IMG/VR virus record: IMGVR_UViG_3300013121_000002
Location: 43,976 to 107,975 of that record
Length of the DNA: 64,000 nucleotides
Direction: 5' to 3' (one strand)
DNA from: a virus
Taxonomy: Duplodnaviria; Heunggongvirae; Uroviricota; Caudoviricetes
The notes below the pieces were generated by a model that was not told the origin of the DNA, searched no databases, and was given only the letters and a program-made list of their open reading frames with translations. The position numbers were made by a program, and so were the translations under genes. This document shows positions 1 through 64,000 of the stretch, piece after piece (positions within the stretch are counted from its first letter, which is position 1; every line of letters starts with the position of its first letter).

Positions 1-3000
1 ATCAGCGTGCCCCGAGGCGTTGAACACCTCGCCACCAAGCCGCACCTCATACGGATCGTAGGTGACGCGAATTGTGTTGGGAGGGAAGTTCAGGTTCTCG
101 GCAGTGTCGTAGGCCACTGCCCAGACGATTGCTGCCCACTCAGCATCCCGCTTGGACGGGAACGGTCCAGCGTAGTCGTTACGATAATGAAGAAAGACCG
201 ATTCAGTGCTGTACGCGTCGATAGTGCCGCCGTTCGCCCGGAAGAACTCCAAGGAGTGCCGGTTGTCGAACACCGGCTTGGTTTCGCCGCCCGCGGGGCC
301 GAACGTGAACCGGCCGTTGGACGGGTCGTGGTTCGGGTTGAACTTGAACGCGTTGGTACTGGTCGGATCGAACCCACCATCATTGCGATCCGCCGACTTA
401 ATGTTGCGCGGATCGAATACGACGTAGGTCGGATGCTGTCCTGACGAAAAATCGTTAGCGACCACGCCGTCATAGCCCGAGCGACGCGCAGCATCCATGA
501 GCCGATTCCAGCGATTGCGCTCGGGATGCCTGAAATCAACATCCAGATTGTAGAGCGCCCCCGCATCCAGAAACTCAAAAATCGTCATCGGCTCGCCCGA
601 CTGCGGGTCGATCCAATCATCGTAGTTGGAAGCGAAGTCGTTCAAGAACTCGCGGTTCTCCTGCGCGTAAGGATCAGTCAGGTCGAGGAGCTTTTCGCTC
701 TTGAGGTAGAATGCCCTCGGTTCGGTGCCTGCCGCCGCGTAATAGGCCGCGTCCTCGCGGCTCGGCGTAAACCAATTGGAGCCCTCAGCAAAATCAGTGA
801 AATCTCCACCCTGCGCTTCACCCCGGTAGACGACAAGCGGATTGCCATTTGCATCCACCACCTTGCTGTTGCCGAACCACGCCTTGAAAGCAGCGCTGCT
901 GGTCACACCACCATCGCCAGCGGCGCTGCGTCCGTCCGCTGTCGCGAAGCGCCCGCGCTCGTCGTGATAGGGGTTGAACTTCGTGACCTCCTCGCCGTCC
1001 ACGAACAAGATAATGAAAACGGTCTGGTAGTCGGCCTTGCGCGCCCCGGCAGCGATGAGGTTGGACATATCCGGGCGCTGGTCGAGCGGGAACACCTCGG
1101 TGATCCACTCCGGGCGGATCGTGCCCTTGAAGCGGAACGCGTGCTGGCCCCCGGAAAGCTCATCCGCGCGAGCGCTCACACGCCACGCGTCCAGCGGAAT
1201 GCGCGCCTCGACGATGACCGGCTCGCTGTTCGACATCTCAGCCACGGCGGTCGCAAAGCGCGCGGCGTTGTTCCACGAGGTCGAGAGGAACACCGACGCC
1301 CGGCGCTCCTCGATCAGCGCCTCGCCCTCCTCCTCGTTCCCGATAACCTGCTGCCTGATCCACTCCTCGGGATCGGGGAAGCCGTTCTTGATCGCCCACT
1401 CGTCAGCGCCGGGTCCGCCCTTCGGCTTGATGCCGTTCGCCTTGATGCTGGCGACCGCCTTGGCGGCAGTGCCGTGCCAGAGCGTGAATGCCTGCGCGGC
1501 GTCGCCCTCGTGGCGCTCACCGTCAGCAACACCCGACCGGCCGTCCGCCGTGGCGAAGCGTCCGCGCTCATCGTGGTACGGGTTGAATTTGGTTATGACC
1601 CAATCACCAGCGCTCTTGTCGAACGTCATTTCCATGCTGGCGGTCTGATCTCCCCTACGCGGGAAGGCGATGGTGTCCACCTCGTGCCCCGGCACAAAAT
1701 CAAAGCCGAACCGCTGGTACACCGGGTAGGAACCGCCAATCGCAAACAGCTTCACACGCTCGACCCCGCGCGCCCGCAATCTGCCGAGAGCCCTACGCAT
1801 CAGCGCCTGCCCGGCACCCGGCGACACAGACCCCAGATAATCAATTGATGCAGTGCGCCCATCAATCGATGCAGATAGGGCAGCAGTCACACTCGCCGGA
1901 TCATCACTGTCGTAGAACGCAAACAACTCCCCGTTGGAGTGAGACAGCGATCCACGATCTTGAGCGACGACGTTTTCCAGCATCGCCAAGCTGGCACGGT
2001 GGCGATCCAGCCGCTCCCACTCCGCGTTAACAATATCCTGCTTGCGGTCGGTCCCGACCCACTCAAACCGACGACGCTCCTTGAACGCCTCGAACTCCTT
2101 TTCCGCTTGACGGTATTCGTTACTGAAACGCTCGTAGAGATCGTCAAGCTGCTCCTCGGTGAAGGGCGATCTGAAAATGCCACCACCATCCGCAGCCGCA
2201 CTACGCCCGCCCGGAGCTTCGGAGAACCGTCCGCGCTCGTCATGGTAGGGATTGAACTTGGTGAGGTCGGGGTCATTCGGATCGAACGTGCCCCGGTTGC
2301 CGATAGCCGATTTGATTTGCGTCGGCTCCAGCGCGACCCACACCGTCTGGTTGGCAAGCTCACGCGACGAGTCACGCCCCTGCCGGAACACGATGCCGTC
2401 GTAGCCCTCCGAGGCCAGCCACGCCCGAAGCTCTCCGGTCGAGCCCCTGCCGATTGGGCGCAGCCAAGTACCGGCCGTACCCTCGGGATCACGGCCAGCC
2501 GTCGAGTGCATCATGCTAATAAATTCGTCGAAATCGGCAGGCTCCCACGGGTTCTGGATCGACAGGAAGGCCGGGTACATTGTCCCGGTGCTGGCGTACA
2601 TGCCCGCGCCTTCCTTATCCGGCCGGTCGCTGAACCACGAGCCCACCGTATCCATGCCCTCGGGCCGACCGACCTGCGTGACCGAAGCCATGCGGTCGAA
2701 CACGGTGAAGTCGCCGAGCGCGCGGTCGCCCTCCTGCCAAACGTGCGTGTTGTGGTAGACGACGAGCGGGTTGCCCTCGGCGTCCACGACCTTGCTGTCC
2801 TTGAACCACGCCTTGAACTCGGGCGTCTGCACCTGTTCCCCACCACCGGCCGGGCTCCAGCGCCCGCGCTCGTCACGCGGCTGGTTGGGATCGTATTTGG
2901 TTACGCTGTCGTCCCAACCCCACTCTTGGAAGCTGTCGCCGGACGTAAACAATTCACGGGCAGGCACCTTGCGCACCGCAATGGCAAAGTTGCCTCCGAG

Positions 3001-4083
3001 GGTAGCGTTGCCGTGCTCAATCGCGTACTGCCGGGTGATCGCAACCCAATCGCCCGAATTGATGTGCTTCGCACTCACGTCGTGGTAGCTGCGCTTCTCC
3101 CACGGGATCGCCCGGTACACCCACACGCCGCGATCCGGCTTGCCCTGCAAGCTCCTGATCTTGTCGTAGGCTTCCCAATCGGACGTATCGCCCGTGCCGT
3201 AGTAGCGCATTCCCTCCGGGCTGTAGAAATCGGCCGGGTAGGTGCCGTTGAGCGTCACATCGTAGATCGGCGAACCGCTCTCGTGATCCGGCGCGGTGTG
3301 TGCGCCACGATAATCATTCTCACCGTCCGCCGCAGCGCTGGCACCGTCTGCGGTAGCGAAACGACCGCGCTCGTCATGGTAGGGATTGAACTTCTCGACC
3401 GACCCGTCGCACAGGAGCACGACGTAGAACACGCCGTCCTCGGCCTTGCGCAGCGGCACCTCAGTGAAGTTGCGCACATCCTGCAACGTCGCGCCGTTCG
3501 GCAGTCGTTCCGGCGCAGGAAACACCAGACGGCTCTCGATCCACTCGGGTGGGATCGAACGATTGAGCGTGCGCAGCGCACCCCAGCCCAGCATCTCATC
3601 ACGAGTGAACGATTCACGTTCGGACAGCGGCACCCTGATCTTGAGGACTAGTGGCTCAACCGAATCGAAGTCGCCTTCCTCACGGAACCTGCGGCTCGTA
3701 GCCTCGCGCGCCGCCGTCTGTGCCCAATGAAGTGCGTCGGCGGGCTCTGATGCAACGAACACCGAGTTAACGCGCCCGTTGTCACGGAAGAAGCTGTCAT
3801 CCCAATTCCGCTGTGGCGGCGTAGTCAGCAGACCTTCCTTGGTGATCCGGTCGAGCACCGACGCCGCCGTCCCGTGGTACACGAGAAAGCTCTTTCCGGC
3901 GACGAGCACCGGCACATCGGAAATGAACTGTCGAGGAAGGAACTCGTTGTTGCTTGTCCAGCGCCCATTGAGGTCGCGTGGCTGGTTCGGATCGTACTTG
4001 GTGAGATCGACGTAAATGAAATGCCGCTGGCGACCATCCGCCAGCGGCGTCGAGCCGAGGAGCTTCGCGACCGGGCTATTCAT
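1..4083 (-). CDS. Giant modular polyvalent virion protein (MuF-position minor head/injected protein). C-terminus is truncated by the window start, so the protein is >1360 aa. Contains several ADP-ribosyltransferase-like modules (H-G-T motifs of PARP/diphtheria-toxin type) and a GNAT acetyltransferase module, separated by a repeated KFNPYHDERGRF linker.
   Basis: Minus-strand frame is open from an ATG at ~4083 to position 1. The ATG overlaps the portal stop (ATGAATAG). The ORF track lists no minus-strand ORF/stop in this frame. The long plus-strand ORFs 526..1848 and 1939..3651 are Arg/Leu-rich antisense artefacts. Hand translation of 1681-2265 gives a GNAT motif (SPGAGQALMRRALGRLRARGVERVKL...YQRFGF). 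1381-1530 gives FTLWHGTAAKAVASIKANGIKP, which is PARP-like (LLWHGS...GILSQGLRIAP). 3871-3960 gives FLVYHGTAASVLDRITKEGLL. Seven in-frame copies of (T/E)K(F/Y)(N/D)P(Y/N)(H/Q)(D/P)xxGR(F/W) sit at ~4000, 3390, 2900, 2255, 1590, 980 and 330. Confidence 0.7.
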   Translation of the reverse strand, partial: MNSPVAKLLGSTPLADGRQRHFIYVDLTKYDPNQPRDLNGRWTSNNEFLPRQFISDVPVLVAGKSFLVYHGTAASVLDRITKEGLLTTPPQRNWDDSFFRDNGRVNSVFVASEPADALHWAQTAAREATSRRFREEGDFDSVEPLVLKIRVPLSERESFTRDEMLGWGALRTLNRSIPPEWIESRLVFPAPERLPNGATLQDVRNFTEVPLRKAEDGVFYVVLLCDGSVEKFNPYHDERGRFATADGASAAADGENDYRGAHTAPDHESGSPIYDVTLNGTYPADFYSPEGMRYYGTGDTSDWEAYDKIRSLQGKPDRGVWVYRAIPWEKRSYHDVSAKHINSGDWVAITRQYAIEHGNATLGGNFAIAVRKVPARELFTSGDSFQEWGWDDSVTKYDPNQPRDERGRWSPAGGGEQVQTPEFKAWFKDSKVVDAEGNPLVVYHNTHVWQEGDRALGDFTVFDRMASVTQVGRPEGMDTVGSWFSDRPDKEGAGMYASTGTMYPAFLSIQNPWEPADFDEFISMMHSTAGRDPEGTAGTWLRPIGRGSTGELRAWLASEGYDGIVFRQGRDSSRELANQTVWVALEPTQIKSAIGNRGTFDPNDPDLTKFNPYHDERGRFSEAPGGRSAAADGGGIFRSPFTEEQLDDLYERFSNEYRQAEKEFEAFKERRRFEWVGTDRKQDIVNAEWERLDRHRASLAMLENVVAQDRGSLSHSNGELFAFYDSDDPASVTAALSASIDGRTASIDYLGSVSPGAGQALMRRALGRLRARGVERVKLFAIGGSYPVYQRFGFDFVPGHEVDTIAFPRRGDQTASMEMTFDKSAGDWVITKFNPYHDERGRFATADGRSGVADGERHEGDAAQAFTLWHGTAAKAVASIKANGIKPKGGPGADEWAIKNGFPDPEEWIRQQVIGNEEEGEALIEERRASVFLSTSWNNAARFATAVAEMSNSEPVIVEARIPLDAWRVSARADELSGGQHAFRFKGTIRPEWITEVFPLDQRPDMSNLIAAGARKADYQTVFIILFVDGEEVTKFNPYHDERGRFATADGRSAAGDGGVTSSAAFKAWFGNSKVVDANGNPLVVYRGEAQGGDFTDFAEGSNWFTPSREDAAYYAAAGTEPRAFYLKSEKLLDLTDPYAQENREFLNDFASNYDDWIDPQSGEPMTIFEFLDAGALYNLDVDFRHPERNRWNRLMDAARRSGYDGVVANDFSSGQHPTYVVFDPRNIKSADRNDGGFDPTSTNAFKFNPNHDPSNGRFTFGPAGGETKPVFDNRHSLEFFRANGGTIDAYSTESVFLHYRNDYAGPFPSKRDAEWAAIVWAVAYDTAENLNFPPNTIRVTYDPYEVRLGGEVFNASGHAD

Positions 4084-5704
4084 CAACGGCCACCACGAAC
4101 TGCGTGCGGCCACCTTCCTGCATCTGCTCCTGCGCCAGCCTGATCGCCTTGGCGAGGAGAGCCGCCTTCTCAGCAGCGGGCTCCTTCTCCGCCTTGCCGG
4201 GTGCCTTGTTGTCCCCGGTGCCGTTCATCATCGCCGTGATCTTCGCCTCGCGCTCGGCGACCGTAGCAGCATCGACCGAGCCGGGCGGCGGGATGCCCAT
4301 CGACTGGTTGCGCAGCAGAGCCAGTTCCTCCTCGCTGCGCTCGGGCTGGCGCGACACGCCGAGGAGATCGCGCACGTCGTCGATCACCGGATCGTCCGGG
4401 CTCAGCACCGCACCCGCCGTCGCCATGTCGCGTAGCGCCGCCGTCACCTCGGCCACGTCCTTGAACGTCACGTCCTCGGGAACGAACGTCGGCTTGAGCG
4501 CATCGTCGAAGCCATTGAGCTTCCACAGCGGGATGAGAATGTCCCGGTCGAACGCAGCGGCGATGTTGTCGAGCACGGCGTTCGCGATCAGGTACAGGTT
4601 CCGGCTCTTGTCCACCGCGAGCGCACGGTTGCCGCCCTGATCGCCCATCATCAACGATTCGGTGCCGAGGATGCGCGCCATTTCACGCTGAAGCCGGTCG
4701 ATGGCGACGTTCAGTTCGGCGAGGCCAGCGCCGTTGCCCTGCAACAGGTCGATGCCCCACTGCATCGCCCCGGCGATCTTGAGCCCGTCCGCCGCCTGCG
4801 ACTGGTAGGGCACGCTGTCGAGCACGAGCGACGTGTCGCTCTGCTTCATTTCGAGTTGGACAAAATTCTTGAGGTCGTCGATCAGGCCCTGCGCCTGATC
4901 CTTGGTCAGCTTGCCGTCCTTGACCATCTGCTGGAGCAGGCTGATCGGAGCCCGGCCAATCGGCGTGCCGCGCAGGTCGCGCTCGAACGCACGCGCCTCC
5001 AGTTCGAGGTAGGTCTTGAAACGCTCGTAGGGCTCGGCGAGGTGACGGAACATCCCCAGCCCCTCCGGGCTGTCAGTCAGCGTGTCCTCGACGAGGTAGA
5101 CGAGCTTGCCACGCGGCAGGCCGAGCACGACGCCGGTCATCGGGTGCCGCTGCCACACGCCGGTCACGACACCGTTCTCATCGACCTCCCAGCGATCCAC
5201 CGTGTGCTGCGGGCGACCCTCGATGTCGGCGAAACCAATCTGGCCGTCGTCCCGCTTCTTGGCGGTCCACTCCTGCAAACCAAATCCATGGAAACGATAC
5301 ATGCCCGCGCGGCGCACAATGCGCGGCCACGTCGTCGCCATGTCATGCATCACGTCCTCAACGAACTGCGCCGCCTTCTCCGCTTCAGGCGACACCTTGC
5401 CATCGACCTCGGCAGGCTTCACCGTCCACTGCGGGTGACCGAGCAGGTTGAGAAAATGATGAACCGAGGCGGCGACGATACTGACGTTCGTCGCGATCTC
5501 GGATGCCGTGCGGTACTTCTCGGTGCCGGTCCATTTGGACGACCGCTCGAATGTGCGAACCAGTCCGCCATAGATGGCGGTGCCGCCCGTACCCATTTCC
5601 TTGAACGGTGCGATCCGCGGCACCGTCTGGCCGGTAACGGCAGTCAGCACGCGCTTGAGCAAGCTCGGCGGACGAACGATGGAATCGCTCACCTTGGCGT
5701 CCAT
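4076..5704 (-). CDS. Portal protein (putative)
   Basis: 542-aa ORF sits between the terminase large subunit and the MuF-position polyvalent protein. Size and acidic C-terminus are typical of portals. The call rests on synteny and size only. Confidence 0.55.
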   Translation of the reverse strand: MDAKVSDSIVRPPSLLKRVLTAVTGQTVPRIAPFKEMGTGGTAIYGGLVRTFERSSKWTGTEKYRTASEIATNVSIVAASVHHFLNLLGHPQWTVKPAEVDGKVSPEAEKAAQFVEDVMHDMATTWPRIVRRAGMYRFHGFGLQEWTAKKRDDGQIGFADIEGRPQHTVDRWEVDENGVVTGVWQRHPMTGVVLGLPRGKLVYLVEDTLTDSPEGLGMFRHLAEPYERFKTYLELEARAFERDLRGTPIGRAPISLLQQMVKDGKLTKDQAQGLIDDLKNFVQLEMKQSDTSLVLDSVPYQSQAADGLKIAGAMQWGIDLLQGNGAGLAELNVAIDRLQREMARILGTESLMMGDQGGNRALAVDKSRNLYLIANAVLDNIAAAFDRDILIPLWKLNGFDDALKPTFVPEDVTFKDVAEVTAALRDMATAGAVLSPDDPVIDDVRDLLGVSRQPERSEEELALLRNQSMGIPPPGSVDAATVAEREAKITAMMNGTGDNKAPGKAEKEPAAEKAALLAKAIRLAQEQMQEGGRTQFVVAVDE

Positions 5705-5778
5705 AACGGCGTAGCTCCCAAAGACGATGGCGGTGCTGCGGTCTAGCCTGAAAGCACGCCAACACTCAAACCGGGGTG

Positions 5779-6243
5779 TCAGCCGTCGTCGAGGACTGCC
5801 CCCAGCAGATTGTCCTGCATCACGACGGCGATAATCTGCGCCGCCAGCCTGCCAATCGTCACGTCACGGTGGGCTGCCTCGTCGGCGAGGCTCGTCCAGA
5901 CGCTCTGCTGCACCTTCAGCACCACCTTGCGCTCGGTGTGCTTCGACACCTTGGCTCGCGGATCGCCGCGGTGCCGCGCCTCGAACACGATAGTCCGAAC
6001 GCCCGCACGCGTGATCCCTGAAACGAGGTTGGTGATCTCGCGACTGGTCAGTCCTTTCGCCCACAGATCGAGGATGCGTTCGTCACGCTCGCGCCGACTG
6101 AACGGTGCGCGTCGCCGAACCACCGCTCCATTGATTGCTTCCACCCCCGCCACTCCAATCATCGGTTCGGGCGCAGAACAATTGGGCCGTAAATGCCAAC
6201 CAGCGGTTCGTCGATGTCGTGCCACGGGAAGAACGACATGCAC
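5779..6243 (-). CDS. Small HTH-domain protein (start possibly internal, ~6160)
   Basis: Helix-turn-helix-like segment RILDLWAKGLTSREITNLVSGITRAGVRTIV. The ORF overlaps the 3' end of the terminase gene, so the true start is likely downstream. Confidence 0.3.
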   Translation of the reverse strand: MHVVLPVARHRRTAGWHLRPNCSAPEPMIGVAGVEAINGAVVRRRAPFSRRERDERILDLWAKGLTSREITNLVSGITRAGVRTIVFEARHRGDPRAKVSKHTERKVVLKVQQSVWTSLADEAAHRDVTIGRLAAQIIAVVMQDNLLGAVLDDG

Positions 6244-7940
6244 ACGGCATCGCCGAGGTTGGGCGACTTCGTTCCTTCAGGCGTCTTGTCCACCACCAGC
6301 TTCATCGTGCGCGTGTCACGCGTGATGATCGGCTGGCTGAGTTCAGTCTGGAGCTTGCGGATCAGCGGCAGAGTTGACGGTAACGAAATCAGATTGTCGG
6401 ACGGCGCGGTGAAACCGGGCTCGGTGATACAGCGATGCGTCAACTCGAAACGACGGCGCAACGACCACCACGCCTGCGCCTTGAGATTGTAATAAAAGTT
6501 CTTGTTGATCGGGCTCTGCGGATCACCGTCCACCACACGGTCGAACGGATCGAGCGGCTGGGCACTGGCGAACCACGGCGTCAGGATCAGTCCCTTCGGC
6601 AGCAGACCCTCATCGCGCAGCCGATTCGCTTCCGCCTTGACGCCAGCGCCGACACCAATGGCGTCGTACTGGAGGTTCAGCGGCAGCGTGTCCTCACACG
6701 CTGCTACAGCGCGACGCGTCGTCCGGCCGGTGTCCCGCTCACCCCACTCATCCACAAGCCGCAGGATCGAGCCCTGCCGCTTGGCAAGCGCATTCGTGTC
6801 CAGTCCCTGATCGGCCACGTCGAGGCCAGCGAACCATGCGCCAGTCTGGTCGAAGCCGGGAATGCGCAGGTGGGCATCGAGCGCCGACTGAACCCACGCT
6901 GCCGGGATGATGACACCCTCGGCAGCACCGGCATAGTCACGTTCCGTCTCGCGGGCGAACACATGCGCCATGCCAGCGTTCTCGAAAAACTCCTTGCGCT
7001 GCTGATGCCACGTCCCCGTCTTGAGCGGGTGATCGCTCCAGTCGAGAACAAACACGTTCGTCTTGAATTTGATTACTGGCTTGTCCGGCACCCAATCGAC
7101 GCCAGCCTGACGCTTGCGCCAGAACACCGTACCGAGGCCGGACACCGACGAAATGTCGATGCGCACACGCGTGTTCTCAGACAGCGCCGCTTCAACCGCC
7201 TCGGGCCGTTCGAGGTGAGCCGCCTCGTCAACGAAATAGACGAGCGTGCGACCGCCGCGGCCGATGTTGTCGCCAAGCTCGCCAGAGATCGTCGAGCCGT
7301 TCGGCAGGTTGAGGCAGCGCATGTAGAACAGGTGCTTCGACTCATCGAACCCATCGGGCTTGAGGAAGTCGGGCAGCCCGCGAATCAGCATCCGTATTTT
7401 CTCAAAGATGCTGTTGGGGTCGCCGAGCTTGTCCACCTGCTCCTGTTTGTTCGAGCCCCACCCGATAGCCGCGCCGGGCCAGAACAGCCACAGCCATACG
7501 GTAATCGCCGCGCAGACCCACGTCGCGCCCATGTCGCGCGACTTCTCGATCAGCCCACCCGCCTCGCCAAAGATGCACGCCAGCACGAAGCGAACCAGTT
7601 CCTCCTGACGAGGGAACAGGATCAGCGGAAAGCGCGCTGGCTTTCCTAACGAAATGTTGCGCGGGTCGTAGGTATCGCACCAGTGATTGATGAACCGGAT
7701 GCACCCATCGACACCGTTGGCGTAGTAGGCTCGGGCAGACGGGATCGACGCCGGATTGAGTTCGAGCCGGGCCAGCGTGCGCTCACGCCACGCGGCGACA
7801 CCGACATAGTCGGGCGGCCATTGATCCTTCGGGCAGGTAGCCGGGGCAGTGACGTTGACCTGACCGCGCTCCTCCAGCTTCTTGAGCCGTAGCTGCCCAA
7901 GCGCCGGGGTGAAATCGACCTGTGAGCGCGGGTCGTTCAT
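6159..7940 (-). CDS. terL: Terminase large subunit (TerL)
   Basis: 593 aa. P-loop-like GEAGGLIEKSRDMGATW. Walker B/coupling motif LVYFVDEAAH. The C-terminal half is acidic and nuclease-like. Position is upstream of the portal gene. Confidence 0.85.
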   Translation of the reverse strand: MNDPRSQVDFTPALGQLRLKKLEERGQVNVTAPATCPKDQWPPDYVGVAAWRERTLARLELNPASIPSARAYYANGVDGCIRFINHWCDTYDPRNISLGKPARFPLILFPRQEELVRFVLACIFGEAGGLIEKSRDMGATWVCAAITVWLWLFWPGAAIGWGSNKQEQVDKLGDPNSIFEKIRMLIRGLPDFLKPDGFDESKHLFYMRCLNLPNGSTISGELGDNIGRGGRTLVYFVDEAAHLERPEAVEAALSENTRVRIDISSVSGLGTVFWRKRQAGVDWVPDKPVIKFKTNVFVLDWSDHPLKTGTWHQQRKEFFENAGMAHVFARETERDYAGAAEGVIIPAAWVQSALDAHLRIPGFDQTGAWFAGLDVADQGLDTNALAKRQGSILRLVDEWGERDTGRTTRRAVAACEDTLPLNLQYDAIGVGAGVKAEANRLRDEGLLPKGLILTPWFASAQPLDPFDRVVDGDPQSPINKNFYYNLKAQAWWSLRRRFELTHRCITEPGFTAPSDNLISLPSTLPLIRKLQTELSQPIITRDTRTMKLVVDKTPEGTKSPNLGDAVCMSFFPWHDIDEPLVGIYGPIVLRPNR

Positions 7941-7941
7941 T

Positions 7942-8124
7942 TCACAGCAGGCCCTTCTCCTGCGCCAGCCATTTGGGCAGCGTCACGATAGTGCGCCGCC
8001 CCTCGTTGCTGATCTCGATCTGCGACTTCGGTAGCCAGACCTCACGCGTGCCGTCGCTCACCCGGACGGCGGCGTCCGTCTCGACCGTCACATGCACGTC
8101 AATGTCCGTGAGGTCACTGCGCAT
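7942..8124 (-). CDS. Hypothetical small protein
   Basis: 60-aa ORF immediately upstream of terL, packed with its neighbours. Confidence 0.3.
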   Translation of the reverse strand: MRSDLTDIDVHVTVETDAAVRVSDGTREVWLPKSQIEISNEGRRTIVTLPKWLAQEKGLL

Positions 8125-8389
8125 CCGGTAGCTCCGCTTCCATCATCGTCAGGGCAGCTTCAGGCAGCGCGGCGATCTCGGCGGCGTCCAGTGCTGCCAG
8201 TTCGTCGAGCGCGCGGCGCTGCGCTTCGGTACGCGTGCTCTGCTGCTCACGCTCAATCGCCCCGACGCGGAGCTTCATGTAGTCCGTGGCGAGACGAACA
8301 AGGTCGCCGTCAGGATCATGACCGGCGTAGCGACTGAGGATCAGGTGGCAGATTTGCGTTGCGATCCGCGTCTCGTCGTTGCTGCTCAT
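8114..8389 (-). CDS. Hypothetical protein
   Basis: 91-aa ORF with an acidic C-terminus, packed between small genes. Confidence 0.4.
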   Translation of the reverse strand: MSSNDETRIATQICHLILSRYAGHDPDGDLVRLATDYMKLRVGAIEREQQSTRTEAQRRALDELAALDAAEIAALPEAALTMMEAELPDAQ

Positions 8390-8401
8390 TTTGTTAGCCC
8401 C

Positions 8402-8560
8402 CTACATCAACAGGTCAACGAGCACGAGGCTGACGCCGACCGCAGAAACCAGCCCGGCGATGAACACGTCGGCAATCCCGTCATACGACCACGCGATGCG
8501 CCACCAGCCGATCAGGCTGAAAATTATCAAGACGATGCCAATACCACCGAGCACGCTCAT
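8402..8560 (-). CDS. Small hydrophobic membrane peptide (~52 aa, holin/spanin-like candidate)
   Basis: Hand translation: MSVLGGIGIVLIIFSLIGWWRIAWSYDGIADVFIAGLVSAVGVSLVLVDLLM. Shorter than the ORF-track cutoff. Coordinates are approximate. Confidence 0.35.
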   Translation of the reverse strand: MSVLGGIGIVLIIFSLIGWWRIAWSYDGIADVFIAGLVSAVGVSLVLVDLLM

Positions 8561-8934
8561 GCCTTCACCTCCTCCGGGCTCAGACGCTTGCGTTGCACCG
8601 GCCGCGCCTCAACCATCCTGCGGAACTTCACTGGAGCCGCGTCGAGGCCCCAGTATTTCACCGTCGCCCAGATCGCAAACTCCCTAGCGATCATCTGGCC
8701 GTAGCCGGTCGCCGCGTCGATCAGGCGCTCGATCCCGGTCGTGGGCGGTGCGAACTTCATCCCGGTGTCGGCGGTGAACTCGGCGAGCATGTTAGGCTCA
8801 CCTCCCGCCCAGCGCAGGAACGCCGCCCATGCCATCGACATCAGCGGATCGTCAGCATCTTCCAGATCGACCATAGGTCCATGTCTGCGTGTTGGTGTTG
8901 TAAACGTAACCGAGCGGCGGTCGGTCGAGGCCAA
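8557..8934 (-). CDS. Hypothetical protein
   Basis: 125-aa ORF. The N-terminus may start at the internal Met MVDLEDADDPLMSMAWAAF. Confidence 0.3.
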   Translation of the reverse strand: MASTDRRSVTFTTPTRRHGPMVDLEDADDPLMSMAWAAFLRWAGGEPNMLAEFTADTGMKFAPPTTGIERLIDAATGYGQMIAREFAIWATVKYWGLDAAPVKFRRMVEARPVQRKRLSPEEVKA

Positions 8935-9199
8935 TCAGCATCAGCAGCATGTTGGTGATCGGCAGATGCCCGCTGACCAGCCGCTCGTACTCGATCTGCG
9001 CGATTGCGCTGCTGTAGATGTTCATCCCCCAGACCCGAACGTCATCGACAGCAGCGAGCCGACCGTGATCCCGGCCAGCAGCATCGCAGCGCGCCGCGAG
9101 CGCGTGCCGGGCACCGTGACGAGCACCAGCAGGAACGCCATGAACAGGGCGACGATTGCGAGGCTGCCATTCGTGACCTGCATCAGTGGCTGACCCCAT
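8852..9199 (-). CDS. Hypothetical protein with a hydrophobic C-terminal segment
   Basis: Track ORF. The C-terminal half NIYSSAIAQIEYERLVSGHLPITNMLLMLIGL looks protein-like. The N-terminal Arg/Ala-rich part is doubtful. Confidence 0.25.
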   Translation of the reverse strand: MGSATDAGHEWQPRNRRPVHGVPAGARHGARHALAARCDAAGRDHGRLAAVDDVRVWGMNIYSSAIAQIEYERLVSGHLPITNMLLMLIGLDRPPLGYVYNTNTQTWTYGRSGRC

Positions 9200-9740
9200 T
9201 CCCGTTCATCGTCGGCGGCGTCACACCAATGATGCGCTCGAACTCGCTGGGATCGGCGTTGTACGTCATCGGCGACGGTGGCGCATTCCCCGACACGCCG
9301 CCCAGCAACCGCTCAAGCTGCTCGCGCTGCTCAGGCGTGAAGCGGGTCAGCATTTCGTCGGTGAACTGGAACACCTTCACGGGCGGTGGCTGAGCCTGCA
9401 CACGGACTTCCAGCGGCAGCAGCTTGCCCATCAGGCTAAGGAACTGCTTCGGATACCGCTTGCACATTTCCCGCAGCCATCCCTCCAGACCGTCCTTGCC
9501 CTTCCCATCGCTGCCGTTGAGTTCCGCCGCAGCCTTGATGAGTTCGGACAGTACCCGCACATCCTTGCCGCGGGCACCGACCGGGCGTCCGCTACCGAGC
9601 GGTCCCTTGCGTGGTAGCGGAGCCATTGCATTGGCAGCCCGATGCAGCGCCGAGGACAGTTTGGGTGATACGCGCTTGCCGCCTTTTCTTTTAGGGGCCG
9701 CATCGGTGGATTCGGGTGACAGACGCTTACGCTCGACCAT
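9183..9740 (-). CDS. Hypothetical basic protein (N-terminus MVERKRLSPE). Terminase small subunit is a candidate by position only.
   Basis: 185 aa. Lys/Arg-rich N-terminus. Shares the N-terminal heptapeptide MVERKRL with two other genes in the window. Confidence 0.35.
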   Translation of the reverse strand: MVERKRLSPESTDAAPKRKGGKRVSPKLSSALHRAANAMAPLPRKGPLGSGRPVGARGKDVRVLSELIKAAAELNGSDGKGKDGLEGWLREMCKRYPKQFLSLMGKLLPLEVRVQAQPPPVKVFQFTDEMLTRFTPEQREQLERLLGGVSGNAPPSPMTYNADPSEFERIIGVTPPTMNGNGVSH

Positions 9741-9761
9741 TTGCTTAGCATTCCGATTTCG

Positions 9762-10328
9762 TTAGTTCAGTTGCGTCGTCGCGGGCTCTGGCGGCGGCTC
9801 GATGTCGGCTCCGGGAATATCGTCATAATCCTCCAGCCAGACGACGCGATCAGCCTCGGCGATGAACGAGATCATGGTGTCAAGGGTCTGGCGGGCTGCA
9901 TGACCGCGAACCGGCTGGGTGGCCCTGTCCGCATCCTCGTCCTCCAGCCACTCGAACTGGGATTCGGGATCGACCGGCTTGATGTCCTCGGGCGCGCTGA
10001 CCTCCTCGTAGTCCGGGTCGCCATAGACCACGGCGAGGCTGACGAGCAGTTTGATGAGTTCGTCGGTGTTGTTGCGGACGTTCCACAGGCCGACCGCGGC
10101 TTCCTCGCTCAGCATGATCGGGCCGGTGACGCCACAGGCTTCACAGGCCACGGCGTAATTCTGGCTGACCAACTTCACCTTGGCGGCGCTGTGATCGCAA
10201 AACGGACAGGGACGCAGTTCGCTGTCAACCATCGTCATCCTCGCTCCGCACGCGCGTGAGGGTTCGGTTGCTGTGAATGAGGAGAAGCCCGCGGTCGTCC
10301 TCGACGACGTAGCGAGCCTGTCCGTCAC
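9762..10328 (-). CDS. Lar-family restriction alleviation-like protein (likely true start ~10238) fused to an acidic C-terminal tail
   Basis: MTMVDSELRPCPFCDHSAAKVKLVSQNYAVACEACGVTGPIMLSEEAAVGLWN matches the Lar zinc-ribbon pattern CPFCG...C..C..GP....EA...WN. Confidence 0.6.
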   Translation of the reverse strand: MTDRLATSSRTTAGFSSFTATEPSRACGARMTMVDSELRPCPFCDHSAAKVKLVSQNYAVACEACGVTGPIMLSEEAAVGLWNVRNNTDELIKLLVSLAVVYGDPDYEEVSAPEDIKPVDPESQFEWLEDEDADRATQPVRGHAARQTLDTMISFIAEADRVVWLEDYDDIPGADIEPPPEPATTQLN

Positions 10329-10653
10329 GCTTGTTGAAGGCGGCGACCACTACGCCCCGGAAGGTGTAGTCGCCCCCGGTCTTTTCAACAACGTCACCGG
10401 GAGAGAAAACCACCTCGGGGAGATCAGGCAGCTTCTTCTTCGGCCACGCCAGCATGTCGGCAGCGTGCTGGCGGGACAGGGCTACGATATTCGGATCGCC
10501 CCCGGCGCGCTCGACGAGGTCGGCATAGTTGAGCACCGCCGCAGCGGCGAACTGGTCCTGCCCGCGGAGCAGGAACACCGGCTCATCGTCCGGGATCAGG
10601 CGGGCATTATCCTCGATTCGGCCGTTGTAGTCAGCGCGGGCGTGACGCATCAC
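10225..10653 (-). CDS. Hypothetical protein
   Basis: 142-aa ORF with diverse composition. Confidence 0.4.
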   Translation of the reverse strand: MMRHARADYNGRIEDNARLIPDDEPVFLLRGQDQFAAAAVLNYADLVERAGGDPNIVALSRQHAADMLAWPKKKLPDLPEVVFSPGDVVEKTGGDYTFRGVVVAAFNKRDGQARYVVEDDRGLLLIHSNRTLTRVRSEDDDG

Positions 10654-10754
10654 CTTCCTCCGTAACCGTTGGATTTGCTCATTTTTCCACTGAGCCGATG
10701 GTTCGCTACCGGCAAAGAATTGGCCGCATTCGCCCTGAAAAACAAGGGCTTTGC

Positions 10755-11396
10755 TTAAACGAACAGGCCCTTGGGCGGTCGCCGGATCGGCGCGGACGGG
10801 ATGCGCCGGGTAATCGGATTGCCCTCGGCGTCGAACAGTTCCGCCTGATCGCCGAGGCTGATCCAGCCCGGAGCACCGCTGCGGGCGAACAGTTCGAGGT
10901 AGGGTCCGGGGACCAGTTCGACGATCCTGTCGCGCACCTCATCCGGCTTGCGGGAGTGCTCGCGCAGCGGCGAGACGATGAGGCGGCGGACGCTGGCGCT
11001 CTGACGCTCCGGGGAACCGCGCGTGGCGAGCAGGCAGAGTTCCGGGTTGGCTCTGGTCCAGTAGCCCATGCCGACGAAAAAGTCCGCGAGGTCGCGCGGC
11101 TTCTTGTTCAGCTTCACCCAATGGAACGCAATCGTCTTGTAAACGAAACCCCACGATGCGATCAGGTCGAACGCCTGCGGCAGGTGGGTATCCGGCACCC
11201 ACAGGAACAACACGCTGTCATCGAGCGCCATGTCGCCGACCGGGAGCGCCTTGATGTCGGCAAAGCTCATCGTGTCGTAGTGCGCCTGCGGGGCGCGGCC
11301 TTCACCGTCCTCGCTGTACGTCTCGAAATGCCACGGAGGATCGACCAACAGCGCCCCGGCTTTGACGCGGCGGCGTGCTAACGAAATGACGTTCAC
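10755..11396 (-). CDS. MT-A70-family N6-adenine DNA methyltransferase
   Basis: DPPW catalytic motif (LLVDPPWHF). LFLWV motif. REHSRKPDE motif, typical of phage Dam/MT-A70 methylases. Confidence 0.8.
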   Translation of the reverse strand: MNVISLARRRVKAGALLVDPPWHFETYSEDGEGRAPQAHYDTMSFADIKALPVGDMALDDSVLFLWVPDTHLPQAFDLIASWGFVYKTIAFHWVKLNKKPRDLADFFVGMGYWTRANPELCLLATRGSPERQSASVRRLIVSPLREHSRKPDEVRDRIVELVPGPYLELFARSGAPGWISLGDQAELFDAEGNPITRRIPSAPIRRPPKGLFV

Positions 11397-11608
11397 GGAA
11401 AGGCCGACACCAGCACCGGGACAACCCGATAGAACTGGGGATCGTCGCCGGTCGTGCCGACGAAGATGTCGATTGCGGCCTGCGCCATTTCGATGGTCGG
11501 GAACAGGCGGGGCACGCCTTCCATGCTCATCAGCAGACCGGGCTGAATACGCGGCTTGTCTGGTCGCGGGCGACTATCCCACACACCGAATAGCTTACCG
11601 CGACCCAT
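11393..11608 (-). CDS. Hypothetical small protein
   Basis: 71-aa ORF overlapping the start of the methylase gene by 4 nt. Confidence 0.3.
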   Translation of the reverse strand: MGRGKLFGVWDSRPRPDKPRIQPGLLMSMEGVPRLFPTIEMAQAAIDIFVGTTGDDPQFYRVVPVLVSAFP

Positions 11609-11670
11609 GCTGCTGTTACCTTATGTAAGTAAAACGCTGTACACACATGCAAAAGGTGACAAACCGGGTG

Positions 11671-11713
11671 CTAAATCAAATGAGGCCGGGGCATCTTCCC
11701 AAATGCCCCGGCC
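11671..11713 (-). terminator. Rho-independent terminator candidate (minus strand)
   Basis: Perfect 11-bp stem GGCCGGGGCAT/ATGCCCCGGCC with an 8-nt loop. On the minus strand it is followed by CUCAUUUGAUUUAG. Confidence 0.4.
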
Positions 11714-11788
11714 CCATTCTCCTCACCCTACCACCTAACTACCCCCCGCAGAAGAAAAGGGGCAGCACGCGAACCAAACCACAAACCC

Positions 11789-11816
11789 TTGACGAATGCA
11801 ACAGGCCGGGTAAGTT
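11789..11816 (+). promoter_or_regulatory. Sigma70-like promoter candidate
   Basis: TTGACG-N16-TAAGTT in an ORF-poor, lower-GC stretch. Confidence 0.25.
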
Positions 11817-11819
11817 GAC

Positions 11820-12031
11820 CTTCTTGTATCCACCCGACTGTCGAGCCGAGCGCGTTCGGTGACTGCACGCCCTTCGGGGCAGGCTTGAAGCGACAGCTAA
11901 GGATGACCGGACAACCTCGGGATAGGCCGGTTGCAGAGTTGATCCCTAAGACGCCGCCCATCAGCCCGTGGGACAGATCAGCAGGGCTAGGAAGGGGACC
12001 GCAGGACGCTGCGGTCCCCTTTCCGTTTTCA
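11820..12031 (+). ncRNA. Candidate small structured RNA (about 200 nt), promoter to terminator
   Basis: No credible ORF. Contains a GCCC-UUCG-GGGC tetraloop hairpin. Ends in the hairpin GGGGACCGCAGGACGCUGCGGUCCCC followed by UUUCCGUUUUC. Confidence 0.25.
11995..12031 (+). terminator. Rho-independent terminator (plus strand)
   Basis: 10-bp GC-rich stem, GACG loop, then TTTCCGTTTTC. Confidence 0.45.
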
Positions 12032-12232
12032 GGCCGCCGCCACGTTGTGGTGTTCGAGGCAGTCGATGGTGACACACCGCCCCTCGTGATCCACCTGAAT
12101 GAAACCACAGCCCTCGCAGATCACGGTCGCAAACAGCCCAGCCTTGGTGTCGGCCTCGGTGCTGATACCGGCCAGATCGTGGTAGTCCTCCCCGAAGGAA
12201 TCCACCGAGCACTGCTTGCAGAAGTCGGCCAC
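12029..12232 (-). CDS. Small Cys-rich zinc-ribbon protein
   Basis: 67 aa with CKQC...CEGCG...C..C. Confidence 0.45.
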   Translation of the reverse strand: MADFCKQCSVDSFGEDYHDLAGISTEADTKAGLFATVICEGCGFIQVDHEGRCVTIDCLEHHNVAAA

Positions 12233-12235
12233 GGC

Positions 12236-12514
12236 TCAGGCCCCCCGGTCGAACACATGCCAAACGAATGGCTGTGCAATCACCGAACCGACGTACACCC
12301 CATCCCCCGGCACTGGGTGTCCCGTACCCCTGATCGCGAAGCGATGAAGCACGCGGGGTGATTCGCTGTCCACCAACGCCCACAAAAGGATTTCAAGGTG
12401 GCCAGAAGGAGCCACAAAAAGCGGCGCAGCCCCTTCCGGCATTTCGATCTGCTGCTCATCAGTGACGATGAGCTTAAACTTCCAGATCGTTTTCATTTCG
12501 ACCCTCCTTCGCAA
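12236..12514 (-). CDS. Hypothetical protein
   Basis: 92-aa ORF. Plausible start at MKTIWKFKLIVTDEQQIEMPEG. Confidence 0.45.
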   Translation of the reverse strand: MRRRVEMKTIWKFKLIVTDEQQIEMPEGAAPLFVAPSGHLEILLWALVDSESPRVLHRFAIRGTGHPVPGDGVYVGSVIAQPFVWHVFDRGA

Positions 12515-12613
12515 ATGTAGTGGTTCCGGTGGAGTAGCGCCAATGTGTGAGTAGAACGATCAGTACGCGCTGCACAACGGGGTAGTGCTACCCCGTTGTG
12601 TCAGCCACGAGAC

Positions 12614-13333
12614 TCACTCCTGCGCGAGCCGGGCCTTGTCGTCGTCGCTGTATTCCATCGCCGACCCAACGAGCCCGTAGGCACCGCGCAGACCCGCCGT
12701 AACCTCCATCGTCGCCCTCATGTTGCGTACCGAGGAGCGCACCGTCTGCCTCGCGTCGTTGCCAAGCGAAGCTGCCTGCTCGGCGTTGTCGAAGCTCGCG
12801 CCGAGGAAGATCACCTGCCAGCCCTTGGCCCGGCACGCATCGAGCAGCGCCTTCGCACCATCGCGCGTGAGTTCGGTGCTGGCGTTCTCCTGACCGTCCG
12901 TGACGATGATGATCGCCACCTTGTCGTACTGGACGCCGCCGATGCCCTCATTGGCGAGGTTGACGATCCTGCCGACCGCATCGTTGAGCGGGGTCCAGCC
13001 GCGCGGGATCGCGTCCTCGTTCGACACCGGCCGCCACGTCGGCGGCGTGATCCGGTCGCGGATCACCTCGAACTTGAACTCGCCCGCTGGCTTGTCGAAC
13101 GTCGCGAGCGTCACCCCGGTGTCCACCTTGTCGGCCGCGAGCTTCGCGACGTAGGCGTTGATCGCCGCCAGCGATTCGGTCCACTTGCCCTGCTCGCTCA
13201 TCGACTGCGAGCGGTCGAGAAGAATGAAATCATGTTGCATCTGGTTTCTCCGTTGGTGCGGCCAGCCGAACCGGCCAGCCCAGCTTTTCCGATGTGGCAT
13301 TGAACTTGGCAGCCACCGCAGCGTCGAGATCAA
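12614..13333 (-). CDS. von Willebrand factor A (vWA) domain protein (likely start ~13240)
   Basis: MIDAS-like motif DRSQSMS, TPLNDAV, IIIVTDGQEN. Confidence 0.7.
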   Translation of the reverse strand: MISTLRWLPSSMPHRKSWAGRFGWPHQRRNQMQHDFILLDRSQSMSEQGKWTESLAAINAYVAKLAADKVDTGVTLATFDKPAGEFKFEVIRDRITPPTWRPVSNEDAIPRGWTPLNDAVGRIVNLANEGIGGVQYDKVAIIIVTDGQENASTELTRDGAKALLDACRAKGWQVIFLGASFDNAEQAASLGNDARQTVRSSVRNMRATMEVTAGLRGAYGLVGSAMEYSDDDKARLAQE

Positions 13334-13673
13334 TGCCCTCCGACAGTGCGATCAGGTCAGCGCATATCACCACGTCGGCCAGTTCCTCGGCAAGCTGCTC
13401 CTTGGTAGCGCGGGAGCCGCGCAGGCCAAGCCGTTCGCGGTCGAGCTTCTTGATGATGTTGCACGCCTCGCCGGTTTCGCCAGCGAGTTCGTTGCCACGA
13501 TAGGACAGCGAGATCACGTTGCCCGCGTCCCACAAGCGCTGCCGATGCTCATTCGCCGAACGCAGCGACGAATGATAGGTGACGCCGGGTTCCGGCCACA
13601 TATTCGCGGGCATCGTCCGCCCGCTGGGGTCTGACTTGTCCATCGTCACCCCCGCCTGCCGAGCAGGTTCCAC
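13230..13673 (-). CDS. MazG-like nucleoside triphosphate pyrophosphohydrolase
   Basis: LSYRGNELAGETGEACNIIKKLDR...LAEELADVVICADLIAL is characteristic of the MazG/NTP-PPase all-alpha fold. Confidence 0.65.
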   Translation of the reverse strand: MEPARQAGVTMDKSDPSGRTMPANMWPEPGVTYHSSLRSANEHRQRLWDAGNVISLSYRGNELAGETGEACNIIKKLDRERLGLRGSRATKEQLAEELADVVICADLIALSEGIDLDAAVAAKFNATSEKLGWPVRLAAPTEKPDAT

Positions 13674-14035
13674 TCCGCTGCCTGCGCGAGCCGGTTGAGG
13701 TCCACAAGCGCCTGTTCGAGGAGGCCGAAGATTGCATCGGCTGGGGGTATCGCATCCTTGTTGAACGCATCGCGAAGCGCATCAATATGCTTGGCGATTG
13801 TCACCTGCTCATCGGCGTGGCGCGCAGCCAGCACTTCTTCGGGGCTATTGCTCATTTCGTTTCCTTGGTTTCGAGATACACCGGCTGAATGCCAGCCGCC
13901 GCACAGGCTTCGGTATAGCCCTCTCGCGTATTCGGGTAGGTCTGCCCTGCCACAACGAAAACGGAACCAGTCCCATCGCACCGCGAGCAGGTGTCCATGC
14001 CGCGATAACCGGAACCGAAATCGCAATGCCAGCAC
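13646..14035 (-). CDS. Hypothetical protein (probable start ~13855, MSNSPEEVLAARH...)
   Basis: The N-terminal part of the track ORF is Arg/Trp-rich and looks spurious. The C-terminal 69 aa are protein-like, with a GAAACGAAATGA junction to the upstream gene. Confidence 0.4.
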   Translation of the reverse strand: MLALRFRFRLSRHGHLLAVRWDWFRFRCGRADLPEYARGLYRSLCGGWHSAGVSRNQGNEMSNSPEEVLAARHADEQVTIAKHIDALRDAFNKDAIPPADAIFGLLEQALVDLNRLAQAAEWNLLGRRG

Positions 14036-14067
14036 TTGACGGCAGTCAGGTCAGGCGCAGCACTCAT
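13852..14067 (-). CDS. Small zinc-finger protein (CxxCxGxG, DnaJ-type)
   Basis: CWHCDFGSGY...CSRCDGTGS. Ends KETK with a TGA/ATG overlap to the next gene. Confidence 0.5.
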   Translation of the reverse strand: MSAAPDLTAVKCWHCDFGSGYRGMDTCSRCDGTGSVFVVAGQTYPNTREGYTEACAAAGIQPVYLETKETK

Positions 14068-14230
14068 TTCGTTTCCTTCGGTGGGATCGGCTGCGACAGC
14101 AGGACTTTCAGATGATGCGGGACGTAAACGATAACACCCTCAGGCTTCTCCCACGCCACCCAATCATCCCAATCGAGGTCCGGGCGGCGCAGCCAGCCAA
14201 ATGACTCAGGCGAGCCGCTTCGGTACTCCA

Positions 14231-14470
14231 TCACATCTCGTAGATGGCGATCATCGTGTTGTGCGGATTGGCCTCCTTGAGCGCCTGCACCAGCATGAGA
14301 TGGAACTTCGCCATCGGGATCGACAGGTCCGCAAACGCATTCACCGGCAGCTTGCAGCCGGTGTGCCCGAGGAGTTGACCCGCGTATGGATATGCCAGCG
14401 CGAGCGGCACCCCAAAGTGCTTCGCAATCGACATCACCGGATAGCTCTTGCTCGGTACGAACCCATCCAT
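14231..14470 (-). CDS. Hypothetical protein
   Basis: 79-aa ORF with unbiased composition. The overlapping 168-aa ORF 14064..14570 in another frame is Arg/Gly-rich. Its C-terminal 55 aa (14064..~14228) may be a separate small gene. Confidence 0.35.
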   Translation of the reverse strand: MDGFVPSKSYPVMSIAKHFGVPLALAYPYAGQLLGHTGCKLPVNAFADLSIPMAKFHLMLVQALKEANPHNTMIAIYEM

Positions 14471-14475
14471 TTCGT

Positions 14476-14733
14476 TTACTTCCCCCTCGGTTCAGCAGAA
14501 ACCACCCACACCGGGATAAGCTCGAATGTGCCTGCCTCGTCAGGCTTACCCATGAAGCGTTCCCGATCACGAAGATAACGTGCCAGCGTTAGCTCGGCGA
14601 TGGTGCGATCAGAAAACAGCCGAGGGATCGCTTCCATCGTCTGGAGCAATCCCGGAACGGAAGCACCATTGGGACCAACCGGATGCTGGCGCGTATCGAG
14701 CACGCCGAGGAGCTTGATGGGTTTGATTATCAT
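14476..14733 (-). CDS. Hypothetical protein
   Basis: 85-aa ORF. Confidence 0.4.
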   Translation of the reverse strand: MIIKPIKLLGVLDTRQHPVGPNGASVPGLLQTMEAIPRLFSDRTIAELTLARYLRDRERFMGKPDEAGTFELIPVWVVSAEPRGK

Positions 14734-14969
14734 CCCTCGACTGGCGTCCCATCCGGGTTGAAGAACAGGCCCACTTCCTCGCCGGGCACCGGCTTCTCAA
14801 GCGGCAGCAGGCGCTCGGGCTCGTCGAGGTGTTTGCCTGCCTCGATCTCGTCGGCGATCTCGTGCGCCGTGGCGCTCTCGCGCGTGCGGCGGCGCATGTA
14901 GTTGGCCGCCTGCTTCCAGTCCGCCCGCAGGGACTTCGCGACCTCGCGGAACACCGGCTTGCTCATCAA
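14730..14969 (-). CDS. Hypothetical protein
   Basis: 79-aa ORF, acidic. Confidence 0.4.
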   Translation of the reverse strand: MMSKPVFREVAKSLRADWKQAANYMRRRTRESATAHEIADEIEAGKHLDEPERLLPLEKPVPGEEVGLFFNPDGTPVEG

Positions 14970-15535
14970 TCAGCATCCTCGATCAGCACGGGCAGCTTCG
15001 CCAGCAGCAGATCGTCGAACGTGACGAGGTTCATCCCCAACTGCGGCTGCGATAAGCATACCTTGGAGCGCAGATTGAGTAAGTTCGTGCCCGCTGCGTT
15101 CAGTACCACCAACGTCGGCAGCCGGTTCTGGCGCGCGATCAGCATGGGCAGCTTCTTGTAATCGTTAGCTTCGCTGCGCGCCACACCCCACACCCGCGCC
15201 AACATCCCGGTATCCCGAAACAACCCGGCGAGATCGAGCGTCTTGAGGTGCTTGCACTCGACATAGAAGCGATCCGTAAGGCGGTGGCCCTCGGGCGCGA
15301 CCGCCGAGATGTCACCCGCCTGCCGACTGAGGTTGACGCCCTTGCGCTTCGCCAGCGTAGCCCGGCCGCCGCTCATCGCCGACCGCCACAGACAATCCTC
15401 CTTCTCGCCTCCAGTGATCCACAGGGACAGGCGCTTGCACACCTCGCGCTCGAACGCGGAGCCCTTCTGCTTCCCACCACCGGACTTCACTAACCATCCT
15501 CGCGAATGAATGCTGCGAATATGATAATAGGCCAA
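14966..15535 (-). CDS. Holliday-junction resolvase, Hjc-like PD-(D/E)xK nuclease
   Basis: KGSAFEREVCKRLSLW resembles archaeal Hjc KGSAVERNIVSRL. A downstream ...ECKHLK segment is the counterpart of the Hjc E-x-K catalytic motif. Confidence 0.55.
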   Translation of the reverse strand: MAYYHIRSIHSRGWLVKSGGGKQKGSAFEREVCKRLSLWITGGEKEDCLWRSAMSGGRATLAKRKGVNLSRQAGDISAVAPEGHRLTDRFYVECKHLKTLDLAGLFRDTGMLARVWGVARSEANDYKKLPMLIARQNRLPTLVVLNAAGTNLLNLRSKVCLSQPQLGMNLVTFDDLLLAKLPVLIEDAD

Positions 15536-15762
15536 ATCAACGTCACGAGCACCAATCCAAACAGGAAGTCCCCAACTCCCAAAAATGGCGGACGCTTCAG
15601 ATCGCGCCTGCTAACAGGCAGGATGTTCTGCCCCCACGGGCGCAACATCGCGGCCCAAAAGCCTATGAAGGTGCCCAAGCCTGCCGCGACATACGCCTTG
15701 ATGAGGTCACCCACATCAGCCCCGTCTGTCGAACTTATGGTAGATGCGGTCGAGCGTCGCAA
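15490..15762 (-). CDS. Small membrane protein
   Basis: Two hydrophobic segments (FLFGLVLVTLIWPIIIFAAFI). Confidence 0.4.
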   Translation of the reverse strand: MRRSTASTISSTDGADVGDLIKAYVAAGLGTFIGFWAAMLRPWGQNILPVSRRDLKRPPFLGVGDFLFGLVLVTLIWPIIIFAAFIREDG

Positions 15763-15804
15763 GAAACGATTTGATCCAAGCGATTTCCTGCTTCTCTACG
15801 TCGG

Positions 15805-16395
15805 TCACGATGCCTTACTCCGCGCCATGAAGCTCTCCTGCATCTTGTTCAGCAATTGCTTCATAACACTACGCAACAGATTTTGAATATCCAAACTGCT
15901 CGGACCAACGGCGGCGAGCGCCTGATCGCTAATGAGGTAGGCCAACTCGGGCAGCTTATCCCGGCCGCCACCGGACGTGACCTCCCACATGCGAATCATC
16001 TTGGCGACATTGTCCGGGCGATCCTCGACTGCCGCCACCAACACGTTCAGTTCGACCGCAAGCGCATCGAAGCTGACCGTATGATCCACAACCGCGTCAG
16101 GCTCTGCCCAACGCAACGGGCGCTGGATCGGCCAGCGCAAGGGCTTGCCCCTCTGACCACTGATCGCCCTGACCGCCCGCTGTGCTGCCGTCACCGTCAG
16201 TGCCGTCTCGTTACCGAGCGCGCGGCGCAGTCGCTCCTCAAGCTCGAATAGCAGCCCCTCGGCCTCCTGAGCCCGCCGACTGGCATCATTCGCCAGCGCG
16301 GTCATCTCCGCCAACTGCCGCTCCTTCTCCGCCAACTGGCTCTCAGCCTGCCGCAGCTTGCGACGCGCGGTAAACAGCATCAGGCGGAGGTTCAT
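15805..16395 (-). CDS. Hypothetical coiled-coil protein
   Basis: 196 aa. The N-terminal QAESQLAEKERQLAEM segment is heptad-like. Confidence 0.45.
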   Translation of the reverse strand: MNLRLMLFTARRKLRQAESQLAEKERQLAEMTALANDASRRAQEAEGLLFELEERLRRALGNETALTVTAAQRAVRAISGQRGKPLRWPIQRPLRWAEPDAVVDHTVSFDALAVELNVLVAAVEDRPDNVAKMIRMWEVTSGGGRDKLPELAYLISDQALAAVGPSSLDIQNLLRSVMKQLLNKMQESFMARSKAS

Positions 16396-16401
16396 GGCTA
16401 G

Positions 16402-16911
16402 TTAGCTCCCGACCGGCCGCGCCCAATTCTGGCCTAGCTGTATTTTAGAGATCATAGCCTGCGTCACACCAAACCGCTCTGCCAACTCGCGCTGGAAAAC
16501 CTTACCACGCAGCAAACGAATTTGACAAACATCAGTCTCGGTTAGCTTAGCGTTACCGTTTAGCTCACCTCGCCCAAGAGTTCCATGCAGGCCCCGATCA
16601 GCATGGTTTTCTTTTGAGGTTGCCCAACGCAGATGCCACGGATTCACACAACCAGCAGCACCACGTCCACAGCTATGAGCCGCCTGATGCTTCGGCATCG
16701 GTGGTTCGCCATGAACCGAAATGCAAACGAGACGATGAACGTACTTCATCATCCCAGCGACCTTCAATACCCCGTAACCCTTCACACGCGCAAACGGCCA
16801 GATCAGGCAGTCATCCCCCTGATAAGGAAGCACCACCGTTTGGAAGTAATGATTACGCGCCGACTTCCTAGCCACCTTCAACCTATTCGTATTTAGGACG
16901 CGGTGGAGCAA
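16402..16911 (-). CDS. HNH homing-type endonuclease with a C-terminal HTH
   Basis: CLIW...GYG...HRLVC...AAHSCGRGAAGCVNPWHLRWATSKENHADR. HTH GNAKLTETDVCQIRLLRG...FGVTQAMISKI. Confidence 0.85.
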   Translation of the reverse strand: MLHRVLNTNRLKVARKSARNHYFQTVVLPYQGDDCLIWPFARVKGYGVLKVAGMMKYVHRLVCISVHGEPPMPKHQAAHSCGRGAAGCVNPWHLRWATSKENHADRGLHGTLGRGELNGNAKLTETDVCQIRLLRGKVFQRELAERFGVTQAMISKIQLGQNWARPVGS

Positions 16912-17944
16912 ACGCTAACGAAATGCTATCCCACACCGCTGTCGTCACAACGTGTACCCGCTCCAATTCCGCATTACGTTCAGGGCCGGATGGCATCTCG
17001 TCGAGCTTCTTGATGAACGCATCAACCTTGGCTTCGGTCAGCCCCAAATCCTTGAGCCTACCCACGTCAGTCAGCCAATCAAGGCTGGCAACGTAGTCGT
17101 CTATGCCGTAAGCAAAACGAATGTTGAAGTCGCATTCAAGGAACGGCGTGTTGACCTTGTTCTTCTTCGCCTTGGCCTTGACCTGAATGCCGGTGACCCG
17201 CTTCACCTTGTTGATCGTCCGCGTCAACTGCTTGAGATGAGCCAGCCAGACAATATGCGTGGCGTAGAAATCAAGCGCCTTGCCGCCCGTCCGGGTGTGC
17301 TTCTCGCCCATCGTGAAGCCGATCTTGTCACGGACCTGCGAGATCACCATGACGTGAATTTTGGTCGCACCCAACTCGCGTATCAGCTTGCGAAACAATT
17401 CGCCCATCATCTTCGGCTTCTCACCGCCGAAGGTCGCCTCGCCAACCTTGCGCGCCATTTCCGCATCCGACGAAATGGCATCCAGCGAATCAATGATGTA
17501 GAGGCCGGGCTGACCCGATTCCTTGGCCTGTTCAATACAAGCCATCATGTCGTTGAACACATCCTCGACGGTATCCCACCGCGAGCCCACGCCCTCCGGG
17601 CCGAAGTCCACTCGATCCACTGGCAGACCGAGCGTAACGGCGTAGCCCTCATCGAACGCCGCTTCAGCTTCGCGATACCAGATATGCCCATCAGGAAACT
17701 GCCGGGCGAAGTTTGCCGTCGCTTCGATGGCGAGGAGTGTCTTGCCGCTCGAACGGTCACCGACGATGTTCGAGACGCGACCAAGCGGCCAACCACCGCC
17801 GAGGACACAATCGAGCAGGGTGCATCCGGTGCGAATGAATTGCAGCGGCTCCTGCTTGAAATAGATCGGAACCAGCTTCTCCTCTGGCTCCTCGACCGCC
17901 ACCTTCTTGCGCGCCACCATCAATGTCCCCTGACTGCAAACCAA
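16883..17944 (-). CDS. RecA-superfamily recombination ATPase (Sak4/RadA/KaiC-like)
   Basis: Walker A VGDRSSGKTLLA. Walker B LYIIDSLDAI. RecA-fold L2-like region. Confidence 0.75.
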   Translation of the reverse strand: MVCSQGTLMVARKKVAVEEPEEKLVPIYFKQEPLQFIRTGCTLLDCVLGGGWPLGRVSNIVGDRSSGKTLLAIEATANFARQFPDGHIWYREAEAAFDEGYAVTLGLPVDRVDFGPEGVGSRWDTVEDVFNDMMACIEQAKESGQPGLYIIDSLDAISSDAEMARKVGEATFGGEKPKMMGELFRKLIRELGATKIHVMVISQVRDKIGFTMGEKHTRTGGKALDFYATHIVWLAHLKQLTRTINKVKRVTGIQVKAKAKKNKVNTPFLECDFNIRFAYGIDDYVASLDWLTDVGRLKDLGLTEAKVDAFIKKLDEMPSGPERNAELERVHVVTTAVWDSISLAFAPPRPKYE

Positions 17945-18306
17945 ACCAATTGCCCGCGCGCCGAAACACCGGGCCGCTTGATCGCCTCTACCTGCCGTAT
18001 GTCCGACTCCTCAATTCGGATCGGCACGCCGTGCTTATCGCGAAGTTCAATCAGCCGCTTATCCCATAGCGGCCGGAACCGCGGCGATACCGACGCCTTG
18101 GCGATCTTCGGATCGCGCTCATGCAAATCAGCAAATACATCATCCCACGTCCCGCCGCGCTGGCCCCGTGCCATCAGCACATCGAGCACCAGCTTTTCCA
18201 TGTGAGGCAACGCATCATCCACCGACTGAGCAGCGTTGTGACTGGTGCGCGGGTCGCTATTGCGTGCCAGCGCCCGAGAACGGGTCGGTCGGTCGAAGAG
18301 TCCCAT
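17920..18306 (-). CDS. Hypothetical protein
   Basis: 128-aa ORF. Confidence 0.4.
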   Translation of the reverse strand: MGLFDRPTRSRALARNSDPRTSHNAAQSVDDALPHMEKLVLDVLMARGQRGGTWDDVFADLHERDPKIAKASVSPRFRPLWDKRLIELRDKHGVPIRIEESDIRQVEAIKRPGVSARGQLVWFAVRGH

Positions 18307-18339
18307 CGCTCGTTCCCCTTCGACCGACCTCCCCGGTAG

Positions 18340-19692
18340 TCAGCCGCCGCGACGGCCCCTCAGACTATCAAGCTGATCCTTGGCCGACTGCGAAGCATCG
18401 CCGACAGCGTCATCAGCTACGCGACGCCGGGGCGGTGCATCATCATCGTCAGCAGCCCGACGACGAGGCGGGGCATCGTCAGCGTCATCAGCCGGACGGC
18501 GACGTGGGGCGTCGTCATCGTCAGCCGGACGCCGCCGCGGCGGGGCGTCATCGTCATCAGCCGGACGACGCCGCGGTGGAGCGTCATCATCGTCAACAGC
18601 CCGACGACGGGGCGGCGCGTCGTCATCGTCGTAGCCACGCGGGCGACGGCGGTCATCGTCGTCGTCAGCCGGACGACGCCGCGGCGGTGCGTCGTCATCA
18701 TCAGCCGGACGGCGGCGAGGCGGGGCATCATCCTCATCGGCCGGACGGCGGCGCGAAGAACGCTCATCGACCTCATCGTCAACCGGACGACGGCGAGGAG
18801 GTGCGTCATCCTCGTCAACCCGGCGACGCGAGCGTGCGGCGCGTTCGTCGATCTCATCGTCATCGCGGCGGCTACCGCGGCGGTCATCATCGTCGTCACG
18901 GCGGCGATTACCGCGGCGGTCATCATCGTCGTCATCCCGGCGCGAAGAAACGAGCGGACGACGGTCATCATAATCGTCATCGCCGCCACGGCGCTCGACC
19001 TTGCCGTACAGAACCGCCTCCAAATAGTCGGCGGGGTAGTAGTGCAGGATGCTCGGTAGCGGATGGGCCATGATGTATTCCATCCACTGATCGTACCGCT
19101 CAGGCTTCGTCGAGAGCGGCGACGGGTCACGGTCGAACTCGACTGCCGTGTATTTCGTTCGCAGCTTCGTGCCAGCGCGGTTCATGTTCAGGTCGTACCC
19201 CTTGTCAGGGTGATCGAACGGCAGCAATGCATTGCTGCGCTTATCGATGGCGCGGTCGTTGACCTCCTTGAACAGCGTGCGAGGCAGCGACCAGACCTGC
19301 GGACCATCGCGCTGCGCATCGCGGTCGATGATCCAAGCGAGCGCCCGATACTGGGGCTTCAGCTTCTTGCGCTCGTCGGCGTCGGTCGAGCGTAGGGAAG
19401 CATTGCAGATCGGGCACTCCTCGTTGCGCATCTGGAGACAGAGATACGTCGCCGCTTCCGGCCCGATGTCGTAGTGCAGGTTGACGCCGATCTCCCAGTT
19501 GTTGCCGTACTTTTCAACGTCATCCCACGTTCCCGGCAGCACACGCAGACGATTCTCACCTTCCTTCGGTTTCCAAATCAGGACGGCGGGATCGACGTAG
19601 CTGTCGAAATTCCCGCCGCGCGCTTCATTCACTCGACGACGAACGTCATCGACCGTGCGGTTTTCACCGCGATAGACAAAACCCTTCACCAT
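18340..19692 (-). CDS. Zn-binding N-domain protein (possible gp32-like ssDNA-binding protein) with a long C-terminal tail of DDDDAPPRRRPA tandem repeats
   Basis: The N-terminal ~250 aa are globular with CLQMRNEECPICNASL. The C-terminal ~200 aa are roughly 12 copies of a 12-aa acidic/basic repeat. Location within the replication module. Confidence 0.5.
   Translation of the reverse strand: MVKGFVYRGENRTVDDVRRRVNEARGGNFDSYVDPAVLIWKPKEGENRLRVLPGTWDDVEKYGNNWEIGVNLHYDIGPEAATYLCLQMRNEECPICNASLRSTDADERKKLKPQYRALAWIIDRDAQRDGPQVWSLPRTLFKEVNDRAIDKRSNALLPFDHPDKGYDLNMNRAGTKLRTKYTAVEFDRDPSPLSTKPERYDQWMEYIMAHPLPSILHYYPADYLEAVLYGKVERRGGDDDYDDRRPLVSSRRDDDDDDRRGNRRRDDDDDRRGSRRDDDEIDERAARSRRRVDEDDAPPRRRPVDDEVDERSSRRRPADEDDAPPRRRPADDDDAPPRRRPADDDDDRRRPRGYDDDDAPPRRRAVDDDDAPPRRRPADDDDAPPRRRPADDDDAPRRRPADDADDAPPRRRAADDDDAPPRRRVADDAVGDASQSAKDQLDSLRGRRGG
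18420..18900. repeat. Tandem 36-bp coding repeats (about 12 copies)
   Basis: Repeated gccggacgacgccgcggcggggcgtcatcgtcatca-like units. On the minus strand they encode ADDDDAPPRRRP. Confidence 0.7.
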
Positions 19693-19741
19693 AGGTTCCC
19701 AGTTCCCTGTTGGAATTATAACGAATACTATACGAACGGAT

Positions 19742-20257
19742 TTACGAGCGGGGTGCCGCTACACTTCCTGCATGGCGCGATCCCCGTTCGATGGTGAGGT
19801 TGCCGTATTCGGCCAACCGTATCGCCACCAACTCCCGCAGCATGAAGGAACGTTGATGATACGCCTCTTTCAGGGCTAACCACAAGTCCGCCGTGCGACG
19901 CCTATCTAACAGTTTTCGCTGTGCTTTTTGAATAGCAGGATCGTTCTGCATCAACTGCGCGATCCGCCCCTCGGTCGGGCGGCCACCCTCATCCTTGAGG
20001 CTGTCACGAATCTCCAGACTGACCGCCGCCTCCTTCTCGTCGAGGTACAGCTTGGCAGCATCCCGGTCGGCGAGCGCGGAGACGTGCGCCTCGGCGACTT
20101 TGCGGTAAAGCTCAGGCTGCTCGATCAGGGCTTGGTCCAGCCGGTTCTCATTGATCGCCAGCCGGTTCCGCAACCAGACCATGAGCGGGTCATCCTCCGG
20201 GTCCGCGGCAACTGGTGGCGTGACGGGCTCCTCAGTCAGGCGCTTGCGATCAACCAT
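19742..20257 (-). CDS. Hypothetical protein (N-terminus MVDRKRLTEEP)
   Basis: 171-aa ORF. Confidence 0.45.
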   Translation of the reverse strand: MVDRKRLTEEPVTPPVAADPEDDPLMVWLRNRLAINENRLDQALIEQPELYRKVAEAHVSALADRDAAKLYLDEKEAAVSLEIRDSLKDEGGRPTEGRIAQLMQNDPAIQKAQRKLLDRRRTADLWLALKEAYHQRSFMLRELVAIRLAEYGNLTIERGSRHAGSVAAPRS

Positions 20258-20260
20258 GAC

Positions 20261-21304
20261 CTACCTCCCCAACAGCAGCTTGCCGCACGCCAGCACCAGT
20301 GGCGACGCGCCGTCGAAATGATTGAACGGCTGCGAGAACGCATCGAGGATTTCGAGCGCCCGGCCGACCTGCGCTTCCGCCGTCGCGGTCAGCGCAATCT
20401 TGGTCATATACGCCCGCACGACGTGACGCACCGATTCCGGGTCCACCGCAGCCTCACTTAGCTCGGCGAGCATCCGCTGAACGTCCGACCAGCGCCCGCG
20501 GCTGTTGAGCAGGCGGGCAAGCTCGAATGCCTGCGGCGCGGTCGCTGCCGAATGCAGCAGTTCACCTGCCTCCTCCTTATTCGTTACGTCAGCGCAAAGC
20601 GTGAGGTTGGACAGCGCCTGCCGCGGCGAACCATGCGCCTCCCTGACACACAAGCCCACCACGTCGTCGGTCGCCGCCAGCTTCTCGGCGTCCACAATGC
20701 CGTACAACAGGTCCGCCAAATCCTGCTTGCCGACCGGCTTGAGATCGAGGCGCATACACCGCGTGCGGATCGTCTCGGGCACCTTGGTCGGCTCCGTGGT
20801 GCAGAGCATCCAGTAGACGTGCTCTGGGGGCTCCTCGGTAGCCTTCAGGATCGACTTCCATGCCTGCGCCGACAGAGCGTGGCATTCGTCAATCAACACC
20901 ACCTTGATGCGGCCCTCGCCGAGCGGGAGATAGCGCAGCCCATCCATCACATCGCGCATGTTCTCGATGCCGGTGTGCGTCGCCGCGTCGATCTCGATGA
21001 GACTGCCCGGCAGGCAACCCAACTCGGCTGCCGCGATCCGGGCCAACGTCGTCTTGCCGGTGCCGGACGGGCCGGTGAATAGAAGCGTCTTGGCTAACCC
21101 CTTCGCTATCGCGCGCTCCAGCGCCTTCACCACCGCATCCTGACCAACCACCTGCGAGAACTTCGTCGGCCGGTACTTCGTTATCAAACCATCAGACATT
21201 GCCGCGCTTCCATGTTGAGGTGAATGTTCCGGCTGCTTCCATCTTATCCCACGCCCGACCCCATGACGCCTCGACCGTAATGGGCACCACGCGCGCCCAC
21301 TCAA
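20261..21304 (-). CDS. AAA+ clamp-loader ATPase (DnaX/RFC-like)
   Basis: Walker A FTGPSGTGKTTLARIAA. Walker B VVLIDECHALS. Sensor and SRC-like regions. Confidence 0.8.
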   Translation of the reverse strand: MSGRAWCPLRSRRHGVGRGIRWKQPEHSPQHGSAAMSDGLITKYRPTKFSQVVGQDAVVKALERAIAKGLAKTLLFTGPSGTGKTTLARIAAAELGCLPGSLIEIDAATHTGIENMRDVMDGLRYLPLGEGRIKVVLIDECHALSAQAWKSILKATEEPPEHVYWMLCTTEPTKVPETIRTRCMRLDLKPVGKQDLADLLYGIVDAEKLAATDDVVGLCVREAHGSPRQALSNLTLCADVTNKEEAGELLHSAATAPQAFELARLLNSRGRWSDVQRMLAELSEAAVDPESVRHVVRAYMTKIALTATAEAQVGRALEILDAFSQPFNHFDGASPLVLACGKLLLGR

Positions 21305-23777
21305 ACGGAACGTCGAGCATGATGTCGATTACCTTCTCGGCGACGATGCCGACGCGATCCTCACGGACACGGAAGAATGTGAGGTCATCGTGAATCTGGA
21401 CCTCGGGCTGTAGCTCGGGGTCGCCGGTTTCGGAGAGCCGACACATTGCGTCCATGACGATCTCGGCCGCAAGAGACTGGACCGGAGAATTGCACACCTT
21501 GTTGACACTCATCGGCCCGCGGCGACGGCGACCAACCAGTGTCTCGACGTAACCATTAGCCCGGTAGAAGCGCATGAGACGATCCTGCCAATCCTTGACG
21601 CCGCTGAACTGTTCCCAAAACGCATCGAAGTGCGGAGCCAGCACCTTCTCGGGGATGCTAAGAAAACCAGCCGCCGATTTGAGCGACGCACCAAAAAACA
21701 GCGGGAACGTCCACTGGTTCTTGATGTCGGTGCGGAACGCCTTGAGCGCCGCCTTGTCGCCAAGGAACGCCTCGCCGCCGATCCGTTCAGGGTAAGCCTG
21801 CGCCAGTCGCTGCGCCCACTCACCATGCACATCGTAATTATTCCACAGCGCGTCGCAGAACCGCTTGTCATGCGTATACATCGCGATCACGCGCGCCTCG
21901 ATCTGCCCGTAGTCCACCGAGAAGATCAGGTGCTTCGGCGGCGACTTGAGCGGACGCCGGACCTCCTTGGCCTCGTCGTCACGCTTCGGGAAGTTCTGGA
22001 GGTTGGGCGACTCACACGATATGCGCCCAGTCTCGGCGAACGTGGTGTTGAAGATCGCGTGCAGGCAGCCATCGGGCCACAGGTCCGGGCTGCCCTCTGC
22101 CATGATGTCGATGTAGGTGGACTTGCGCTTGGTCGCCTTGCGCAGCGCCAGCAAATGATTAGCAAGTGGGTGCTTGTGCTTCTCCCAAATCTGCTTGAGC
22201 GCGCCTTCCTCGACGGTTAGCTTTTCCTCCTTGGTGAACTTGTCAATCGTGTTGACCTCGGCGTACCGCCGCATCTTCTGGAAGATGTAGATCACGTCGC
22301 CAGTCGAGAGGGGATTGAACCGGCGACCCTGCTCACGCTCGAACGTCTTAACGTCATCAAGCTCAGCAATCGCCGCGGCAGCCTCGTCGATCCGGGCTTG
22401 GTACTTCGCCTGCAAGGCACCGATCTCGGACTGATCCACCGGCACGCCAAGCAACTGCGCCAGCACCATCGTCGGCACGCGCCGCAGGGCGAGCTTGTAG
22501 GCGTAGCCCAGCCCCTCATCGTAAATGACCTGCCACTGCTCCTCGTAGAGCCCGGCGTGGTACTTGGCATCGAGGCCGTTGTAGCGAAGCACCACGTCAA
22601 GCGGTGTGAACTCCAGCCGCAGCCGGTCCACATTTGATATTTTCTTGAGGTTGAAGCCGAAGTAGTTCTGGACCAAGAACTCCAACGAGAACGCGCCGGG
22701 GCGCATCTTGCCGCGCCGCTCGTCAATGATCGCCGCCTGCGACTGGCTATCGCCCCATCGCCCGGCGCGGATCAAATCCTTACCGAAAAAGAACCCGGTC
22801 CACTCCAACTCGAACGCGAGGTTGTGGACCGCCTTGACCGCCGTAGCGGTGCGCAGGAAGTTGCGCCAGATGTCGGTCAGCCGGGCACGCTGCTCAGCCG
22901 TCCACATCGAGCCCGGATGGTCGAACGGAAACGCAATGGCGCTATTGCGATCACCTACCGACGCCGACAGCAGCTTCGCTTGGCTGTCATACGGACGAAG
23001 CCGGTTGGTTTCATAATCAATTCCGATCACATCCAAACCACCATAAGCCGCCAGCGAACGCTCGATCCGCTCCAAATCGGCTTCACCGTTCTCCCCGGTG
23101 ATGATGGTAATGTCCCTAAGCGCGCGGGCTCGGTTATGCGGCTCTGGCACTGGCAGCCCGCGATCCACAGCCTCGAACGCCCGCTTCATGTCGAAGCCGA
23201 GCATTCGTTCATCCTCGCTGCCGGTACGACGATAATCGGTGTCGTCGTCACGACGCCGCTGGATGAGGTAGTTCGCGTCGAACATTGGATAGAACCAGCA
23301 TTTGTGGCTGCCGATCTGGACCGGCATACGCCGACCGCGCCACAAATGAATGCCGCTGAAACCACTAACCCATTTCAGCGGCACCTCACCAAAGCCGAAG
23401 ATCGCCTCGGGCTTGGTCGCCTCGATGTCCCGGATGATCGACGGACGACATGCCTCCAACGCAGCCCAATCAGGCGACTTGCCGCGACCGGGCCATGAGC
23501 GCGCGACGTAGTTCCACCGCAGGTACTCGTCAGCCCACGACGGAATATGCTGACGAATTAACCAACTCGACGGCGAGGTGAAGTGCCCGTCTGCCTGCAC
23601 GTCCATCTTCTTGGGCGCTTCGCCCAGCATGTAGATGAGCGGCTTGCTGGTCCCGGTCGGCTCTAGTCGTCCGGGCTGCTGGTTCAGCGGGCATATCTTG
23701 CATTCGAGGCTGTGCAGCAGCGCAAGCTCGCCAGTCTCGTTGTCCGTGGGCTCACCCCGCGCAAACAATAAGCCCAT
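21192..23777 (-). CDS. polA: Family A DNA polymerase (PolI-like) with an N-terminal 3'-5' exonuclease region
   Basis: 861 aa. Motif A VDYGQIEARVIAMYTHD. Motif C QIHDDLTFF. O-helix-like region. Confidence 0.9.
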   Translation of the reverse strand: MGLLFARGEPTDNETGELALLHSLECKICPLNQQPGRLEPTGTSKPLIYMLGEAPKKMDVQADGHFTSPSSWLIRQHIPSWADEYLRWNYVARSWPGRGKSPDWAALEACRPSIIRDIEATKPEAIFGFGEVPLKWVSGFSGIHLWRGRRMPVQIGSHKCWFYPMFDANYLIQRRRDDDTDYRRTGSEDERMLGFDMKRAFEAVDRGLPVPEPHNRARALRDITIITGENGEADLERIERSLAAYGGLDVIGIDYETNRLRPYDSQAKLLSASVGDRNSAIAFPFDHPGSMWTAEQRARLTDIWRNFLRTATAVKAVHNLAFELEWTGFFFGKDLIRAGRWGDSQSQAAIIDERRGKMRPGAFSLEFLVQNYFGFNLKKISNVDRLRLEFTPLDVVLRYNGLDAKYHAGLYEEQWQVIYDEGLGYAYKLALRRVPTMVLAQLLGVPVDQSEIGALQAKYQARIDEAAAAIAELDDVKTFEREQGRRFNPLSTGDVIYIFQKMRRYAEVNTIDKFTKEEKLTVEEGALKQIWEKHKHPLANHLLALRKATKRKSTYIDIMAEGSPDLWPDGCLHAIFNTTFAETGRISCESPNLQNFPKRDDEAKEVRRPLKSPPKHLIFSVDYGQIEARVIAMYTHDKRFCDALWNNYDVHGEWAQRLAQAYPERIGGEAFLGDKAALKAFRTDIKNQWTFPLFFGASLKSAAGFLSIPEKVLAPHFDAFWEQFSGVKDWQDRLMRFYRANGYVETLVGRRRRGPMSVNKVCNSPVQSLAAEIVMDAMCRLSETGDPELQPEVQIHDDLTFFRVREDRVGIVAEKVIDIMLDVPFEWARVVPITVEASWGRAWDKMEAAGTFTSTWKRGNV

Positions 23778-23805
23778 GGCAGCGACCTCCTCGTAACCGA
23801 ACCCC

Positions 23806-24936
23806 CTACGACGACACCGCTACGAGGAACAACCAATCGTCACCGCCACGCATCACGGCGGCCGATGATCCAAACGCAAACGAATCAGCCTCGCTCAGTG
23901 CGCCCAGCACCTCGGCAGCATTCAGCTTGATCGTCAACGGCGGCCATTCACCAGCCAGCTTGAACTGCTCGGCAAGATCGCCGGTCGAGTAGTTACCGAC
24001 CATCCGCAAGAGTGTGGGATCATCCGCCGCCACCGCAAACGAAACAAAAGGATCAGCGCCGTTGGCAACGATCACCGCCCGCGACAGGGCTTCGTCCAGT
24101 CCATCAGGCAGCGCCAGAAACGACGATAATTTGTTTGCCTCGGCCACCTTGTTGCGGACCAGCTTGGGAAGCTCGTGCATGGTCGAGACATCAAGCCGAT
24201 TGTGGAAGAACTCAACGCCCGCCGTCGTCGCCACCAAGCACTTTGACGGAAAGTACAGCCGGTCGCCGGGCTCGCACTCCTCGGCGACGCTCTCAGCGAA
24301 CAGCCGTGACAGCACGGTTGGGGCAATCTCGGGCACCACATCCATCGCCACCCGGATTTCCATGAGCGTTTTGGAGTCCGTCGTATAGAGCGCGACGCCG
24401 CCCTTGATCGGGAACAGCGACACGCCACGGTGCTCGACCTGATCCGTCGTGCCACGCTGCCTGAGCTTGAGCACGCGCTTGAGCGCAGACAAGAACTCCT
24501 CGGTCAATTCGAGGCTGGTCGAGGTGTCGTACTGCTTGGGGAACTGCCAGTAGAAGCGCGATAGCGGTCGCGTCGCAAGCGAGGACCGTGAGCGGGCGAA
24601 GCGAACGATCAGATCATCATTCGCTTGGTTCAAACGAACGTCGCCAGCCTTGCTCGATTGCACCAACCCGGCGAACACCAAACCATCGACACCGCAGTTC
24701 AAGCCGGTGTCGAACACGACCCGGACGCCGAAATCGCCATTGTAGGCTGACAGGTGCGTCCCGGTAAACCAAAACTGACCCAATTCCCGAGCGAGTGGAC
24801 CTTTGGTGCCTAGTGCAGGCATAGCCAACTCGACGACGCGTGTGAGAATTTCACGAGGGAACTTACCGCCCGGCTCGACCGACGATTTCGTTTCCTCGAC
24901 GCGCCTGCGCACCGCAGCTTCGACCATCACAACCAC
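23806..24936 (-). CDS. DNA polymerase sliding clamp (beta-like), putative
   Basis: 376 aa, three-domain size class. Sits between the polA and clamp-loader neighbourhood. No strong motif, so this is a synteny/size call. Confidence 0.4.
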   Translation of the reverse strand: MVVMVEAAVRRRVEETKSSVEPGGKFPREILTRVVELAMPALGTKGPLARELGQFWFTGTHLSAYNGDFGVRVVFDTGLNCGVDGLVFAGLVQSSKAGDVRLNQANDDLIVRFARSRSSLATRPLSRFYWQFPKQYDTSTSLELTEEFLSALKRVLKLRQRGTTDQVEHRGVSLFPIKGGVALYTTDSKTLMEIRVAMDVVPEIAPTVLSRLFAESVAEECEPGDRLYFPSKCLVATTAGVEFFHNRLDVSTMHELPKLVRNKVAEANKLSSFLALPDGLDEALSRAVIVANGADPFVSFAVAADDPTLLRMVGNYSTGDLAEQFKLAGEWPPLTIKLNAAEVLGALSEADSFAFGSSAAVMRGGDDWLFLVAVSS

Positions 24937-25030
24937 TCCCCAATCAAAAACGAAAGGTCACCCTAGCAGACACAAAAACGGCGGGAAACAGTGTTCCCGC
25001 CGTTCTGTAACAGCCAGTTAGTTCAGTGAG

Positions 25031-26113
25031 TTAGCGACCGCTGGTAGCGACCTCGATGTGGCCGTTGTGACGGAACCACCAGAGAAACTGCCGCGAAACA
25101 CCACTCGCGAGCGCGTCGCTCACCTTCATGCCCTTGCGGAGCTTCGCGAACTCGTTGAAGCGATCCGAGCCGTCGCGATACGGATTTCCCTTCACGACGA
25201 TCTTGAGCTTCGCGTTGTCCGGGAAGTCGGTCGCCTTCCGTCCGCGCTTGCCGCCAGTCGGCAACGCCGTTGCAGCCTTGCGGGCCGGGGCCTTCGCAAC
25301 AGCAGCCGCCTTGCCGCGGGCCGGGGCCTTCGCAGCGGCCTTCGCAGGGGCCTTCGCCGCAGCCTTGCCGCGGGCCGGGGCCTTCGCAGCAGCAGCAGCC
25401 TTGCCGCGGGCCGGGGCCTTCGCGGCGGCCTTCGCAGGAACCTTCGCAGCAGCCTTCGCCGGGGCCTTCGCAGCGGCCTTCGCAGGAGCCTTCGCAGCGG
25501 CGGCCTTGCCACGGGCCGGGGCCTTCGCGGCGGCAGCAGCCTTGCCGCGGGCCGGGGCCTTCGCGGCGGCAGCAGCCTTGCCACGGGCCGGGGCCTTCGC
25601 AGCGGCCTTCGCGGCGGCCTTCGCAGGGGCCTTCGGTGCAGCAGGGGCCTTCGGTGCAGCAGCCTTCGCAGCCCGCGGAGCACGCTTCGGGGCCGTCGTC
25701 TCGACCTCCGTAGTCACAGTCGCATCCATAGTTCCAACTCCTTCTGCGGACGATCCAGCATCAGCATCGACCGCGGTTACATCATCAGCACCACCTCCCG
25801 TCTCCTCGACTTCAGCAGCACCAGTTTCCTGCCCGGCATCGCCGGGCTCGTCAGCAACGATCCGCCCGGAACCAACAGGCACCTCGTCGGGGAAAGCCGG
25901 AAGCGGCGTATTCCCGGACGACTTCTTGTTGTCCTCGACCACGTCTGTCGCCGCATTCAACCACTCCTGCGCCTCGCGGCTCAGTGTTTTCCATGCGTCG
26001 TCGTCGATGATCTGACCTGCGCTGAAAATGCGGAGCTTCAACGCCTGATCCGTCTCCCCGTCCTTGCGCTCAATCTTGAGCTTCGACAGGAACTCACCAA
26101 GCAAAGCACTCAT
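25031..26113 (-). CDS. Histone H1-like / AlgP-like Ala-Lys repeat DNA-binding protein with globular N- and C-terminal domains
   Basis: The central ~140 aa are made of KAAAKAPARGKAAAAA-type repeats. The C-terminal part KLKIVVKGNPYRDGSDRFNEFAKLRKGMKVSDALASG is globular. Confidence 0.6.
   Translation of the reverse strand: MSALLGEFLSKLKIERKDGETDQALKLRIFSAGQIIDDDAWKTLSREAQEWLNAATDVVEDNKKSSGNTPLPAFPDEVPVGSGRIVADEPGDAGQETGAAEVEETGGGADDVTAVDADAGSSAEGVGTMDATVTTEVETTAPKRAPRAAKAAAPKAPAAPKAPAKAAAKAAAKAPARGKAAAAAKAPARGKAAAAAKAPARGKAAAAKAPAKAAAKAPAKAAAKVPAKAAAKAPARGKAAAAAKAPARGKAAAKAPAKAAAKAPARGKAAAVAKAPARKAATALPTGGKRGRKATDFPDNAKLKIVVKGNPYRDGSDRFNEFAKLRKGMKVSDALASGVSRQFLWWFRHNGHIEVATSGR
25260..25690. repeat. 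Coding tandem repeats (Ala/Lys-rich, about 36-48-bp units)
   Basis: Repeated gccttcgcagcggccttcgcaggggccttcgc-like units. Confidence 0.65.
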
Positions 26114-26216
26114 TCTGATTCCCCTTACTCCCGGCGCGAGATTGAGACACGCGAACTGAACGCCGTTATATTTTCTTCCCGAGGCCCAACGTCAAGGCCC
26201 AACGCAAACAAATCGC

Positions 26217-27242
26217 CTACAAGCCGACCAAATTGCGAACGAACGCAGCACCGTCATCCGCCTGCAAATCACCGGGGTCTTTGACCCCATCAGGCAGCGT
26301 AACCAACCGAACACGCACCGGCAAAAAACGATCCGCCAGCCGCAACGCCCGCATCTGCGCATCGGCGTCGAGACACATGACCACCCGCGGAAAATGCTCA
26401 AGCCGCATCAGCGCCGCCGCCTGATCGTCCGACACGTTGAGGCCAAACAAACAGGTGCCGTACACACCGAGGTCGTGCCCCAGCGCCGACACCCGCAGCG
26501 CGTCGAACGGTCCTTCGCAAATCACCAACACCCGCGGCTTCTCGACAGCCGTCAGCACCTGCATCCCGAGCAGGGTCGAGCCCGGCGCAGCCAATGCCAC
26601 CGTCTCATCCTCGAACCGGGATTCCACCGGCAGCGTCTTGTAGCGCAACTCCTCATCGCGGAGGATCGTCCGCCCAGTCCATGACACCAGCCGACCCCAC
26701 GGATCGTACACCGGGATAATCACCCGGTAGCGATAGGGTCCGCGCAGGGCGTAACGCAGGTCATAGGCCCGCGCCATCCAGTTGATTTGCTTTACGGTAT
26801 AGCCACGCTGCCGCAGGTAATCCCAAAACGGATCGGCGAAACGCGAATCAGTATCGAGCGATTTGAACTCAGAGGGTAGCTCCAGCCGGGCCGGTCGCAG
26901 CCGCGACGCCGGGGCCGCGCCGAGCGCGACGCGCATCTGCATCGCGAAATCATCGTCGGTCGGCATACTGGCGGTGCCCTCGCCAGCCAACTCGGCCGCA
27001 CGCTCGAAAGAGCAGTGCAGCAAGGCTTGGATGAGCCGGGTCGCCTTGCGACCCCGGTGCGCCGCGTTGCGCCAGCAGTGCCACCCGGCACCACTCAGCG
27101 CGATGCTCATGTGCTCGGACTCGTCAGCGGGTCCGCAGAAGGGACAATGCACCGAGATATGCCCGCGGCCGGTGTTGGGGCCACGCGTAACGAATGGCAC
27201 ACCATGGCGCTCTAAGAACTTGGGCCAGTCGAGCGTAGCCAT
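26217..27242 (-). CDS. DnaG-like DNA primase (CHC2 zinc finger + Toprim)
   Basis: Zinc finger VHCPFCGPADESEHMSIALSGAGWHCWRNAAH. Toprim-like VLVICEGPFDALRV. Confidence 0.7.
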   Translation of the reverse strand: MATLDWPKFLERHGVPFVTRGPNTGRGHISVHCPFCGPADESEHMSIALSGAGWHCWRNAAHRGRKATRLIQALLHCSFERAAELAGEGTASMPTDDDFAMQMRVALGAAPASRLRPARLELPSEFKSLDTDSRFADPFWDYLRQRGYTVKQINWMARAYDLRYALRGPYRYRVIIPVYDPWGRLVSWTGRTILRDEELRYKTLPVESRFEDETVALAAPGSTLLGMQVLTAVEKPRVLVICEGPFDALRVSALGHDLGVYGTCLFGLNVSDDQAAALMRLEHFPRVVMCLDADAQMRALRLADRFLPVRVRLVTLPDGVKDPGDLQADDGAAFVRNLVGL

Positions 27243-27243
27243 T

Positions 27244-28818
27244 TCATTTCAGCATGGTCGAGGGGTCGTGCAGCAGCGCCTTAATGAGGTCGCGCCCCTC
27301 CTTGTGGTAATCGCGAATTTTCTGATCCACCGTGCCGAGGGTGATGAGATCGTACTGGAACACCCGACGCTCCTGACCCTGCCGCCACAGCCGACGTTCC
27401 GCCTGCTCGCGGTCGATGGCTGATACCGGGCTCTCATAGAACACCCCGTAGTTGGCGATCTGGAGCCCGTCGATGGAATAGGCACCAACCTTGTTGTTGA
27501 CCACGCACACCTGACACCGCGGATCGTCGGCGAACCGGGCCAACGATCCCCGCACATCCTTCGTGCCGGACCATAACCAAACCGAATCAAATCCCTCCTT
27601 GCGCAACCGCTCGACGATCAGACGACCACTGAACGTGAACTCATAAAAGATCACCATCTTGCGGTCGAACGGTAATTCGCTGACGAGATCGAGCAACAGT
27701 TCGAGCTTCGGATTATCCTTGAACGCGACCTCGACGCGCTCACCGGCCACCTCATCGGCATCGCGATCCGCCTCGGCAATACGAAAACTCAGGAAGCCCG
27801 ACGACAACTGCCGCATCCGCAGGAACGCGTTCTCCATCGCCTTCAGGTTCCCGCGCGCCGCCATGATCTCATCGACGACCTTGCGGTAGTAGCTCTGCGC
27901 TTCCTGCGGCAGACGCACCGTCTCGGCAATCTCCGACCGACGAGGCAGGTCGAGCAGTTCATCCATTTCGTAGGTGATCGAACGGTGCTGTAGAAGCCGG
28001 GCCAGTTTCTTTTTCTTGCGCTTGTCAAACGATTTGACCGCAAAGCCAAGGTCGTTTTTCGATTCGGTGAAGAACGCCTGCTGGAACAGCGACAACGAGC
28101 CGCCGAGCGATGCGCCCTCGTCGATCAGGTACTGCTGCGACCACAGCAGTGACGGGTCACGCCCGAACGGACGCCCAGCCAGCGCGTAACGAATGTCGAT
28201 GTCGTAGGTCAGCATCAACAGCATCTTGTTCGTTAGCGACTTAATGCCAACCCGCGTTGACTCATCAAACACCACCGCCCCGACGCCAGCACCAAGCTCC
28301 TCGACCAGCACCGGGTTGAGCCGCATCTTGACCTTACCCTTGCGCCGAACCCGCTCACTGACCATCGCCACCGCACCGGGATAGGTAACAAAAACGATGC
28401 CATCACCGAAGGCGCGCAGCTTGGCCCACTTCTGCTTCGACGAAGCACCATCGAGCGTGACGTAGGGAATGCCAATATTGTACTGGGCGTGCTGACGCTC
28501 CCACGTCGGGAACGCCTTGTCCGAGATAACGAATACAATGGCGCGCTTGATGCGCCCGATCTGGAACCAGTAGCGCAGCAACTCCAGCGACAGGAGGCTC
28601 TTGCCACCGCCCATGTCGATCCAGAACGAAAATTGGGGGTAGGCCACGCCGAGCAGAAAGCCCACCTTCTGGTGCAAGCGCAAGCCGGGCCACAGGTGCG
28701 GAGCCGGACGCATCCGGGCGAGCGCAGCGTCAATCTCGCGCCGCGGCAAATCCTTCATCCAGCGATGGTCGTCCCGCTCCTGCCGCAGGAACTGCTCAAT
28801 CGCAATAGCCGGGATCAC
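27244..28818 (-). CDS. SNF2/DEAD-like superfamily 2 helicase
   Basis: Motif I DMGGGKS. Motif II VVFDESTRV. C-terminal helicase domain with motif VI QAERRLWRQGQ. Confidence 0.75.
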   Translation of the reverse strand: MIPAIAIEQFLRQERDDHRWMKDLPRREIDAALARMRPAPHLWPGLRLHQKVGFLLGVAYPQFSFWIDMGGGKSLLSLELLRYWFQIGRIKRAIVFVISDKAFPTWERQHAQYNIGIPYVTLDGASSKQKWAKLRAFGDGIVFVTYPGAVAMVSERVRRKGKVKMRLNPVLVEELGAGVGAVVFDESTRVGIKSLTNKMLLMLTYDIDIRYALAGRPFGRDPSLLWSQQYLIDEGASLGGSLSLFQQAFFTESKNDLGFAVKSFDKRKKKKLARLLQHRSITYEMDELLDLPRRSEIAETVRLPQEAQSYYRKVVDEIMAARGNLKAMENAFLRMRQLSSGFLSFRIAEADRDADEVAGERVEVAFKDNPKLELLLDLVSELPFDRKMVIFYEFTFSGRLIVERLRKEGFDSVWLWSGTKDVRGSLARFADDPRCQVCVVNNKVGAYSIDGLQIANYGVFYESPVSAIDREQAERRLWRQGQERRVFQYDLITLGTVDQKIRDYHKEGRDLIKALLHDPSTMLK

Positions 28819-28825
28819 AGAGCTA

Positions 28826-30313
28826 TCATTCCTCGTCGGCAGCGCCGCCGCCCGGCTGTCCGGTGCGAGCCTGCATCAGCGACCAGTAGGTATCCGACAC
28901 CGGGGCCGACTGGACAACATACTGCCCTAGCCCATACGCCTGCGAAATCAAAATCGACTCATGGAACGGCGGCGCATTACGCGCGAACTCGACGTTGATG
29001 CGCGCCAGCCCCAGCATCTTCTCCTCGGCGGTCTGGCTGTAGGTGAGCACGTTGTCGGCGATATTCAGCTTGCGCACGTCCTCGGCCACCATGTCGCCAC
29101 GCGTCCGCTTGGCATTCAGGCTCGACCGATTTGATTGCGTCGGGAACACCCCGGCCATGTTGCGCTCGGCGCAAACGCCGCGCAGCCCTTCATAGATGGT
29201 GCCGAGGCTCATGCGATAGTTGGCGGCATCGACCTTCATCAGGTCGGGGTAATCGACGATCAGGATCGTCGGCACGAACCGCGCCGTGACCTCAAGGTGA
29301 TCGAGATAAGAGCGTAGCAGGTCGAGGGTGAGCGTGCCAGTCGGGAACTGCTTGATGAGGAGACGGCCAAGGTTGAACTCCTCGACGCGCTGGCGCAGCG
29401 CATCCTCGGCGGCCGGGTCGGCGAAATTGATTTCGGGATGACGTGTCTCGATCCGCCAATCGCGGAGCTTGAACTGCTCCTTGTCGTCAAAGAGGAGCAC
29501 CGTCTGGACCACATCCTCCTGCCAGCCGGATGCAAACAAACTCTGATAGTAGCGCCCGGCGATGCGCATTTCGTCGAACTCAAGGCTAATGTGCAGGATG
29601 CGCTCGCGCTGCATCAGGCCGCGGCGGCCGACGTGAACGCAGAACCACGACTTACCCGAGCCCTTCGGTGCGAGGTAGAGCAGCATTTCCTTCGGCGTCG
29701 GGCCGATGCCGAAGCGGTCGAGTTCCTTGATGCCGAGCGACAGCGACGCGTGCGCCGTGCTTTCGAGAAAGGTAAGCGTCCGCGCCGTATCGTTTAGCTG
29801 GACGCCTGTGCTGAACGTGTTGGTGCCCAGCCCCTCGAACCGCAACCCCTTGCTAACGATATTGATGATGTCGTCAGTGCGGTTTTCATCCCCTTGCGAC
29901 CAACGCTCCATCACGTCGGTCAGCATCGTCTTGACGTACTGGTCCTTGAGGAAATGCTGGGTCCGGTTGGCTATGTACTCGGCGTTCAGGCCGCGGGTCA
30001 GGCTGACGAGATCACCGAGAAACTTGCGCAGGCGCGGCCCCTGTTTGTCGTTTGGCGACAGCGACGAACCAAACAGGTCATCAACGTGAACGAGGCCCGG
30101 CGCACGCCGGTACATTTTTCGATAGTTGAGGAGCTTCGCCGCGACCTCGCGGTACAGGCCATCATCGAAGTCGCGTTCGCGAACCTGCCCGGCGATGATG
30201 CCTCCCCACTGCTCATCGACGAGCAGCGCCGCCAAGATCGACTCCTGTAGGGACGCCGCCAGATTGGTCGGCTCATCCGAATCGCCGCCAGAAAGCCGTC
30301 GCCGCTCGACCAC
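28826..30313 (-). CDS. DnaB-like replicative helicase (N-terminus MVERRRLSGG)
   Basis: Walker A LAPKGSGKSWF and a RecA-fold C-terminal domain. Size 495 aa. Lies next to the primase. Confidence 0.7.
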   Translation of the reverse strand: MVERRRLSGGDSDEPTNLAASLQESILAALLVDEQWGGIIAGQVRERDFDDGLYREVAAKLLNYRKMYRRAPGLVHVDDLFGSSLSPNDKQGPRLRKFLGDLVSLTRGLNAEYIANRTQHFLKDQYVKTMLTDVMERWSQGDENRTDDIINIVSKGLRFEGLGTNTFSTGVQLNDTARTLTFLESTAHASLSLGIKELDRFGIGPTPKEMLLYLAPKGSGKSWFCVHVGRRGLMQRERILHISLEFDEMRIAGRYYQSLFASGWQEDVVQTVLLFDDKEQFKLRDWRIETRHPEINFADPAAEDALRQRVEEFNLGRLLIKQFPTGTLTLDLLRSYLDHLEVTARFVPTILIVDYPDLMKVDAANYRMSLGTIYEGLRGVCAERNMAGVFPTQSNRSSLNAKRTRGDMVAEDVRKLNIADNVLTYSQTAEEKMLGLARINVEFARNAPPFHESILISQAYGLGQYVVQSAPVSDTYWSLMQARTGQPGGGAADEE

Positions 30314-30517
30314 CGCCTGCTCCCCTGATCCATGAAGGACGACAGTGGTAGCACAACGCCGAATGAAAAAAGAAGGCCCCCCGGATGCCCTCGCGGGGAG
30401 CCTTCACTTTTGCCCACCTATCACATACCCCAGCCGGTGGCCTCCGGGGCAGAGCGTGCCACACTAGTGAGTGGCACACCCTATGTGGTGATGACGCTAA
30501 CGAATGCAAGAGGGAGA

Positions 30518-30548
30518 CATAACGAAACGGGGAGGCTTTCGCCTCCCC
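30518..30548 (-). terminator. Terminator-like conserved hairpin module (type 1, copy 0)
   Basis: GGGGAGGC-GAAA-GCCUCCCC followed by GUUUCGUUAUGU on the minus strand. Lies in the leader of the DnaB gene. Confidence 0.45.
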
Positions 30549-30632
30549 GCTCGACCATGCCCCACCTTGGCTCACCGCACCGGACCCGGCCGCGCCACAC
30601 CTCGGCTTGCCTTGCCACACCTCGAAAATTGA

Positions 30633-31322
30633 TTAGGCTTTCGCGACCTTGAACGAGGTCACGCCGAACCGACCGTAAGTCGGACGGAAATCGGCGACGC
30701 CGACGAGACGACCGGCCTGTTCGATCACCTCGCGCAACGTAGAAGGCTCGATGTATTCCGGCAGAAGAACCATGATCTGGAACGTCGCCTTCCACCCGGA
30801 GCGCAGCGCCGGGCGAACACGAGTGACGCCGTTCCGCTGGATCATCACACGACGCCTGTCGAGGTAGTCCCAAGTCTTGAGCCCGGTCGGAGCGAGTTCA
30901 GTCAGCGAGACGACACCCGCCTTGAACAGGTCCATCGCCGACTTGCGCGGCGACCGCGGGTCTTGCCGGAACTTCGCGGCGGCGATAATCGCCTGCCGCA
31001 GATACTCGCCGGGAACGCTAATGAGCCCCCTGTCATTGCGGTACAGGTAGCTCTCCACATCGTCGGTTTTCTTCGCCTTGGAGTTCTTGGCGGCGACGCT
31101 CTTGGCCTCGACCGCCTCGTTGTTCCAGCGATGGAACAGGAGATCGCTGGTGCCGGTGATCTCGACCGTGGCGGTGTACGGAATCCCCGCCTCAATGGTA
31201 TTTGCCCCACCATTGGTGGGTTCGCTGACATGATCGACGCGCTTGCGCCGTGAACCACTTGCTTCCACGTTAAAACCTCCATTTGCCATCGCGATCACAC
31301 TCGGGATTGAGCACTGTCGCAT
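30633..31322 (-). CDS. Hypothetical protein
   Basis: 229-aa ORF. Possible start at MANGGFNVEASG. Confidence 0.45.
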   Translation of the reverse strand: MRQCSIPSVIAMANGGFNVEASGSRRKRVDHVSEPTNGGANTIEAGIPYTATVEITGTSDLLFHRWNNEAVEAKSVAAKNSKAKKTDDVESYLYRNDRGLISVPGEYLRQAIIAAAKFRQDPRSPRKSAMDLFKAGVVSLTELAPTGLKTWDYLDRRRVMIQRNGVTRVRPALRSGWKATFQIMVLLPEYIEPSTLREVIEQAGRLVGVADFRPTYGRFGVTSFKVAKA

Positions 31323-31332
31323 CTAGGCGAAT

Positions 31333-31364
31333 AATCAAATGGAGTGTTCGTTAGCGTTTGTCAA
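31333..31364 (-). promoter_or_regulatory. Promoter-like TTGACA-N17-CATTTG element directly downstream of the terminator
   Basis: Minus-strand reading: TTGACAaacgctaacgaacactcCATTTG. Confidence 0.3.
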
Positions 31365-31366
31365 CT

Positions 31367-31397
31367 ACAAACGAAACGGGGAGGCTTTCGCCTCCCC
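31367..31397 (-). terminator. Intrinsic terminator, type 1, copy 1
   Basis: GGGGAGGCGAAAGCCUCCCC + GUUUCGUUUGU on the minus strand. Confidence 0.5.
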
Positions 31398-31517
31398 GCT
31401 CGACCATACCCTGCCCGGCCGCGCCATACCTCACCGAACCGCGCCCCACCTTAGCCCTCCGCACCGTGCCCGACCGTGCCTTGCCATGCCAAACCTCACC
31501 CGACCTCACCATGCCTC

Positions 31518-31553
31518 TAATAAAAAGGGCGGCTGCCTTTCGACAACCGCCCA
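31518..31553 (-). terminator. Intrinsic terminator, type 2
   Basis: Minus strand: GGGCGGUUGUCGAAAGGCAGCCGCCC followed by UUUUUAUUA. Confidence 0.6.
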
Positions 31554-31646
31554 CCATGCCTTACCCGACCGAACCCTCACCTTCGCCCGGCCGTACCGGA
31601 CCCAACCTAGCCTCACCAGACGCAAATCGTCACAAGCCGGTGCCAA

Positions 31647-31678
31647 ACCAAATGGATGCTTCGTTAGCGTTTGTCAAC
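31647..31678 (-). promoter_or_regulatory. Promoter-like TTGACA-N17-CATTTG element
   Basis: Minus strand: TTGACAaacgctaacgaagcatcCATTTG. Confidence 0.3.
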
Positions 31679-31699
31679 CACAAACGAAACGACCTCACG

Positions 31700-31744
31700 T
31701 CCATTACAAAAAGAGCGAGGAGGCTTTCGCCAACTCGCTCTTTC
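31700..31744 (-). terminator. Intrinsic terminator, degenerate type 1 copy
   Basis: Minus strand: GAGCGAGUUGGCGAAAGCCUCCUCGCUC + UUUUU. Confidence 0.5.
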
Positions 31745-31784
31745 CGTTCAAAATGAGGTAACACTATGAGGTACCGCCTCACCG

Positions 31785-31817
31785 CTCAAATGGATGGTTC
31801 GTTAGCGGTTTGTCAAC
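31785..31817 (-). promoter_or_regulatory. Promoter-like TTGACA-N17-CATTTG element
   Basis: Minus strand: TTGACAaaccgctaacgaaccatcCATTTG. Confidence 0.3.
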
Positions 31818-31818
31818 C

Positions 31819-31849
31819 ACAAACGAAACGGGGAGGCTTTCGCCTCCCC
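31819..31849 (-). terminator. Intrinsic terminator, type 1, copy 3
   Basis: Same hairpin + GUUUCGUUUGU. Confidence 0.5.
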
Positions 31850-31995
31850 GCTCGACCATAGCTCACCGCGCCTGACCTAGCCTAGCCAGACCCCACCCGA
31901 CCACACCGTACCAAACCAAACCTGACCACACCCTACCGGACCCGACCGGACCATGCCGGACCTCACACTACCTAGCCCGACCTCACCCAGCCTAT

Positions 31996-32030
31996 AATAA
32001 AAAGGGCGGCTGCCTTTCGACAACCGCCCA
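31996..32030 (-). terminator. Intrinsic terminator, type 2, second copy
   Basis: GGGCGG...CCGCCC hairpin + UUUUUAUUAUAGG. Confidence 0.6.
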
Positions 32031-32103
32031 CCATGCCTTACCCGACCGAACCGGACCACACCACGCCTAAGCGTGCCGCTCCTGACCTTACCGGGGTGCA
32101 AAC

Positions 32104-32135
32104 CAAAATAAATACATCGTTAAGTGTTTGTCAAC
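32104..32135 (-). promoter_or_regulatory. Promoter-like TTGACA-N17-TTATTT element
   Basis: Minus strand: TTGACAaacacttaacgatgtatTTATTT. Confidence 0.3.
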
Positions 32136-32147
32136 AGCACAAACGAA

Positions 32148-32179
32148 ACGAGGAGGCTTTCGCCTCCCCGCTCGACCAT
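32148..32179 (-). terminator. Intrinsic terminator, type 1, copy 4 (variant)
   Basis: GGGGAGGCGAAAGCCUCCUC + GUUUCGUUUGUGCUG. Confidence 0.45.
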
Positions 32180-32273
32180 GCCCTGCCCGGCCGCGCCATA
32201 CCTCACCGAACCGCGCCCCACCTTGCCGTAGCCAACCTTACCGCAGCGTCCACTTAAACCAAAATCAAACTAC

Positions 32274-32831
32274 CTAGTCAACTCGGTCGCCAATCGTTTG
32301 GTCCCGAACTTGCGCTAACCAACCGAGAAGGAACGAACCAACATAGCCGGGAAAGGCACGATCCAGAGCCTCGGGAACAAAAGGCACGGCACGCAGCATT
32401 GATTTCAAACCAACCGGCTCATTTCTTATATCCTGCCAATTCGCCAGCGCCCCGGCGACCGCGCGACCAAGCAGGAGCCGCTGACCCTGATTGAGCGGAC
32501 GCCCGGCATGTTCAAGGAGGTGCTTCCTGACACTACGCGAGTGCTCCGGGTATTCCGGCGAGATCGACTTCACCGGAACGAACCGGCCGCTATCGGTGAG
32601 CAGGCCGCGCCGTTTCAGTTCATGGTAGATGCCCTCCAGCAGCCAGTCGATGGTGTTGCTGGTGCCGTCAGCCGCGTCGGTCGGCAGCGCCGTCCCGGCG
32701 TCGGCGATCACAGTGCCGCCAAGGCTCGCCCCGGAGATCAGCGCCCGGACCCGGTTCCTGACCTCGCGCAGTTGGGTCTGGCTCATGGTCGGCAGCGCCA
32801 CAAGCAGGGTCTGAAACTCGGCGTCTTTCAC
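32274..32831 (-). CDS. Hypothetical protein
   Basis: 185-aa ORF divergent from the 32983 gene. Confidence 0.45.
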   Translation of the reverse strand: MKDAEFQTLLVALPTMSQTQLREVRNRVRALISGASLGGTVIADAGTALPTDAADGTSNTIDWLLEGIYHELKRRGLLTDSGRFVPVKSISPEYPEHSRSVRKHLLEHAGRPLNQGQRLLLGRAVAGALANWQDIRNEPVGLKSMLRAVPFVPEALDRAFPGYVGSFLLGWLAQVRDQTIGDRVD

Positions 32832-32877
32832 CTATTGATTTCCCTATACAGGTTACGCCATATGACGAACTGCTAAC

Positions 32878-32962
32878 CAAACGCCATAGGCATAGTGCCG
32901 TAGGTAGGTTAGCAACTTGCTAACCAAACGCCATAGGCATGGTGCCGTAGGCAGGTTAGCAA
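32878..32962. promoter_or_regulatory. Two tandem ~44-bp palindromic operator-like repeats in a divergent promoter region
   Basis: ttgctaaccaaacgccataggcat(a/g)gtgccgtagg(t/c)aggttagcaa twice. Each has a 9-bp inverted repeat TTGCTAACC/GGTTAGCAA. Confidence 0.55.
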
Positions 32963-32982
32963 AACAAGAAAGGAGCCACTAG

Positions 32983-33453
32983 GTGGCTACTGCAAGAAAG
33001 CCGAAGGCTGCGCCTCAAAACGCAACGCCGGAACCGAAGCCCACCGCCAAGCCGCATCGGCAGCAGGTGGACAAATCGCGGATCATTCCGCTCCCGACCA
33101 TCCTCGAACGCAAGATCAAGTTCGGGCCAACGCTCAACGATCATGTCGAGCGTGTTCACGTCGCTCTGTACGCCAAGAGCGACGAATACCGCAAGTTCCT
33201 GTCGGCCGTCTATGACGACGACGCGGTGGAAGGCTCCCTGCGCGCCGACAACCTCGAACTCGCCCGGCTCATCCGCGACTACGCTGCGGAGAACGGCATG
33301 ACCGAAGTCGTCAAAAAGCCGGACGGCGGACAGCGCACCAAGGAATCCATCGTGAAGGCGCTCAACGTGGTGCTTCGGCGCTACGGCATCGCGCGGGAAA
33401 TCCGGCGCAACACCCTCGGCGGCGAGTACGTCGGCACCGGCAACGGCGACTAA
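32983..33453 (+). CDS. Hypothetical basic protein
   Basis: 156-aa ORF with a Lys/Pro-rich N-terminus. A GGAG RBS sits at 32970. Confidence 0.5.
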   Translation: MATARKPKAAPQNATPEPKPTAKPHRQQVDKSRIIPLPTILERKIKFGPTLNDHVERVHVALYAKSDEYRKFLSAVYDDDAVEGSLRADNLELARLIRDYAAENGMTEVVKKPDGGQRTKESIVKALNVVLRRYGIAREIRRNTLGGEYVGTGNGD

Positions 33454-33462
33454 CGGAAACTG

Positions 33463-34740
33463 GTGAGGGGTGCTAGGCTCCCCTCACCTTTCCCCCAAGC
33501 GGATTTGAACGAAATGACGCAGCAAGTCGCGCGAATCGAGAACCTTCCGAAGCTCATCGAACAGGCCGCCAACACGCTGGCGCAAGCCACGAACTACGCG
33601 CAGGTACTCGATGCCCACAAGAAGGCGACTGTGGCCTACGACGCCGCCAAGCTGGCTGCCCGGCTGGCCGACAAGAAAGACGCTTACGACAAGATCATCG
33701 CTGCCTGCCGCAAGGTGCAGGCTGATGCGCTGGTGATCGCGGCGCAGGCTGAAATCCGCCTCGCTGACGAATACGACGCCGCCAAGGCGCGAGGTGAAGT
33801 TGCCGGTCATGGTGGTGGTCGAAATTTCAAGAGGGATAACGCCCCGCTTGAAAAAACAAAGCTCGCAGACATTGGCCTGACCCCGAAGCAGATGAGCGAT
33901 GCCCGCGCCGTCCGTGACGCCGAGAAGGCCGATCCGGGTGTTGTCGAGCGCACCGTGCGCAAGCGCATATCCGAAGGACATGAGCCCACCAAGGCTGCCG
34001 TCAAGCAGGCGGTGAAGGCCACCAACACCCACAAGCCGGTGGAACGCAAGCGCGCCTCCGTAGAGCGCAAGCGCAGCACCCCCGAGCCCGACAAAAAGCA
34101 GGAGCCAAACGTGGCGACCACCTCCGTCAACAACAGAATGAATATCGACCTCACGGTGTGGGCGCGCTTCGTTGAACTTGCAAAGAAACTGAACACGAAC
34201 GCAGCCGATCTGAGCGGTAGGATCGTTACAGAGTTCACCGACAAGGGTGAGCCCGAGATCGACGCGACCACGTTGTCCATGTCGGCACAACAGAAGCTCG
34301 AAACTGCCATCCGCCAGCACAAGCGCAAGCTCGACGAGAGCTTCGCCGAGGCTGTCCGGCTTGCCCTCGTGGCCGAGCGCGACCAATTCCTCGGCGACAC
34401 CATCAAGCGTTTGCAGGAGCGCGAGCGCCACGCCAACGCCGTCCTCCACAACAACGCCGGGATCATGCCGCGTTCCGAGTTCCGGCTGATCCTCGCTGCG
34501 CTGAGCCCGGATTCGCGCCGCAATTTCTCTGACGAAAGGATCGCTGCGGCGTTCAACGCGTTCAAGCAGTACGAACCAATTCTGGTAGCCCGAGCCAAGG
34601 ACGATCCGCTGCCGACAATCACGCCTGCTGATCTGACAGCCATGCGCGCTGCCGCCGAAGCTGCCCGCAAGGCCAAGCGGAAGTCGTCGGCGGAAGCGAA
34701 GGCCAACAAAGCTAACGGCAGCAGCGTTAGTGTGTCCTGA
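33463..34740 (+). CDS. Hypothetical Ala/Lys-rich coiled-coil protein (start possibly at Met 33514)
   Basis: 425-aa ORF. The antisense ORFs in this region are Arg-rich artefacts. Confidence 0.5.
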   Translation: MRGARLPSPFPQADLNEMTQQVARIENLPKLIEQAANTLAQATNYAQVLDAHKKATVAYDAAKLAARLADKKDAYDKIIAACRKVQADALVIAAQAEIRLADEYDAAKARGEVAGHGGGRNFKRDNAPLEKTKLADIGLTPKQMSDARAVRDAEKADPGVVERTVRKRISEGHEPTKAAVKQAVKATNTHKPVERKRASVERKRSTPEPDKKQEPNVATTSVNNRMNIDLTVWARFVELAKKLNTNAADLSGRIVTEFTDKGEPEIDATTLSMSAQQKLETAIRQHKRKLDESFAEAVRLALVAERDQFLGDTIKRLQERERHANAVLHNNAGIMPRSEFRLILAALSPDSRRNFSDERIAAAFNAFKQYEPILVARAKDDPLPTITPADLTAMRAAAEAARKAKRKSSAEAKANKANGSSVSVS

Positions 34741-35051
34741 TGATCTCTATGCGAAACAAAATCCTGACAGTCAAGGTTCGTTACTATTTCTATGAGCTAC
34801 TCAGTGACGCAGCCTTCCTGCGCTTGATGGCCTCAAATTACAACGAAGATTCCGTCACCGGCAATCGCATGTTCGACCGGGCTCGCGCCGTCGATATGAT
34901 AAAAGCACGAGCCAGTGTTGTGGACGACCATTTCACGATGGACACCCGCGAGTGGGACATCTATCGCTGTTTGATTAGGATCGCGCGGTATGAAGGTTTC
35001 ATTACAAAAGTCAAGCACACCGCAGGCCCCAATCCCGGAGTATTTGTTTGA
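34740..35051 (+). CDS. Hypothetical protein in a lower-GC moron-like segment
   Basis: 103 aa. Local GC is clearly lower than its surroundings and it has unusual Tyr/Phe-rich composition. Confidence 0.45.
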   Translation: MISMRNKILTVKVRYYFYELLSDAAFLRLMASNYNEDSVTGNRMFDRARAVDMIKARASVVDDHFTMDTREWDIYRCLIRIARYEGFITKVKHTAGPNPGVFV

Positions 35052-35084
35052 ACCCGAAGTCGGAGTTATCCCGGATAACTCCAT

Positions 35085-35275
35085 CTAGCCACACATCCCG
35101 TTCGAGCCGCGCTGGCCCCATGCGATGTCGGTGAGGTCGCCGACCGGCACCAACGGCACGAGGTCGGCGCACTCGACGGCAATCATTTCCGGCACGCCTA
35201 GCTCAAGATCGGGCTCCGGGGCAAAGTACCAATCGTCGTCAGCACCCCAATGGTTCCAGTGATCCAGATCGGTCA
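35085..35275 (-). CDS. Small acidic Trp-rich protein (start MTDLDHWNHW)
   Basis: RBS GGAGCTAACGAAATG. The track ORF 35085..35387 extends upstream, but the N-terminal part is unlikely. Confidence 0.4.
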
Positions 35276-35280
35276 TTTCG

Positions 35281-35520
35281 TTAGCTCCTTGAGTGCTGCC
35301 TGATCCATTCCTTGGCGGCCACCGGGTCAGCAACCACCGCGACAACTCGTTGGGGCGGAATCTTGGCACGGATGGCGATCCTACCATCAGGCTGCTTCTC
35401 CGTCAGGAACCAGCGGTGCTCCTTCGCCATCCGCTGCATTTCGTTATCTTCCCGCTGCCGGTGTTTCTGTTCCAGCGGCTGCATCTTCCGTGCTCGACGC
35501 TTGCTAATGATCTGCGACAA
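35281..35520 (-). CDS. Hypothetical basic protein
   Basis: 79-aa ORF, Arg/Gln-rich. Confidence 0.4.
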   Translation of the reverse strand: MSQIISKRRARKMQPLEQKHRQREDNEMQRMAKEHRWFLTEKQPDGRIAIRAKIPPQRVVAVVADPVAAKEWIRQHSRS

Positions 35521-36267
35521 CTCCCCACCTCAACTGCTGGTAGCAACCCTAGCGTGTGATAGCTAGGAACCTTTGGTTTTGCACGCCCTCGCGCCCCTCC
35601 GGGTCGCTCGTTCTCTGGCAGCATCACTCACTCGACGCCCTGCGGGCGCTCGTTCGCTGGATCAAGGGGTAGGATGAAGTAGAGCACACTGACGGCCCGT
35701 TAGGGGCCGTCAGGTGTTGCGTAGGGTATAGGAAGTTAGCGTCCCACGATTGGATTGTCGGACTGTTCCCGGTGCGAAATGAATGCTCTGTGGGAACACG
35801 AGGGCGGTTAGGCTGAATACCCCCTACCGATGCTGATCTTCTAGCGCCACCCCAAGCCTGCGAATCCAACCACAGGATCAGGGCTCTCGGGCTCATTTAA
35901 GCCGAGGTCATTTGGTGTGCTGCCATGCTCTTGGCGGTATTCCGGGAGTTCCCCACCCGCCTTGAAGCGGTGACGACCGGAGCGCAACAGGGCGCGAGCT
36001 ATGTTGCCGCGCCGGACTTGCAAGGTGGGGGTGCTTTGCCCTATTTTCAGGGCTCTACACCGCGCTCCTCGGCAAAGGACTTCGCGGTCTTTCGGCCCAC
36101 GGTTTCGCGACCGTGGGCCGAGTCATTTCTGGCACAGCCCGATCCCGGTTGGCAAGAAGGCTCCGCGCAGGCCGCCAGAAGGCCCGTAGGACGCCAGAGC
36201 GCGGATTGAGCCCTACAGCCCAGTGCTGCTACTCTCCCGGCCCTGTAGGAGGCCGTAGGGACCAACG
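35521..36267. promoter_or_regulatory. About 740-bp ORF-free, hairpin-rich divergent intergenic region (leader of the NusG-like operon, possible ncRNA)
   Basis: No credible ORF on either strand. Hairpins include GACGGCCC-GUUA-GGGCCGUC and CACGGU-UUCGCG-ACCGUG. Confidence 0.35.
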
Positions 36268-36795
36268 ATGATCGAGCGGCGGCGACCCAGCCGATGGATC
36301 GTGTGCAGCACGCAGCCGCAGCGTGAGCGTTGGGCTGCCGACAACGCCCAGCGCCAAGGCTACGACACCTACCTGCCCATGATCCGCACCGAGGTCGTCG
36401 AGCGCGGCGTCGCCTCGCTCCGGGTCCGGCCGCTGTTCCCGCGCTACCTGTTCGTCCACATCACCAATGAGCAATGGCGCTCGCTGACCGGCACGTTCGG
36501 CGTGGCGTCGATCATCATGGGCGACAACGGTCGCCCTGCCACGCTGCCCGAGATCGCCATCGACCAGCTAAGGGCGCGCGAGCGCGACGGATACGTCGTG
36601 CTGCCCCGCGCCGAGGAGATCGCCCTGACGCCCGGACAGGCCGTCCGGGTGCTCGCCGGGCCGTTCGAGGGTACGGTCGGCGTGTACGTCGGCATGGGGC
36701 CTGCGGAGCGCGAGCGCGTGCTGCTGGACCTGCTCGGCCGCAAAACGACCGTGCTCGTCAGCCCGGACAACATCGCAGGGGAGAATGACACATGA
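36268..36795 (+). CDS. NusG/RfaH-family transcription antiterminator-like protein (NGN + KOW)
   Basis: NGN-like N-domain: WIVCSTQPQRERWAADNAQRQGYDTYLPMI...PLFPRYLFV. KOW-like C-domain: LTPGQAVRVLAGPFEGTVGVYVGM. Confidence 0.55.
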   Translation: MIERRRPSRWIVCSTQPQRERWAADNAQRQGYDTYLPMIRTEVVERGVASLRVRPLFPRYLFVHITNEQWRSLTGTFGVASIIMGDNGRPATLPEIAIDQLRARERDGYVVLPRAEEIALTPGQAVRVLAGPFEGTVGVYVGMGPAERERVLLDLLGRKTTVLVSPDNIAGENDT

Positions 36796-37160
36796 CGCTG
36801 TTCGTCGCCGGGGATTTCAAATCCCACTCGGGATTGATCCTGCACGAGAAGATCGAATGCGACGCGCTGACCCCGGCCGACCTCGATTGCCTTGCGCAAA
36901 TCATTCACCGCCATGCGTGGCCGTGGTCCCGTGCAATCGGCATTCCGTTTGGTGGGGTGCCGCTGGCGACGGTCCTGAACCTACGCTACAAGCGGTCGGA
37001 CGATGCTCCGGTGCTCGTCGTCGATGACGTACTGACCACCGGGAAATCGCTGATCGAGGCCATGGGGCAATATGCAAATGCCACCGGGTTTGTTATCTTC
37101 GACCGCTCGGGCAAACCATTGCCGCCCGGCGTGAAGGCGATCTTCACCATGATCGCCTAA
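36792..37160 (+). CDS. Small type-I phosphoribosyltransferase (PRTase) domain protein
   Basis: PRPP-binding motif VLVVDDVLTTGKSL. Confidence 0.6.
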   Translation: MTLFVAGDFKSHSGLILHEKIECDALTPADLDCLAQIIHRHAWPWSRAIGIPFGGVPLATVLNLRYKRSDDAPVLVVDDVLTTGKSLIEAMGQYANATGFVIFDRSGKPLPPGVKAIFTMIA

Positions 37161-37181
37161 ACCAAATGAGATCGTTTCGCC

Positions 37182-38000
37182 TTGAAGTTCGACAACTCCC
37201 TGTTCCTGACCCGCGAGGTCGAACGTGACCTCCTCGTGCGCGCCAAGGCAGGAGATCGGGCGGCGCGCGACCGGCTGGTTCTCGCCCATCGGCCGCAGGT
37301 GATTGGCGCGGCGCGCAAGTTTGCCCGCGTCTACCCCACCATCGACATCGACGATCTCATATCCGAGGGGAACATCGGGTTGATGGCGGCGATCCGGTCA
37401 TTCGACATGGAACAGACCGTGCGCTTCGCGACCTACGCCGTGTACCACATCGGCAACCGGGTCCGGGATTTCATCCTCCGCAACGCAGCGCACGGCGTCA
37501 GCTTCGCGGGCACCACGGCGACGCGGGCGCTGTTTTTCAAATCGCGGATGCTGCTGATGAATGAGTCGGCATCGGGTCGGCCGCTCGCTGAGCAATATCA
37601 GCGGGTCGCTAACAAGCTCGGCGTCACGGTGCGACAGCTAACCGACTTCCTGAACTTCGGCACGTCGTCGCTCGACGCCCCACCACCGGGTGGCACCGGG
37701 GAAGCTGCTCTTTCCTCGGTCGGTGAACTGCTCGTCGATGCAACGGCACCCGACCCGGAGGAGCACACTGACGAGAGCCAGCGGGCGAAGCTGTTGCACG
37801 ACGCTCTGAACCGGCTGGAGCCGCGCGACCGGCTGGTGCTGATCTCGCGCTTCATGAACAACGAGACGCTGGAAGGTGCCGCCGCCACCCTGAAGGTGAC
37901 GCGCGAACGCGTGCGCCAGATCGAGAGTCGGGCACTGCGGCGACTGAAGGATTTGCTGATTGATTTGCAGCCGGAACCGGAACGCACCGCGGCCGAATAA
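37182..38000 (+). CDS. Sigma-70 family RNA polymerase sigma factor
   Basis: Region 2: DDLISEGNIGLMAAIRSFD. Region 4 HTH: TLEGAAATLKVTRERVRQIESRALRRLK. Confidence 0.8.
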   Translation: MKFDNSLFLTREVERDLLVRAKAGDRAARDRLVLAHRPQVIGAARKFARVYPTIDIDDLISEGNIGLMAAIRSFDMEQTVRFATYAVYHIGNRVRDFILRNAAHGVSFAGTTATRALFFKSRMLLMNESASGRPLAEQYQRVANKLGVTVRQLTDFLNFGTSSLDAPPPGGTGEAALSSVGELLVDATAPDPEEHTDESQRAKLLHDALNRLEPRDRLVLISRFMNNETLEGAAATLKVTRERVRQIESRALRRLKDLLIDLQPEPERTAAE

Positions 38001-38239
38001 AGGTTGTGCCGGGTTACTCGGGACGGGACACCGGCGCTCCGTGTAGGAGAAGTTCCCATAGCTAACAAAGGGAAGCCGGTCTGGCTGTAGCAGAAGCGCA
38101 CCGGCCCCGTATGCGCCGGAAATTGCTTCTCCAATTCAAAAAGTCAATAGGTTAGGTGTTGACGATCAGCAACACCCGGTACTAGATGTGGCTGTCGGAT
38201 CATACGCAGGGTCCGACTGGGCACGGCGACCACAGGGGA

Positions 38240-38272
38240 GGGGCGGGAACCAGTTTCCCGCCCCTTTCGTTT
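38240..38272 (+). terminator. Rho-independent terminator
   Basis: GGGGCGGGAA-CCAG-UUUCCCGCCCC followed by UUUCGUUU. Confidence 0.55.
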
Positions 38273-40208
38273 AGAGGTCGATGATCGACCCGGACGGCGT
38301 CTTGCGGATGGTCGTGACCGACTTGAACCGTTGCGTTTCCGGCGTCTGGTGGTCGATGAGGAAAACCTGCCGAGCCAGCCGCTCGGCTCGATCCGCCAGC
38401 AGTTCAATAAGATCGGCAATCCCCTCCTCGGACAGCCCGCGCGTCGGCTCGTCGAAGATTTCGAGGTTGACCGTCACCCCGGCGTAATTGAGCAGCACTT
38501 CGCTCAACGCCATCGCGCCGACGAGACGCAGCCGCTGACCCTCGCCGCCGCTGAATGCGTCAAGGGGCACAGAGCGTCGGCCCTGTGCCCCTACCACACC
38601 ACGCCGTGCCATGCCGTACCCCGCCGTACCTTGGCGTGTCTCGCCCGGCCTCACCACGTCGATCTCATATGGGGTAATGCTTACGTTAATACCACGTTGG
38701 ATCGAACCAGAGGCCGTCTCGCGCTCGACCGCATACTCGATCTGCCAACCAAGCAGGCCGACACTCTCCAGCACCGAGTTCGTCGTCATCGTCAACTGAG
38801 CCAACACATCCTCCATGATGAACAGGCGCACGTCCTTGAAGCCTTTGACCCAAAACCGGGTCCGGGCGATCCGCTGCTCCAGTTTCGCCAGTTCGTCGTT
38901 CGCCGCATCGATCTTGTCGTCGAGCCCGGCGAGCTTCTGCTTGAGCGTGACGATCTGCGTCTGGTGAGGATTGGTTTCCTTCTCGGCCGCTTCGATCTGC
39001 CGGGTCAAAGCCGCGACTTCGCCTTGCAGATTGACATGGTGCGGCCGGGCGACGTTGAGTTGCGTCAGCGCCGCCGCCTCGGCGTCGAGGTACTGGCGAT
39101 TGGCCTCCTCGATCCGGTCGAGCACCTTATGCGCCGCACGGTGGTCGGCGTCGAGCGAATCGAGCGACGCCGTCAGCTTAACGATCTCCTCCTCCACCTC
39201 CGCGCGCTGCCGATGCAGTTCGTCCCGGTGCTTGGACAAGTCCGCCTTCTTGGTCGGCTGGCCGCAGGTTGGACACGTCCCGCCCGCCTTGAGCCCGGCG
39301 ATCTCGCGGTCGAGGCGTTTCATGTCGGACTTCATTCCGGCGAGCTTCACGTCGGCGCGGTCGTGCTCCGAACGCGCATCGCTGAGCAAGCCGCGGTATT
39401 TGGTGATGTCATCCCGCGTCGTCTTGAGTTGCAGCCCGGCGCTTTCCAGCGCGAGTTCGGCGTCGGCGACGCGGCGGTCGAGCTTGGCCAGTTCCTCCCG
39501 TGCCGCCACGAGCCGCGTGTTGAAGCCGTCGAGCCGGGCGGCGTGTTTCTCCTGCCACGCGGTGCTGTCCTCGCGCGCCGTGTCCAGCAGCGATTGTAGC
39601 TGACGCTGCGTGCCCTTCAGTCCGGTAAGCTCACCCTCAACCGTTGCCCGGTCATGGTCGAGGTTGGTGGCGACCCGGCTGGCCGTTGCCGACAGCGCAT
39701 CCCAGCGGTCGAGTTGCAGCACCTCGCTGAACAGTTCCATCTTCTCGCGCGGCTGGAGATCGAAGAACAGCGGGCGACCCTGACCAAACAGGATTGCGTG
39801 CGAGAACAGGTCGAAGCTCAGGCCGATGGTGGCTGCCGCATCGACCGCCGAATCCTTACCGTTGATAGTGAATGAATTGGGGTTCGAGCACCGTTCGAAC
39901 GTGACGTGCTCGCCGTCGATCTCGACCAGCACCATGACACGCGAGGATTTGCCCTGCGCGCTGTCCCGCGGCTTCACGTCAGGGTTCTTGAGCCCGGAGA
40001 TCGTCTTGCCGTACAGGCACCACGTCAGCGCGTTCCAGATGGTTGATTTGCCGGAACCGTTCGCGCCGAGTCGCGGCTCGACCTCGTTGATGCCGCGGAT
40101 GAAGTGAAGGCCGCCGCGCTCGTCGTCCGGCTCGATCTGAAAGGTATGCGGCCCGACACCAAACGATCCGAAGCTGGCAAGCTCGATCTTAATGAAATGA
40201 ATCTCCAC
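38271..40208 (-). CDS. SbcC/Rad50-like ATPase
   Basis: Walker A GANGSGKST. Long coiled coils with a CPTCGQP zinc hook. ABC signature/D-loop FSGGEGQRLRLVGAMAL...IFDEP. Confidence 0.75.
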   Translation of the reverse strand: MEIHFIKIELASFGSFGVGPHTFQIEPDDERGGLHFIRGINEVEPRLGANGSGKSTIWNALTWCLYGKTISGLKNPDVKPRDSAQGKSSRVMVLVEIDGEHVTFERCSNPNSFTINGKDSAVDAAATIGLSFDLFSHAILFGQGRPLFFDLQPREKMELFSEVLQLDRWDALSATASRVATNLDHDRATVEGELTGLKGTQRQLQSLLDTAREDSTAWQEKHAARLDGFNTRLVAAREELAKLDRRVADAELALESAGLQLKTTRDDITKYRGLLSDARSEHDRADVKLAGMKSDMKRLDREIAGLKAGGTCPTCGQPTKKADLSKHRDELHRQRAEVEEEIVKLTASLDSLDADHRAAHKVLDRIEEANRQYLDAEAAALTQLNVARPHHVNLQGEVAALTRQIEAAEKETNPHQTQIVTLKQKLAGLDDKIDAANDELAKLEQRIARTRFWVKGFKDVRLFIMEDVLAQLTMTTNSVLESVGLLGWQIEYAVERETASGSIQRGINVSITPYEIDVVRPGETRQGTAGYGMARRGVVGAQGRRSVPLDAFSGGEGQRLRLVGAMALSEVLLNYAGVTVNLEIFDEPTRGLSEEGIADLIELLADRAERLARQVFLIDHQTPETQRFKSVTTIRKTPSGSIIDL

Positions 40209-40209
40209 C

Positions 40210-41208
40210 TTACCGCTCCTCAGACATCAGCCAGCGACCAGTCTTGACCGTGCGCTCATCAACGCCGCGCGCCGTCGCGTAAGCCGCCATGAGTTCGTCG
40301 TCGGTCTGGCGTTCTTTCAGCTTGGGAGCGATGGCAGCCGCGGGCTGCTGGATGACCGGCTTGACGATGTTGAGGTTGACCCCGACCCCGACGCCCCACT
40401 CGCGCACGGCGGTCGAGAGCTTGACCCAGTCGTCGTACTGGTGAGCTTCAAGCTCGACCTCGACCTTGACGATGTCGCCCTTGGCAACCTCGACACGCGA
40501 CAGGTCTTTGAGGCTGGTGATCCTGACGAGGCGCTTCTGCGGCCCGGCGACCCGGATCGAGTGCGCCTGATTGCCGACGAGCTTGAGCACGCGCGGTCGA
40601 TAACGATCTCCAAAATCGACGAGGTAGGGTGCGCCGACATAGGTGACGTGCCCGATGGTGTGCGGGACGTGAATGTCGCCGCTGATGATCTCGACACTCG
40701 GCGGAAACCATTCCTCCGGGTCGATGCCGCCGAGCCGGATGCCGGGCGCGGCCTGCGCCGCCTTGAACGTGTTGTGGGTCAGCACCCAATCGAACGGTTT
40801 GAAGTTGATGCCCTGCCAGTCCCGCTCCGGGTCAGTGGTGTTGGGCAGGAGCATGGTCGGGCCGATGACCGAGCGCAGGGTAGTCGCGTCGGTCGGCTCA
40901 TTGATCCATGACACATAGGGCATGTAGCGCAGGAAGCGAAAGAAAGGCTCGTCCGGGTCGGTGTAGTCGTGATTGCCGCGAATAATGATTACGGGGCACA
41001 GTTTGGTCAGCGTGTGGATGTGCTCGGCAATCTGATTGACCAGCCGAGCTTCGTGGTTGTTCTTGACTTCGGTCAGGTCACCGAGGATGACAACCGCATC
41101 GGCACGCTCATTGCGAACGATCTCGCGGAACTGATTCTGGAAATCATGGCGGTACTGGTCGCGCGAATTGTCCGAGAAATGCCAGTCAGCCGAAATGATA
41201 ACACTCAC
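40210..41208 (-). CDS. SbcD/Mre11-like calcineurin-type phosphoesterase nuclease
   Basis: Motifs ADWHF, ILGDLTE and GNHDY. Confidence 0.8.
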   Translation of the reverse strand: MSVIISADWHFSDNSRDQYRHDFQNQFREIVRNERADAVVILGDLTEVKNNHEARLVNQIAEHIHTLTKLCPVIIIRGNHDYTDPDEPFFRFLRYMPYVSWINEPTDATTLRSVIGPTMLLPNTTDPERDWQGINFKPFDWVLTHNTFKAAQAAPGIRLGGIDPEEWFPPSVEIISGDIHVPHTIGHVTYVGAPYLVDFGDRYRPRVLKLVGNQAHSIRVAGPQKRLVRITSLKDLSRVEVAKGDIVKVEVELEAHQYDDWVKLSTAVREWGVGVGVNLNIVKPVIQQPAAAIAPKLKERQTDDELMAAYATARGVDERTVKTGRWLMSEER

Positions 41209-41498
41209 CTCGATCTCCTCCTCTTGGTGGTTGGCTCCGGGACGAGCCGCTTGCGCACGATTGGTTTAGCCAAGTCCTTGATGCGCTGCCAGTCAGCATC
41301 ACGCATCCGCCGCCCGCGCTGTTCCCACGCCTTTTTCAGCGCCTCCTCTGGGCTCGCCCCCTCGCCGTAGGTCGTTGAGAAATCATCGAAAGGCCGCAGC
41401 GCAGCGTGCCAGCGCGTCGTAGTGGATTGAAACAATGAGGAAACCAGCCACTTCCCAGCGTTGATTTCGCGAATGAGTTCAATCATGGTGCTCGCCAC
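41205..41498 (-). CDS. Hypothetical protein
   Basis: 97-aa ORF overlapping the start of the SbcD-like gene. Confidence 0.4.
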
Positions 41499-41525
41499 CG
41501 CTCAAAACCGTCCAAGAGGGATCGA

Positions 41526-42131
41526 ATGCTCGCCGACCACCAGATCGCCGCCCGCTGCCAGCCGGACCACCCGAATGGGCCAATGATCCAGCCTTTCAAC
41601 CCTGAACAGGTTCGCGAGGTTAGGGATCACAACGCGATCCTAGCCAGTCCGCCGAGTAAGGTCATCAGCTATGGCCTCAGTTCCTACGGCTACGACATCC
41701 GGGTCGGCCACAAGTTCCGAATCTTCACCGACCTGTTCTCTGCCATCGTCGATCCGAAGGCTTTCGACACGAAAGCCTACATCGAAACCGAGGTGGATAA
41801 AGCAATCCTGATCCCGCCAAATTCGTTTGCTCTGGCAGAGAGCATCGAAACATTCAACATCCACCGTGACTTGATAACGATTTGCCTCGGCAAATCCACC
41901 TACGCCCGTTGCGGGGTGATCGTCAACGTCACGCCATTTGAACCCGAATGGCGCGGCACTGCCACCATCGAGATCAGCAACATGACCCCGGTGCCAGTGA
42001 TGATCTATGCGGGCGAAGGGATAGCGCAGGTGCTGTTCGACCGGGGCGACGCGGTTTGCGCCACGTCTTACGCCGACCGGAACGGGCGCTATCAGGATCA
42101 GCGCGGCATCACCAACCCAACCGTGGGATAA
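41526..42131 (+). CDS. dcd: dCTP deaminase / dUTPase-superfamily protein
   Basis: SYGYDIRVG motif, and [42 protein letters not shown]. Confidence 0.7.
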
Positions 42132-42138
42132 CACCATC

Positions 42139-42645
42139 ATGTGGTTCATTATTGGCTTCGTCCTGAGCTTCGCCGTCAGCTACTACGTTCTGACCGTTAT
42201 GGCGAAACGTCGTAAGCAGGCATGGCCGACCGCGCCGAGGCCGCGGACCCGACCCACACCTGTCCCGGACAACACGGCGCGAATGCCCCGCCCCAATCGG
42301 CCGCGCGCCGAATCAGTGCGGCGGCGCGACGACGACGATACGACCGCCGTAACCATCGCTGACGAATTTGATGCTGGTCCAGTTTCCGCCCGTCGCTCAC
42401 CCGATCCGTTCCATACGGGAAGGATGCGTGACGACAGTGAAAACCCGGCTCGGGGTTTTGCCACAGGCGGTCGGATGACCGACGACGAACCACGCGGTTT
42501 CGTTACAGGCGGTCGAATGCGCGACGCCGATCCCACACCCTCGCATCATCATAGTCACCACCACAGCCATGACAGCGGCGGTGACAGCGGTGGCAGTAGC
42601 GGTAGCGACAGTGGTAGTGGTGGCGGCGGGGGTGGTGGCGATTGA
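42139..42645 (+). CDS. Membrane-anchored low-complexity protein with His-rich and Gly/Ser-rich tail
   Basis: N-terminal TM segment MWFIIGFVLSFAVSYYVLTV. Repeats GFATGGRMTDDEPRGFVTGGRMRD. HHHSHHHSH. Confidence 0.45.
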   Translation: MWFIIGFVLSFAVSYYVLTVMAKRRKQAWPTAPRPRTRPTPVPDNTARMPRPNRPRAESVRRRDDDDTTAVTIADEFDAGPVSARRSPDPFHTGRMRDDSENPARGFATGGRMTDDEPRGFVTGGRMRDADPTPSHHHSHHHSHDSGGDSGGSSGSDSGSGGGGGGGD

Positions 42646-42851
42646 CGTATGACGTTGAACACCGCGTATGGGCGCTCAACGAGATCGCTCTTGGTCAGGT
42701 GCAACTGCTCGCGTCGGCGCTGATCGCTGAACTGCTCACCGAGGGGTTGATTATTCGGCGACCCGGTATCAACTACAACGTCGCCTCGGCATTCACCCTC
42801 ACACCACACGGAACTGAGTGGCTTGCCAAGCACCAGACCAATCCGATATAG
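42642..42851 (+). CDS. Hypothetical protein
   Basis: 69-aa ORF. Confidence 0.35.
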   Translation: MTYDVEHRVWALNEIALGQVQLLASALIAELLTEGLIIRRPGINYNVASAFTLTPHGTEWLAKHQTNPI

Positions 42852-42888
42852 GGTCTGAAACTTAAATCAAAGCCGCAGGGGAGCTACC

Positions 42889-43626
42889 GTGGCGAAACTG
42901 AACCAAATCATTGCCATCGAGAAGGGGATCAAATCCCGGACGTATGGCGAGTTGACCGAAGTCAACAAGGCGATCCAGAAGCCTGACCTGTTCAACGGCT
43001 TCTACAAATCATACCAGTCGCGTGACGACGAAGGCGACGTACTGCCTGCCGAGCGCAAACGCGTCCAGTACAACACCCGCGAGGTGTTACAGCACGTCGA
43101 GCGCCTGTCCACTGAACTCATCGACGTGACGGCGCGCAAGGATTTCACCAACTGCATCGCCAAGGCCGACGTGGTCGTCGATGGGGTTACCATCGTCACC
43201 GGAGCGCCGGTCAGCTTCCTCCTGTTTCTGGAGAAGCAGTTGACCGATCTGCATACGCTCGTCGGCAACCTGCCCGTCCTCGACGAGGCCGAGGCTTGGG
43301 CGCTCGATCCCAATTCCGGGCTCTACAAGACCGAGGGTACGCAGACCCATCGGACCAAGAAGGTCCAGAAGCCCATCGTTCTCTATCCGGCGACGCCGGA
43401 ACACCCGGCGCAGACGCAGATGGTCACGGAGGACGTGATCGCCGGTTTCTGGTCGCAGGTGAAGCACTCCGGGGCGCTGCCGAAACCGAACAAGCTGGAG
43501 CTACTGGAGCGGGTCGAGGAGCTACTGCGCGCCGTCAAGCAGGCGCGCGAGGAGGCCAACATTCAGGAGGAGGTGCCGACGCCTTCGGTCGGCGGTGCCG
43601 TTTTCCAGTACCTGCTCGGGAGCTAA
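42889..43626 (+). CDS. Hypothetical protein
   Basis: 245-aa ORF with an RBS AGGGGAGCTACCGTG upstream and unbiased composition. Confidence 0.5.
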   Translation: MAKLNQIIAIEKGIKSRTYGELTEVNKAIQKPDLFNGFYKSYQSRDDEGDVLPAERKRVQYNTREVLQHVERLSTELIDVTARKDFTNCIAKADVVVDGVTIVTGAPVSFLLFLEKQLTDLHTLVGNLPVLDEAEAWALDPNSGLYKTEGTQTHRTKKVQKPIVLYPATPEHPAQTQMVTEDVIAGFWSQVKHSGALPKPNKLELLERVEELLRAVKQAREEANIQEEVPTPSVGGAVFQYLLGS

Positions 43627-43739
43627 ACGATTACGGTGGTCCTCGATTAGGCAGAGGGGCAACGTCCACTTCACGTCCAGCGGGTAGCTCCAGCGATGGG
43701 GCGGACCCGGTAGCCAATGCGAAAGGACGCCACTAACGA

Positions 43740-44330
43740 AATAAGCTCAGCCTTGTCGTGAATTTGAGTTGCGAACGTGGGGGTTCAAATCCTCCCTCCC
43801 CGACCATGACGGGGAGTGCCGGAACGGTAGACGGGAGTCCCTTCGGGACTTGTTCGCTTCAAACTAAATCTATTCACGCAAGTTGAGCATTGCCGCGCCG
43901 ATCCTATCGAGGTGCGTCGGGTTCCAATTGAGAGGCGCTGGTTCAAATCCAGCCGCGCCCGCCATGTGGGGCGCGTGGTCCAGCGGAAGGGCGCTCAACA
44001 TGAAACTGATCCGACGTATTAAACGCCGAGGGTTGGGAGAAGTCGCGGTACAAGCCCCGGCAGTCTAGGCTAGTGCTGCCGGGGCACCTATCCCAGAGGT
44101 TCCAGCTTGGGGAACGGATCAGCGGCCAAGAGGTTCAAAGGCCACGGACCTGCGGGTAGCTCGACGGAGCAAAACCTGCCAACGCTGATCCAGCAATTCG
44201 TGCTCGGAGAATAGATCACCGGGGACCGAGAGGGGGTCCGCCACCTCCTGTAGAACAGCCCGGTGCAGCTTACGCCTGTCTGCACCGAGCCAAAGCCTAC
44301 CTCCCGGTGATCCCTATCAAGGGATAATCA
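43740..44330 (+). ncRNA. ORF-free region with tRNA-like fragments: two T-arm + 3' acceptor + CCA elements, each immediately followed by its complementary 5' acceptor strand (permuted tRNA-like/Y-RNA-like modules), plus a strong 10-bp hairpin
   Basis: GGGGGUUCAAAUCCUCC-CUCCCCG-A-CCA-uga-CGGGGAG at ~43768-43806. GCUGGUUCAAAUCCAGC-CGCGCCC-G-CCA-ugu-GGGCGCG at ~43925-43967. D-loop-like AACGGUAGA/AGCGG follows each. Hairpin GCCCCGGCAG/CUGCCGGGGC at ~44043-44073. Confidence 0.35.
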
Positions 44331-44331
44331 A

Positions 44332-44556
44332 ATGGACGAGATCATTGCGGCCTTGAAGCCGCTGGCCGCCATCGCTGACGCCTACGATGACGACGGGCTC
44401 GACGAGGAGCGGCCAGACTGGATCAGGCGTGGCGTGTCCAAGCCGCTAGAAGGGCGCGAGGTCGAGCTTCTATCCGGGCGCGGCGGTCGCCGCCTGCTGA
44501 CCCTGAACGACGCGTTCGAGGCGCGGCGCGTCCTGCGCAAGCTCCAGCAGGGCTAA
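44332..44556 (+). CDS. Hypothetical protein
   Basis: 74-aa ORF. Confidence 0.4.
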   Translation: MDEIIAALKPLAAIADAYDDDGLDEERPDWIRRGVSKPLEGREVELLSGRGGRRLLTLNDAFEARRVLRKLQQG

Positions 44557-44834
44557 CCGTTCGGCTCGGGATCGAACGTCTCGATGGTGAAGGCGGTGAG
44601 CGGCCGGTTCGGTTTCCCATCAGGGCGGCGCGGCCGAACGGTACTGGTCTGCTGCCAGCACGCCATCGCCGACGCCACATCCGGGAAGCGCATCGCCTCG
44701 GACAGATTGTCGGTGGCGTGAACGTCGCCGAGCCCGCCGTGGCCGTCCGGGTCGTAGCTCTTGAGGTAGAGCCCGTCGAACTCCGGCATCCGGTGGCCGC
44801 TGGCAAGCTCGATCAGTTTGATTACGCGGGTCAT
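44553..44834 (-). CDS. Hypothetical protein (start MTRVIKLIELASGH)
   Basis: RBS GGAAACGAAAACAAAATG. ATGA overlap with the upstream gene. The track ORF 44553..44942 has a doubtful Arg-rich N-terminal extension. Confidence 0.4.
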   Translation of the reverse strand: MTRVIKLIELASGHRMPEFDGLYLKSYDPDGHGGLGDVHATDNLSEAMRFPDVASAMACWQQTSTVRPRRPDGKPNRPLTAFTIETFDPEPNG

Positions 44835-45202
44835 TTTGTTTTCGTTTCCTTTCCCATGAGGATCGCCTGCGCCCGCTCGATGTCGGCGGCCGTCAGGCCG
44901 GGCGGCGGGGTGCCGGTGAGGTGGAACCGCAGGTCGCGCCACATCTTGGCGACGGCGGTTTCCTCGGCAAGGGCTTCACGCGAGAGGTAGTAGCGGATTG
45001 GCGGCGTGAAGTCGTTCACCGGCCGGGGCCGTAAAGTTTCGATGTCCACACCGCCGTAGACGCGCCTATTCTCGACCAGCGCAACCTCTGCCCAACGCCG
45101 ACCGATCTTGGTGACGACCACATCCACAGGAAGCCGGGCAGCGCCGTAATGATTGTTGATGGCGACGAGGGTCTGCCCGATGTGTGTGATTACCTTGGTC
45201 AT
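44831..45202 (-). CDS. Hypothetical protein
   Basis: 123-aa ORF. RBS GGAGTAAACGAAAATG. Confidence 0.45.
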   Translation of the reverse strand: MTKVITHIGQTLVAINNHYGAARLPVDVVVTKIGRRWAEVALVENRRVYGGVDIETLRPRPVNDFTPPIRYYLSREALAEETAVAKMWRDLRFHLTGTPPPGLTAADIERAQAILMGKETKTK

Positions 45203-45208
45203 TTTCGT

Positions 45209-45475
45209 TTACTCCAGACAGAAGATGTCGTCGCCTTCGGCGAAGGTGCCACAGGCGAGCCAGAGAACCTTCTGCGCCAGTTCGTCGTCCGACAGCGCAT
45301 TCAGTTCGTCAAGTTCCCACGCACCGTAGCCGTAGAGGCACTTGATCGCTTCGGCGCGCGGCACCTTGAAGTCGAGGTAGCTCTGCCAGTAGTCCACCTC
45401 GGCATCGACCCGGCCGGGCGCGCTGCACTCAGCGATGCAGTCAGGCGGGAAGTCCTCGATTCCGTAGATCGTCAT
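45209..45475 (-). CDS. Hypothetical acidic protein (start MTIYGIEDF)
   Basis: The in-frame upstream part of the track ORF 45209..45736 is Arg/His-rich and looks spurious. Confidence 0.35.
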   Translation of the reverse strand: MTIYGIEDFPPDCIAECSAPGRVDAEVDYWQSYLDFKVPRAEAIKCLYGYGAWELDELNALSDDELAQKVLWLACGTFAEGDDIFCLE

Positions 45476-45477
45476 AG

Positions 45478-45699
45478 CTAGACCCTCTTGATGAGCGGTA
45501 CGTCGCTCGGCTCGACCGTGAAGCCCTGATTGTCGGTGAGGTCGGCGATGATGTCGTCGGCGTAGCGGTGCTCGACGACGTAGGCCGTTCCGAAGGTCAT
45601 GGCGTTGGCGAACGCCTCGGTGGCGAACTCCTGCGCCGCCTCGGACACCGGGGTGAACAGGACGATGGAGCCCTGATCGTTGATGCGGAAATCGGTCAT
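45478..45699 (-). CDS. Hypothetical protein
   Basis: 73-aa ORF with protein-like composition. RBS GGAGGGAAACCAAATG. Confidence 0.4.
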   Translation of the reverse strand: MTDFRINDQGSIVLFTPVSEAAQEFATEAFANAMTFGTAYVVEHRYADDIIADLTDNQGFTVEPSDVPLIKRV

Positions 45700-45784
45700 T
45701 TGGTTTCCCTCCTACAGGAACCGCGTTGCGATGCAAATGAAATGGGGAGCCCGGCTCCCCATTTCAAGTCCTAATCGTTACGTT

Positions 45785-46291
45785 TTAGGCTCCGGCTCGG
45801 TGTGTGCCGACCGTCATCCCAAACACCTTGATTGGCGCATTGACGGCGACCTTGCCGGTCAAAGCTACGTCGAGAGGGATCATGGTTTGTGTCCCCTCGC
45901 TGGCACTGACAACAAACCAACCCACCCGATTAGGAACGGCTCCCTCGGGTAGGAATATGTAAACGAACTCCACCCACGACTCTGGTGCTGGGAGAGCCGC
46001 AGCCAGCGTATCGAACACTTTAGCCTCGGCCTTCGTTTCGCCTCGGTCGCGACCGTAGGCCACAGTGTAGCCCTTCTTCGGTGTACTGAAGCTGTGTCCC
46101 TTCGGCTTGGTTATTTTTGGCGCGAGGGATGATAGGTCACCGAGCGCAACCAGCTTCTCGACCTTGGCAGGATTCTGGAAGTGTTCGCGCAGAATCCTGC
46201 CAACGCCTTGGAGGTAGCCGTCAAAGTGGACGTAAATGCGCGCAAATTTGCCATCCTTGCGTTGGACGATACTGTTGGAACGAGTGCTCAT
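45785..46291 (-). CDS. Hypothetical protein (start MSTRSNSIVQRKDGKF)
   Basis: RBS GGAGATCACGATG. The track ORF extends further upstream, but that part is unlikely. Confidence 0.45.
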   Translation of the reverse strand: MSTRSNSIVQRKDGKFARIYVHFDGYLQGVGRILREHFQNPAKVEKLVALGDLSSLAPKITKPKGHSFSTPKKGYTVAYGRDRGETKAEAKVFDTLAAALPAPESWVEFVYIFLPEGAVPNRVGWFVVSASEGTQTMIPLDVALTGKVAVNAPIKVFGMTVGTHRAGA

Positions 46292-46325
46292 CGTGATCTC
46301 CTTATTAGGCGGTGGTTTAGGATCG

Positions 46326-46601
46326 TTATATTTCGTTACGCGTTTTGTCGAGGTCGTACAGCGCCTGCCGGATAACCAAATCCTTGGCGTCAAAACCGTA
46401 GTGCTTTTCCAACAGCAGCGCCATCGTCGGCGATACGGCCGAGTGCTTGTTGAGAACCCGTGACAGTGCCGGGCGCGTGACGCCCAGCTTGTCGGCGACT
46501 GCTGCAATCGACGCTGTGCGGTTGCGGTTCGGGCCGACGACGAAAATTATACCGCTTGCCACGAGGATACCGCGCACATAGTTGCCGGGGTGCTGCGTCA
46601 T
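46326..46601 (-). CDS. higA: HigA-like antitoxin (XRE-family HTH)
   Basis: MTQHPGNYVRGILV...IAAVADKLGVTRPALSRVLNKHSAVSPTMALLLEKHYGFDAKDLVIRQALYDL matches the HigA pattern HPGE.L....L...GLS...LA..LGV....IS.I.NG.R. Confidence 0.55.
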   Translation of the reverse strand: MTQHPGNYVRGILVASGIIFVVGPNRNRTASIAAVADKLGVTRPALSRVLNKHSAVSPTMALLLEKHYGFDAKDLVIRQALYDLDKTRNEI

Positions 46602-46840
46602 GACTGCTCCTGTAGGTTCGCCAGCGACTTCCCATCGCGGCGGACGTGAAAGCATTCGGCGTACCCTGAGCCGACCCGGTGGATGATGCCGCGCTCGTCC
46701 TGATAGCGCCGGGGCGACAACTTGGTGCAGCGCAGGAAGAACGAATTGTGCCCCGGCTTGTCGTCGTCGATCCAATCGAACGTGTCGCCCGGCTGGAGGT
46801 TGCGGAACGCGGTGCGGAAGTCCGTCTTGTCGCTGACCAT
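46598..46840 (-). CDS. higB: HigB/RelE-superfamily toxin-like protein
   Basis: 80 aa, located immediately upstream of and overlapping the HigA-like gene (toxin-first HigBA order). Similarity is only pattern-level. Confidence 0.4.
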   Translation of the reverse strand: MVSDKTDFRTAFRNLQPGDTFDWIDDDKPGHNSFFLRCTKLSPRRYQDERGIIHRVGSGYAECFHVRRDGKSLANLQEQS

Positions 46841-47017
46841 TTAAGTCCCCTGCCCTTCGATGCCGCAGAGCGAGCATCCGTAACGGTTGGCGATGTGCTG
46901 CCCGTAGGGCTCGCCGCACTGACCACAGGTCTGCCCATCCGCGTCGGACTGCTCCTGCAAGGTCAGCGGGCGCGGTGGCTGCGGCGCGGGCACCGGCTTG
47001 ATCGTTGAGTTGGTCAT
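46841..47017 (-). CDS. Small zinc-ribbon protein (58 aa)
   Basis: Hand translation: ...CGQCGEPYGQHIANRYGCSLCG. Shorter than the ORF-track cutoff. Confidence 0.35.
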   Translation of the reverse strand: MTNSTIKPVPAPQPPRPLTLQEQSDADGQTCGQCGEPYGQHIANRYGCSLCGIEGQGT

Positions 47018-47028
47018 AGTCGTCCTCC

Positions 47029-47253
47029 CTAGCTGGCGTCGCGCCGCTCGACCGCAATCGGCTGGCCGGGAAAGCGGGCGACGAGTTGGTCGTAGGTCTG
47101 CCTGACCTTCGGGTGCGTCAGCAGGACGGCATCGGACTCCTGTAGCTCGATGCCGAACTCGCTGGTGTACTGGATGAAGCCAAGGCGGTGGAACACCTTG
47201 ATGACAACGCGGGTGTGCGGTTCCATTTCGTTAGTCCCCCCTGTAGTCGTCAA
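47029..47253 (-). CDS. Hypothetical protein
   Basis: 74-aa ORF. Confidence 0.35.
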   Translation of the reverse strand: MTTTGGTNEMEPHTRVVIKVFHRLGFIQYTSEFGIELQESDAVLLTHPKVRQTYDQLVARFPGQPIAVERRDAS

Positions 47254-47635
47254 CGATCTCGACGCTCAGCGCGTGCGCGTAGGTGTCGGCGAGGTAGTCC
47301 TTGATGTCGTTCCGGTTCCGGCCAGTGATCCGAAGGTCGAAGCCGTTCGCGAGCGATGGTGTGGCGATCACCGCGTGGTCGGTCCAGCCATCATAGCCGC
47401 CGTGCTGATCCATGTGGTGGAACGACAGGTCGAACCGTAGCCGGTCGGCATCGAGCCGGTCGTCATTGAACTTGGTGCCGGTGTCGATCCCGGACCCGCT
47501 CGGCAGGTACTCCCTGACGTAGTGCTCGACCGCTGCGAGGTGGCGATCCTCCCACGCCTTGTTGCCGTTGGTCTGGCAGTTGATGGCTGCCTGCACCCGG
47601 CTGGCGATGATCTGGTAAAGCGGCTTGCGCTGCAT
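47231..47635 (-). CDS. Hypothetical protein
   Basis: 134-aa ORF with diverse composition. Confidence 0.45.
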   Translation of the reverse strand: MQRKPLYQIIASRVQAAINCQTNGNKAWEDRHLAAVEHYVREYLPSGSGIDTGTKFNDDRLDADRLRFDLSFHHMDQHGGYDGWTDHAVIATPSLANGFDLRITGRNRNDIKDYLADTYAHALSVEIVDDYRGD

Positions 47636-47644
47636 GTTAGCCTC

Positions 47645-47833
47645 CTAGACCCTAACCCATGTGAAATCGGTACGGTTGCGGAAGCGCCGCTTAGCCGCCC
47701 CTTTGGCTATTCCTTCGGTGCGGTACGGTCCCCACCAACCGCCCGCTTGCGCGGCGGGCCGGGCAGGGTCTGACCCGACCCGATGCATCCACTGACCATC
47801 CTCGCGCTGCTTCAATTCGATCTTCAACGGCAT
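47645..47833 (-). CDS. Hypothetical small protein
   Basis: 62 aa. Confidence 0.3.
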   Translation of the reverse strand: MPLKIELKQREDGQWMHRVGSDPARPAAQAGGWWGPYRTEGIAKGAAKRRFRNRTDFTWVRV

Positions 47834-47836
47834 GGG

Positions 47837-48181
47837 TTAATCTCCATAACGATTAGCAAGCAGGGCGCTCTGGGCCATGCTGCGATCCTGTCCGGTGACA
47901 CCCTCGTCACGCATGACCGACAGGTAATTCTGTGCGTCGTCGAGCGCCGCCTTGGCAGCCTCGACCGCCTCCTCGGCGAGCGCGATGACCTGCTCGTCGG
48001 TTAGCGATATGCCGTGGTGCTGGTAGCAGTAGGGATCGCCCTGCGTTCCGCAGACCGGGCACTCCGGGCAGATGCAGGATGCGGCATCCCGACCGCAGAT
48101 TTCACAGGCGCGCTCCTCCTCCTCCTCGGGGATCGAGGTGACGCCGGGAGGGAGCGACCATCCGAAGATGTTGCGGGTCAT
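47837..48181 (-). CDS. Cys-rich acidic protein (multiple CxxC)
   Basis: CEICGRDAASCICPECPVCGTQGDPYCYQHH. Confidence 0.45.
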   Translation of the reverse strand: MTRNIFGWSLPPGVTSIPEEEEERACEICGRDAASCICPECPVCGTQGDPYCYQHHGISLTDEQVIALAEEAVEAAKAALDDAQNYLSVMRDEGVTGQDRSMAQSALLANRYGD

Positions 48182-48184
48182 TGG

Positions 48185-48370
48185 TTAGCCTCCCACCTTG
48201 CGATGAAGCGCCGTCACGGTCCCGCACGCAGCGAGGAACCGCTTGGCGTCGAACCGGACATTGGCCTGCTCGAACTCGCGGACGAAGGCCCATGCCGTCA
48301 GGGCGCGCTGTTCGGTGTCAGCGATCTGGCTCACGACGCGAGCCACCATTTCAAAATGCTGCTTGGTCAT
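48185..48370 (-). CDS. Hypothetical small protein
   Basis: 61 aa. RBS GGAGGGAAACGAAATG. Confidence 0.4.
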   Translation of the reverse strand: MTKQHFEMVARVVSQIADTEQRALTAWAFVREFEQANVRFDAKRFLAACGTVTALHRKVGG

Positions 48371-48643
48371 TTCGTTTCCCTCCTACAGGAACCGTATTGT
48401 GATGCGTTACAGATAACGACCCTTCAGCAGCGGTGCAAGGGGTGCCAAACGAAAATATTCAAGAAGGGTGGCCGGTCGCCAAAAATCGACACCTGTTCCA
48501 GCGTCCCGTTCTACCGCGATTTCGTTAGCTGCACAAGCCGAAACGTAACGATTACGAAAAAATTGGTGCAGCCCCTTGCGCGCGAGCGTTAGCGGGACCA
48601 TCTTTCAATTGTTAGCAACACACCCTGTAGGAGGGGTACGCAG

Positions 48644-49027
48644 ATGAGACTTTTCGGCAACCTGATGAACCGGATCGACGAGAGCGCCCGGCAGCCCGCC
48701 CCCGAGGTTGGGCAGGGCGCGACGATCCTCCACTACTCCGACCGCTCGGCTGGCACCGTCATCAAGGTCGAGCACAAGGCTCGCCAGACCATCGTCACGG
48801 TGCAGGAGGACAAGGCAACCCGCACCGACAAGAACGGGATGAGCGAGACGCAGGACTACAGCTACGAGCCCAACCCGAACGGGCCGATCTCTACCTTCCG
48901 CCTTAACGACCGGGGCACCTACGATCAGGTGCGGTTCAACACCAAGACGAGCCGGTTCAACAAGGTCGAGGAAGGGCACGGCCTCCTCCTCGGCGCTCGT
49001 GACGCCTACTACGACTACAGCTTCTAG
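48644..49027 (+). CDS. Hypothetical protein
   Basis: 127 aa. Conserved initiation motif CCTGTAGGAGGGGTACGCAGATG. Confidence 0.5.
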   Translation: MRLFGNLMNRIDESARQPAPEVGQGATILHYSDRSAGTVIKVEHKARQTIVTVQEDKATRTDKNGMSETQDYSYEPNPNGPISTFRLNDRGTYDQVRFNTKTSRFNKVEEGHGLLLGARDAYYDYSF

Positions 49028-49169
49028 GAGCCTCCGGGGCGGTCCTCACGGGCCGCCCCAAATTCGTTAGCAACACCACTTGCGCTCGCTAACGAATTGC
49101 GCTACCTAGACGGACAATGGAACAGGCGTGAATTTTTTAGCGATTTGTCCCTGTAGGAGGGGAACGACC

Positions 49170-49607
49170 ATGAAGCTCGACGTGTCCGAAGCTGGTCCGC
49201 TCAGGGACAAGCTCAAGGCGGCTTTCCAACCGCTCGTCTCGATGCTCCGCATCCCGCGCAACGACAAGCTGGTCAAGGTCAGCTACCGCAAGGGGCGCTT
49301 CCCGCTCGATCACCCAGCCATCGGCGGCACGACCTGCGCGCCGAACCCCCGGCTGGTCAAGGTCGAACTGATCGACTGGAACCGCGAGGAGACGAACCCG
49401 ATCCTCAAGGTGTTCTGCCACGAGTTCGTTCATGTCGCTCAGGTCTGCCGCGGCGCGCTCGGGCATGGGCCGAACGGCACCTCGATCTGGTATGGCTCGA
49501 CCGTGCAAATGGTCGAGGGCGGCAGCCGGGGTTACCGCGAACTGCCGTGGGAGCAGGAGGCGTTCGCGCTTCAGGACATGCTCTACGACACCATCAAGCA
49601 CCTGTAG
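49170..49607 (+). CDS. Putative zinc metallopeptidase-like protein (HExxH)
   Basis: VFCHEFVHVAQ motif. Initiation motif GTAGGAGGGGAACGACCATG. The track ORF 49128..49607 starts earlier. Confidence 0.45.
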   Translation: MKLDVSEAGPLRDKLKAAFQPLVSMLRIPRNDKLVKVSYRKGRFPLDHPAIGGTTCAPNPRLVKVELIDWNREETNPILKVFCHEFVHVAQVCRGALGHGPNGTSIWYGSTVQMVEGGSRGYRELPWEQEAFALQDMLYDTIKHL

Positions 49608-49616
49608 GAGGACGCA

Positions 49617-49835
49617 ATGAGCCGACCGATCACTAACAAACTCGACATCCGCACCTACGTTCACTGCGCGAAGTGTATCGCAGAGAAACCGAACACCATT
49701 TCGCCCCGCGACTTCGCGCAGCTAGAAGTTGGCTTCACCGCAATTGGTTTGCAGGTCTGGTGCAAGCGCCACGAGGTCAATGTCTGTCACATCGACTTTG
49801 AAGGCCAGCAGCACCCGGCCAACATGAGAGCGTAG
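49617..49835 (+). CDS. Small zinc-finger protein
   Basis: C..C....C..H..C.H pattern. Confidence 0.45.
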   Translation: MSRPITNKLDIRTYVHCAKCIAEKPNTISPRDFAQLEVGFTAIGLQVWCKRHEVNVCHIDFEGQQHPANMRA

Positions 49836-49846
49836 GAGATAACGAA

Positions 49847-50230
49847 ATGCGTATCATCAACGATCAGCAGTACGCCATCAGGCGTCTGCGCTCGATCCTC
49901 AAGCCCGGCGACAAGCTGTTCACCATCCTGCGGCACGTTTCGGCCAGCGGCATGTTGCGACGAATCAGCGTCGTCAAGGCGACGACCGATCACCTCGGCC
50001 AGCCGACCATCATCACGCTCGACCACCTTGTTGGCGACGCCGCTGGCTACAAGCAGCATAGGAACAAGCCCGGCCTCATCGCCCACGGTGCCGGAATGGA
50101 TATGGGCTACGACATCGTCTACAACCTCGGCAAGGCGCTGTGGCCGGACGGCACACCGGAGCCGCACGGCACCCGCAACGGTTCGCCGGACAGCGACGGC
50201 GGCTACGCGCTCAAGCACGAATGGCTCTAG
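49847..50230 (+). CDS. Hypothetical protein
   Basis: 127 aa. Initiation motif GTAGGAGATAACGAAATG. Confidence 0.5.
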   Translation: MRIINDQQYAIRRLRSILKPGDKLFTILRHVSASGMLRRISVVKATTDHLGQPTIITLDHLVGDAAGYKQHRNKPGLIAHGAGMDMGYDIVYNLGKALWPDGTPEPHGTRNGSPDSDGGYALKHEWL

Positions 50231-50315
50231 CGACGCTGAAAATCGAAATCAAACCACTTGAAACGGATCGTGGCTGACCCCATTTCATTATCGTTCCTGT
50301 AGGAGGGAAACGAAA

Positions 50316-50525
50316 ATGGCAGTTAGCAAGGCACAGGTCATCCCCGGCTCGATCTTCGCCAAGGGTGGCAACTTCGCGGTCACGTCGCGCTGCGGCAGCA
50401 TCCTCGACACTACGGTGTTCGACACGCGCGACGAGGCTTGGGCTGAGTTCCAGCGGCGCGGTAGCGACCCAGCGCACAACGGGGTTAGCTTCACGGTCCA
50501 CCCCGGTTTGGTCGAGGAGGAGTAG
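50316..50525 (+). CDS. Hypothetical protein
   Basis: 69 aa. Initiation motif CCTGTAGGAGGGAAACGAAAATG. Confidence 0.45.
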   Translation: MAVSKAQVIPGSIFAKGGNFAVTSRCGSILDTTVFDTRDEAWAEFQRRGSDPAHNGVSFTVHPGLVEEE

Positions 50526-50528
50526 ACC

Positions 50529-51077
50529 ATGCGCGTTGAGAAGAAGGTTGCTCGCAAGGCGTTCCCGAACTTCGGGATTGCGCCCGGCGACACCTACTAC
50601 GAATGGACCTTCTTCCGGGGTCCGACCATGAAGTCGAAAACGATGCCTACGCGGGCACAGCTAACGCAGGTCGGCTGGAAGCAGTCACTGTTCACGGCGC
50701 TCGACGGAGCACTCGCTAACGCAAGCACGCGCGAAGAACTCGATAACGCCAAGTCGGACATCGAGAACGCACGCGACGAGGCGCAGGAAGCGTTCGATGC
50801 CATCCCGGAGAATTTCCAGCAGAGCGAACGGGCGCAGGCCATCGAGAACGTAATCAGCGAGATCGAGTCTCTGATTGACGCCATCGACAGCGCCCTGAGC
50901 GATCTCCCGGAGACGGCTAACGAGATCGACGATGATGACATCAATGTTGATGACGCTATCCCGCTCGACGGCGAAACGGCCGAGGAGTTTGTGCTTCGCC
51001 TCAAGACCGAGCTTTATGAGGAGCGCGTGCAGGCGGCGATCACCGCGGCGCAGGAAAACGAACCAAGCATCGACTAG
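50529..51077 (+). CDS. Hypothetical acidic protein
   Basis: 182 aa. Confidence 0.5.
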   Translation: MRVEKKVARKAFPNFGIAPGDTYYEWTFFRGPTMKSKTMPTRAQLTQVGWKQSLFTALDGALANASTREELDNAKSDIENARDEAQEAFDAIPENFQQSERAQAIENVISEIESLIDAIDSALSDLPETANEIDDDDINVDDAIPLDGETAEEFVLRLKTELYEERVQAAITAAQENEPSID

Positions 51078-51088
51078 GAGGAAACGAA

Positions 51089-51421
51089 ATGACCGAGATC
51101 ACACTGGAGCAGGCGGTCGCATACGTCCTGCGCTTCACAAGCACGAAGGAAATTGAAACCGAACCACTGGTCAGGTTCGAGAAGGGCGCGATCTTGCGCT
51201 ACCGCCTCATCTTCCCGACCAATGAACTCGTCCGCGCTCACCGTCAGTCGCGCATAGCATACCTCACGGACGCGCTGGAGTGCCGGTTCGACATGATCGT
51301 CGGCAACGAATGGCTGGGAGAGGCAGTCGAAGCGGCCGAACCCGCCCCGGCCAAGCCGCGCGGACCATCGGCAGTCGAGCGGGCGCAGAAGCGGATCGAC
51401 AGCCTCAAGACGAATGGCTAA
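51089..51421 (+). CDS. Hypothetical protein
   Basis: 110 aa. Initiation motif CTAGGAGGAAACGAAATG. Confidence 0.5.
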   Translation: MTEITLEQAVAYVLRFTSTKEIETEPLVRFEKGAILRYRLIFPTNELVRAHRQSRIAYLTDALECRFDMIVGNEWLGEAVEAAEPAPAKPRGPSAVERAQKRIDSLKTNG

Positions 51422-51486
51422 ACGCACCCCTTGACGAACGATAACGAAATACCCATTTATTAGTCGTCCGGTAGGAGGGACACAAA

Positions 51487-51660
51487 ATGGACCAGCTAGA
51501 CCAGATCATCGCATACGAGCAGGGCGACCTCGACGAGGAGGACACCATCGCCCTCTTTCAGGAACTCCTCAACAGCGGCCTCGTGTGGCAGCTACAGGGT
51601 CACTACGGTCGCACCGCACAGGCCCTGCTGAACGCCGGGCTGATCGAGCAGCAGGAGTAA
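51487..51660 (+). CDS. Small acidic protein (57 aa)
   Basis: MDQLDQIIAYEQGDLDEEDTIALFQELLNSGLVWQLQGHYGRTAQALLNAGLIEQQE. Initiation motif GGTAGGAGGGACACAAAATG. Confidence 0.4.
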   Translation: MDQLDQIIAYEQGDLDEEDTIALFQELLNSGLVWQLQGHYGRTAQALLNAGLIEQQE

Positions 51661-51666
51661 CGAAAC

Positions 51667-52014
51667 ATGACCTACTCCAAGCCACGCTACTACGACAACT
51701 ACACCATCGTGTTCCTGCCGTACCGGCTCGACGCCAACCACGTCGGCCAGCCGGACGCCAGCCGGGACGCCATCGTGTGGCGGGCCAACACCCCCAAGGG
51801 TGCCCTGCGCCGCCTCGGCAACGTCTTGGCGAATGTACGGACTGTCGGTCCCGGCTGGTTCGGGGTGATCCGCCCGGACGGCCTGTTCGTTAGCTACACT
51901 CAGCTACGGGACCAGATCGTCCATGACGCGGAGATCGCCCGGCGCATGGAGGCACGGGTCGTCGCCGAGTACGACGAGGACAACGACGACGCTCACCGGG
52001 GAGTTTCACTGTGA
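51667..52014 (+). CDS. Hypothetical protein
   Basis: 115 aa. Confidence 0.5.
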   Translation: MTYSKPRYYDNYTIVFLPYRLDANHVGQPDASRDAIVWRANTPKGALRRLGNVLANVRTVGPGWFGVIRPDGLFVSYTQLRDQIVHDAEIARRMEARVVAEYDEDNDDAHRGVSL

Positions 52015-52292
52015 CCACCACCGCCGACATCCAACTGCCGCTCATCAATCTGAACGGCACCAGCGCCGAGGAGCTAAAGCGCCTCAACGCCAATGCCTAC
52101 TACGCCCTCAAAACTGCCATTGAAGCGGTACACGCGGCGGCTCCGCATGGACGCGATTACCAGACGGTGCCCGGTGCCTATCAGGCGGCGCGAGCCGAGC
52201 ACATTGCGCGCGTCAACCGTCTGAGCGATATTCAAGACGAGTACATTGCGATCCTCACCGAGATCGGCAAGTCAATCCGGTCTGATCCTTAG
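52011..52292 (+). CDS. Hypothetical protein
   Basis: 93 aa. Confidence 0.45.
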   Translation: MTTTADIQLPLINLNGTSAEELKRLNANAYYALKTAIEAVHAAAPHGRDYQTVPGAYQAARAEHIARVNRLSDIQDEYIAILTEIGKSIRSDP

Positions 52293-52452
52293 CCCCCCTC
52301 CTACACTAGGGGTCAGATCGGTAAGCGCCGGGGTAGTAGGGGCAACCCTCCCCCGGCGCACTCATTTTCGTTAGCGTTCCACCTTGCAAACGAAATCAAA
52401 CGACATTATCTCATGGTCATCGAAACACGGTTCCTGTAGGAGGGAAACGACC

Positions 52453-52653
52453 ATGGGAAAGAACGGACCTAACAAGACGGTCGCGGAGTTCCGGCGCAAG
52501 GCTGGCCCGTCGCCACAGGCGGTCGAGGCGCGCAACCGCCGCCTCGGGGTCGGCCCGGCAGCCGAGGTGATGGAGCGCGTCTCCAAGGGCGAACTGACGC
52601 CCGCCGAGGGTGCCATGCTGGTCGCCGCGCTGGTTGCGAACAGGGAGGTCTAA
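52453..52653 (+). CDS. Hypothetical protein
   Basis: Initiation motif CCTGTAGGAGGGAAACGACCATG. The track ORF starts earlier, at 52384. Confidence 0.45.
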   Translation: MGKNGPNKTVAEFRRKAGPSPQAVEARNRRLGVGPAAEVMERVSKGELTPAEGAMLVAALVANREV

Positions 52654-52657
52654 GCCA

Positions 52658-53164
52658 ATGACGACCGCCCACGATCCGCACCAGTTCCAGAGCGCCACGG
52701 ACGCGCTCGACTTCATTCTCGCCGGGAATGCGTATTTCACGCTGCGGTCGCTCAAGACCGGCAAGCGGTACACCTACCGTGTCGCGGTCGCCAAGGACTC
52801 GCGCGATACCCCAACCCCGCTCCATTTCGTTAGCGTCCTGACCGGCCCTGACAACAGCAGCGACTACACCTACATCGGCACCATCCGGGACAGGACGTTC
52901 CGGTGGGGCAAGCGGGGTGGCCTCGATGCCAAGGCTCCCTCGGTGCAGGCCATCGAGTGGGCGCTGGCGCAGCTTGTCGCCGGGCGGCTGCCGACCTCCC
53001 TTGAAGTCTGGCATCAGGGCCGCTGCGGGCGCTGCGGGCGGCTCCTGACGGTGCCAGAGAGCATCGACCGGGGCCTCGGGCCGGAGTGCGCCGGAAAGAG
53101 CACCTTCGCCGCTACAGCGGTGTTTGCCCCGGCCAGCAGCGACGCCGAGGCTGGCACACCATGA
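52658..53164 (+). CDS. DUF6011-like zinc-binding protein
   Basis: C-terminal HQGRCGRCGRLLTVPESIDRGLGPECAGK matches the CxxCGRxLTxPxSxxxGxGPxC motif. Confidence 0.5.
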   Translation: MTTAHDPHQFQSATDALDFILAGNAYFTLRSLKTGKRYTYRVAVAKDSRDTPTPLHFVSVLTGPDNSSDYTYIGTIRDRTFRWGKRGGLDAKAPSVQAIEWALAQLVAGRLPTSLEVWHQGRCGRCGRLLTVPESIDRGLGPECAGKSTFAATAVFAPASSDAEAGTP

Positions 53165-53409
53165 CCGTGTTCGCGCCAGTCCTGCGCTACCTCGTCGAGA
53201 TCGAGCCGAAGTCAGGCATGTACGTCTCGCCAAAGCGCATCGGTATCACGTCCGGGCACGAGGCTTGGGCGGACGACGACTTGCAATTCCAGAACCTCCA
53301 TGACGCTCGCGAGTTCATTCGTATGGTCAAGACGAAGTACCCGCGCGCATCGGCTGTGAAGCTGCGGCTCCGGGCGACCCGTGAGTCAATCATCCAGAGC
53401 ATCAAATGA
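53161..53409 (+). CDS. Hypothetical protein
   Basis: 82 aa starting MTVFAPVLRYLVEIE. Confidence 0.45.
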   Translation: MTVFAPVLRYLVEIEPKSGMYVSPKRIGITSGHEAWADDDLQFQNLHDAREFIRMVKTKYPRASAVKLRLRATRESIIQSIK

Positions 53410-53606
53410 CCGCCGCCCGCACCGACCGCAAGGCAGTCCTCGTGGCGCTGCGGATCGCCATCGACGCCGAGGAGAGCCTGATCGACGCCTATCGCAACCA
53501 CTTCACTGGCGCAGTAGACGAGACGGAGCCGGGCGTGAAAATCGCCCGGCGCAACATCGCCGACTTCAAGCGCGTCCTGCGCAATCGTTACAAACTGGAG
53601 GAATGA
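53406..53606 (+). CDS. Hypothetical protein
   Basis: 66 aa. Confidence 0.4.
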   Translation: MTAARTDRKAVLVALRIAIDAEESLIDAYRNHFTGAVDETEPGVKIARRNIADFKRVLRNRYKLEE

Positions 53607-53607
53607 A

Positions 53608-53886
53608 ATGGGTGTCGTCGCTAACGTAAGTGCCACACAGTATCCGAAGCAGAGCGACCGGATCGGCACAACAGCCTCGATCTGCTTCAACTACGACACG
53701 TCGGTGCAGTTCGACGGCATCATCATCCGCGACGACATGGAGTCGCCGGGCGAGCTTCTGTTCCTGCTCAGCGACGGGCGCGTCATCCGGTCGGTCGAGT
53801 GCATGTATCAGTTACCGGCCACCAACGCCGTGACCAACCCGGTCACATTCGTTCCGTTTGGGCTTGACGCCAAGCCAAATCATTAG
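53608..53886 (+). CDS. Hypothetical protein
   Basis: 92 aa. RBS GGAGGAATGAAATG. Confidence 0.45.
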   Translation: MGVVANVSATQYPKQSDRIGTTASICFNYDTSVQFDGIIIRDDMESPGELLFLLSDGRVIRSVECMYQLPATNAVTNPVTFVPFGLDAKPNH

Positions 53887-53930
53887 CATATTCCGGTCAT
53901 CGGCAATTCATTAGCGTAGGAGCTAAAGCC

Positions 53931-54185
53931 ATGCACGACCTTAGGCACATCATCTACCTCAACGACCGCCGCGCCGACACCATGCGGCCCCGGCCGGACA
54001 TCCGGGCGCAGCGCGCCGCCGCCCGCCCCCTCGACGAAATCCTCGGGCCGACCGAGATCGTCGGCGGCTTGGTCAACCAGTCCCGACTCGCCCGCCCCCT
54101 CAACGAAATCCTCGGGCCGACCGAGGTGGTGGGCTCGATCCCACCCGAGGGTGTCCCCGGCAAGGGCTACCGCCAGCTTCGCTAA
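53931..54185 (+). CDS. Hypothetical protein with an internal duplication
   Basis: PLDEILGPTEIVGGLVNQSRLARPLNEILGPTEVVG. Confidence 0.4.
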   Translation: MHDLRHIIYLNDRRADTMRPRPDIRAQRAAARPLDEILGPTEIVGGLVNQSRLARPLNEILGPTEVVGSIPPEGVPGKGYRQLR

Positions 54186-54240
54186 CCAAATGGTGGCCGT
54201 CCCTTCGGGGACGGCCCCGGCCTTGTAGGAGGGGCCGACC

Positions 54241-54966
54241 ATGGAAACCAATCGCATCATCGACAAGATCAGAAAGCTCCTCGCACTGGCGACCTCGCCG
54301 AACGAGGAGGAGGCCGCGGCAGCCGCCATGAAGGCGCAGGAACTGCTCGCCCGGCACAACATCCTGCGCGAGCAGGTCGAGACTGTTGTCACAGCGACCG
54401 AACCCCTTATCGAGGTGGTGGTCAGTACGCCCCGCGACGCGTGGCGACAGGCCCTCGGTCAGGCGACCGGACGCCTGTACTTCTCGGTCCACTACGTTGA
54501 CATGCTCGGGGAGGTCACCATCGACGACCACACGTTCGTCGGCGAGGTTCACAACGCTTCGGTCGCCGCGCTCATGTTTGGTTATCTCAGCGATACGGTC
54601 GAGCGTTTAGCGCAGGTGGCGGCTGAAACCAATCCTGATCCGAAGTACGCCGCCGCGTTCCGCAACGGCTGTGCAGCCCGCCTGTTCGTCCGTCTCAACG
54701 AACGGTTCATCGCCTCCACCAAGGGCAAGCTCGACGCCACCGGCACCACCCTACCGGCGCTCACGAACCTCTACCAGCGGGCGCTCACGAAGATCATGCC
54801 CATGCTGGCGAACAAGGGGCTGGTCAGCGACAGCGTCGCTCTGCGTGGCGAACACAAGCAAGGCTGGGATGATGGCAGGGCCGCCGCCGACAGGGTCGGC
54901 CTCGACACACAGATCGCCGAGGAAGGGGTCGAGCGGATTGGCGCTCCGCTCCAGCAGATAACGTAA
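54241..54966 (+). CDS. DUF2786-like protein
   Basis: N-terminus IDKIRKLLALATSPNEEEAAAAAMKAQELLARHNI matches the DUF2786 pattern. Confidence 0.55.
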   Translation: METNRIIDKIRKLLALATSPNEEEAAAAAMKAQELLARHNILREQVETVVTATEPLIEVVVSTPRDAWRQALGQATGRLYFSVHYVDMLGEVTIDDHTFVGEVHNASVAALMFGYLSDTVERLAQVAAETNPDPKYAAAFRNGCAARLFVRLNERFIASTKGKLDATGTTLPALTNLYQRALTKIMPMLANKGLVSDSVALRGEHKQGWDDGRAAADRVGLDTQIAEEGVERIGAPLQQIT

Positions 54967-55018
54967 TGTCAGACGCCGGGTTGACACCATCAGCCCGGCA
55001 TCATAGCGTCCGTAACGA

Positions 55019-55094
55019 TCCCCGGTAGCTCAACTGGTAGAGCACCCGCCTGTTAAGCGGACGGTTGCTGGTTCGAGCCCGGCTCGGGGAGCCA
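55019..55094 (+). tRNA. tRNA-Asn (GTT) with encoded CCA
   Basis: D-arm GCTCAACTGGTAGAGC. Anticodon loop CTGTTAA. T-arm GCTGG-TTCGAGC-CCGGC. 3' end TCGGGGA-G-CCA. There is one acceptor mismatch, so tRNAscan confirmation is needed. Confidence 0.55.
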
Positions 55095-55110
55095 ACGATT
55101 TGAGGCCGTC

Positions 55111-55542
55111 ATGCCTGTGATCTTCCAGCAGCGAATCTATCGCGCTGACCTTCAAGCCAACCGCAAGACACTCTACCTGTTCGGCGACAACACAGCCCGC
55201 TCGGGCTACGGCGGTCAGGCCGAAGCCTGCCGCGGTGAGCCTAACGCAGTCGGCATCGTAACCAAACACAACCCATCGACCCGCCCCGGTGCGTTCTTCG
55301 ACGACCGGGATTTCGAGCGCAACACCGCGCAAATCGACCGCGATCTCACGCGCGCTTTCGATCACCTTCACGCTAATCCTCTAAACATCGTGGTGATCCC
55401 GCTCGACGGTATCGGCACCGGCCTGTCCGATCTGGCGCAGCGCGCTCCGCGGACATTTGCCCACCTCCAGTTCCGGCTCCAACAACTGGTCGCCCTCGGC
55501 GATCCCACCGCGCCTCTGCCGCGCAAGAGAGTGAAACCATGA
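55111..55542 (+). CDS. Hypothetical protein
   Basis: 143 aa. Conserved-looking LYLFGDNTARSGYGGQAEACRGEPNAVGIVTK segment. Confidence 0.5.
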   Translation: MPVIFQQRIYRADLQANRKTLYLFGDNTARSGYGGQAEACRGEPNAVGIVTKHNPSTRPGAFFDDRDFERNTAQIDRDLTRAFDHLHANPLNIVVIPLDGIGTGLSDLAQRAPRTFAHLQFRLQQLVALGDPTAPLPRKRVKP

Positions 55543-56003
55543 CGTATCCAGCCAGTGTCCTGCTCATCGCCAAGGCAATCTGCAAGAGCGGAAAATTCGA
55601 GACTGGTGAGGGAACCTGCTCGATGCTCTGCATGGATCAACTCGGCGATGCCCGGAGCAACTGCGCCCATGTGATCGCCGTTCACGGCGACTTGGCGACA
55701 CAAATCAATAGCGCCATCGACCCGATGACGATGCTGCGCTCCTCCTACTTCGGGCCGACCGGGCCGACTGGTTCGTTAAGTAGGCGCTATCCGCCCGACT
55801 ACGAGGATGCGGCAACCGGGTCCACCTATGAACCGCCAGAACTCGTCGGCATGGATGAGTACGCCCGGCGCGCAGAGGTCGAAGCCAGCATTCGCTACGA
55901 CCTAGATTCTCGGCCAATCATTCCTTTTTGGGCAATAGCACTTCTGGTATTTATTGCCCTGACTGCTATCTACATCATCGGCCGCACAATAACGGGAGGC
56001 TAA
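55539..56003 (+). CDS. Hypothetical protein with a C-terminal TM anchor
   Basis: IPFWAIALLVFIALTAIYIIG. Confidence 0.45.
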   Translation: MTYPASVLLIAKAICKSGKFETGEGTCSMLCMDQLGDARSNCAHVIAVHGDLATQINSAIDPMTMLRSSYFGPTGPTGSLSRRYPPDYEDAATGSTYEPPELVGMDEYARRAEVEASIRYDLDSRPIIPFWAIALLVFIALTAIYIIGRTITGG

Positions 56004-56007
56004 TAAA

Positions 56008-56466
56008 TTGGCGCAAGACGCAATCATTTGCGACATCGACGGCGTGCTCGCTGACGTGCGGCACCGGCTGCCACTGATTCACACTCAGCCTGCCCAGTGG
56101 AACAGTTTCTTCGACCTGATCCCGCGCGATCCGCTGATCGAGCCTATGCAGCGGCTCCTCATCGCCCTGAGCACGTCACTGACCATCATCCTCGTCACCG
56201 GGCGACCGAAGAAAACCGAACAGGCCACGCTCGACTGGCTGCGCGATAAGCGCGTACCGTTCGACCTCCTCTACATGCGCAACGATGGCGATAGCCGCCA
56301 TGAGCGGATCATCAAGGAGGAGGCGGTCGCTGCCATCCGCTCGCGCAACATCACCCCAATCATTGCGTTCGAGGATTCGCCTGCCGTGGTCAAGGCGTAT
56401 CAGGAACTGGGCATCCTCTCATTCGAGACGTGGCGCACCAAGCCGCCACGGCGCGTCCCGGTGTAG
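56008..56466 (+). CDS. HAD-superfamily phosphatase (nucleotidase/PNK-phosphatase-like)
   Basis: DxDGV motif CDIDGVLAD. TGRP motif. Confidence 0.6.
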   Translation: MAQDAIICDIDGVLADVRHRLPLIHTQPAQWNSFFDLIPRDPLIEPMQRLLIALSTSLTIILVTGRPKKTEQATLDWLRDKRVPFDLLYMRNDGDSRHERIIKEEAVAAIRSRNITPIIAFEDSPAVVKAYQELGILSFETWRTKPPRRVPV

Positions 56467-56472
56467 GTCAGA

Positions 56473-56669
56473 TGTGGCAGCCTATCGAAACCGCCCCGTT
56501 CGACGTGCGCATCCTCGTCGGCGCTTGGATCAACGGTCACTGGTACTGTCAAATCACCATCGGCCGCCTTGGGCGACCCGGCCCACTCTGGCCGTACCTC
56601 GGCAAGAAACTGCCCCACATCAGCAAACCAACCCACTGGCATAATCTCCCGGAGCCGCCCAATGGTTGA
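56473..56669 (+). CDS. DUF551-like protein
   Basis: MWQPIETAPFDVRILVGAWINGHWY pattern. Confidence 0.45.
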
Positions 56670-56898
56670 TATGACCATCACTGGCTACGCCGTCGTTGAC
56701 GGTGAAGGTTCGATCCTCATCAACACGATTGCGCAGACCCGCAAAACGGCAATGATTAGCTGGCTGCGGGTCTATGGTCGGATGCGCGTCATGGACGACG
56801 ATCCCGAGGAGACGGTCGAGCACTGGTTCGATCATCGCCGCCACGGCTGCACCGTTCAACACGTCCGGGTCGAAATCACACATCCTAAAGCGAATTAA
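56662..56898 (+). CDS. Hypothetical protein
   Basis: Start MVDMTITGYAVVDGEG. The track ORF starts earlier, at 56569. Confidence 0.4.
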   Translation: MVDMTITGYAVVDGEGSILINTIAQTRKTAMISWLRVYGRMRVMDDDPEETVEHWFDHRRHGCTVQHVRVEITHPKAN

Positions 56899-57189
56899 AT
56901 GGCTAGAGAGTTCACCATCCCAGCGAGCCTGCTCAAGCAGGTTTTCGCCGACAAGAGTTCAACCGATCTCCACAACGAGCAGGTTGAAAAAATCCTACAC
57001 GCCCTGTTTGAGCCGATGATTGCTGGCGGCACATTCGGCGACGTGCTGGTCACGCTCGAAAGCCTCGTCGTCGGCACAATGCTCGTCGGCGAGGCTCGCG
57101 GTTTCGTTACACCGACCCTACGAAAGGGGTTGCTCGACCTGTTACGGGAACGGGTCGATGAGCGGCTTGCCACGCTATCCGAAGGGTGA
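56899..57189 (+). CDS. Hypothetical protein
   Basis: 96 aa. Confidence 0.45.
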   Translation: MAREFTIPASLLKQVFADKSSTDLHNEQVEKILHALFEPMIAGGTFGDVLVTLESLVVGTMLVGEARGFVTPTLRKGLLDLLRERVDERLATLSEG

Positions 57190-57192
57190 TCC

Positions 57193-57525
57193 ATGGGAAA
57201 CGCTAACAATATTGTCGCCAAGCTCAACAAGGCGACCGGCCCGAACGACGAGCTAGACCTTGAGGTGTTCGAGACGCTGTTCCCGAACGTCGATCCCTAC
57301 AGCTACAACAGCGATCCGCGTTATCCCAATTACACCGGCAACATGCGCGCCACACTTGACCTGATCCAGCGCCATGACGCAGCCGCTACCGTGTCGCTCA
57401 GCATCCGCCTCAACGCCACCACCGCTGTCGTGACCGTCAATCAGCGTCCCGGCTCGACGGTTCACCCCTACCCTGAAATTGCCCTGCTGATCGCTGCCGT
57501 GATCGCCCTGTCGGCGCGGGTATGA
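57193..57525 (+). CDS. Hypothetical protein
   Basis: 110 aa. Confidence 0.45.
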   Translation: MGNANNIVAKLNKATGPNDELDLEVFETLFPNVDPYSYNSDPRYPNYTGNMRATLDLIQRHDAAATVSLSIRLNATTAVVTVNQRPGSTVHPYPEIALLIAAVIALSARV

Positions 57526-57630
57526 ATTTTTCCGTTATCGTTGTCAGATTTCGTTTGCAAACGATAATGAACCGACCTATGTAGGTGTTACCGGGATGAC
57601 CCGGCAACGATTTGTAGGAGAATCAATCCC

Positions 57631-58611
57631 ATGGCTCACAAGATCGACACGATGGCTTGGACCGGCGAAAAGCCGTGGCACAAGCTCGGCGTGGAAGTTC
57701 CCGCCAACCTCACCCCCGCCGAGATTGGCGTGGCTGCTGGCTTAAACTGGACGGTCAGCAAGACCCCGATTTATTACGACCAGAACGGCGTGATGGTTCC
57801 GGTCCCGGATCGCGTTGCTCTGATCCGCGACGACCGCAAGACGGTCCTCTCCGTCACCTCGCCCCGCTACAACGAGGTGCAGAACGAAATCGCCCTCGGC
57901 TTCTTTGACCAGTTCGTCAAGGCCGGGCAGATCACCATGGAGACGGCAGGATCGCTCGCTGGCGGTCGCTACATCTGGGCGCTCGCTCGCCTCAACAAGG
58001 ATTTCAAGCTGGCCGGTCACGATCAGGTCAACGGCTACGTCCTGCTGATGCAGCCCCATGCGGTCGGCCGGTCGATGATCGGGCAGTTTACGCCGGTTCG
58101 GGTCGTCTGCTGGAACACCTTGACCTACGCTATCGGCAACAACCTCAAGGGCTCGGCGTCGGCCTTCCGTATGCCGCACTCGCAGAAGTTCGACGAGAAG
58201 ATGAAGGAACGGGCGGCACTCACCATCGGCCTCGCGACGGCGCAGATGACCACATTCGAGGAAGCGGCCAGCTTCCTCGCCAGCAAGACCGTCCCGGCCG
58301 CCGAGGTCGAGGAGTTCTTCACCACGATCCTTAAGTTCGATCCGACCAAGGCCGAGAAGAATGCGGATGGTTTGATCCGCGAGCCTCGCGCCCTCCCGAA
58401 GCTCCGGGCGGCACTGATCTCCTCCCCCGGCGCTAACCTCGCTTCGGCCGAGGGGACGATCTGGGGAGCCTTCAACGCGGTGTCCGCTTACACCGACCAC
58501 ATCGCCGGTCGGTCGGACGACACCCGGCTCCAGTCGGCGTGGCTGGGCCAGTCGGCAGCCCTCAAGCGCCGGGCTTTCGACCTCGCGGTTGATTGGGCCA
58601 AGCGGTCGTAA
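57631..58611 (+). CDS. DUF932 / phage-plasmid-like protein (TIGR03299-like)
   Basis: N-terminus MAHKIDTMAWTGEKPWHKLGVEV...LNWTV matches the family pattern. 326 aa. Confidence 0.6.
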   Translation: MAHKIDTMAWTGEKPWHKLGVEVPANLTPAEIGVAAGLNWTVSKTPIYYDQNGVMVPVPDRVALIRDDRKTVLSVTSPRYNEVQNEIALGFFDQFVKAGQITMETAGSLAGGRYIWALARLNKDFKLAGHDQVNGYVLLMQPHAVGRSMIGQFTPVRVVCWNTLTYAIGNNLKGSASAFRMPHSQKFDEKMKERAALTIGLATAQMTTFEEAASFLASKTVPAAEVEEFFTTILKFDPTKAEKNADGLIREPRALPKLRAALISSPGANLASAEGTIWGAFNAVSAYTDHIAGRSDDTRLQSAWLGQSAALKRRAFDLAVDWAKRS

Positions 58612-58665
58612 CACAATCGAGGAGCCGGGGCAGTCCCGGCTCCTCACCACCCCGGAGTAACGACC

Positions 58666-58890
58666 ATGGCCGCCACCCTCTGCACCTACTGCAACCACCT
58701 CTACCTCTACCCGTGCAACGGCGGCGACCGGACGTGCCCGAATTTCGTTTACCTGAACCGGCATAACCCCGGCGCACCGGCTGTTGTGCAGCCGAAGCCG
58801 GTGCCTGCTCCAGCCCCGGCTCCGGTCGCGCGCAAACGATTGACTGAAGCTCCTGAACCCCCGCCCGTTGTACGGCGGCGCATAACGTGA
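58666..58890 (+). CDS. Small Cys/Pro-rich protein
   Basis: 74 aa with CTYCNHLYLYPCNGGDRTCPNF. Confidence 0.4.
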   Translation: MAATLCTYCNHLYLYPCNGGDRTCPNFVYLNRHNPGAPAVVQPKPVPAPAPAPVARKRLTEAPEPPPVVRRRIT

Positions 58891-58914
58891 TCCCCATAAA
58901 AGGAACCAAATCGA

Positions 58915-59235
58915 ATGTCGGCCTCCATCACCAAATTGACCACCGTGCCCTCGGCGACGGAAACCTACGTCCCCCTCGACCGGCCACAGCGTCCAGTGAT
59001 CGTCGATCTCGCCCGGCTCGACGGTATCGAGGGAGTGCGGATCGTCAGCGACCAGATCGGGCACTGGATCAAGAAAGACCCGAAGCACAATCGTCTCGGC
59101 ACGCTCGCGCGCCGCGCCAACCTCGGCAATTCGACCGTGTCGAAAATCTACAGCCGCGAGACGTTCTCGCCGCGGATGACGACCCTCATGTATATCCTCC
59201 GGGCGCTCGGCTTCTCGGCCGTCCGGTTCGAGTAG
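58915..59235 (+). CDS. XRE-like HTH protein
   Basis: LGTLARRANLGNSTVSKIYSRE...TLMYILRALG. Confidence 0.5.
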   Translation: MSASITKLTTVPSATETYVPLDRPQRPVIVDLARLDGIEGVRIVSDQIGHWIKKDPKHNRLGTLARRANLGNSTVSKIYSRETFSPRMTTLMYILRALGFSAVRFE

Positions 59236-59236
59236 G

Positions 59237-59581
59237 ATGGTGAGCAGCAAGAGCCCGCACGGCTGGGGCCGCCGCGCATTTCGCAGGGGCGAACCTCGGG
59301 AATCCGGGGATCGCCTCTCCGACTATAATCGTGACGAGTTTCGTCGCGGTTGGGATAACGAAGCTGAGCACGCGGCGGCTAATCCAAAGCCGATGGTCAC
59401 GTTCGTTGACGAGGCTAATCAGATCGACCAGTCGGTCGTGCAGAACATTGCTGATCTACGCGAAGCACTGGAATGGGCGCTTCCTCAACTCCTGTTCATG
59501 GGCGTGGCTGTACCAGCGAAGTATGCTCGCCTCATCGACATGCCCGCACTCGACGACGCGGACGAGGATGAAAAGGACTAA
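59237..59581 (+). CDS. Hypothetical protein
   Basis: 114 aa. Confidence 0.45.
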   Translation: MVSSKSPHGWGRRAFRRGEPRESGDRLSDYNRDEFRRGWDNEAEHAAANPKPMVTFVDEANQIDQSVVQNIADLREALEWALPQLLFMGVAVPAKYARLIDMPALDDADEDEKD

Positions 59582-59584
59582 CGA

Positions 59585-59869
59585 TTGCGTAGGCCAGTCC
59601 CGCCGTTCCGCATCGAGACACGCTCGCTGTCGCCTGCCGTCTGGTACGTCATCCTCGACGCCGAAGGCTACCCGTTGGCGCGACTGGCAGACCTCGACCA
59701 TCTCAAGCGCGAACTTGTCGAGTGCGAGCGCCGATGGGGACAGGGCGAGGCACCGTCTCCAGTGCCCCGCAGGCGGCTTGTAGTCGAGGAACCACCATCA
59801 CCACCTATCGAGCGGCGGCGCACGCCGCCTGACCCCGCCCCTGCGCGCAAGAGGAGCTTGTTTGACTAA
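59585..59869 (+). CDS. Hypothetical protein
   Basis: 94 aa. Confidence 0.4.
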   Translation: MRRPVPPFRIETRSLSPAVWYVILDAEGYPLARLADLDHLKRELVECERRWGQGEAPSPVPRRRLVVEEPPSPPIERRRTPPDPAPARKRSLFD

Positions 59870-60108
59870 TGCAAATGTATCGCTTCAAGAAAGGCGCGCG
59901 GCGGCCCGGTAAGGAACAGCGGATCGAGATCGACCCGAACCTCGACGCCAACCCGCTGCCGCGCATCTACCTCAAGGACGCCACCGGGTGGACCGTGCTG
60001 GTGTTCGAGAAGGAAGCCGACCTCAAATCATTGATGAGCGAGGTCCACCGCCTGTATAATCGCATCGAACGCTGGCCCGAGGAGGAAACGAATGCGTCTG
60101 GTAATTGA
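59869..60108 (+). CDS. Hypothetical protein
   Basis: 79 aa. Confidence 0.4.
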   Translation: MQMYRFKKGARRPGKEQRIEIDPNLDANPLPRIYLKDATGWTVLVFEKEADLKSLMSEVHRLYNRIERWPEEETNASGN

Positions 60109-60226
60109 AATCGTTGGCAGCTTAGTTGTCATCGGCCTACTTGTTCTCGGCGTTGATTATCTTCGCCGGATCATCCAGCGGCTCCTCGATAAGCGAGAGC
60201 CGCCCAACACAGGGGAAAACACATGA
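60092..60226 (+). CDS. Small membrane peptide (44 aa) preceding the SPFH gene
   Basis: MRLVIEIVGSLVVIGLLVLGVDYLRRIIQRLLDKREPPNTGENT. RBS GGAGGAAACGAATG. Overlaps the next start (ATGA). Confidence 0.35.
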   Translation: MRLVIEIVGSLVVIGLLVLGVDYLRRIIQRLLDKREPPNTGENT

Positions 60227-61206
60227 GCCGTCGAGAGTTCAACAGCCGCGAAGAAATGCTCGCAGCACAACAGGCAGCCGCCGACAAGCTCAGGCGACAA
60301 ATCATTCGCTGGGGCATCATGGCTGCCACTGCCGTGGTTGGCCTCGTCCTGTTCACATCGGCGACCTACGTCGTCAACGCTGGCTACCGCGGCGTGGTTC
60401 TGACGCAGGGTGCTATCACTGGCGTCAGCGAGCGAGGATTCCACTGGCAGGTGCCATGGTTCCAGAACGTCGTATTCATCGATGTGCGCGAGCAGACGAC
60501 CCTGTTCGAAAATATCGAGGTCTATTCGCGCGACCAGCAGACCGCCACCGTTCGATTATCGGTGTCGTGGCGCGTGAATGAAGCTACGGTGGACCGGCTC
60601 TATGAGAGCTACACGACCGTCGCCAATGCGCGCTACCAACTGATCGACCGCGTGATCGAGGACGCCTTCAAGCCGGTGTTCAGTCAGTACACGGCGCAGA
60701 CCTCGATCCAAGAGCGCGCTCGCCTCAACTCCGAAGTCAGCGCCGCCATCATCAGCCGCATCCGAGCGACGGACCTGCTGATCCCGGTCAGCGTACAGGT
60801 CGAGGATGTCGCGTTCGATGACGTGTACGAAGCTGCGATCAACCGGCAGGTTCAGGCCGAGGTCGCCGTGCGCGAGACGGAGCAGACCACGGCCCGCCAG
60901 ATCGTGCAGGCCGAGGCTGATGCCCGCATCCGGGTTATCGACGCCCAAGCAACGGCCGACGCACAGGTGGCCGCTGCTACCGCCAACGCCGAGGCTACCC
61001 GGCTCAATGCCGTCGCCAACGCCGAAGCGATCCGCCTGCGGGGTGAAGCCGAGGCTACGGCGATCACCGCCAAGGGCGAAGCTCTGGCTGCCACGCCGGG
61101 CCTAACCGCCTACATCATCGCCGAGCAATGGAACGGCGTGCTTCCGACCACCATGATCCCCGGCGCGGCGGTGCCAATGCTCCAGTTGCCGGTGACGACG
61201 CCGTGA
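60223..61206 (+). CDS. SPFH/band-7 (prohibitin/HflK-like) domain protein
   Basis: N-terminal TM, then an SPFH core: VVNAGYRGVVLTQGAITGV...VQVEDVAFDDVYEAAINRQV. Ala-rich coiled-coil C-terminus. Confidence 0.8.
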   Translation: MSRREFNSREEMLAAQQAAADKLRRQIIRWGIMAATAVVGLVLFTSATYVVNAGYRGVVLTQGAITGVSERGFHWQVPWFQNVVFIDVREQTTLFENIEVYSRDQQTATVRLSVSWRVNEATVDRLYESYTTVANARYQLIDRVIEDAFKPVFSQYTAQTSIQERARLNSEVSAAIISRIRATDLLIPVSVQVEDVAFDDVYEAAINRQVQAEVAVRETEQTTARQIVQAEADARIRVIDAQATADAQVAAATANAEATRLNAVANAEAIRLRGEAEATAITAKGEALAATPGLTAYIIAEQWNGVLPTTMIPGAAVPMLQLPVTTP

Positions 61207-61409
61207 TCGCCGAGTACCCCACCGACGAGATCGCCAAGACGGTGTGCAAAATGGGGCAGGGCCACAAGTGCTGCCGCTACCTGACCATCGGTGGCGACGG
61301 CTGGAGTTGCGAGAAATGGGGTGACCTACGAGCCACCCTCGATGCTCGGGCCGCGGCCGGGACAATGGTGGCGCGCGGGGACAACTGCGAAGGTCGCATG
61401 TCGCGATAA
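61203..61409 (+). CDS. Small Cys-rich protein (start uncertain)
   Basis: ...CKMGQGHKCCRYLTIGGDGWSCEKWGDL. Confidence 0.3.
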   Translation: MIAEYPTDEIAKTVCKMGQGHKCCRYLTIGGDGWSCEKWGDLRATLDARAAAGTMVARGDNCEGRMSR

Positions 61410-61504
61410 CAAAAAGGGGAGGGTTTCGACCCTCCCCACTTGCTAATGAATTGACCCCGCCTATATGGTGGTGATGACAACCCGGTAGGAGGGGTTTCAT
61501 TACC

Positions 61505-62545
61505 ATGACTGTCCGTACCAAGTGGCACCGCCTGCGCGAACTGCTCGCCTCGGGTGAGGTTTACACCCCGGCCCCGATTGGCGGAAAGGCTGAGCATTTC
61601 AGCGAAAACGAAATCGCTGTCGATCAGGTGCGCGCGTTCTATGAGAACTGTTCGTCTCTGCCGAAGTTCGTCATTGACAACGACGCGCTCGACCTTGTCC
61701 TGAGCAGCGAGGGTCAACTGTCCATCCTCGACATGCAGCGCGCTGGCGTGCTGCGGCTGCCCTTTCCAGCCATGATCGTCGAGATACCAGTACCGCAGGC
61801 CAAGCAACATTTGATTTGCGTGCTTCGCGACGTGCGCGCCACCTCGGCCGACATTCCTTGGATTGAGGAAGGCGATCCGCCCGAGTTCGAGTTCTATGGC
61901 ATCCCGGCGCTCATCCACAACGATGACGATGGTGACTACGTCGTCATATCGCCATCAGTGCTGTACGCGTCGATCAGCAAGGTGACGGTTGAGGAGGCAA
62001 TAAATGAAATGCGAAAGCCCGACGCCAACATCGCTGGTGTGCGCTACCTGAACGACAGCGAACGCGCTGAAGCTCTGCACGAGATCACTGGTCCGCAGGC
62101 GTGGCTACGCTTTCTCGCGTCACCGCTAGTCTGGCTACCGCATAACGCGGCTGGTGATCGCCTGATCGGACAGACCTACGAGAAGTCGGCGCATAGCGTC
62201 GGCAGGGCACTGTTCGCCGCGCTGCTGCTGATGATGACCCGCGGCATGGAACGCGAGGTGATCGAGGTCGAGCGCCTGAACAAGCAACGGATCAAGCACA
62301 ACAAAATGCCGATCCCGAGCCACACCTACATTCGGATCGGGCACGTCTACCAGTCGGACGGATCGTCCCGGCAGTACGACGAGCGCAAGAGCCCTCGGCC
62401 GCACTGGCGGCGCGGTCACATCCGCAACTACCGCACCAAGGGCGGCGGCACGCGCCCGCGCTACATCCCGCCGATGCTGGTCGCCTACCATGGCGACGAC
62501 ATCGCTAACGAATTGATCGTCCCGGACTACGTTGTCAAAAAGTAG
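61505..62545 (+). CDS. Hypothetical protein
   Basis: 346 aa. Initiation motif CCGGTAGGAGGGGTTTCATTACCATG. Confidence 0.5.
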   Translation: MTVRTKWHRLRELLASGEVYTPAPIGGKAEHFSENEIAVDQVRAFYENCSSLPKFVIDNDALDLVLSSEGQLSILDMQRAGVLRLPFPAMIVEIPVPQAKQHLICVLRDVRATSADIPWIEEGDPPEFEFYGIPALIHNDDDGDYVVISPSVLYASISKVTVEEAINEMRKPDANIAGVRYLNDSERAEALHEITGPQAWLRFLASPLVWLPHNAAGDRLIGQTYEKSAHSVGRALFAALLLMMTRGMEREVIEVERLNKQRIKHNKMPIPSHTYIRIGHVYQSDGSSRQYDERKSPRPHWRRGHIRNYRTKGGGTRPRYIPPMLVAYHGDDIANELIVPDYVVKK

Positions 62546-62554
62546 GAGGCTACC

Positions 62555-63049
62555 ATGACGGATAACAGGCTGGTTTCACTGGAGGATTGGACTGAAGCGG
62601 AATGCCGGATCGCTCAGAAGATGTTCGAGAAGTTTGGTTACGTCCATCCGACATTCTTCACGGAGAACGCAGATGGTCGCCGCGCTGGCGTGGTTCTTCC
62701 CAACTGGGGAGGAAACAAGGAACTGGCTATCGCAGTGCTCCGCGCGAAGTTCAAGGCTGAAGGCATCCTGCGCTACGTCTCGTTCAGCGAGGCTTGGATG
62801 GTCACGCGCAAGCCGGACGAGCCGCTACCATCTGACCTCAGTAACCAACCAGATCGGATGGAAATCATTATGGTACACAGCGAGGAGCTTGGAGCGCCGC
62901 CACTACTCGGCTACGCCGAGGTCAAGCGCCCCACTGACGGCAAGCCGACCTTCGACCTGCCGACGTTTAGGCGCGATCCCCATTCGACAGGGCGCATGAC
63001 GCGGCTACTGGGCGAGGAAGCGCCAATTCCACAAGCGCAGCAAAACTGA
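62555..63049 (+). CDS. Hypothetical protein
   Basis: 164 aa. Initiation motif GTAGGAGGCTACCATG. Confidence 0.5.
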   Translation: MTDNRLVSLEDWTEAECRIAQKMFEKFGYVHPTFFTENADGRRAGVVLPNWGGNKELAIAVLRAKFKAEGILRYVSFSEAWMVTRKPDEPLPSDLSNQPDRMEIIMVHSEELGAPPLLGYAEVKRPTDGKPTFDLPTFRRDPHSTGRMTRLLGEEAPIPQAQQN

Positions 63050-63074
63050 TACCTGACCCTCTTGACCGCACTAA

Positions 63075-63680
63075 CGAACGCGTCTATCTAGCCGCCAGCC
63101 TCTGGTGTAGAGCACGGTTACTTCACACTTCCAATGTGACCAACGACCGGGTTCGTTATTTCCGAGGCGACCATCATTCCCGCAGGTCGCGGGGAGCGTC
63201 TGGTGTTCGAGCACGGCTACTTCGATTGATAATCGAGAGGTTGTTGGTTCGATCCCAATCAGGCCCCGCAAGGGACTTGTAGCTCAACTGGTAGAGCACT
63301 AAGCCGGGTTCAGCTTTCTTCCGGCGCTCCACCCCGACCTGCGGGAGTGTGTGGTGTGAGGGAGTTGGTGTTAGGTTACGGTTACTTCGGATGAAAGCTA
63401 CGGGCTCTTAACCCGTTCGCTCCATGGTGGTTCAAATCCACCAAACCGGAACCGCCTTTTCCACTCCCTCGCTCCACACACGCAGATCAATTCGAGTGGC
63501 GCGTACCCTCTGGTGCAGATCACGGGTACTTCGCCTCTGGAGCGGGAGGTCGTTGGTTCGAATCCAACCGGGTCCACCATTCTACGGGCCTGTAGCTCAG
63601 CGGTTAGAGCGCCTAACGTAACCGGGATCGTCCTTTCCGAGGATACGCCCCACTCGAATTGATTTGCATTGGCCGCCCCT
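63075..63680 (+). ncRNA. Cluster of tRNA-like / Y-RNA-like (YrlA-type) structured RNAs upstream of a Ro60-like gene
   Basis: Canonical D-arms: GTAGCTCAACTGGTAGAGC at ~63280, GTAGCTCAGCGGTTAGAGC at ~63598. T-arms with encoded CCA: GTTGGTTCGAATCCAACCGGGTCCACCA at ~63560; GGTGGTTCAAATCCACC at ~63427; GTTGGTTCGATCCCAAT at ~63244. None assembles into a colinear canonical tRNA. A tCTGGTGyAGAgCACGGyTACTTCG module repeats four times. Confidence 0.45.
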
Positions 63681-63683
63681 GCT

Positions 63684-63709
63684 CCTACATCCAGAGGTGT
63701 AGGTTTTTT
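63684..63709 (+). terminator. Rho-independent terminator
   Basis: CCUACA-UCCAGAGG-UGUAGG followed by UUUUUU. Confidence 0.55.
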
Positions 63710-63726
63710 CTAACAGGGGAATGACC

Positions 63727-64000
63727 ATGCGTACCAACCGCTCAAGCACTGCTCCTGCGCCGCGCACCCACGAGGGTGCGGTCGCTTCGCGAATCAACGC
63801 CGAGGCTCAGCTTCGACGCTCCGTGATGTCGTGCCTCCTGTGGGAGGACGAGTTCTATGAGTCTGGCGAGGAGATCGCCAAGCGCATTGCCCGCCTCGTC
63901 GGCGAGGTGAAGCCCGAGATCGTTAGCGCCATCGCTATCGAGGCGCGGTCGGACGGCAACCTCCGTCACGTCCCGCTCCTGCTCGCGCGCACGCTGGCGC
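63727..64000 (+). CDS. rsr: Ro60/TROVE-domain (Rsr-like) protein, N-terminal part; continues beyond the window
   Basis: MRTNRSSTAPAPRTHEGAVASRINAEAQLRRSVMSCLLWEDEFYESGEEIAKRIARLVGEVKPEIVSAIAIEARSDGNLRHVPLLLARTLA matches the TROVE N-terminal pattern (LRRFL.LGSEGGTYY...E..A...ALFALA). Confidence 0.55.
   Translation, partial: MRTNRSSTAPAPRTHEGAVASRINAEAQLRRSVMSCLLWEDEFYESGEEIAKRIARLVGEVKPEIVSAIAIEARSDGNLRHVPLLLARTLA

What the first reader, a model, noticed from the sequence alone, without database searches (positions are those of the whole stretch)
43740..44330. Permuted tRNA-like modules: T-arm + 3' acceptor + CCA immediately followed by the complementary 5' acceptor strand
Two elements have a canonical T-loop (GGUUCAAAUCC), a 7-nt 3' acceptor strand, a discriminator and an encoded CCA. 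Each is followed 3-4 nt later by the exact complement of the acceptor strand (CUCCCCG...CGGGGAG; CGCGCCC...GGGCGCG) and then a D-loop-like segment. No matching 5' half exists upstream, so these are not ordinary tRNA genes. The order T-arm / closed acceptor hairpin / D-arm matches tRNA-mimicking domains of bacterial Y-RNA-like RNAs (YrlA-type) or a permuted tRNA/tmRNA-like gene. Alternatively they are tRNA 3' fragments from integration (attP-like) events.
Basis: partly seen in the sequence, partly recalled or inferred. Interest (0 to 1): 0.65.

Follow-up and report, generated by a model that had tools for sequence, protein, structure and literature searches.

The report
Phage double tRNA-mimic RNA with DUF7873
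The two odd "inside-out tRNA" elements are real and belong to one ~340-nt structured non-coding RNA that many different phages carry directly behind the same unknown gene (DUF7873); it resembles bacterial Y-RNA-like tRNA mimics but usually comes without their Ro60 partner and appears not to have been described.

Summary
Observation confirmed. At 43779-43835 and 43937-43992 (+) lie two T-arm / 7-bp closed acceptor hairpin (N-CCA in the loop) / D-arm units that ARAGORN and Rfam (gathering threshold) do not call. They are two domains of one conserved RNA (about 43745-44084) immediately downstream of a DUF7873 gene (42889-43626). The same protein+RNA pair occurs in 76 of 80 diverse viral contigs and in cultured phages of Gordonia, Arthrobacter, Klebsiella, Ralstonia, Rhizobium and Vibrio, often inside tRNA gene clusters. 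Covariation is strong (28/30 pairs compensatory). Rejoined in silico, 44/47 second modules are called normal tRNAs. The architecture is that of YrlA (Y RNA-like), but membership tests fail: 30.9 bits against a cut-off of 69, no GNCGAA motif, and Ro60 is not a regular neighbour. The phage does encode a separate Ro60 gene with its own YrlA-type RNAs at the window's 3' edge (63236-64000). tmRNA, functional permuted tRNA and att-remnant readings are rejected. Most likely this is a tRNA-mimic RNA working with DUF7873. RNase P cleavage at the acceptor loops is plausible here but not universal, and the function is inferred, not shown. New variant of a known kind; no Rfam family or paper found.

The parts
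42889..43626 (+). DUF7873 (PF25283) gene, 245 aa; the conserved protein partner or neighbour of the RNA
   Evidence: Pfam E=6.8e-96. It lies directly upstream of the RNA in every relative. AF2 model pLDDT 92 with no fold match.
43627..43744 (+). Spacer specific to this phage between the DUF7873 stop codon and the conserved RNA; function unknown
   Evidence: Absent from relatives in alignment A1. Its fold is no better than shuffles (z=+0.24). No promoter- or terminator-like site.
43745..43888 (+). Domain 1: a long closing rod (43745-43776 with 43852-43888) carrying tRNA-like module 1
   Evidence: The MFE fold gives exactly this shape, z=-3.7. Rod helices GCUCA:UGAGC and CUGAG:CUCAG-type are conserved with some compensatory changes. 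Conserved blocks CAAGCUCAG and CUCAGAUUAUUC..CAAG.UGAGCAUUGCC.
43779..43795 (+). Module 1 T-arm (GGGGG-UUCAAAU-CCUCC)
   Evidence: the T-stem covaries across 36 relatives.
43796..43816 (+). Module 1 closed acceptor hairpin: CUCCCCG, A-CCA-UGA loop, CGGGGAG
   Evidence: There are 36 different acceptor-stem sequences among 47 relatives, all 7/7 paired, although pairing was a selection criterion. The position after the stem is A in 33/47.
43817..43851 (+). Module 1 U8-G9, D-arm (CCG-GAACGGUAGA-CGG; resembles a class II tRNA-Leu D-arm from memory) and an extra hairpin AGUCCC-UUC-GGGACU at the anticodon-arm position
   Evidence: D-stem covariation. The tRNA-Leu resemblance is recalled, not tested.
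43892..43912 (+). 5' strands of enclosing helix A (GCCGCG 43892-97) and helix B (43899-43905), then the conserved single-stranded RAUCGA block (43905-43910)
   Evidence: Helix B: 7 of 7 pairs have compensatory changes. Helix A covaries by eye among close relatives. RAUCRA is present in 40/47 relatives.
43913..44018 (+). Domain 2: outer stem (43913-19 with 44012-18), internal loops, anticodon-like stem (UUGAG 43928-32 with CUCAA 43994-98) and tRNA-like module 2
   Evidence: Rfam YrlA full-length alignment, 30.9 bits, E=1.4e-4. Outer stem: 7 of 7 pairs compensatory. Un-permuted form called a 74-nt cloverleaf tRNA by ARAGORN.
43937..43953 (+). Module 2 T-arm (GCUGG-UUCAAAU-CCAGC)
   Evidence: 4 of 5 T-stem pairs have compensatory changes.
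43954..43975 (+). Module 2 closed acceptor hairpin: CGCGCCC, G-CCA-UGUG loop, GGGCGCG
   Evidence: 42 different stems among 47 relatives; N-C-Y after the stem in 45/47.
43976..43993 (+). Module 2 U8-G9, class I D-arm (GUCC-AGCGGAA-GGGC) and G26
   Evidence: D-stem covariation.
44018..44049 (+). Near-invariant AUUAAACGCC block (44018-27), 3' strand of helix B (44029-35), GGGAGAAGU linker, 3' strand of helix A (CGCGGU 44044-49)
   Evidence: UUAAAYG is present in 42/47 relatives. This block was the pattern used to retrieve relatives.
44055..44084 (+). Terminal GC-rich hairpin (CCCCGGCAG...CUGCCGGGG); probable 3' end or weak terminator of the RNA
   Evidence: Present at the same place with different sequences in relatives and part of the MFE fold. 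The terminator scan does not call it because there is no U-run.
44085..44331 (+). Further structured but non-conserved non-coding stretch up to the next ORF; whether it belongs to the RNA is uncertain
   Evidence: z=-3.4 for 44020-44320. Not alignable to relatives. L003/L004 carry a third T-arm/ACCA unit at the equivalent place.

Best explanation
The region encodes one structured non-coding RNA of about 340 nt (roughly 43745-44084, + strand). It is probably co-transcribed with the upstream DUF7873 gene. It carries two complete tRNA cloverleaves that are opened where the anticodon loop would be and closed at the acceptor end, which is the YrlA (Y RNA-like) type of tRNA mimic. Each mimic sits on a long stem, and conserved helices and invariant single-stranded blocks join the two. 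DUF7873 and this RNA form a self-contained two-part cassette that has spread through phages of very different hosts, often inside phage tRNA clusters.

Proposed mechanism. The RNA folds into two L-shaped tRNA look-alikes that lack anticodons. They engage proteins that recognise the tRNA elbow and acceptor end, and DUF7873 binds the conserved non-tRNA blocks to form a ribonucleoprotein. In this phage the stems are 7 bp, the loops are short (ACCAUGA and GCCAUGUG), and CCA is encoded as in the phage's own tRNA genes. So host RNase P probably cuts 5' of C43810 and G43969, and trimming would leave CCA ends while the pieces stay annealed, as shown experimentally for Mycobacterium smegmatis YrlA. The likely role is in tRNA or RNA surveillance and repair, or as a decoy or scaffold for tRNA-binding host factors during infection.

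Shown here: the structure, the conservation, the linkage to DUF7873, and the distinctness from tmRNA and from the Ro60-adjacent RNAs. Inferred: transcription, DUF7873 binding, RNase P cleavage and the biological role.
For: - Anatomy; the YrlA model aligns over its full length.
- Linkage: at least one strict module lies within 900 nt downstream of DUF7873 in 71/80 viral loci (two modules in 49), against 3, 2 and 0 in control regions. My covariance model R1 gives a full-length hit of 50-147 bits at that position in 76/80 loci and nowhere else at that level in 1.56 Mb.
- Host range: the pair is present in Arthrobacter Mimi, Gordonia Phendrix and Fryberger, Klebsiella FBKp24, Ralstonia RSL1, Rhizobium Y1_11 and Y65, and Vibrio K481.
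- Structure: 28/30 pairs compensatory; 94.8% paired against 60% in shuffles; covariation score 0.92 against 0.25 (0/500 shuffles) and 0.12-0.19 for slid registers.
- tRNA nature: 44/47 un-permuted module 2 sequences and 28/47 module 1 sequences are called tRNAs, against 6 and 7 in the controls.
- Cassette: no other protein family recurs nearby; the next most frequent is in 8/79 loci.
- Context: a tRNA or tmRNA gene on the same strand within 1.5 kb in 31/60 loci; RNA ligase and RtcB directly downstream in L009; RtcB within 10 kb in 6/80.
- Co-transcription: no promoter- or terminator-like site between the gene and the RNA.
- RNase P precedent: M. smegmatis YrlA with a 7-bp stem is cut by RNase P and receives CCA (PMC4201824). 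The phage's tRNA-Asn gene encodes CCA. N-C-Y follows the stem in 37/47 and 45/47 relatives.
- Distinct from Ro60-linked RNAs: in this window and in RHph_Y65, the Ro60-adjacent modules match only the tRNA-like core of R1, not its flanks.
Against: - There are no expression data, so the transcript and its ends are inferred.
- Nothing shows that DUF7873 binds RNA. It is acidic to neutral (pI 5.4-7.9) and has no recognisable RNA-binding fold.
- In many relatives the acceptor loop is a long hairpin that pairs the CCA, so RNase P cleavage cannot be a general part of the mechanism.
- This phage encodes Ro60, so the RNA might serve that protein here.
- The acceptor-stem statistics are partly circular, because perfect pairing was a detection criterion. 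The other helices are free of this bias.
- The window sequence was in the seed alignment of R1, so its own 142-bit score is by construction.
Confidence: 0.58

Rival explanations
1. The RNAs are ordinary members of the YrlA/Y RNA family that work with Ro60 (Rsr), either the phage's own protein or the host's. DUF7873 is then a neighbour without direct involvement, or an effector that the Y RNA tethers to Ro60.
For: - Same architecture, and a full-length alignment to Rfam YrlA.
- This phage encodes a TROVE/Ro60 protein starting at 63721.
- The phage's own Ro60-adjacent RNAs score no better on the YrlA model (28.1 and 32.8 bits) than module 2 does (30.9), so failing the cut-off does not exclude membership in this lineage.
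- TROVE is strongly over-represented among DUF7873 phage records: the ~200-kb Rhizobium phages carry both genes, about 5.5-6.6 kb apart.
- Y RNAs are known to tether Ro60 to effector proteins (PMC4201824).
Against: - Ro60 lies within 10 kb of DUF7873 in only 2/80 loci, and the complete Fryberger genome has none.
- No Vibrio, Gordonia, Klebsiella, Serratia, Arthrobacter or cyanophage record with DUF7873 has a TROVE hit.
- Here the Ro60 gene is 19.6 kb away and has its own adjacent modules.
- GNCGAAN0-1G is not enriched (4/47 and 0/47; chance about 1.5).
- The flanking helices and motifs of the DUF7873-linked RNA are absent from the Ro60-adjacent RNAs.
- Only about 5% of bacteria encode Ro60 (PMC4201824), so a host partner is usually unavailable.
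Confidence: 0.2
2. The RNA is a purely cis-acting 3' untranslated element of the DUF7873 mRNA or the tRNA operon. The tRNA-like structures would serve as RNase P/RNase Z punctuation marks and as exonuclease blocks that define and stabilise the mRNA's 3' end, with no function in trans.
For: - The RNA always lies directly 3' of DUF7873 on the same strand, with a short spacer in most relatives and no promoter-like site between them.
- It is embedded in tRNA clusters that are processed by RNase P.
- tRNA-like 3' elements that are cut by RNase P are known elsewhere, for example MALAT1/mascRNA (own knowledge).
Against: - A stabiliser needs only a hairpin. Here about 340 nt, two full cloverleaves, two enclosing helices and several invariant single-stranded blocks (RAUCRA 40/47, UUAAAYG 42/47) are conserved across phages whose DUF7873 proteins share only 31-47% identity with the one here.
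- Many members have long paired acceptor extensions that would not suit RNase P.
Confidence: 0.12
3. The region is a circularly permuted tRNA or two-piece tmRNA-like gene. Its processed pieces would reassemble, be aminoacylated and act on the ribosome.
For: - The order is permuted, with a discriminator and encoded CCA.
- Partial hits to the beta_tmRNA model cover the T-arm and acceptor part (16.5 and 13.8 bits).
- The likely hosts use permuted tmRNA: relative L001 carries one.
- Module 1 keeps A at the discriminator position in 33/47 relatives and has a tRNA-Leu-like D-arm. From memory, LeuRS does not read the anticodon.
Against: - There is no 7-nt anticodon loop, because the anticodon stem runs on into a long stem.
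- There is no conserved reading frame after either module: the alignment has 1-nt indels and the stretch forms covarying helix B.
- G3:U70 occurs in 1/47 of each module.
- tmRNA models score far below their cut-offs.
- Relatives carry a separate tmRNA that scores above gathering (L001, Phendrix) or is called by ARAGORN (L069).
- CCA is missing in about 40% of relatives, and in some it is base-paired inside a long hairpin.
Confidence: 0.05
4. The elements are remnants of tRNA 3' ends left by integration events (attP-like cores) and have no function of their own.
For: - tRNA 3' ends with CCA are typical att cores (own knowledge).
- One relative (L014) has an integrase and a tRNA-Pro gene about 2.5 kb downstream.
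Against: - Each element also has the complementary 5' acceptor strand, a D-arm and a closing stem.
- Compensatory changes maintain every helix across dozens of lineages.
- The position relative to DUF7873 is fixed.
- Neither 25-mer occurs in 185,579 bacterial and archaeal species genomes.
- No integrase was found among the neighbouring ORFs scanned in the window.
Confidence: 0.01

Closest known systems
YrlA / bacterial Y RNA-like RNAs bound by Ro60 (Rsr): Rfam RF02553; Chen et al. 2014, PMC4201824
   Same: Same topology: a stem formed by the 5' and 3' flanks, an anticodon-like stem, a T-arm, an acceptor-like stem closed by a loop, and a D-arm. In other words, a tRNA opened at the anticodon loop. 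The Rfam model aligns over its full length to module 2. Like YrlA/YrlB, more than one RNA module is encoded in tandem. The RNA-repair neighbours (RtcB, RNA ligase) seen in some relatives recall the rsr-yrlBA-rtcBA operon (operon layout from memory).
   Different: Scores are 31-40 bits against the 69-bit cut-off. There is no GNCGAAN0-1G motif. The conserved neighbour is DUF7873, upstream of the RNA, rather than Ro60. The two tRNA-like domains are joined in one RNA by extra covarying helices and their own invariant blocks (RAUCGA, UUAAACGCC, CAAGCUCAG). Module 1 carries an extra hairpin and a class II-like D-arm. Ro60-adjacent RNAs in the same genomes lack these flanks.
Mycobacterium smegmatis YrlA (7-bp acceptor stem, cut by RNase P, CCA added): PMC4201824
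   Same: A 7-bp acceptor stem closed by a short loop. This is the direct precedent for RNase P cutting such a loop in vivo and in vitro, with both halves remaining together.
   Different: Here CCA is already encoded. There are two such modules per RNA. Cleavage is untested, and many relatives have long paired loops.
Two-piece (circularly permuted) tmRNA of Alpha- and Betaproteobacteria and cyanobacteria: Rfam RF01849, RF01850, RF04321
   Same: The same permuted gene order, T-arm, 3' acceptor strand and CCA followed by an intervening loop and the 5' acceptor strand. Processing at that loop by tRNA-maturing enzymes (own knowledge).
   Different: No tag reading frame, no G3:U70, a full D-arm rather than the degenerate D-loop of tmRNA, and no pseudoknots detected. 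Model scores are 14-16 bits against a cut-off of 84. Relatives have a separate tmRNA.
Large phage-associated structured RNAs found near tRNA genes (GOLLD, ROOL); from own knowledge, both in Rfam
   Same: Phage-borne, elaborate, conserved non-coding RNAs that often neighbour tRNA genes and have unknown function.
   Different: No Rfam hit to either family. This RNA is much smaller, is built from two tRNA mimics, and has a dedicated protein neighbour.
tRNA-like structures used as processing or stability elements (MALAT1 mascRNA, plant-virus 3' TLS); own knowledge
   Same: tRNA mimicry at the 3' side of a longer transcript, with recognition by RNase P or the CCA-adding enzyme.
   Different: Those are colinear rather than permuted, are single units, and belong to eukaryotic systems.

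Membership tests
YrlA (Y RNA-like, Rfam RF02553) | tRNA-like domain in the order T-arm, closed acceptor-like stem, D-arm, on a stem formed by the flanks | tested here: met
   Full-length alignment to the model. The MFE fold of module 1 shows it. Covariation supports it. Un-permuted modules are called tRNAs.
YrlA (Y RNA-like, Rfam RF02553) | Reaches the curated Rfam gathering score (69 bits) | tested here: not met
   30.9 bits in the window and 32.6-39.8 bits in relatives. Caveat: the Ro60-adjacent RNAs of this phage and of RHph_Y65 also reach only 28-37 bits.
YrlA (Y RNA-like, Rfam RF02553) | Encoded within about 4 kb of a Ro60/Rsr (TROVE) gene on the same strand (PMC4201824) | tested here: not met
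   The nearest TROVE gene starts at 63721, which is 19.6 kb downstream on the same strand. TROVE lies within 10 kb in 2/80 related loci and is absent from the complete Fryberger genome.
YrlA (Y RNA-like, Rfam RF02553) | GNCGAAN0-1G motif near the 5' end (proposed Rsr-binding site) | tested here: not met
   No match in 43700-44100. Found in 4/47 and 0/47 relatives against about 1.5 expected by chance. It is also absent from this phage's Ro60-adjacent RNAs.
YrlA (Y RNA-like, Rfam RF02553) | Physically bound by Ro60/Rsr | not testable with these tools
   Requires immunoprecipitation.
Two-piece (permuted) tmRNA | Permuted order with an encoded CCA followed by the 5' acceptor strand | tested here: met
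Two-piece (permuted) tmRNA | Conserved tag reading frame with a resume codon and a stop | tested here: not met
   The stretch after module 2 has 1-nt indels between relatives and forms covarying helix B. Frames read by eye differ in length and content among relatives.
Two-piece (permuted) tmRNA | G3:U70 alanine identity pair | tested here: not met
   Present in 1/47 of each module. In the window both modules have G3:C70.
Two-piece (permuted) tmRNA | Matches the Rfam tmRNA models or ARAGORN's tmRNA mode | tested here: not met
   ARAGORN calls none. beta_tmRNA gives 16.5 and 13.8 bits against a cut-off of 84, over the T-arm and acceptor part only.
Functional circularly permuted tRNA gene | The two halves reconstitute a complete cloverleaf | tested here: met
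   44/47 (module 2) and 28/47 (module 1) are called tRNAs by ARAGORN after in-silico rejoining, against 6/47 and 7/47 in controls.
Functional circularly permuted tRNA gene | Possesses a 7-nt anticodon loop with an anticodon | tested here: not met
   In module 2 the anticodon stem continues into an outer stem through internal loops. In module 1 the position holds a 6-7 bp hairpin with a 3-nt loop.
attP / tRNA 3'-end integration remnant | Sequence identical to the 3' end of a host tRNA gene | tested here: not met
   Exact 25-mers of both modules are absent from 185,579 species genomes. Limitation: the search needs an exact match, and the true host may be missing from the collection.
DUF7873-linked double tRNA-mimic RNA (family proposed here) | Lies directly downstream of a DUF7873 gene on the same strand | tested here: met
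   The gene ends at 43626 and the RNA starts at about 43745. The same arrangement holds in 76/80 loci.
DUF7873-linked double tRNA-mimic RNA (family proposed here) | Two modules 140-194 nt apart, an enclosing helix, and the RAUCRA and UUAAAYG flank blocks | tested here: met
   The T-loops are 158 nt apart (43783 and 43941). Helix B, UAUCGA (43905-10) and AUUAAACGCC (44018-27) are present. The R1 score of 142 bits is partly by construction, because the window was in the seed.

The most novel reading that the evidence does not exclude
DUF7873 and its double tRNA-mimic RNA form a previously unrecognised, widespread phage ribonucleoprotein that works without Ro60. It would use two anticodon-less tRNA look-alikes, cut by RNase P into annealed CCA-ended pieces in some lineages, to capture or redirect host tRNA-binding factors. 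Examples would be tRNA-targeting defence toxins, repair ligases, or processing and charging enzymes. That would make it a new class of phage tRNA-mimic effector alongside phage tRNAs and tmRNAs.
Probability: 0.35. Interest if true: 0.85.

Novelty: new variant of a known kind. Interest (0 to 1): 0.72.

Why it matters
- **Breaks the Ro60 link.** tRNA-mimicking Y-RNA-like RNAs have so far been defined by their link to Ro60. Here the same design is tied to a different, uncharacterised protein family. DUF7873 has 2,607 clusters at 50% identity and occurs in 75 cultured phage genomes, across phages of Proteobacteria and Actinobacteria; the family also reaches cyanophages, where the RNA was not found.
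- **Suggests a general phage tool.** Anticodon-less tRNA mimics may be a general phage tool rather than an accessory of Ro60.
- **Gives DUF7873 a testable partner.** Tractable systems exist to test it: SEA-PHAGES Gordonia and Arthrobacter phages, Klebsiella FBKp24 and Ralstonia RSL1.
- **Fixes annotation errors.** The modules cause false or doubtful tRNA calls, such as 'tRNA-Gln' at 63503 here and probably 'tRNA-Sup-TTA' in FBKp24. The RNA region is also sometimes annotated with small spurious ORFs.

Tried and rejected
- **Nucleotide search:** blastn of the intergenic region against 50,697 phage records found nothing, so relatives had to be reached through the flanking protein and a conserved RNA block.
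- **DUF7873 function:**
  - PHROGs, NCBIfam and PADLOC give nothing.
  - A weak PDB sequence hit to RelA/SpoT-type proteins (E=0.11) was not borne out by the profile search or the fold searches.
  - The afdb50 library was unavailable.
  - The pI of 5.4-7.9 does not support a basic RNA binder.
  - The exhaustive profile search showed a uniform single domain of about 245 aa with no informative fusions.
- **tmRNA idea:** reading frames after the UUAAAC-GCC block, checked by eye, were not conserved.
- **A pairing that failed:** a tentative GGUG:CGCC pairing next to module 2 was dropped because L006 and L009 break it.
- **Transcription signals:** promoter and terminator scans found nothing useful.
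- **Host tRNA identity:** exact-match scans of genome collections for both modules found nothing.
- **Batch Pfam scan:** the scan of 89 Ro60-sized neighbour ORFs lists only the top 25 families, so a single hidden TROVE hit could not be excluded there. A local tblastn settled it.
- **Frame error:** my first attempt to translate the edge ORF used the wrong frame and was corrected.
Full report
**1. The observation**

The window is a high-GC (61.6%) phage segment with a Mu-like portal, terminase, PolA, primase, helicases, SbcCD, RecA and a sigma factor. Between a DUF7873 gene (42889-43626, +) and a small ORF (44332-44556) lies a non-coding gap of about 700 nt.

- **Module 1:** GGGGG-UUCAAAU-CCUCC (43779-95), CUCCCCG-A-CCA-UGA-CGGGGAG (43796-816), UG, then a D-arm.
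- **Module 2:** GCUGG-UUCAAAU-CCAGC (43937-53), CGCGCCC-G-CCA-UGUG-GGGCGCG (43954-75), UG, then GUCC-AGCGGAA-GGGC.

ARAGORN, including its permuted tmRNA mode, calls nothing here, and Rfam at gathering threshold reports nothing. A strict pattern detector finds only these two sites plus one other in the whole window on both strands, and only one site in a complete 67-kb phage genome, at the homologous locus.

**2. What it is**

*Folding and Rfam.* Module 1 folds by itself into a long closing rod carrying a T-arm, a closed acceptor hairpin, a D-hairpin and one extra hairpin (z=-3.7). A permissive Rfam scan aligns the YrlA (Y RNA-like) model over its full length to module 2 at 30.9 bits, with a gathering score of 69 and a local E-value of 1.4e-4. 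The tmRNA models match only the T-arm and acceptor part at 14-16 bits.

*Relatives.* Nucleotide search found no relatives, but the flanking protein did. Related viral contigs carry the same two modules at the same place, with different yet fully complementary acceptor stems. The whole stretch of about 380 nt aligns: module 1, a linker, module 2, an invariant AUUAAACGCC block and a GC hairpin. A scan with that RNA block retrieved only loci that also have DUF7873 directly upstream.

*The link to DUF7873 is general.*
- Among 80 diverse IMG/VR loci (DUF7873 identity down to 43%), 49 have two strict modules within 900 nt downstream on the same strand, 22 have one and 9 have none. Control regions gave 3, 2 and 0.
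- Relaxed criteria give at least one module in 74/80.
- A covariance model built from 32 module-2 regions (R1) gives a full-length hit of 50-147 bits a few hundred nt after the DUF7873 stop in 76/80 loci. No comparable hit occurs elsewhere in 1.56 Mb.
- The pair is also present in cultured phages of distant hosts: Arthrobacter Mimi, Gordonia Phendrix and Fryberger, Klebsiella jumbo phage FBKp24, Ralstonia RSL1, Rhizobium Y1_11 and Y65, and Vibrio K481, always in an unannotated gap.
- DUF7873 is a large, uniform, single-domain family: 4,955 hits in one search and 2,607 clusters at 50% identity.
- No other protein family recurs within 5 kb; the next most frequent is in 8/79 loci. The cassette is therefore DUF7873 plus the RNA.
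- In 31/60 loci tRNA or tmRNA genes lie within 1.5 kb, all on the same strand.
- In the low-GC relative L009 an RNA ligase and RtcB follow directly. RtcB lies within 10 kb in 6/80 loci.

*The structure is supported statistically.* For module 2 with its flanks, 28 of 30 predicted pairs show compensatory double changes. 94.8% of cells are paired against 60.2% in shuffles. The covariation score is 0.919 against 0.252 (0 of 500 shuffles reach it) and 0.12-0.19 for slid registers. This includes the outer stem and an enclosing helix that played no part in detection. Module 1's T, acceptor and D stems covary, and its rod has two conserved helices with some compensatory changes.

*The modules are true permuted cloverleaves.* I joined the open ends with a synthetic 7-nt loop. 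ARAGORN then module-2 sequences and 28/47 module-1 sequences full-length tRNAs, against 6/47 and 7/47 when the 5' half comes from another locus. So each module is a complete tRNA cloverleaf, opened at the anticodon loop and closed at the acceptor end.

*Features of the acceptor loop.*

| Feature | Module 1 | Module 2 |
|---|---|---|
| Different acceptor-stem sequences (of 47) | 36 | 42 |
| Closing loop length | 5-37 nt | 6-33 nt |
| N-C-Y after the stem | 37/47 | 45/47 |
| Full NCCA | 26/47 | 28/47 |
| Base at the discriminator position | A in 33/47 | U in 28/47, G in 17/47 |

In several distant members the loop is a long hairpin that extends the acceptor helix and pairs the CCA. The phage's own tRNA-Asn gene encodes GCCA.

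**3. Relation to Ro60 and YrlA**

Chen et al. [quoted passage not shown] They also show that M. smegmatis YrlA, the one with a 7-bp acceptor stem, is cut by RNase P and receives CCA while both halves stay bound to Rsr.

Here the architecture criterion is met and the others are not:
- Scores are 31-40 bits against the 69-bit cut-off.
- The motif is at chance level (4/47 and 0/47).
- The family has its own flank blocks instead: RAUCRA in 40/47 and UUAAAYG in 42/47.
- Ro60 is not a regular neighbour. It lies within 10 kb in 2/80 loci and is absent from the complete Fryberger genome.
- Among cultured phages, the 75 DUF7873 records and the 61 TROVE records overlap only in the ~200-kb Rhizobium phages.

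There is an important twist at the window's 3' edge. An ORF starting at 63721 runs off the end, so the ORF list omits it, and it is the N-terminus of a TROVE/Ro60 protein. Two more YrlA-type modules lie within 500 nt upstream on the same strand, at 63236-63300 and 63522-63643. So this phage has the canonical Ro60-Y RNA locus as well, 19.6 kb from the finding.

Those Ro60-adjacent RNAs also score only 28-33 bits on the Rfam model. They match my R1 model only over the tRNA-like core and not the flanks. The same separation is seen in Rhizobium phage RHph_Y65. There the full-length R1 hit lies right after DUF7873, while several core-only modules lie in the gap before the TROVE gene.

I conclude that the DUF7873-linked RNA is a distinct family with the same architecture as YrlA. 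Failing the Rfam cut-off is not by itself decisive, because the Ro60-adjacent RNAs fail it too.

**4. Readings rejected**

- **tmRNA.** There is no conserved reading frame: the alignment has 1-nt indels and the stretch forms a covarying helix. G3:U70 occurs in 1/47. The D-arm is complete. Relatives carry their own tmRNA.
- **Functional permuted tRNA.** There is no anticodon loop.
- **att remnant.** Both strands, the D-arm and covariation are present, and neither 25-mer occurs in 185,579 species genomes.

**5. DUF7873**

**6. Mechanism: what is shown and what is inferred**

- **Shown:** one conserved, highly structured RNA with two permuted tRNA cloverleaves, strict genetic coupling to DUF7873, a frequent tRNA-cluster context, and distinctness from tmRNA and from the Ro60-adjacent RNAs.
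- **Inferred:**
  - co-transcription with DUF7873, since no promoter- or terminator-like site lies between them;
  - formation of a DUF7873-RNA particle through the invariant non-tRNA blocks;
  - recognition by tRNA-elbow and acceptor-binding host enzymes;
  - in this phage, with short loops, 7-bp stems and encoded CCA, RNase P cleavage 5' of C43810 and G43969 with the pieces staying annealed, by analogy with M. smegmatis YrlA;
  - a role in tRNA or RNA surveillance and repair, or as a decoy or scaffold.

I put about 0.58 on this overall reading. The rivals are extra Y RNAs for Ro60 (0.20), a purely cis-acting 3' element (0.12), a translation-active permuted tRNA or tmRNA (0.05) and att remnants (0.01).

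**7. Novelty**

Rfam 15 has no family for this RNA: only sub-threshold YrlA hits appear. Full-text searches for DUF7873, phage tRNA mimics and phage Y RNAs found no description. I rate it a new variant of a known kind: YrlA-type tRNA mimicry with a new conserved protein partner, a two-domain build, and wide spread among phages.

Noticed in passing
window 63721-64000 (+), runs off the window end: N-terminus of a Ro60/Rsr (TROVE) protein. The best PDB hit is a TROVE-domain protein (E=0.01, N-terminus to N-terminus). There are 252 database relatives at 57-71% identity, several carrying PF05731 or named TROVE / 60 kDa SS-A/Ro, and the phage hits are annotated as TROVE. The ORF listing omits it because it has no stop codon inside the window.
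   Followed up: yes
window 63236-63300 and 63522-63643 (+): Two more permuted tRNA-like (YrlA-type) modules directly upstream of the Ro60 gene. The second has CGGGUCC-A-CCA-UUCUAC-GGGCCUG and sits inside a long terminal stem (about 63488-63500 pairing with 63649-63661). Rfam YrlA gives 28.1 and 32.8 bits. This is the canonical Ro60-Y RNA locus of this phage.
   Followed up: partly
window 63503-63579 (+): ARAGORN's 'tRNA-Gln(ctg)' is probably a false call that uses the T-arm and acceptor 3' half of the Ro60-adjacent Y RNA. The Rfam tRNA model does not report it at gathering threshold. Weak tRNA-like hits also occur at 63196-63267 (20 bits) and 63378-63450 (24 bits).
   Followed up: partly
window 43627-43744 and 44085-44331: A spacer specific to this phage lies before the RNA, and a structured but non-conserved stretch follows it (z=-3.4). 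An 11-nt direct repeat GCGGGTAGCTC occurs at 43681 and 44142, which is marginal against chance.
   Followed up: no
window 44831-45202 (-): A protein with a phage ProQ C-terminal-like domain (PF24203, E=3.5e-12) is encoded about 750 nt downstream of the RNA on the opposite strand. ProQ-type proteins are RNA chaperones (own knowledge). It is not a conserved neighbour in relatives.
   Followed up: no
L001 6522-6774 (IMGVR_UViG_3300033405_000165): A permuted tmRNA (RF04321 at 61.5 bits, alpha_tmRNA at 58.4 bits, both above gathering) lies about 1.5 kb downstream of the DUF7873-RNA cassette in a close relative. The same contig region (L011) carries 11 tRNA genes.
   Followed up: no
L009 4579-4673 (-) / L012 7986-8081 (+): In this low-GC relative the T-arm half of module 1 is replaced by an odd 96-nt 'tRNA-Arg(tcg)' with a long insertion. 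The cassette is followed by an RNA ligase (PF09414), a 122-aa ORF and RtcB (PF01139).
   Followed up: partly
L003 about 5175-5215 (same sequence in L004): A third unit, GCAGG-UUCAAAU-CCUGC-CUCUCCG-A-CCA, follows the terminal hairpin, preceded by a possible anticodon-like hairpin containing UGG. It was not analysed further.
   Followed up: no
L100 2518-2597 (Klebsiella phage vB_KpM_FBKp24, NC_061421.1): The annotated 'tRNA-OTHER / tRNA-Sup-TTA' ends on the T-arm and acceptor 3' strand of module 2 of the DUF7873-linked RNA (T-loop at 2574). It may therefore be a mis-call of the same kind as the 'tRNA-Gln' in this window.
   Followed up: no
L098 10218-10331 (Gordonia phage Fryberger gp123); L099 2408-2563 (Vibrio phage K481): Small annotated hypothetical ORFs lie in the gap that holds the structured RNA and are probably spurious.
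   Followed up: no
window 12614-13333 (-): A stand-alone von Willebrand factor A domain protein (PF00092, E=3.9e-7). Ro60 proteins also contain a vWA domain (own knowledge), but this one is small, distant and on the other strand.
   Followed up: no

What the first reader, a model, noticed from the sequence alone, without database searches (positions are those of the whole stretch)
63075..64000. Ro60/TROVE-like gene preceded by a terminator-bounded cluster of tRNA-like structured RNAs (Y-RNA-like module)
The ORF starting at 63727 has the TROVE N-terminal signature (LRRSVMSCLLWEDEFYESGEEIAKRIARLV...AIEARSDGNLRHVPLLLARTLA). Immediately upstream is a ~600-nt ORF-free region ending in a clean intrinsic terminator. 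It is full of canonical D-arms and T-arms with encoded CCA that do not assemble into colinear tRNAs, and it contains four copies of a CUGGUGYAGAGCACGGYUACUUCG module. Bacterial and mycobacteriophage Rsr proteins are known to be encoded next to Y-RNA-like tRNA mimics. This looks like a phage-borne Rsr/Y-RNA ribonucleoprotein cassette with several RNA paralogs.
Basis: partly seen in the sequence, partly recalled or inferred. Interest (0 to 1): 0.7.

Follow-up and report, generated by a model that had tools for sequence, protein, structure and literature searches.

The report
Phage Ro60 gene with Y-RNA array
An uncultivated phage carries the start of a Ro60 (Rsr-like) RNA-binding protein gene, preceded by four tandem tRNA-mimicking Y-RNA-like genes; this is a new example of a cassette already described in bacteria and phages, not a new kind of system.

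Summary

- **The RNA array.** Window 63097-63667 (+) holds four tandem structured-RNA units. All four share a stem/internal-loop module, UGGUG(U)YAG...ACGGNUAC paired with CCGG...UUUCC. The motif occurs exactly four times in 64 kb, against 0 expected. An intrinsic terminator follows at 63684-63709.
- **The units.** Units 2 and 4 are YrlA-type: T arm, closed 7-bp acceptor-like stem, then D arm. Unit 4 encodes ACCA in the acceptor loop. Unit 3 is a colinear tRNA-like form and unit 1 a short form.
- **Comparative support.** A covariance model built here finds the same RNAs upstream of, and on the same strand as, the Ro60 homologue. This holds in 28 of 29 phage or viral loci, and the model gives 219 hits across 79 bacterial-genome loci. 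Covariation is strong: 95.6% of cells paired against 41-50% in slid controls. The tertiary 15:48 pair also covaries.
- **The ORF.** The ORF at 63727 is cut after 91 aa. It is 58% identical to CcrColossus gp139 (Pfam TROVE above its cut-off; vWA matches just below theirs), and the family profile matches solved Ro60 structures.
- **What is known.** Ro60 with adjacent YrlA RNAs in phages, including CcrColossus, was published in 2014.
- **What goes beyond that.** About a third of the heads, including both in this window, are complete circularly permuted tRNAs with an anticodon-arm look-alike. Protein binding and function are inferred, not shown.

The parts
63062..63090 (+). Candidate sigma-70-type promoter of the RNA array (TTGACC, 17 nt, TATCTA). 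It would start transcription about where unit 1 begins.
   Evidence: Read from the sequence. The consensus scan did not report it because the -10 hexamer ends in A. This part is inferred only, and the phage also encodes its own sigma factor.
63097..63169 (+). Unit 1: a short Y-RNA-like RNA. It has the shared stem/internal-loop module, and its head is a single hairpin at 63123-63139 with a 5-bp stem and the 7-nt loop CUUCCAA.
   Evidence: Model R1 scores 31.3 bits, E 5.8e-7, matching only the module. It holds a motif copy at 63103. Its fold alone is not better than chance.
63175..63349 (+). Unit 2: a YrlA-type RNA (core 63195-63328) closed by an 18-nt basal inverted repeat. Head, in order: anticodon-arm-like hairpin UUCGA-UUGAUAA-UCGAG, AGGUU, T arm, acceptor-like stem closed by a short loop (CGCAAG), D arm.
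   Evidence: R1 87 bits. Rfam YrlA 28.1 bits at 63236-63300. Fold z-score -6.9. Inverted repeat I3. After un-permutation ARAGORN calls it tRNA-Ile(GAU).
63347..63481 (+). Unit 3: a Y-module RNA (core 63360-63468) with a colinear three-hairpin tRNA-like head. The head has a weak D-like hairpin, an anticodon-arm-like hairpin ACGGG-CUCUUAA-CCCGU and a T arm. The unit is closed by a 19-nt basal inverted repeat.
   Evidence: R1 44.3 bits on the module. Rfam tRNA 24.2 bits, below the gathering score of 29. Fold z-score -5.9. Inverted repeat I2.
63482..63667 (+). Unit 4: a YrlA-type RNA (core 63505-63644) closed by a 29-nt basal inverted repeat. Head, in order: anticodon-arm-like hairpin UUCGC-CUCUGGA-GCGGG, AGGUC, T arm, 7-bp acceptor-like stem with the loop ACCAUUCUAC, D arm.
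   Evidence: R1 109.1 bits. Rfam YrlA 32.8 bits, E 4e-5. Fold z-score -5.4. Inverted repeat I1. It is homologous to the stretch of CcrColossus annotated as 'tRNA-Gln'. After un-permutation ARAGORN calls it tRNA-Gln(CUG).
63684..63709 (+). Intrinsic terminator: 8-bp stem, 4-nt loop, then a T6 run.
   Evidence: Terminator scan. A terminator at this position is present in only 5 of 29 related loci.
63727..64000 (+). First 91 codons of a Ro60/Rsr-like (TROVE family) gene, cut by the end of the window. A ribosome-binding site AGGGGA lies at 63715-63720, and an alternative in-frame ATG at 63721.
   Evidence: 58% identity to the CcrColossus TROVE-like gp139. The fragment's database homologues include ones that their sources name '60 kDa SS-A/Ro ribonucleoprotein'. 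The family profile matches solved Ro60 structures. Pfam finds nothing in the fragment alone.

Best explanation
This is a phage-encoded Ro60 (Rsr-like) gene preceded by an array of four Y-RNA-like non-coding RNA genes of the YrlA kind.

**Shown**
- The four units share a conserved module. It consists of helix H1, an asymmetric internal loop (5' UGGUG(U)YAG, 3' pyrimidine-rich ...UUUCC), helix H2 and the tetranucleotide YUAC.
- On top of the module sit tRNA-like heads. Their helices and the tertiary 15:48 pair covary across dozens of relatives.
- The array is almost always found just upstream of the Ro60 homologue, on the same strand.

**Inferred**
- The array is made as one transcript, from about 63097 to the terminator at 63709.
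- The 18-29-bp basal duplexes flanking units 2-4 are cut, most plausibly by RNase III, to release the individual RNAs.
- Each RNA docks on the Ro60 ring through its conserved module. This module is the counterpart of the GNCGAAG / GGUCCGA Ro-binding motif.
- The tRNA-like head acts as a handle for a tRNA-recognising partner or an exoribonuclease such as host PNPase. That would give Ro60/Y-RNA/nuclease particles which remodel or degrade structured RNA during infection.
- Unit 4 has a 7-bp acceptor stem followed by ACCA. It is predicted to be nicked by RNase P and to end in CCA, as shown for M. smegmatis YrlA.
For: **The module**
- It is repeated four times, against 0 expected.
- H1 and H2 covary among the four paralogues themselves (alignments).

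**Family-wide structure (model R1)**
- R1 gives 117 hits in the window plus 29 phage or viral loci. All are on the Ro60 strand and nearly all lie within about 900 nt upstream of the gene.
- R1 gives 219 hits with E<=1e-3 in 79 bacterial-genome loci, 218 of them on the Ro60 strand.
- On the 40 best hits, 95.6% of cells pair, against 41-50% when partners are slid. The covariation score is 0.92 against 0.10-0.19, and 30 of 31 pairs show double changes.
- The 15:48 pair is not part of the model. It is C:G in 26 sequences, U:A in 9 and C:A in 1 (two more have a G at position 48); Fisher p 1.1e-7.

**Other support**
- Rfam YrlA gives sub-threshold hits in the window and in CcrColossus.
- Protein identity is covered.

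**Literature**
- YrlA RNAs lie within 4 kb of Ro60 on the same strand in 254 bacteria and 22 phages.
- M. smegmatis YrlA and YrlB come from one precursor, and that YrlA is cut by RNase P and gains CCA (PMC4201824).
- Thermus phage phiLo Ro60 binds two upstream Y-like RNAs and forms a complex with host PNPase (PMC12135203). That paper also states that Y-like RNAs were previously found in CcrColossus.
Against: - No expression, processing or binding data exist for this phage. Every functional step is by analogy.
- The published 5' motif GNCGAAN0-1G is not present as such. The window has GGUGUAG or GGUGCAG, and CcrColossus has GGCGUAG.
- Rfam YrlA scores reach less than half of the gathering score.
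- The Ro60 ORF is truncated, so its TROVE/vWA architecture is not seen here.
- The covariation alignment was fitted to the model, which inflates pair counts somewhat. The 15:48 pair and the slid controls are not affected by this.
- Long basal stems occur in only 11 of 40 relatives and the terminator in 5 of 29. The processing scheme may therefore be lineage-specific.
- One homologous locus (L005) has no detectable unit.
Confidence: 0.85

Rival explanations
1. The region is a cluster of ordinary, possibly degenerate, tRNA genes. Under this reading the Ro60 linkage is coincidental.
For: ARAGORN calls 63503-63579 a tRNA-Gln(CUG) ending in CCA. The homologous CcrColossus stretch is annotated as tRNA-Gln in GenBank. 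Rfam tRNA gives weak hits at 63378-63450 (24.2 bits) and 63196-63267 (20.2 bits).
Against: - Both Rfam tRNA hits are below the gathering score of 29, and the gathering-level scan reports only the real tRNA-Asn at 55019.
- The acceptor helix that the ARAGORN cloverleaf needs pairs in 43% of cells across 39 relatives. That equals the shuffled and slid controls. The permuted YrlA fold pairs in 95.6%.
- In native order only 6 of 40 units get any ARAGORN call.
- The supposed acceptor and D region is the module shared by all four units, including unit 1, which has neither a T arm nor a D arm.
Confidence: 0.03
2. The units are circularly permuted tRNA genes. Under this reading they are matured into working tRNAs or split tRNAs that supply the phage's translation. 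Maturation would involve a cut in the Y stem, ligation, and then RNase P and CCA processing. Ro60 would be at most a processing chaperone.
For: - When the 5' acceptor strand and D arm are moved in front of the remaining head in silico, ARAGORN of 40 units full-length tRNAs.
- 14 of 38 distinct hairpins 5' of the T arm fit a strict anticodon-arm pattern: at least 4 of 5 stem pairs, a 7-nt loop, U at position 33 and a purine at 37. Shuffles give 0.55.
- 6 of 40 acceptor loops start NCCA.
- The loop triplets differ between units.
Against: - No bulge-helix-bulge motif or splicing endonuclease is evident.
- No RNA ligase was found in the cassette or among the neighbours tested.
- Most acceptor stems are closed by short loops such as UUCG or GCAA, with no CCA.
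- About two thirds of the hairpins are not anticodon-like.
- The most conserved part is the Y module, which a tRNA would not need.
- Units 1 and 3 cannot form a tRNA.
Confidence: 0.05
3. The structured region is a cis-acting leader of the Ro60 mRNA, such as an attenuator or autoregulatory binding platform, and not a set of stable trans-acting RNAs.
For: In 24 of 29 related loci no terminator separates the last unit from the start codon, and the gap is usually 30-90 nt. The units are therefore probably co-transcribed with the gene there. In the window a terminator sits between the array and the gene, which could serve as an attenuator.
Against: - Units vary from 1 to 8 per locus and differ in head type. 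This fits gene-like paralogues better than one leader.
- Some loci have units downstream of the gene.
- The tRNA-like tertiary pair is conserved.
- Published YrlA, YrlB and Yrl RNAs accumulate as stable Ro60-bound RNAs (PMC4201824, PMC12135203).
- Processing from a leader and acting in trans are not mutually exclusive.
Confidence: 0.04

Closest known systems
YrlA / YrlB Y-RNA-like RNAs next to bacterial and phage Ro60 (Rsr): Chen et al. 2014, RNA 20:1715, PMC4201824; Rfam RF02553
   Same: - The RNAs sit on the same strand within 1 kb upstream of a Ro60 orthologue.
- A 5'/3' stem carries a conserved 5' motif followed by YUAY.
- The head order is T arm, closed acceptor-like stem, D arm.
- The 15:48 pair covaries as G:C or A:U.
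- There is more than one Y RNA per locus, including a short form without a full tRNA-like domain, like YrlB.
- A 7-bp acceptor stem with a CCA-type loop matches M. smegmatis YrlA.
   Different: - The 5' motif is UGGYG(U)YAG and not GNCGAAN0-1G.
- Rfam scores are under half of the gathering score.
- There are four units here, and up to eight in CcrColossus.
- The stem-loop called 'V' in YrlA is, in about a third of units including both here, a 5-bp/7-nt anticodon-arm look-alike followed by a 5-nt AGGUC variable loop. The head is therefore a whole permuted tRNA. The solved Salmonella YrlA lacks an anticodon loop (bioRxiv 10.1101/312249).
Caulobacter phage CcrColossus gp139 (TROVE-like) and its upstream region
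   Same: - The proteins are 58% identical over the fragment.
- Unit 4 is about 73% identical in DNA to a CcrColossus unit.
- Both have a tandem array with long basal stems.
   Different: - CcrColossus has eight units and no terminator before the gene.
- The flanking genes are unrelated.
- GenBank annotates part of one unit as tRNA-Gln.
Thermus phage phiLo Ro60 with Yrl1 and Yrl2 (NAR 2025, PMC12135203; PDB 9KOP, 9L5Y)
   Same: A phage Ro60 with Y-like RNAs encoded directly upstream. The protein family profile matches it over its full length (E 2.7e-48). The paper shows binding of its Y-like RNAs and a complex with host PNPase.
   Different: As that paper describes them, Yrl1 and Yrl2 have a stem, a large bulge with a CGAA motif, and a second stem. 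No tRNA-like heads are described for them, and there are two units and not four.
Circularly permuted tRNA genes of some algae and archaea, and two-piece (permuted) tmRNA genes
   Same: The T arm and 3' acceptor strand, sometimes with CCA, precede the 5' acceptor strand and the D arm.
   Different: Here the opening lies between the D stem and the anticodon stem, and it is occupied by a long protein-binding stem. There is no tag reading frame, and no tmRNA call by ARAGORN or Rfam at threshold. There is no evidence of ligation into a working tRNA.

Membership tests
YrlA (Y RNA-like A) | Encoded within 4 kb of a Ro60 orthologue on the same strand | tested here: met
   The units lie 60-630 nt upstream of the ORF on the + strand. 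The same holds in 28 of 29 viral loci, and the model gives 219 hits across 79 bacterial loci.
YrlA (Y RNA-like A) | tRNA-like domain ordered T arm, closed acceptor-like stem, D arm, with conserved T-loop and D-loop nucleotides | tested here: met
   Met for units 2 and 4. Units 1 and 3 lack it and resemble the shorter YrlB-type partners.
YrlA (Y RNA-like A) | Compensatory G15:C48 / A15:U48 (Levitt) pair | tested here: met
   C:G in 26, U:A in 9 and C:A in 1 of 38 sequences with letters (two more have G at position 48); p 1.1e-7. Unit 4 has G:C and unit 2 has A:U.
YrlA (Y RNA-like A) | GNCGAAN0-1G motif near the 5' end (proposed Rsr contact) | tested here: not met
   The window has GGUGUAG, GGUGUUCG, GGUGUUAG and GGUGCAG. 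The family consensus is UGGYG-UAG. This is a related motif, not an identical one.
YrlA (Y RNA-like A) | Conserved YUAY just before the V stem-loop | tested here: met
   UUAC, CUAC, UUAC and GUAC in units 1-4. The family consensus is GUUAC.
YrlA (Y RNA-like A) | Reaches the Rfam RF02553 gathering score (69 bits) | tested here: not met
   32.8 and 28.1 bits. CcrColossus units reach 42.3 bits at most.
YrlA (Y RNA-like A) | Bound by Ro60/Rsr in vivo and carrying tRNA-type modifications | not testable with these tools
   This needs immunoprecipitation and modification mapping.
Ro60 / Rsr (TROVE ring plus vWA domain) | TROVE (HEAT-repeat ring) domain | tested here: inconclusive
   The 91-aa fragment gives no Pfam hit. 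Homologues 43-74% identical to the fragment exist. All ten of these scanned with Pfam are TROVE-positive above the cut-off. The family profile hits 9KOP at 2.7e-48 and also Ro60 and Rsr structures.
Ro60 / Rsr (TROVE ring plus vWA domain) | C-terminal vWA domain with a MIDAS site | not testable with these tools
   The window ends at codon 91, and the source contig could not be retrieved. A vWA match is seen in 8 of the 10 homologues scanned, mostly below the Pfam cut-off.
Canonical tRNA genes | Colinear cloverleaf reaching tRNA model thresholds and supported by covariation | tested here: not met
   Rfam tRNA scores 24.2 and 20.2 bits, below 29. There is one ARAGORN call, and its acceptor helix pairs at background level, 43%.
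Circularly permuted tRNA genes | The 3' half precedes the 5' half, and the joined product is a complete tRNA | tested here: inconclusive
   The layout criterion is met in silico for 29 of 40 units, including units 2 and 4. Processing signals, ligation and function as a tRNA could not be tested.
Two-piece (permuted) tmRNA | tRNA-like domain plus a tag reading frame, detected by ARAGORN or Rfam | tested here: not met
   ARAGORN makes no tmRNA call. Only fragmentary tmRNA hits of 19-21 bits cover the T arm and acceptor stem.

The most novel reading that the evidence does not exclude
In this Ro60 subfamily the Y-RNA heads would be complete circularly permuted tRNAs, not merely elbow mimics. Each unit of an array presents a different anticodon-loop look-alike. 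In this window these are GAU, CUG, CUU and UCC. Some units also carry an encoded CCA that RNase P processing would expose.

The array would then be a panel of tRNA surrogates displayed on Ro60. They could act as decoys or sensors for host enzymes that cut or modify tRNA anticodon loops. Alternatively, they could be chargeable split tRNAs that link Ro60 to translation.

A second, separate cluster of CCA-encoding permuted tRNA-like RNAs sits next to a DUF7873 gene at 43.7-44.2 kb. It may belong to the same biology.
Probability: 0.12. Interest if true: 0.75.

Novelty: new member of a known kind. Interest (0 to 1): 0.35.

Why it matters
What the tRNA-like domain of bacterial and phage Y RNAs binds, and why phages carry Ro60 at all, are still open questions.

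This locus adds a clean, compact example: four paralogous units of three architectures in about 600 nt, with a terminator. The covariance model made here picks up the same cassette in dozens of viral contigs and in bacterial genomes from Caulobacteraceae, Hyphomicrobiaceae, Acidobacteriaceae and Planctomycetes, where the Rfam model stays below threshold on every unit scanned.

Many heads keep an anticodon-arm look-alike with varying triplets. That gives a concrete handle for testing which tRNA-binding factors are recruited. It also fits the published idea that YrlA arose from dimeric tRNA transcripts.

There is a practical point too. Such units are easily mis-annotated as tRNA genes, as with the 'tRNA-Gln' in the CcrColossus record.

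Tried and rejected
**Extending the Ro60 ORF.** Exact-pattern scans of viral, metagenome and genome collections with the last 58 nt of the window found nothing. Exact-protein look-ups of three window genes and of the 100%-identical DUF7873 protein P0109 also returned nothing. The full ORF could not be obtained.

**Direct domain assignment.** Pfam on the 91-aa fragment gives no TROVE hit. phmmer against PDB is only marginal (E 0.01). A family profile was needed.

**Finding a close cultured relative.** blastn of the replication module hits only short stretches of about 70% identity in Microbacterium phages.

**Conserved neighbours or RNA-repair partners such as RtcB or PNPase.** None was found. 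tblastn of the three upstream window genes against all viral loci gives no hits. Pfam on flanking genes of related loci and on ten other window genes shows nothing related to RNA repair.

**Classifying the V hairpins by minimum-free-energy folding of the isolated segment.** This was unreliable because alternative pairings won. It was replaced by a fixed-register pattern test with a shuffle control.

**The colinear tRNA reading of unit 4.** Rejected by covariation.

**A two-piece tmRNA reading.** Rejected because there is no tag frame and no call at threshold.

**DUF7873.** The structure model is confident (pLDDT 89), but Foldseek against PDB gave no meaningful match (best TM 0.16).

**Promoter.** The consensus scan reports none. 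The TTGACC-17-TATCTA site is my own reading and is unverified.
Full report
**1. What is in the sequence**

The stretch 63050-63726 has no ORF longer than 66 aa on either strand. It lies between a 164-aa ORF of unknown family (62555-63049) and an ORF that starts at ATG 63727 and runs off the window.

The pattern TGGTG-N2-4-G-N3-5-ACGGNTACTTC occurs exactly four times in 64 kb, all on the + strand (63103, 63201, 63366, 63511), against 0.00 expected. The core ACGGNTACTTC also occurs four times, against 0.08 expected.

Each copy has a 3' partner of the form (A/G)CCGG...UUUCC (repeat family D6; alignments).

Three long inverted repeats bracket successive units:
- 63175-63192 with 63332-63349
- 63347-63365 with 63463-63481
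- 63482-63510 with 63639-63667

The bracketed segments fold far better than dinucleotide shuffles, with z-scores of -6.9, -5.9 and -5.4. The first unit has no long closing stem and folds no better than chance (z -0.9).

An 8-bp hairpin followed by T6 at 63684-63709 is a terminator-like site.

**2. The four units**

With its filters switched off, the covariance model described in section 4 finds all four units on the + strand and nothing else of note in 62900-63760:

| Unit | Core coordinates | R1 score |
|---|---|---|
| 4 | 63505-63644 | 109.1 bits |
| 2 | 63195-63328 | 87.0 bits |
| 3 | 63360-63468 | 44.3 bits |
| 1 | 63097-63169 | 31.3 bits (E 5.8e-7) |

Units 3 and 1 match only through the shared module: helix H1, the loop UGGUG(U)YAG, helix H2 and YUAC on the 5' side, and CCG-G-NNN-CG...UUUCC-H1' on the 3' side. 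Among the four paralogues H1 and the outer part of H2 change in a compensatory way. H2 reads AGC:GUU, AGC:GUU, GUU:AAC and AUC:GAU.

The heads differ between units:
- **Units 2 and 4.** In order: a 5-bp/7-nt hairpin, a 5-nt linker (AGGUU or AGGUC), a canonical T arm, a closed acceptor-like stem and a canonical D arm. This is the permuted order that defines YrlA.
- **Rfam support.** Rfam YrlA matches both below threshold. It scores 32.8 bits (E 4e-5) at 63522-63643 and 28.1 bits at 63236-63300, against a gathering score of 69.
- **Unit 4 acceptor stem.** It is 7 bp (CGGGUCC/GGGCCUG) and its loop begins ACCA. Unit 2's acceptor-like stem is closed by a short loop, CGCAAG.
- **Unit 3.** It has a weak D-like hairpin, a 5-bp/7-nt hairpin and a T arm in colinear order. 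Rfam tRNA scores it 24.2 bits, below the 29-bit threshold.
- **Unit 1.** It carries only a 5-bp/7-nt hairpin, UCACA-CUUCCAA-UGUGA.

**3. The protein**

- Pfam sees nothing in the 91-aa fragment.
- The fragment is 58% identical to the N-terminus of Caulobacter phage CcrColossus gp139. That protein has Pfam TROVE at E 1.2e-17, with VWA_2 and vWA_Ro60 matches just below their cut-offs.
- The fragment's database homologues include several that their sources name '60 kDa SS-A/Ro ribonucleoprotein' or 'TROVE domain-containing protein'.
- Eight full-length homologues from viral contigs are all TROVE-positive above the Pfam cut-off, and six of them also show a vWA match, mostly below the cut-off.
- A profile of 14 family members, including the window fragment, matches solved structures. 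These are Thermus phage phiLo Ro60 over its full length (9KOP/9L5Y, E 2.7e-48), human Ro60 (1e-10), Xenopus Ro60 (4e-8) and D. radiodurans Rsr (2e-4).

The gene is therefore a Ro60 family member with high probability. Its own C-terminal architecture cannot be seen. All attempts to retrieve the source contig failed.

**4. Comparative evidence**

*Related isolates.* blastn links the region to giant Caulobacter and Brevundimonas phages. In CcrColossus the 1.4-kb gap before gp139 holds eight tandem units of the same design. In Brevundimonas phage Papperlapapp there are about five. Part of one CcrColossus unit is annotated as 'tRNA-Gln' in GenBank.

*The model.* I aligned ten YrlA-type units from the three phages (A1). 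RNAalifold already showed compensatory changes in 22 of 27 pairs. I then built model R1.

*Where R1 hits.*
- In the window plus 29 phage or viral loci it finds 117 hits, all on the strand of the Ro60 gene. Nearly all lie in the roughly 900 nt before the start codon, at 1-8 per locus. One locus, L005, has none.
- In 79 bacterial-genome loci that encode a homologue it finds 219 hits with E<=1e-3, 218 of them on the gene's strand. These genomes include Hyphomicrobium, Caulobacter, Asticcacaulis, Granulicella, Terracidiphilus and Zavarzinella, together with many MAGs.

*Covariation on the 40 best hits (A3).*
- 95.6% of cells form standard pairs, against 41-50% when the 3' partners are slid by 1-3 columns.
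- The covariation score is 0.92 against 0.10-0.19.
- 30 of 31 pairs have changes on both sides.

That alignment is fitted to the model, which favours the structure. Two checks are free of that bias.
- The tertiary Levitt pair (position 48, the last nucleotide before the T stem, with position 15 in the D loop) is not in the model. It reads C:G in 26 sequences, U:A in 9 and C:A in 1, and two more have a G at position 48 (Fisher p 1.1e-7, not corrected for phylogeny). Unit 4 has G15:C48 and unit 2 has A15:U48.
- The acceptor helix needed by ARAGORN's colinear 'tRNA-Gln' pairs in only 43% of cells, the same as the shuffled and slid controls.

**5. Anatomy beyond the published description**

The family consensus reads, 5' to 3':

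H1 - UGGYG-UAG - H2 - GUUAC - UUCG[hairpin] - AGGUC - T arm - 7-bp acceptor-like stem - GUAGCUCAGUUGGUAGAGC - linker - H2' - CG-C-UUGUUCC - H1'

*The hairpin 5' of the T arm.* A fixed-register test required at least 4 of 5 stem pairs, a 7-nt loop, U at loop position 2 and a purine at loop position 6. Fourteen of 38 distinct hairpins fit this anticodon-arm pattern, against 0.55 in shuffles (maximum 4). Eleven of the 14 are followed by exactly five nucleotides, as in class I tRNAs. Both YrlA-type units of the window fit.

*Un-permuting the heads.* I moved the 5' acceptor strand and D arm in front of the remaining head in silico. ARAGORN then of 40 units full-length tRNAs, against 6 of 40 in native order. 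Unit 2 becomes Ile(GAU) and unit 4 becomes Gln(CUG).

*Consequence.* In this subfamily the head is often a whole tRNA, circularly permuted and opened between the D stem and the anticodon stem, where the Ro60-module stem is attached. Six of 40 acceptor loops begin NCCA.

*How this compares with the literature.* The published work calls this hairpin 'V' and equates the Y stem with the anticodon stem. The solved Salmonella YrlA lacks an anticodon loop (PMC4201824; bioRxiv 10.1101/312249). The arrangement seen here fits the authors' idea that YrlA derives from a dimeric tRNA transcript. I could not read that paper's supplementary tables, so I cannot say whether these particular units were listed there.

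**6. Context and transcription**

- The window is phage DNA. It encodes a portal protein, large terminase, family-A-type DNA polymerase, two helicases, an SbcC-like protein, a methyltransferase and a sigma factor. It has no close cultured relative.
- The genes flanking the cassette are not conserved among relatives. No RNA ligase or other RNA-repair gene was found among those tested. The array plus Ro60 therefore behaves as a self-contained cassette.
- A possible promoter, TTGACC-17 nt-TATCTA at 63062-63090, would start transcription at about the first base of unit 1. That would explain why unit 1 alone lacks a basal duplex. This is my own reading and the scan did not report it.
- A terminator between the array and the gene is present in only 5 of 29 loci. 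Elsewhere the last unit ends 5-90 nt before the start codon, which implies co-transcription.
- Basal duplexes of at least 8 extra base pairs occur in 11 of 40 units, mainly in this window and the Caulobacter and Brevundimonas phages.

**7. Mechanism**

*Shown:*
- a family of structured RNAs with a conserved stem-loop module and a tRNA-like head;
- their tight linkage to a Ro60 gene.

*Established for relatives:*
- Ro60/Rsr binds Y RNAs through a conserved 5' motif in the stem.
- YrlA contains tRNA-type modifications.
- M. smegmatis YrlA and YrlB are processed from one precursor. That YrlA, which has a 7-bp acceptor stem, is cut by RNase P and ends in CCA (PMC4201824).
- Phage phiLo Ro60 binds two upstream Y-like RNAs and assembles with host PNPase (PMC12135203).

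*Inferred for this locus:*
- A single primary transcript is cut in the long basal duplexes, with RNase III the obvious candidate.
- Each RNA binds the phage Ro60 through the UGGUGYAG/UUUCC module.
- The heads recruit tRNA-recognising proteins or an exoribonuclease.
- Unit 4 is nicked by RNase P.

I put 0.85 on the identity (a phage Ro60 gene with a Y-RNA-like array), and considerably less on any specific downstream function.

**8. Novelty**

The kind is known. Chen et al. 2014 reported YrlA-like RNAs next to Ro60 in 254 bacteria and 22 phages. The 2025 phiLo paper states that these included mycobacteriophages, CcrColossus and Bacillus phage G.

This window adds a new, uncultivated phage member with a divergent motif that Rfam misses at threshold.

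Three features refine the published picture without forming a new category:
- the size of the arrays;
- the three head architectures within one transcript;
- the complete permuted-tRNA heads with varied anticodon-like loops.

**9. Seen in passing**

A second non-coding cluster at 43627-44330 lies directly downstream of a DUF7873 gene. It holds two or three more permuted T-arm / acceptor / D-arm elements whose acceptor loops encode ACCA or GCCA, but it lacks the Ro60-cassette module.

The same arrangement recurs in all six viral loci with a DUF7873 homologue at 39-75% identity.

The protein models confidently (pLDDT 89), but it has no PDB fold match, no PHROG family and no sequence match to solved structures.

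Whether these RNAs also serve Ro60, or instead work with DUF7873, is unknown.

Noticed in passing
window 43627-44330 (+), with ORF 42889-43626: This is a second non-coding cluster, directly downstream of a DUF7873 gene (Pfam E 6.8e-96). It holds 2-3 permuted T-arm / closed-acceptor / D-arm RNAs: about 43744-43888 (loop ACCA), about 43890-44050 (loop GCCA; Rfam YrlA 30.9 bits; R1 37.1 bits) and about 44108-44190. They lack the TGGTG...ACGGNTACTTC module. The same gene-then-RNAs layout recurs in all 6 viral loci with a DUF7873 homologue (L109-L114). The protein models at pLDDT 89 but has no PDB fold match, no PHROG family and no sequence match to solved structures. It may be a separate protein/tRNA-like-RNA module.
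   Followed up: partly
L001 2983-3050 (CcrColossus JX100810.1 109217-109284): The GenBank 'tRNA-Gln' of CcrColossus lies inside a YrlA-type unit (R1 121.5 bits at L001 2979-3143). It is probably a mis-annotation. ARAGORN makes the same kind of call in the window at 63503-63579.
   Followed up: partly
window 55019-55094 (+): This is a genuine tRNA-Asn(GUU) (Rfam 58.5 bits). Its 21-nt D-arm segment GUAGCUCAACUGGUAGAGCAC is identical to the D arm of unit 2 at 63279-63299.
   Followed up: no
L003 4863-5334, L012 4950-5094, L021 4645-5372: In some viral contigs further R1 hits lie downstream of the Ro60 gene on the same strand. Arrays can therefore flank the gene on both sides.
   Followed up: no
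L005 (IMGVR_UViG_3300025030_001854): This locus has a Ro60 homologue 67% identical to the window fragment over the matched segment, but no detectable Y-like unit within 3 kb on either side, even with the model's filters off.
   Followed up: partly
L110 5043-5340: A permuted (two-piece) tmRNA gene (Rfam tmRNA_permuted, 59.8 bits, above threshold) lies about 1.8 kb downstream of the DUF7873 module in a related viral contig. None is detected in the window.
   Followed up: no
window 37182-38000 (+): The phage encodes its own sigma-70 family factor (regions 2 and 4). Promoters of the RNA array may therefore not follow the host consensus.
   Followed up: no
L030-L108 (bacterial genomes): The same Ro60 subfamily, with 2-7 upstream Y-like units, is common in genomes and MAGs of Acidobacteriaceae, Caulobacteraceae, Hyphomicrobiaceae and Planctomycetes. 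Whether these copies are prophage-borne or chromosomal was not examined.
   Followed up: no
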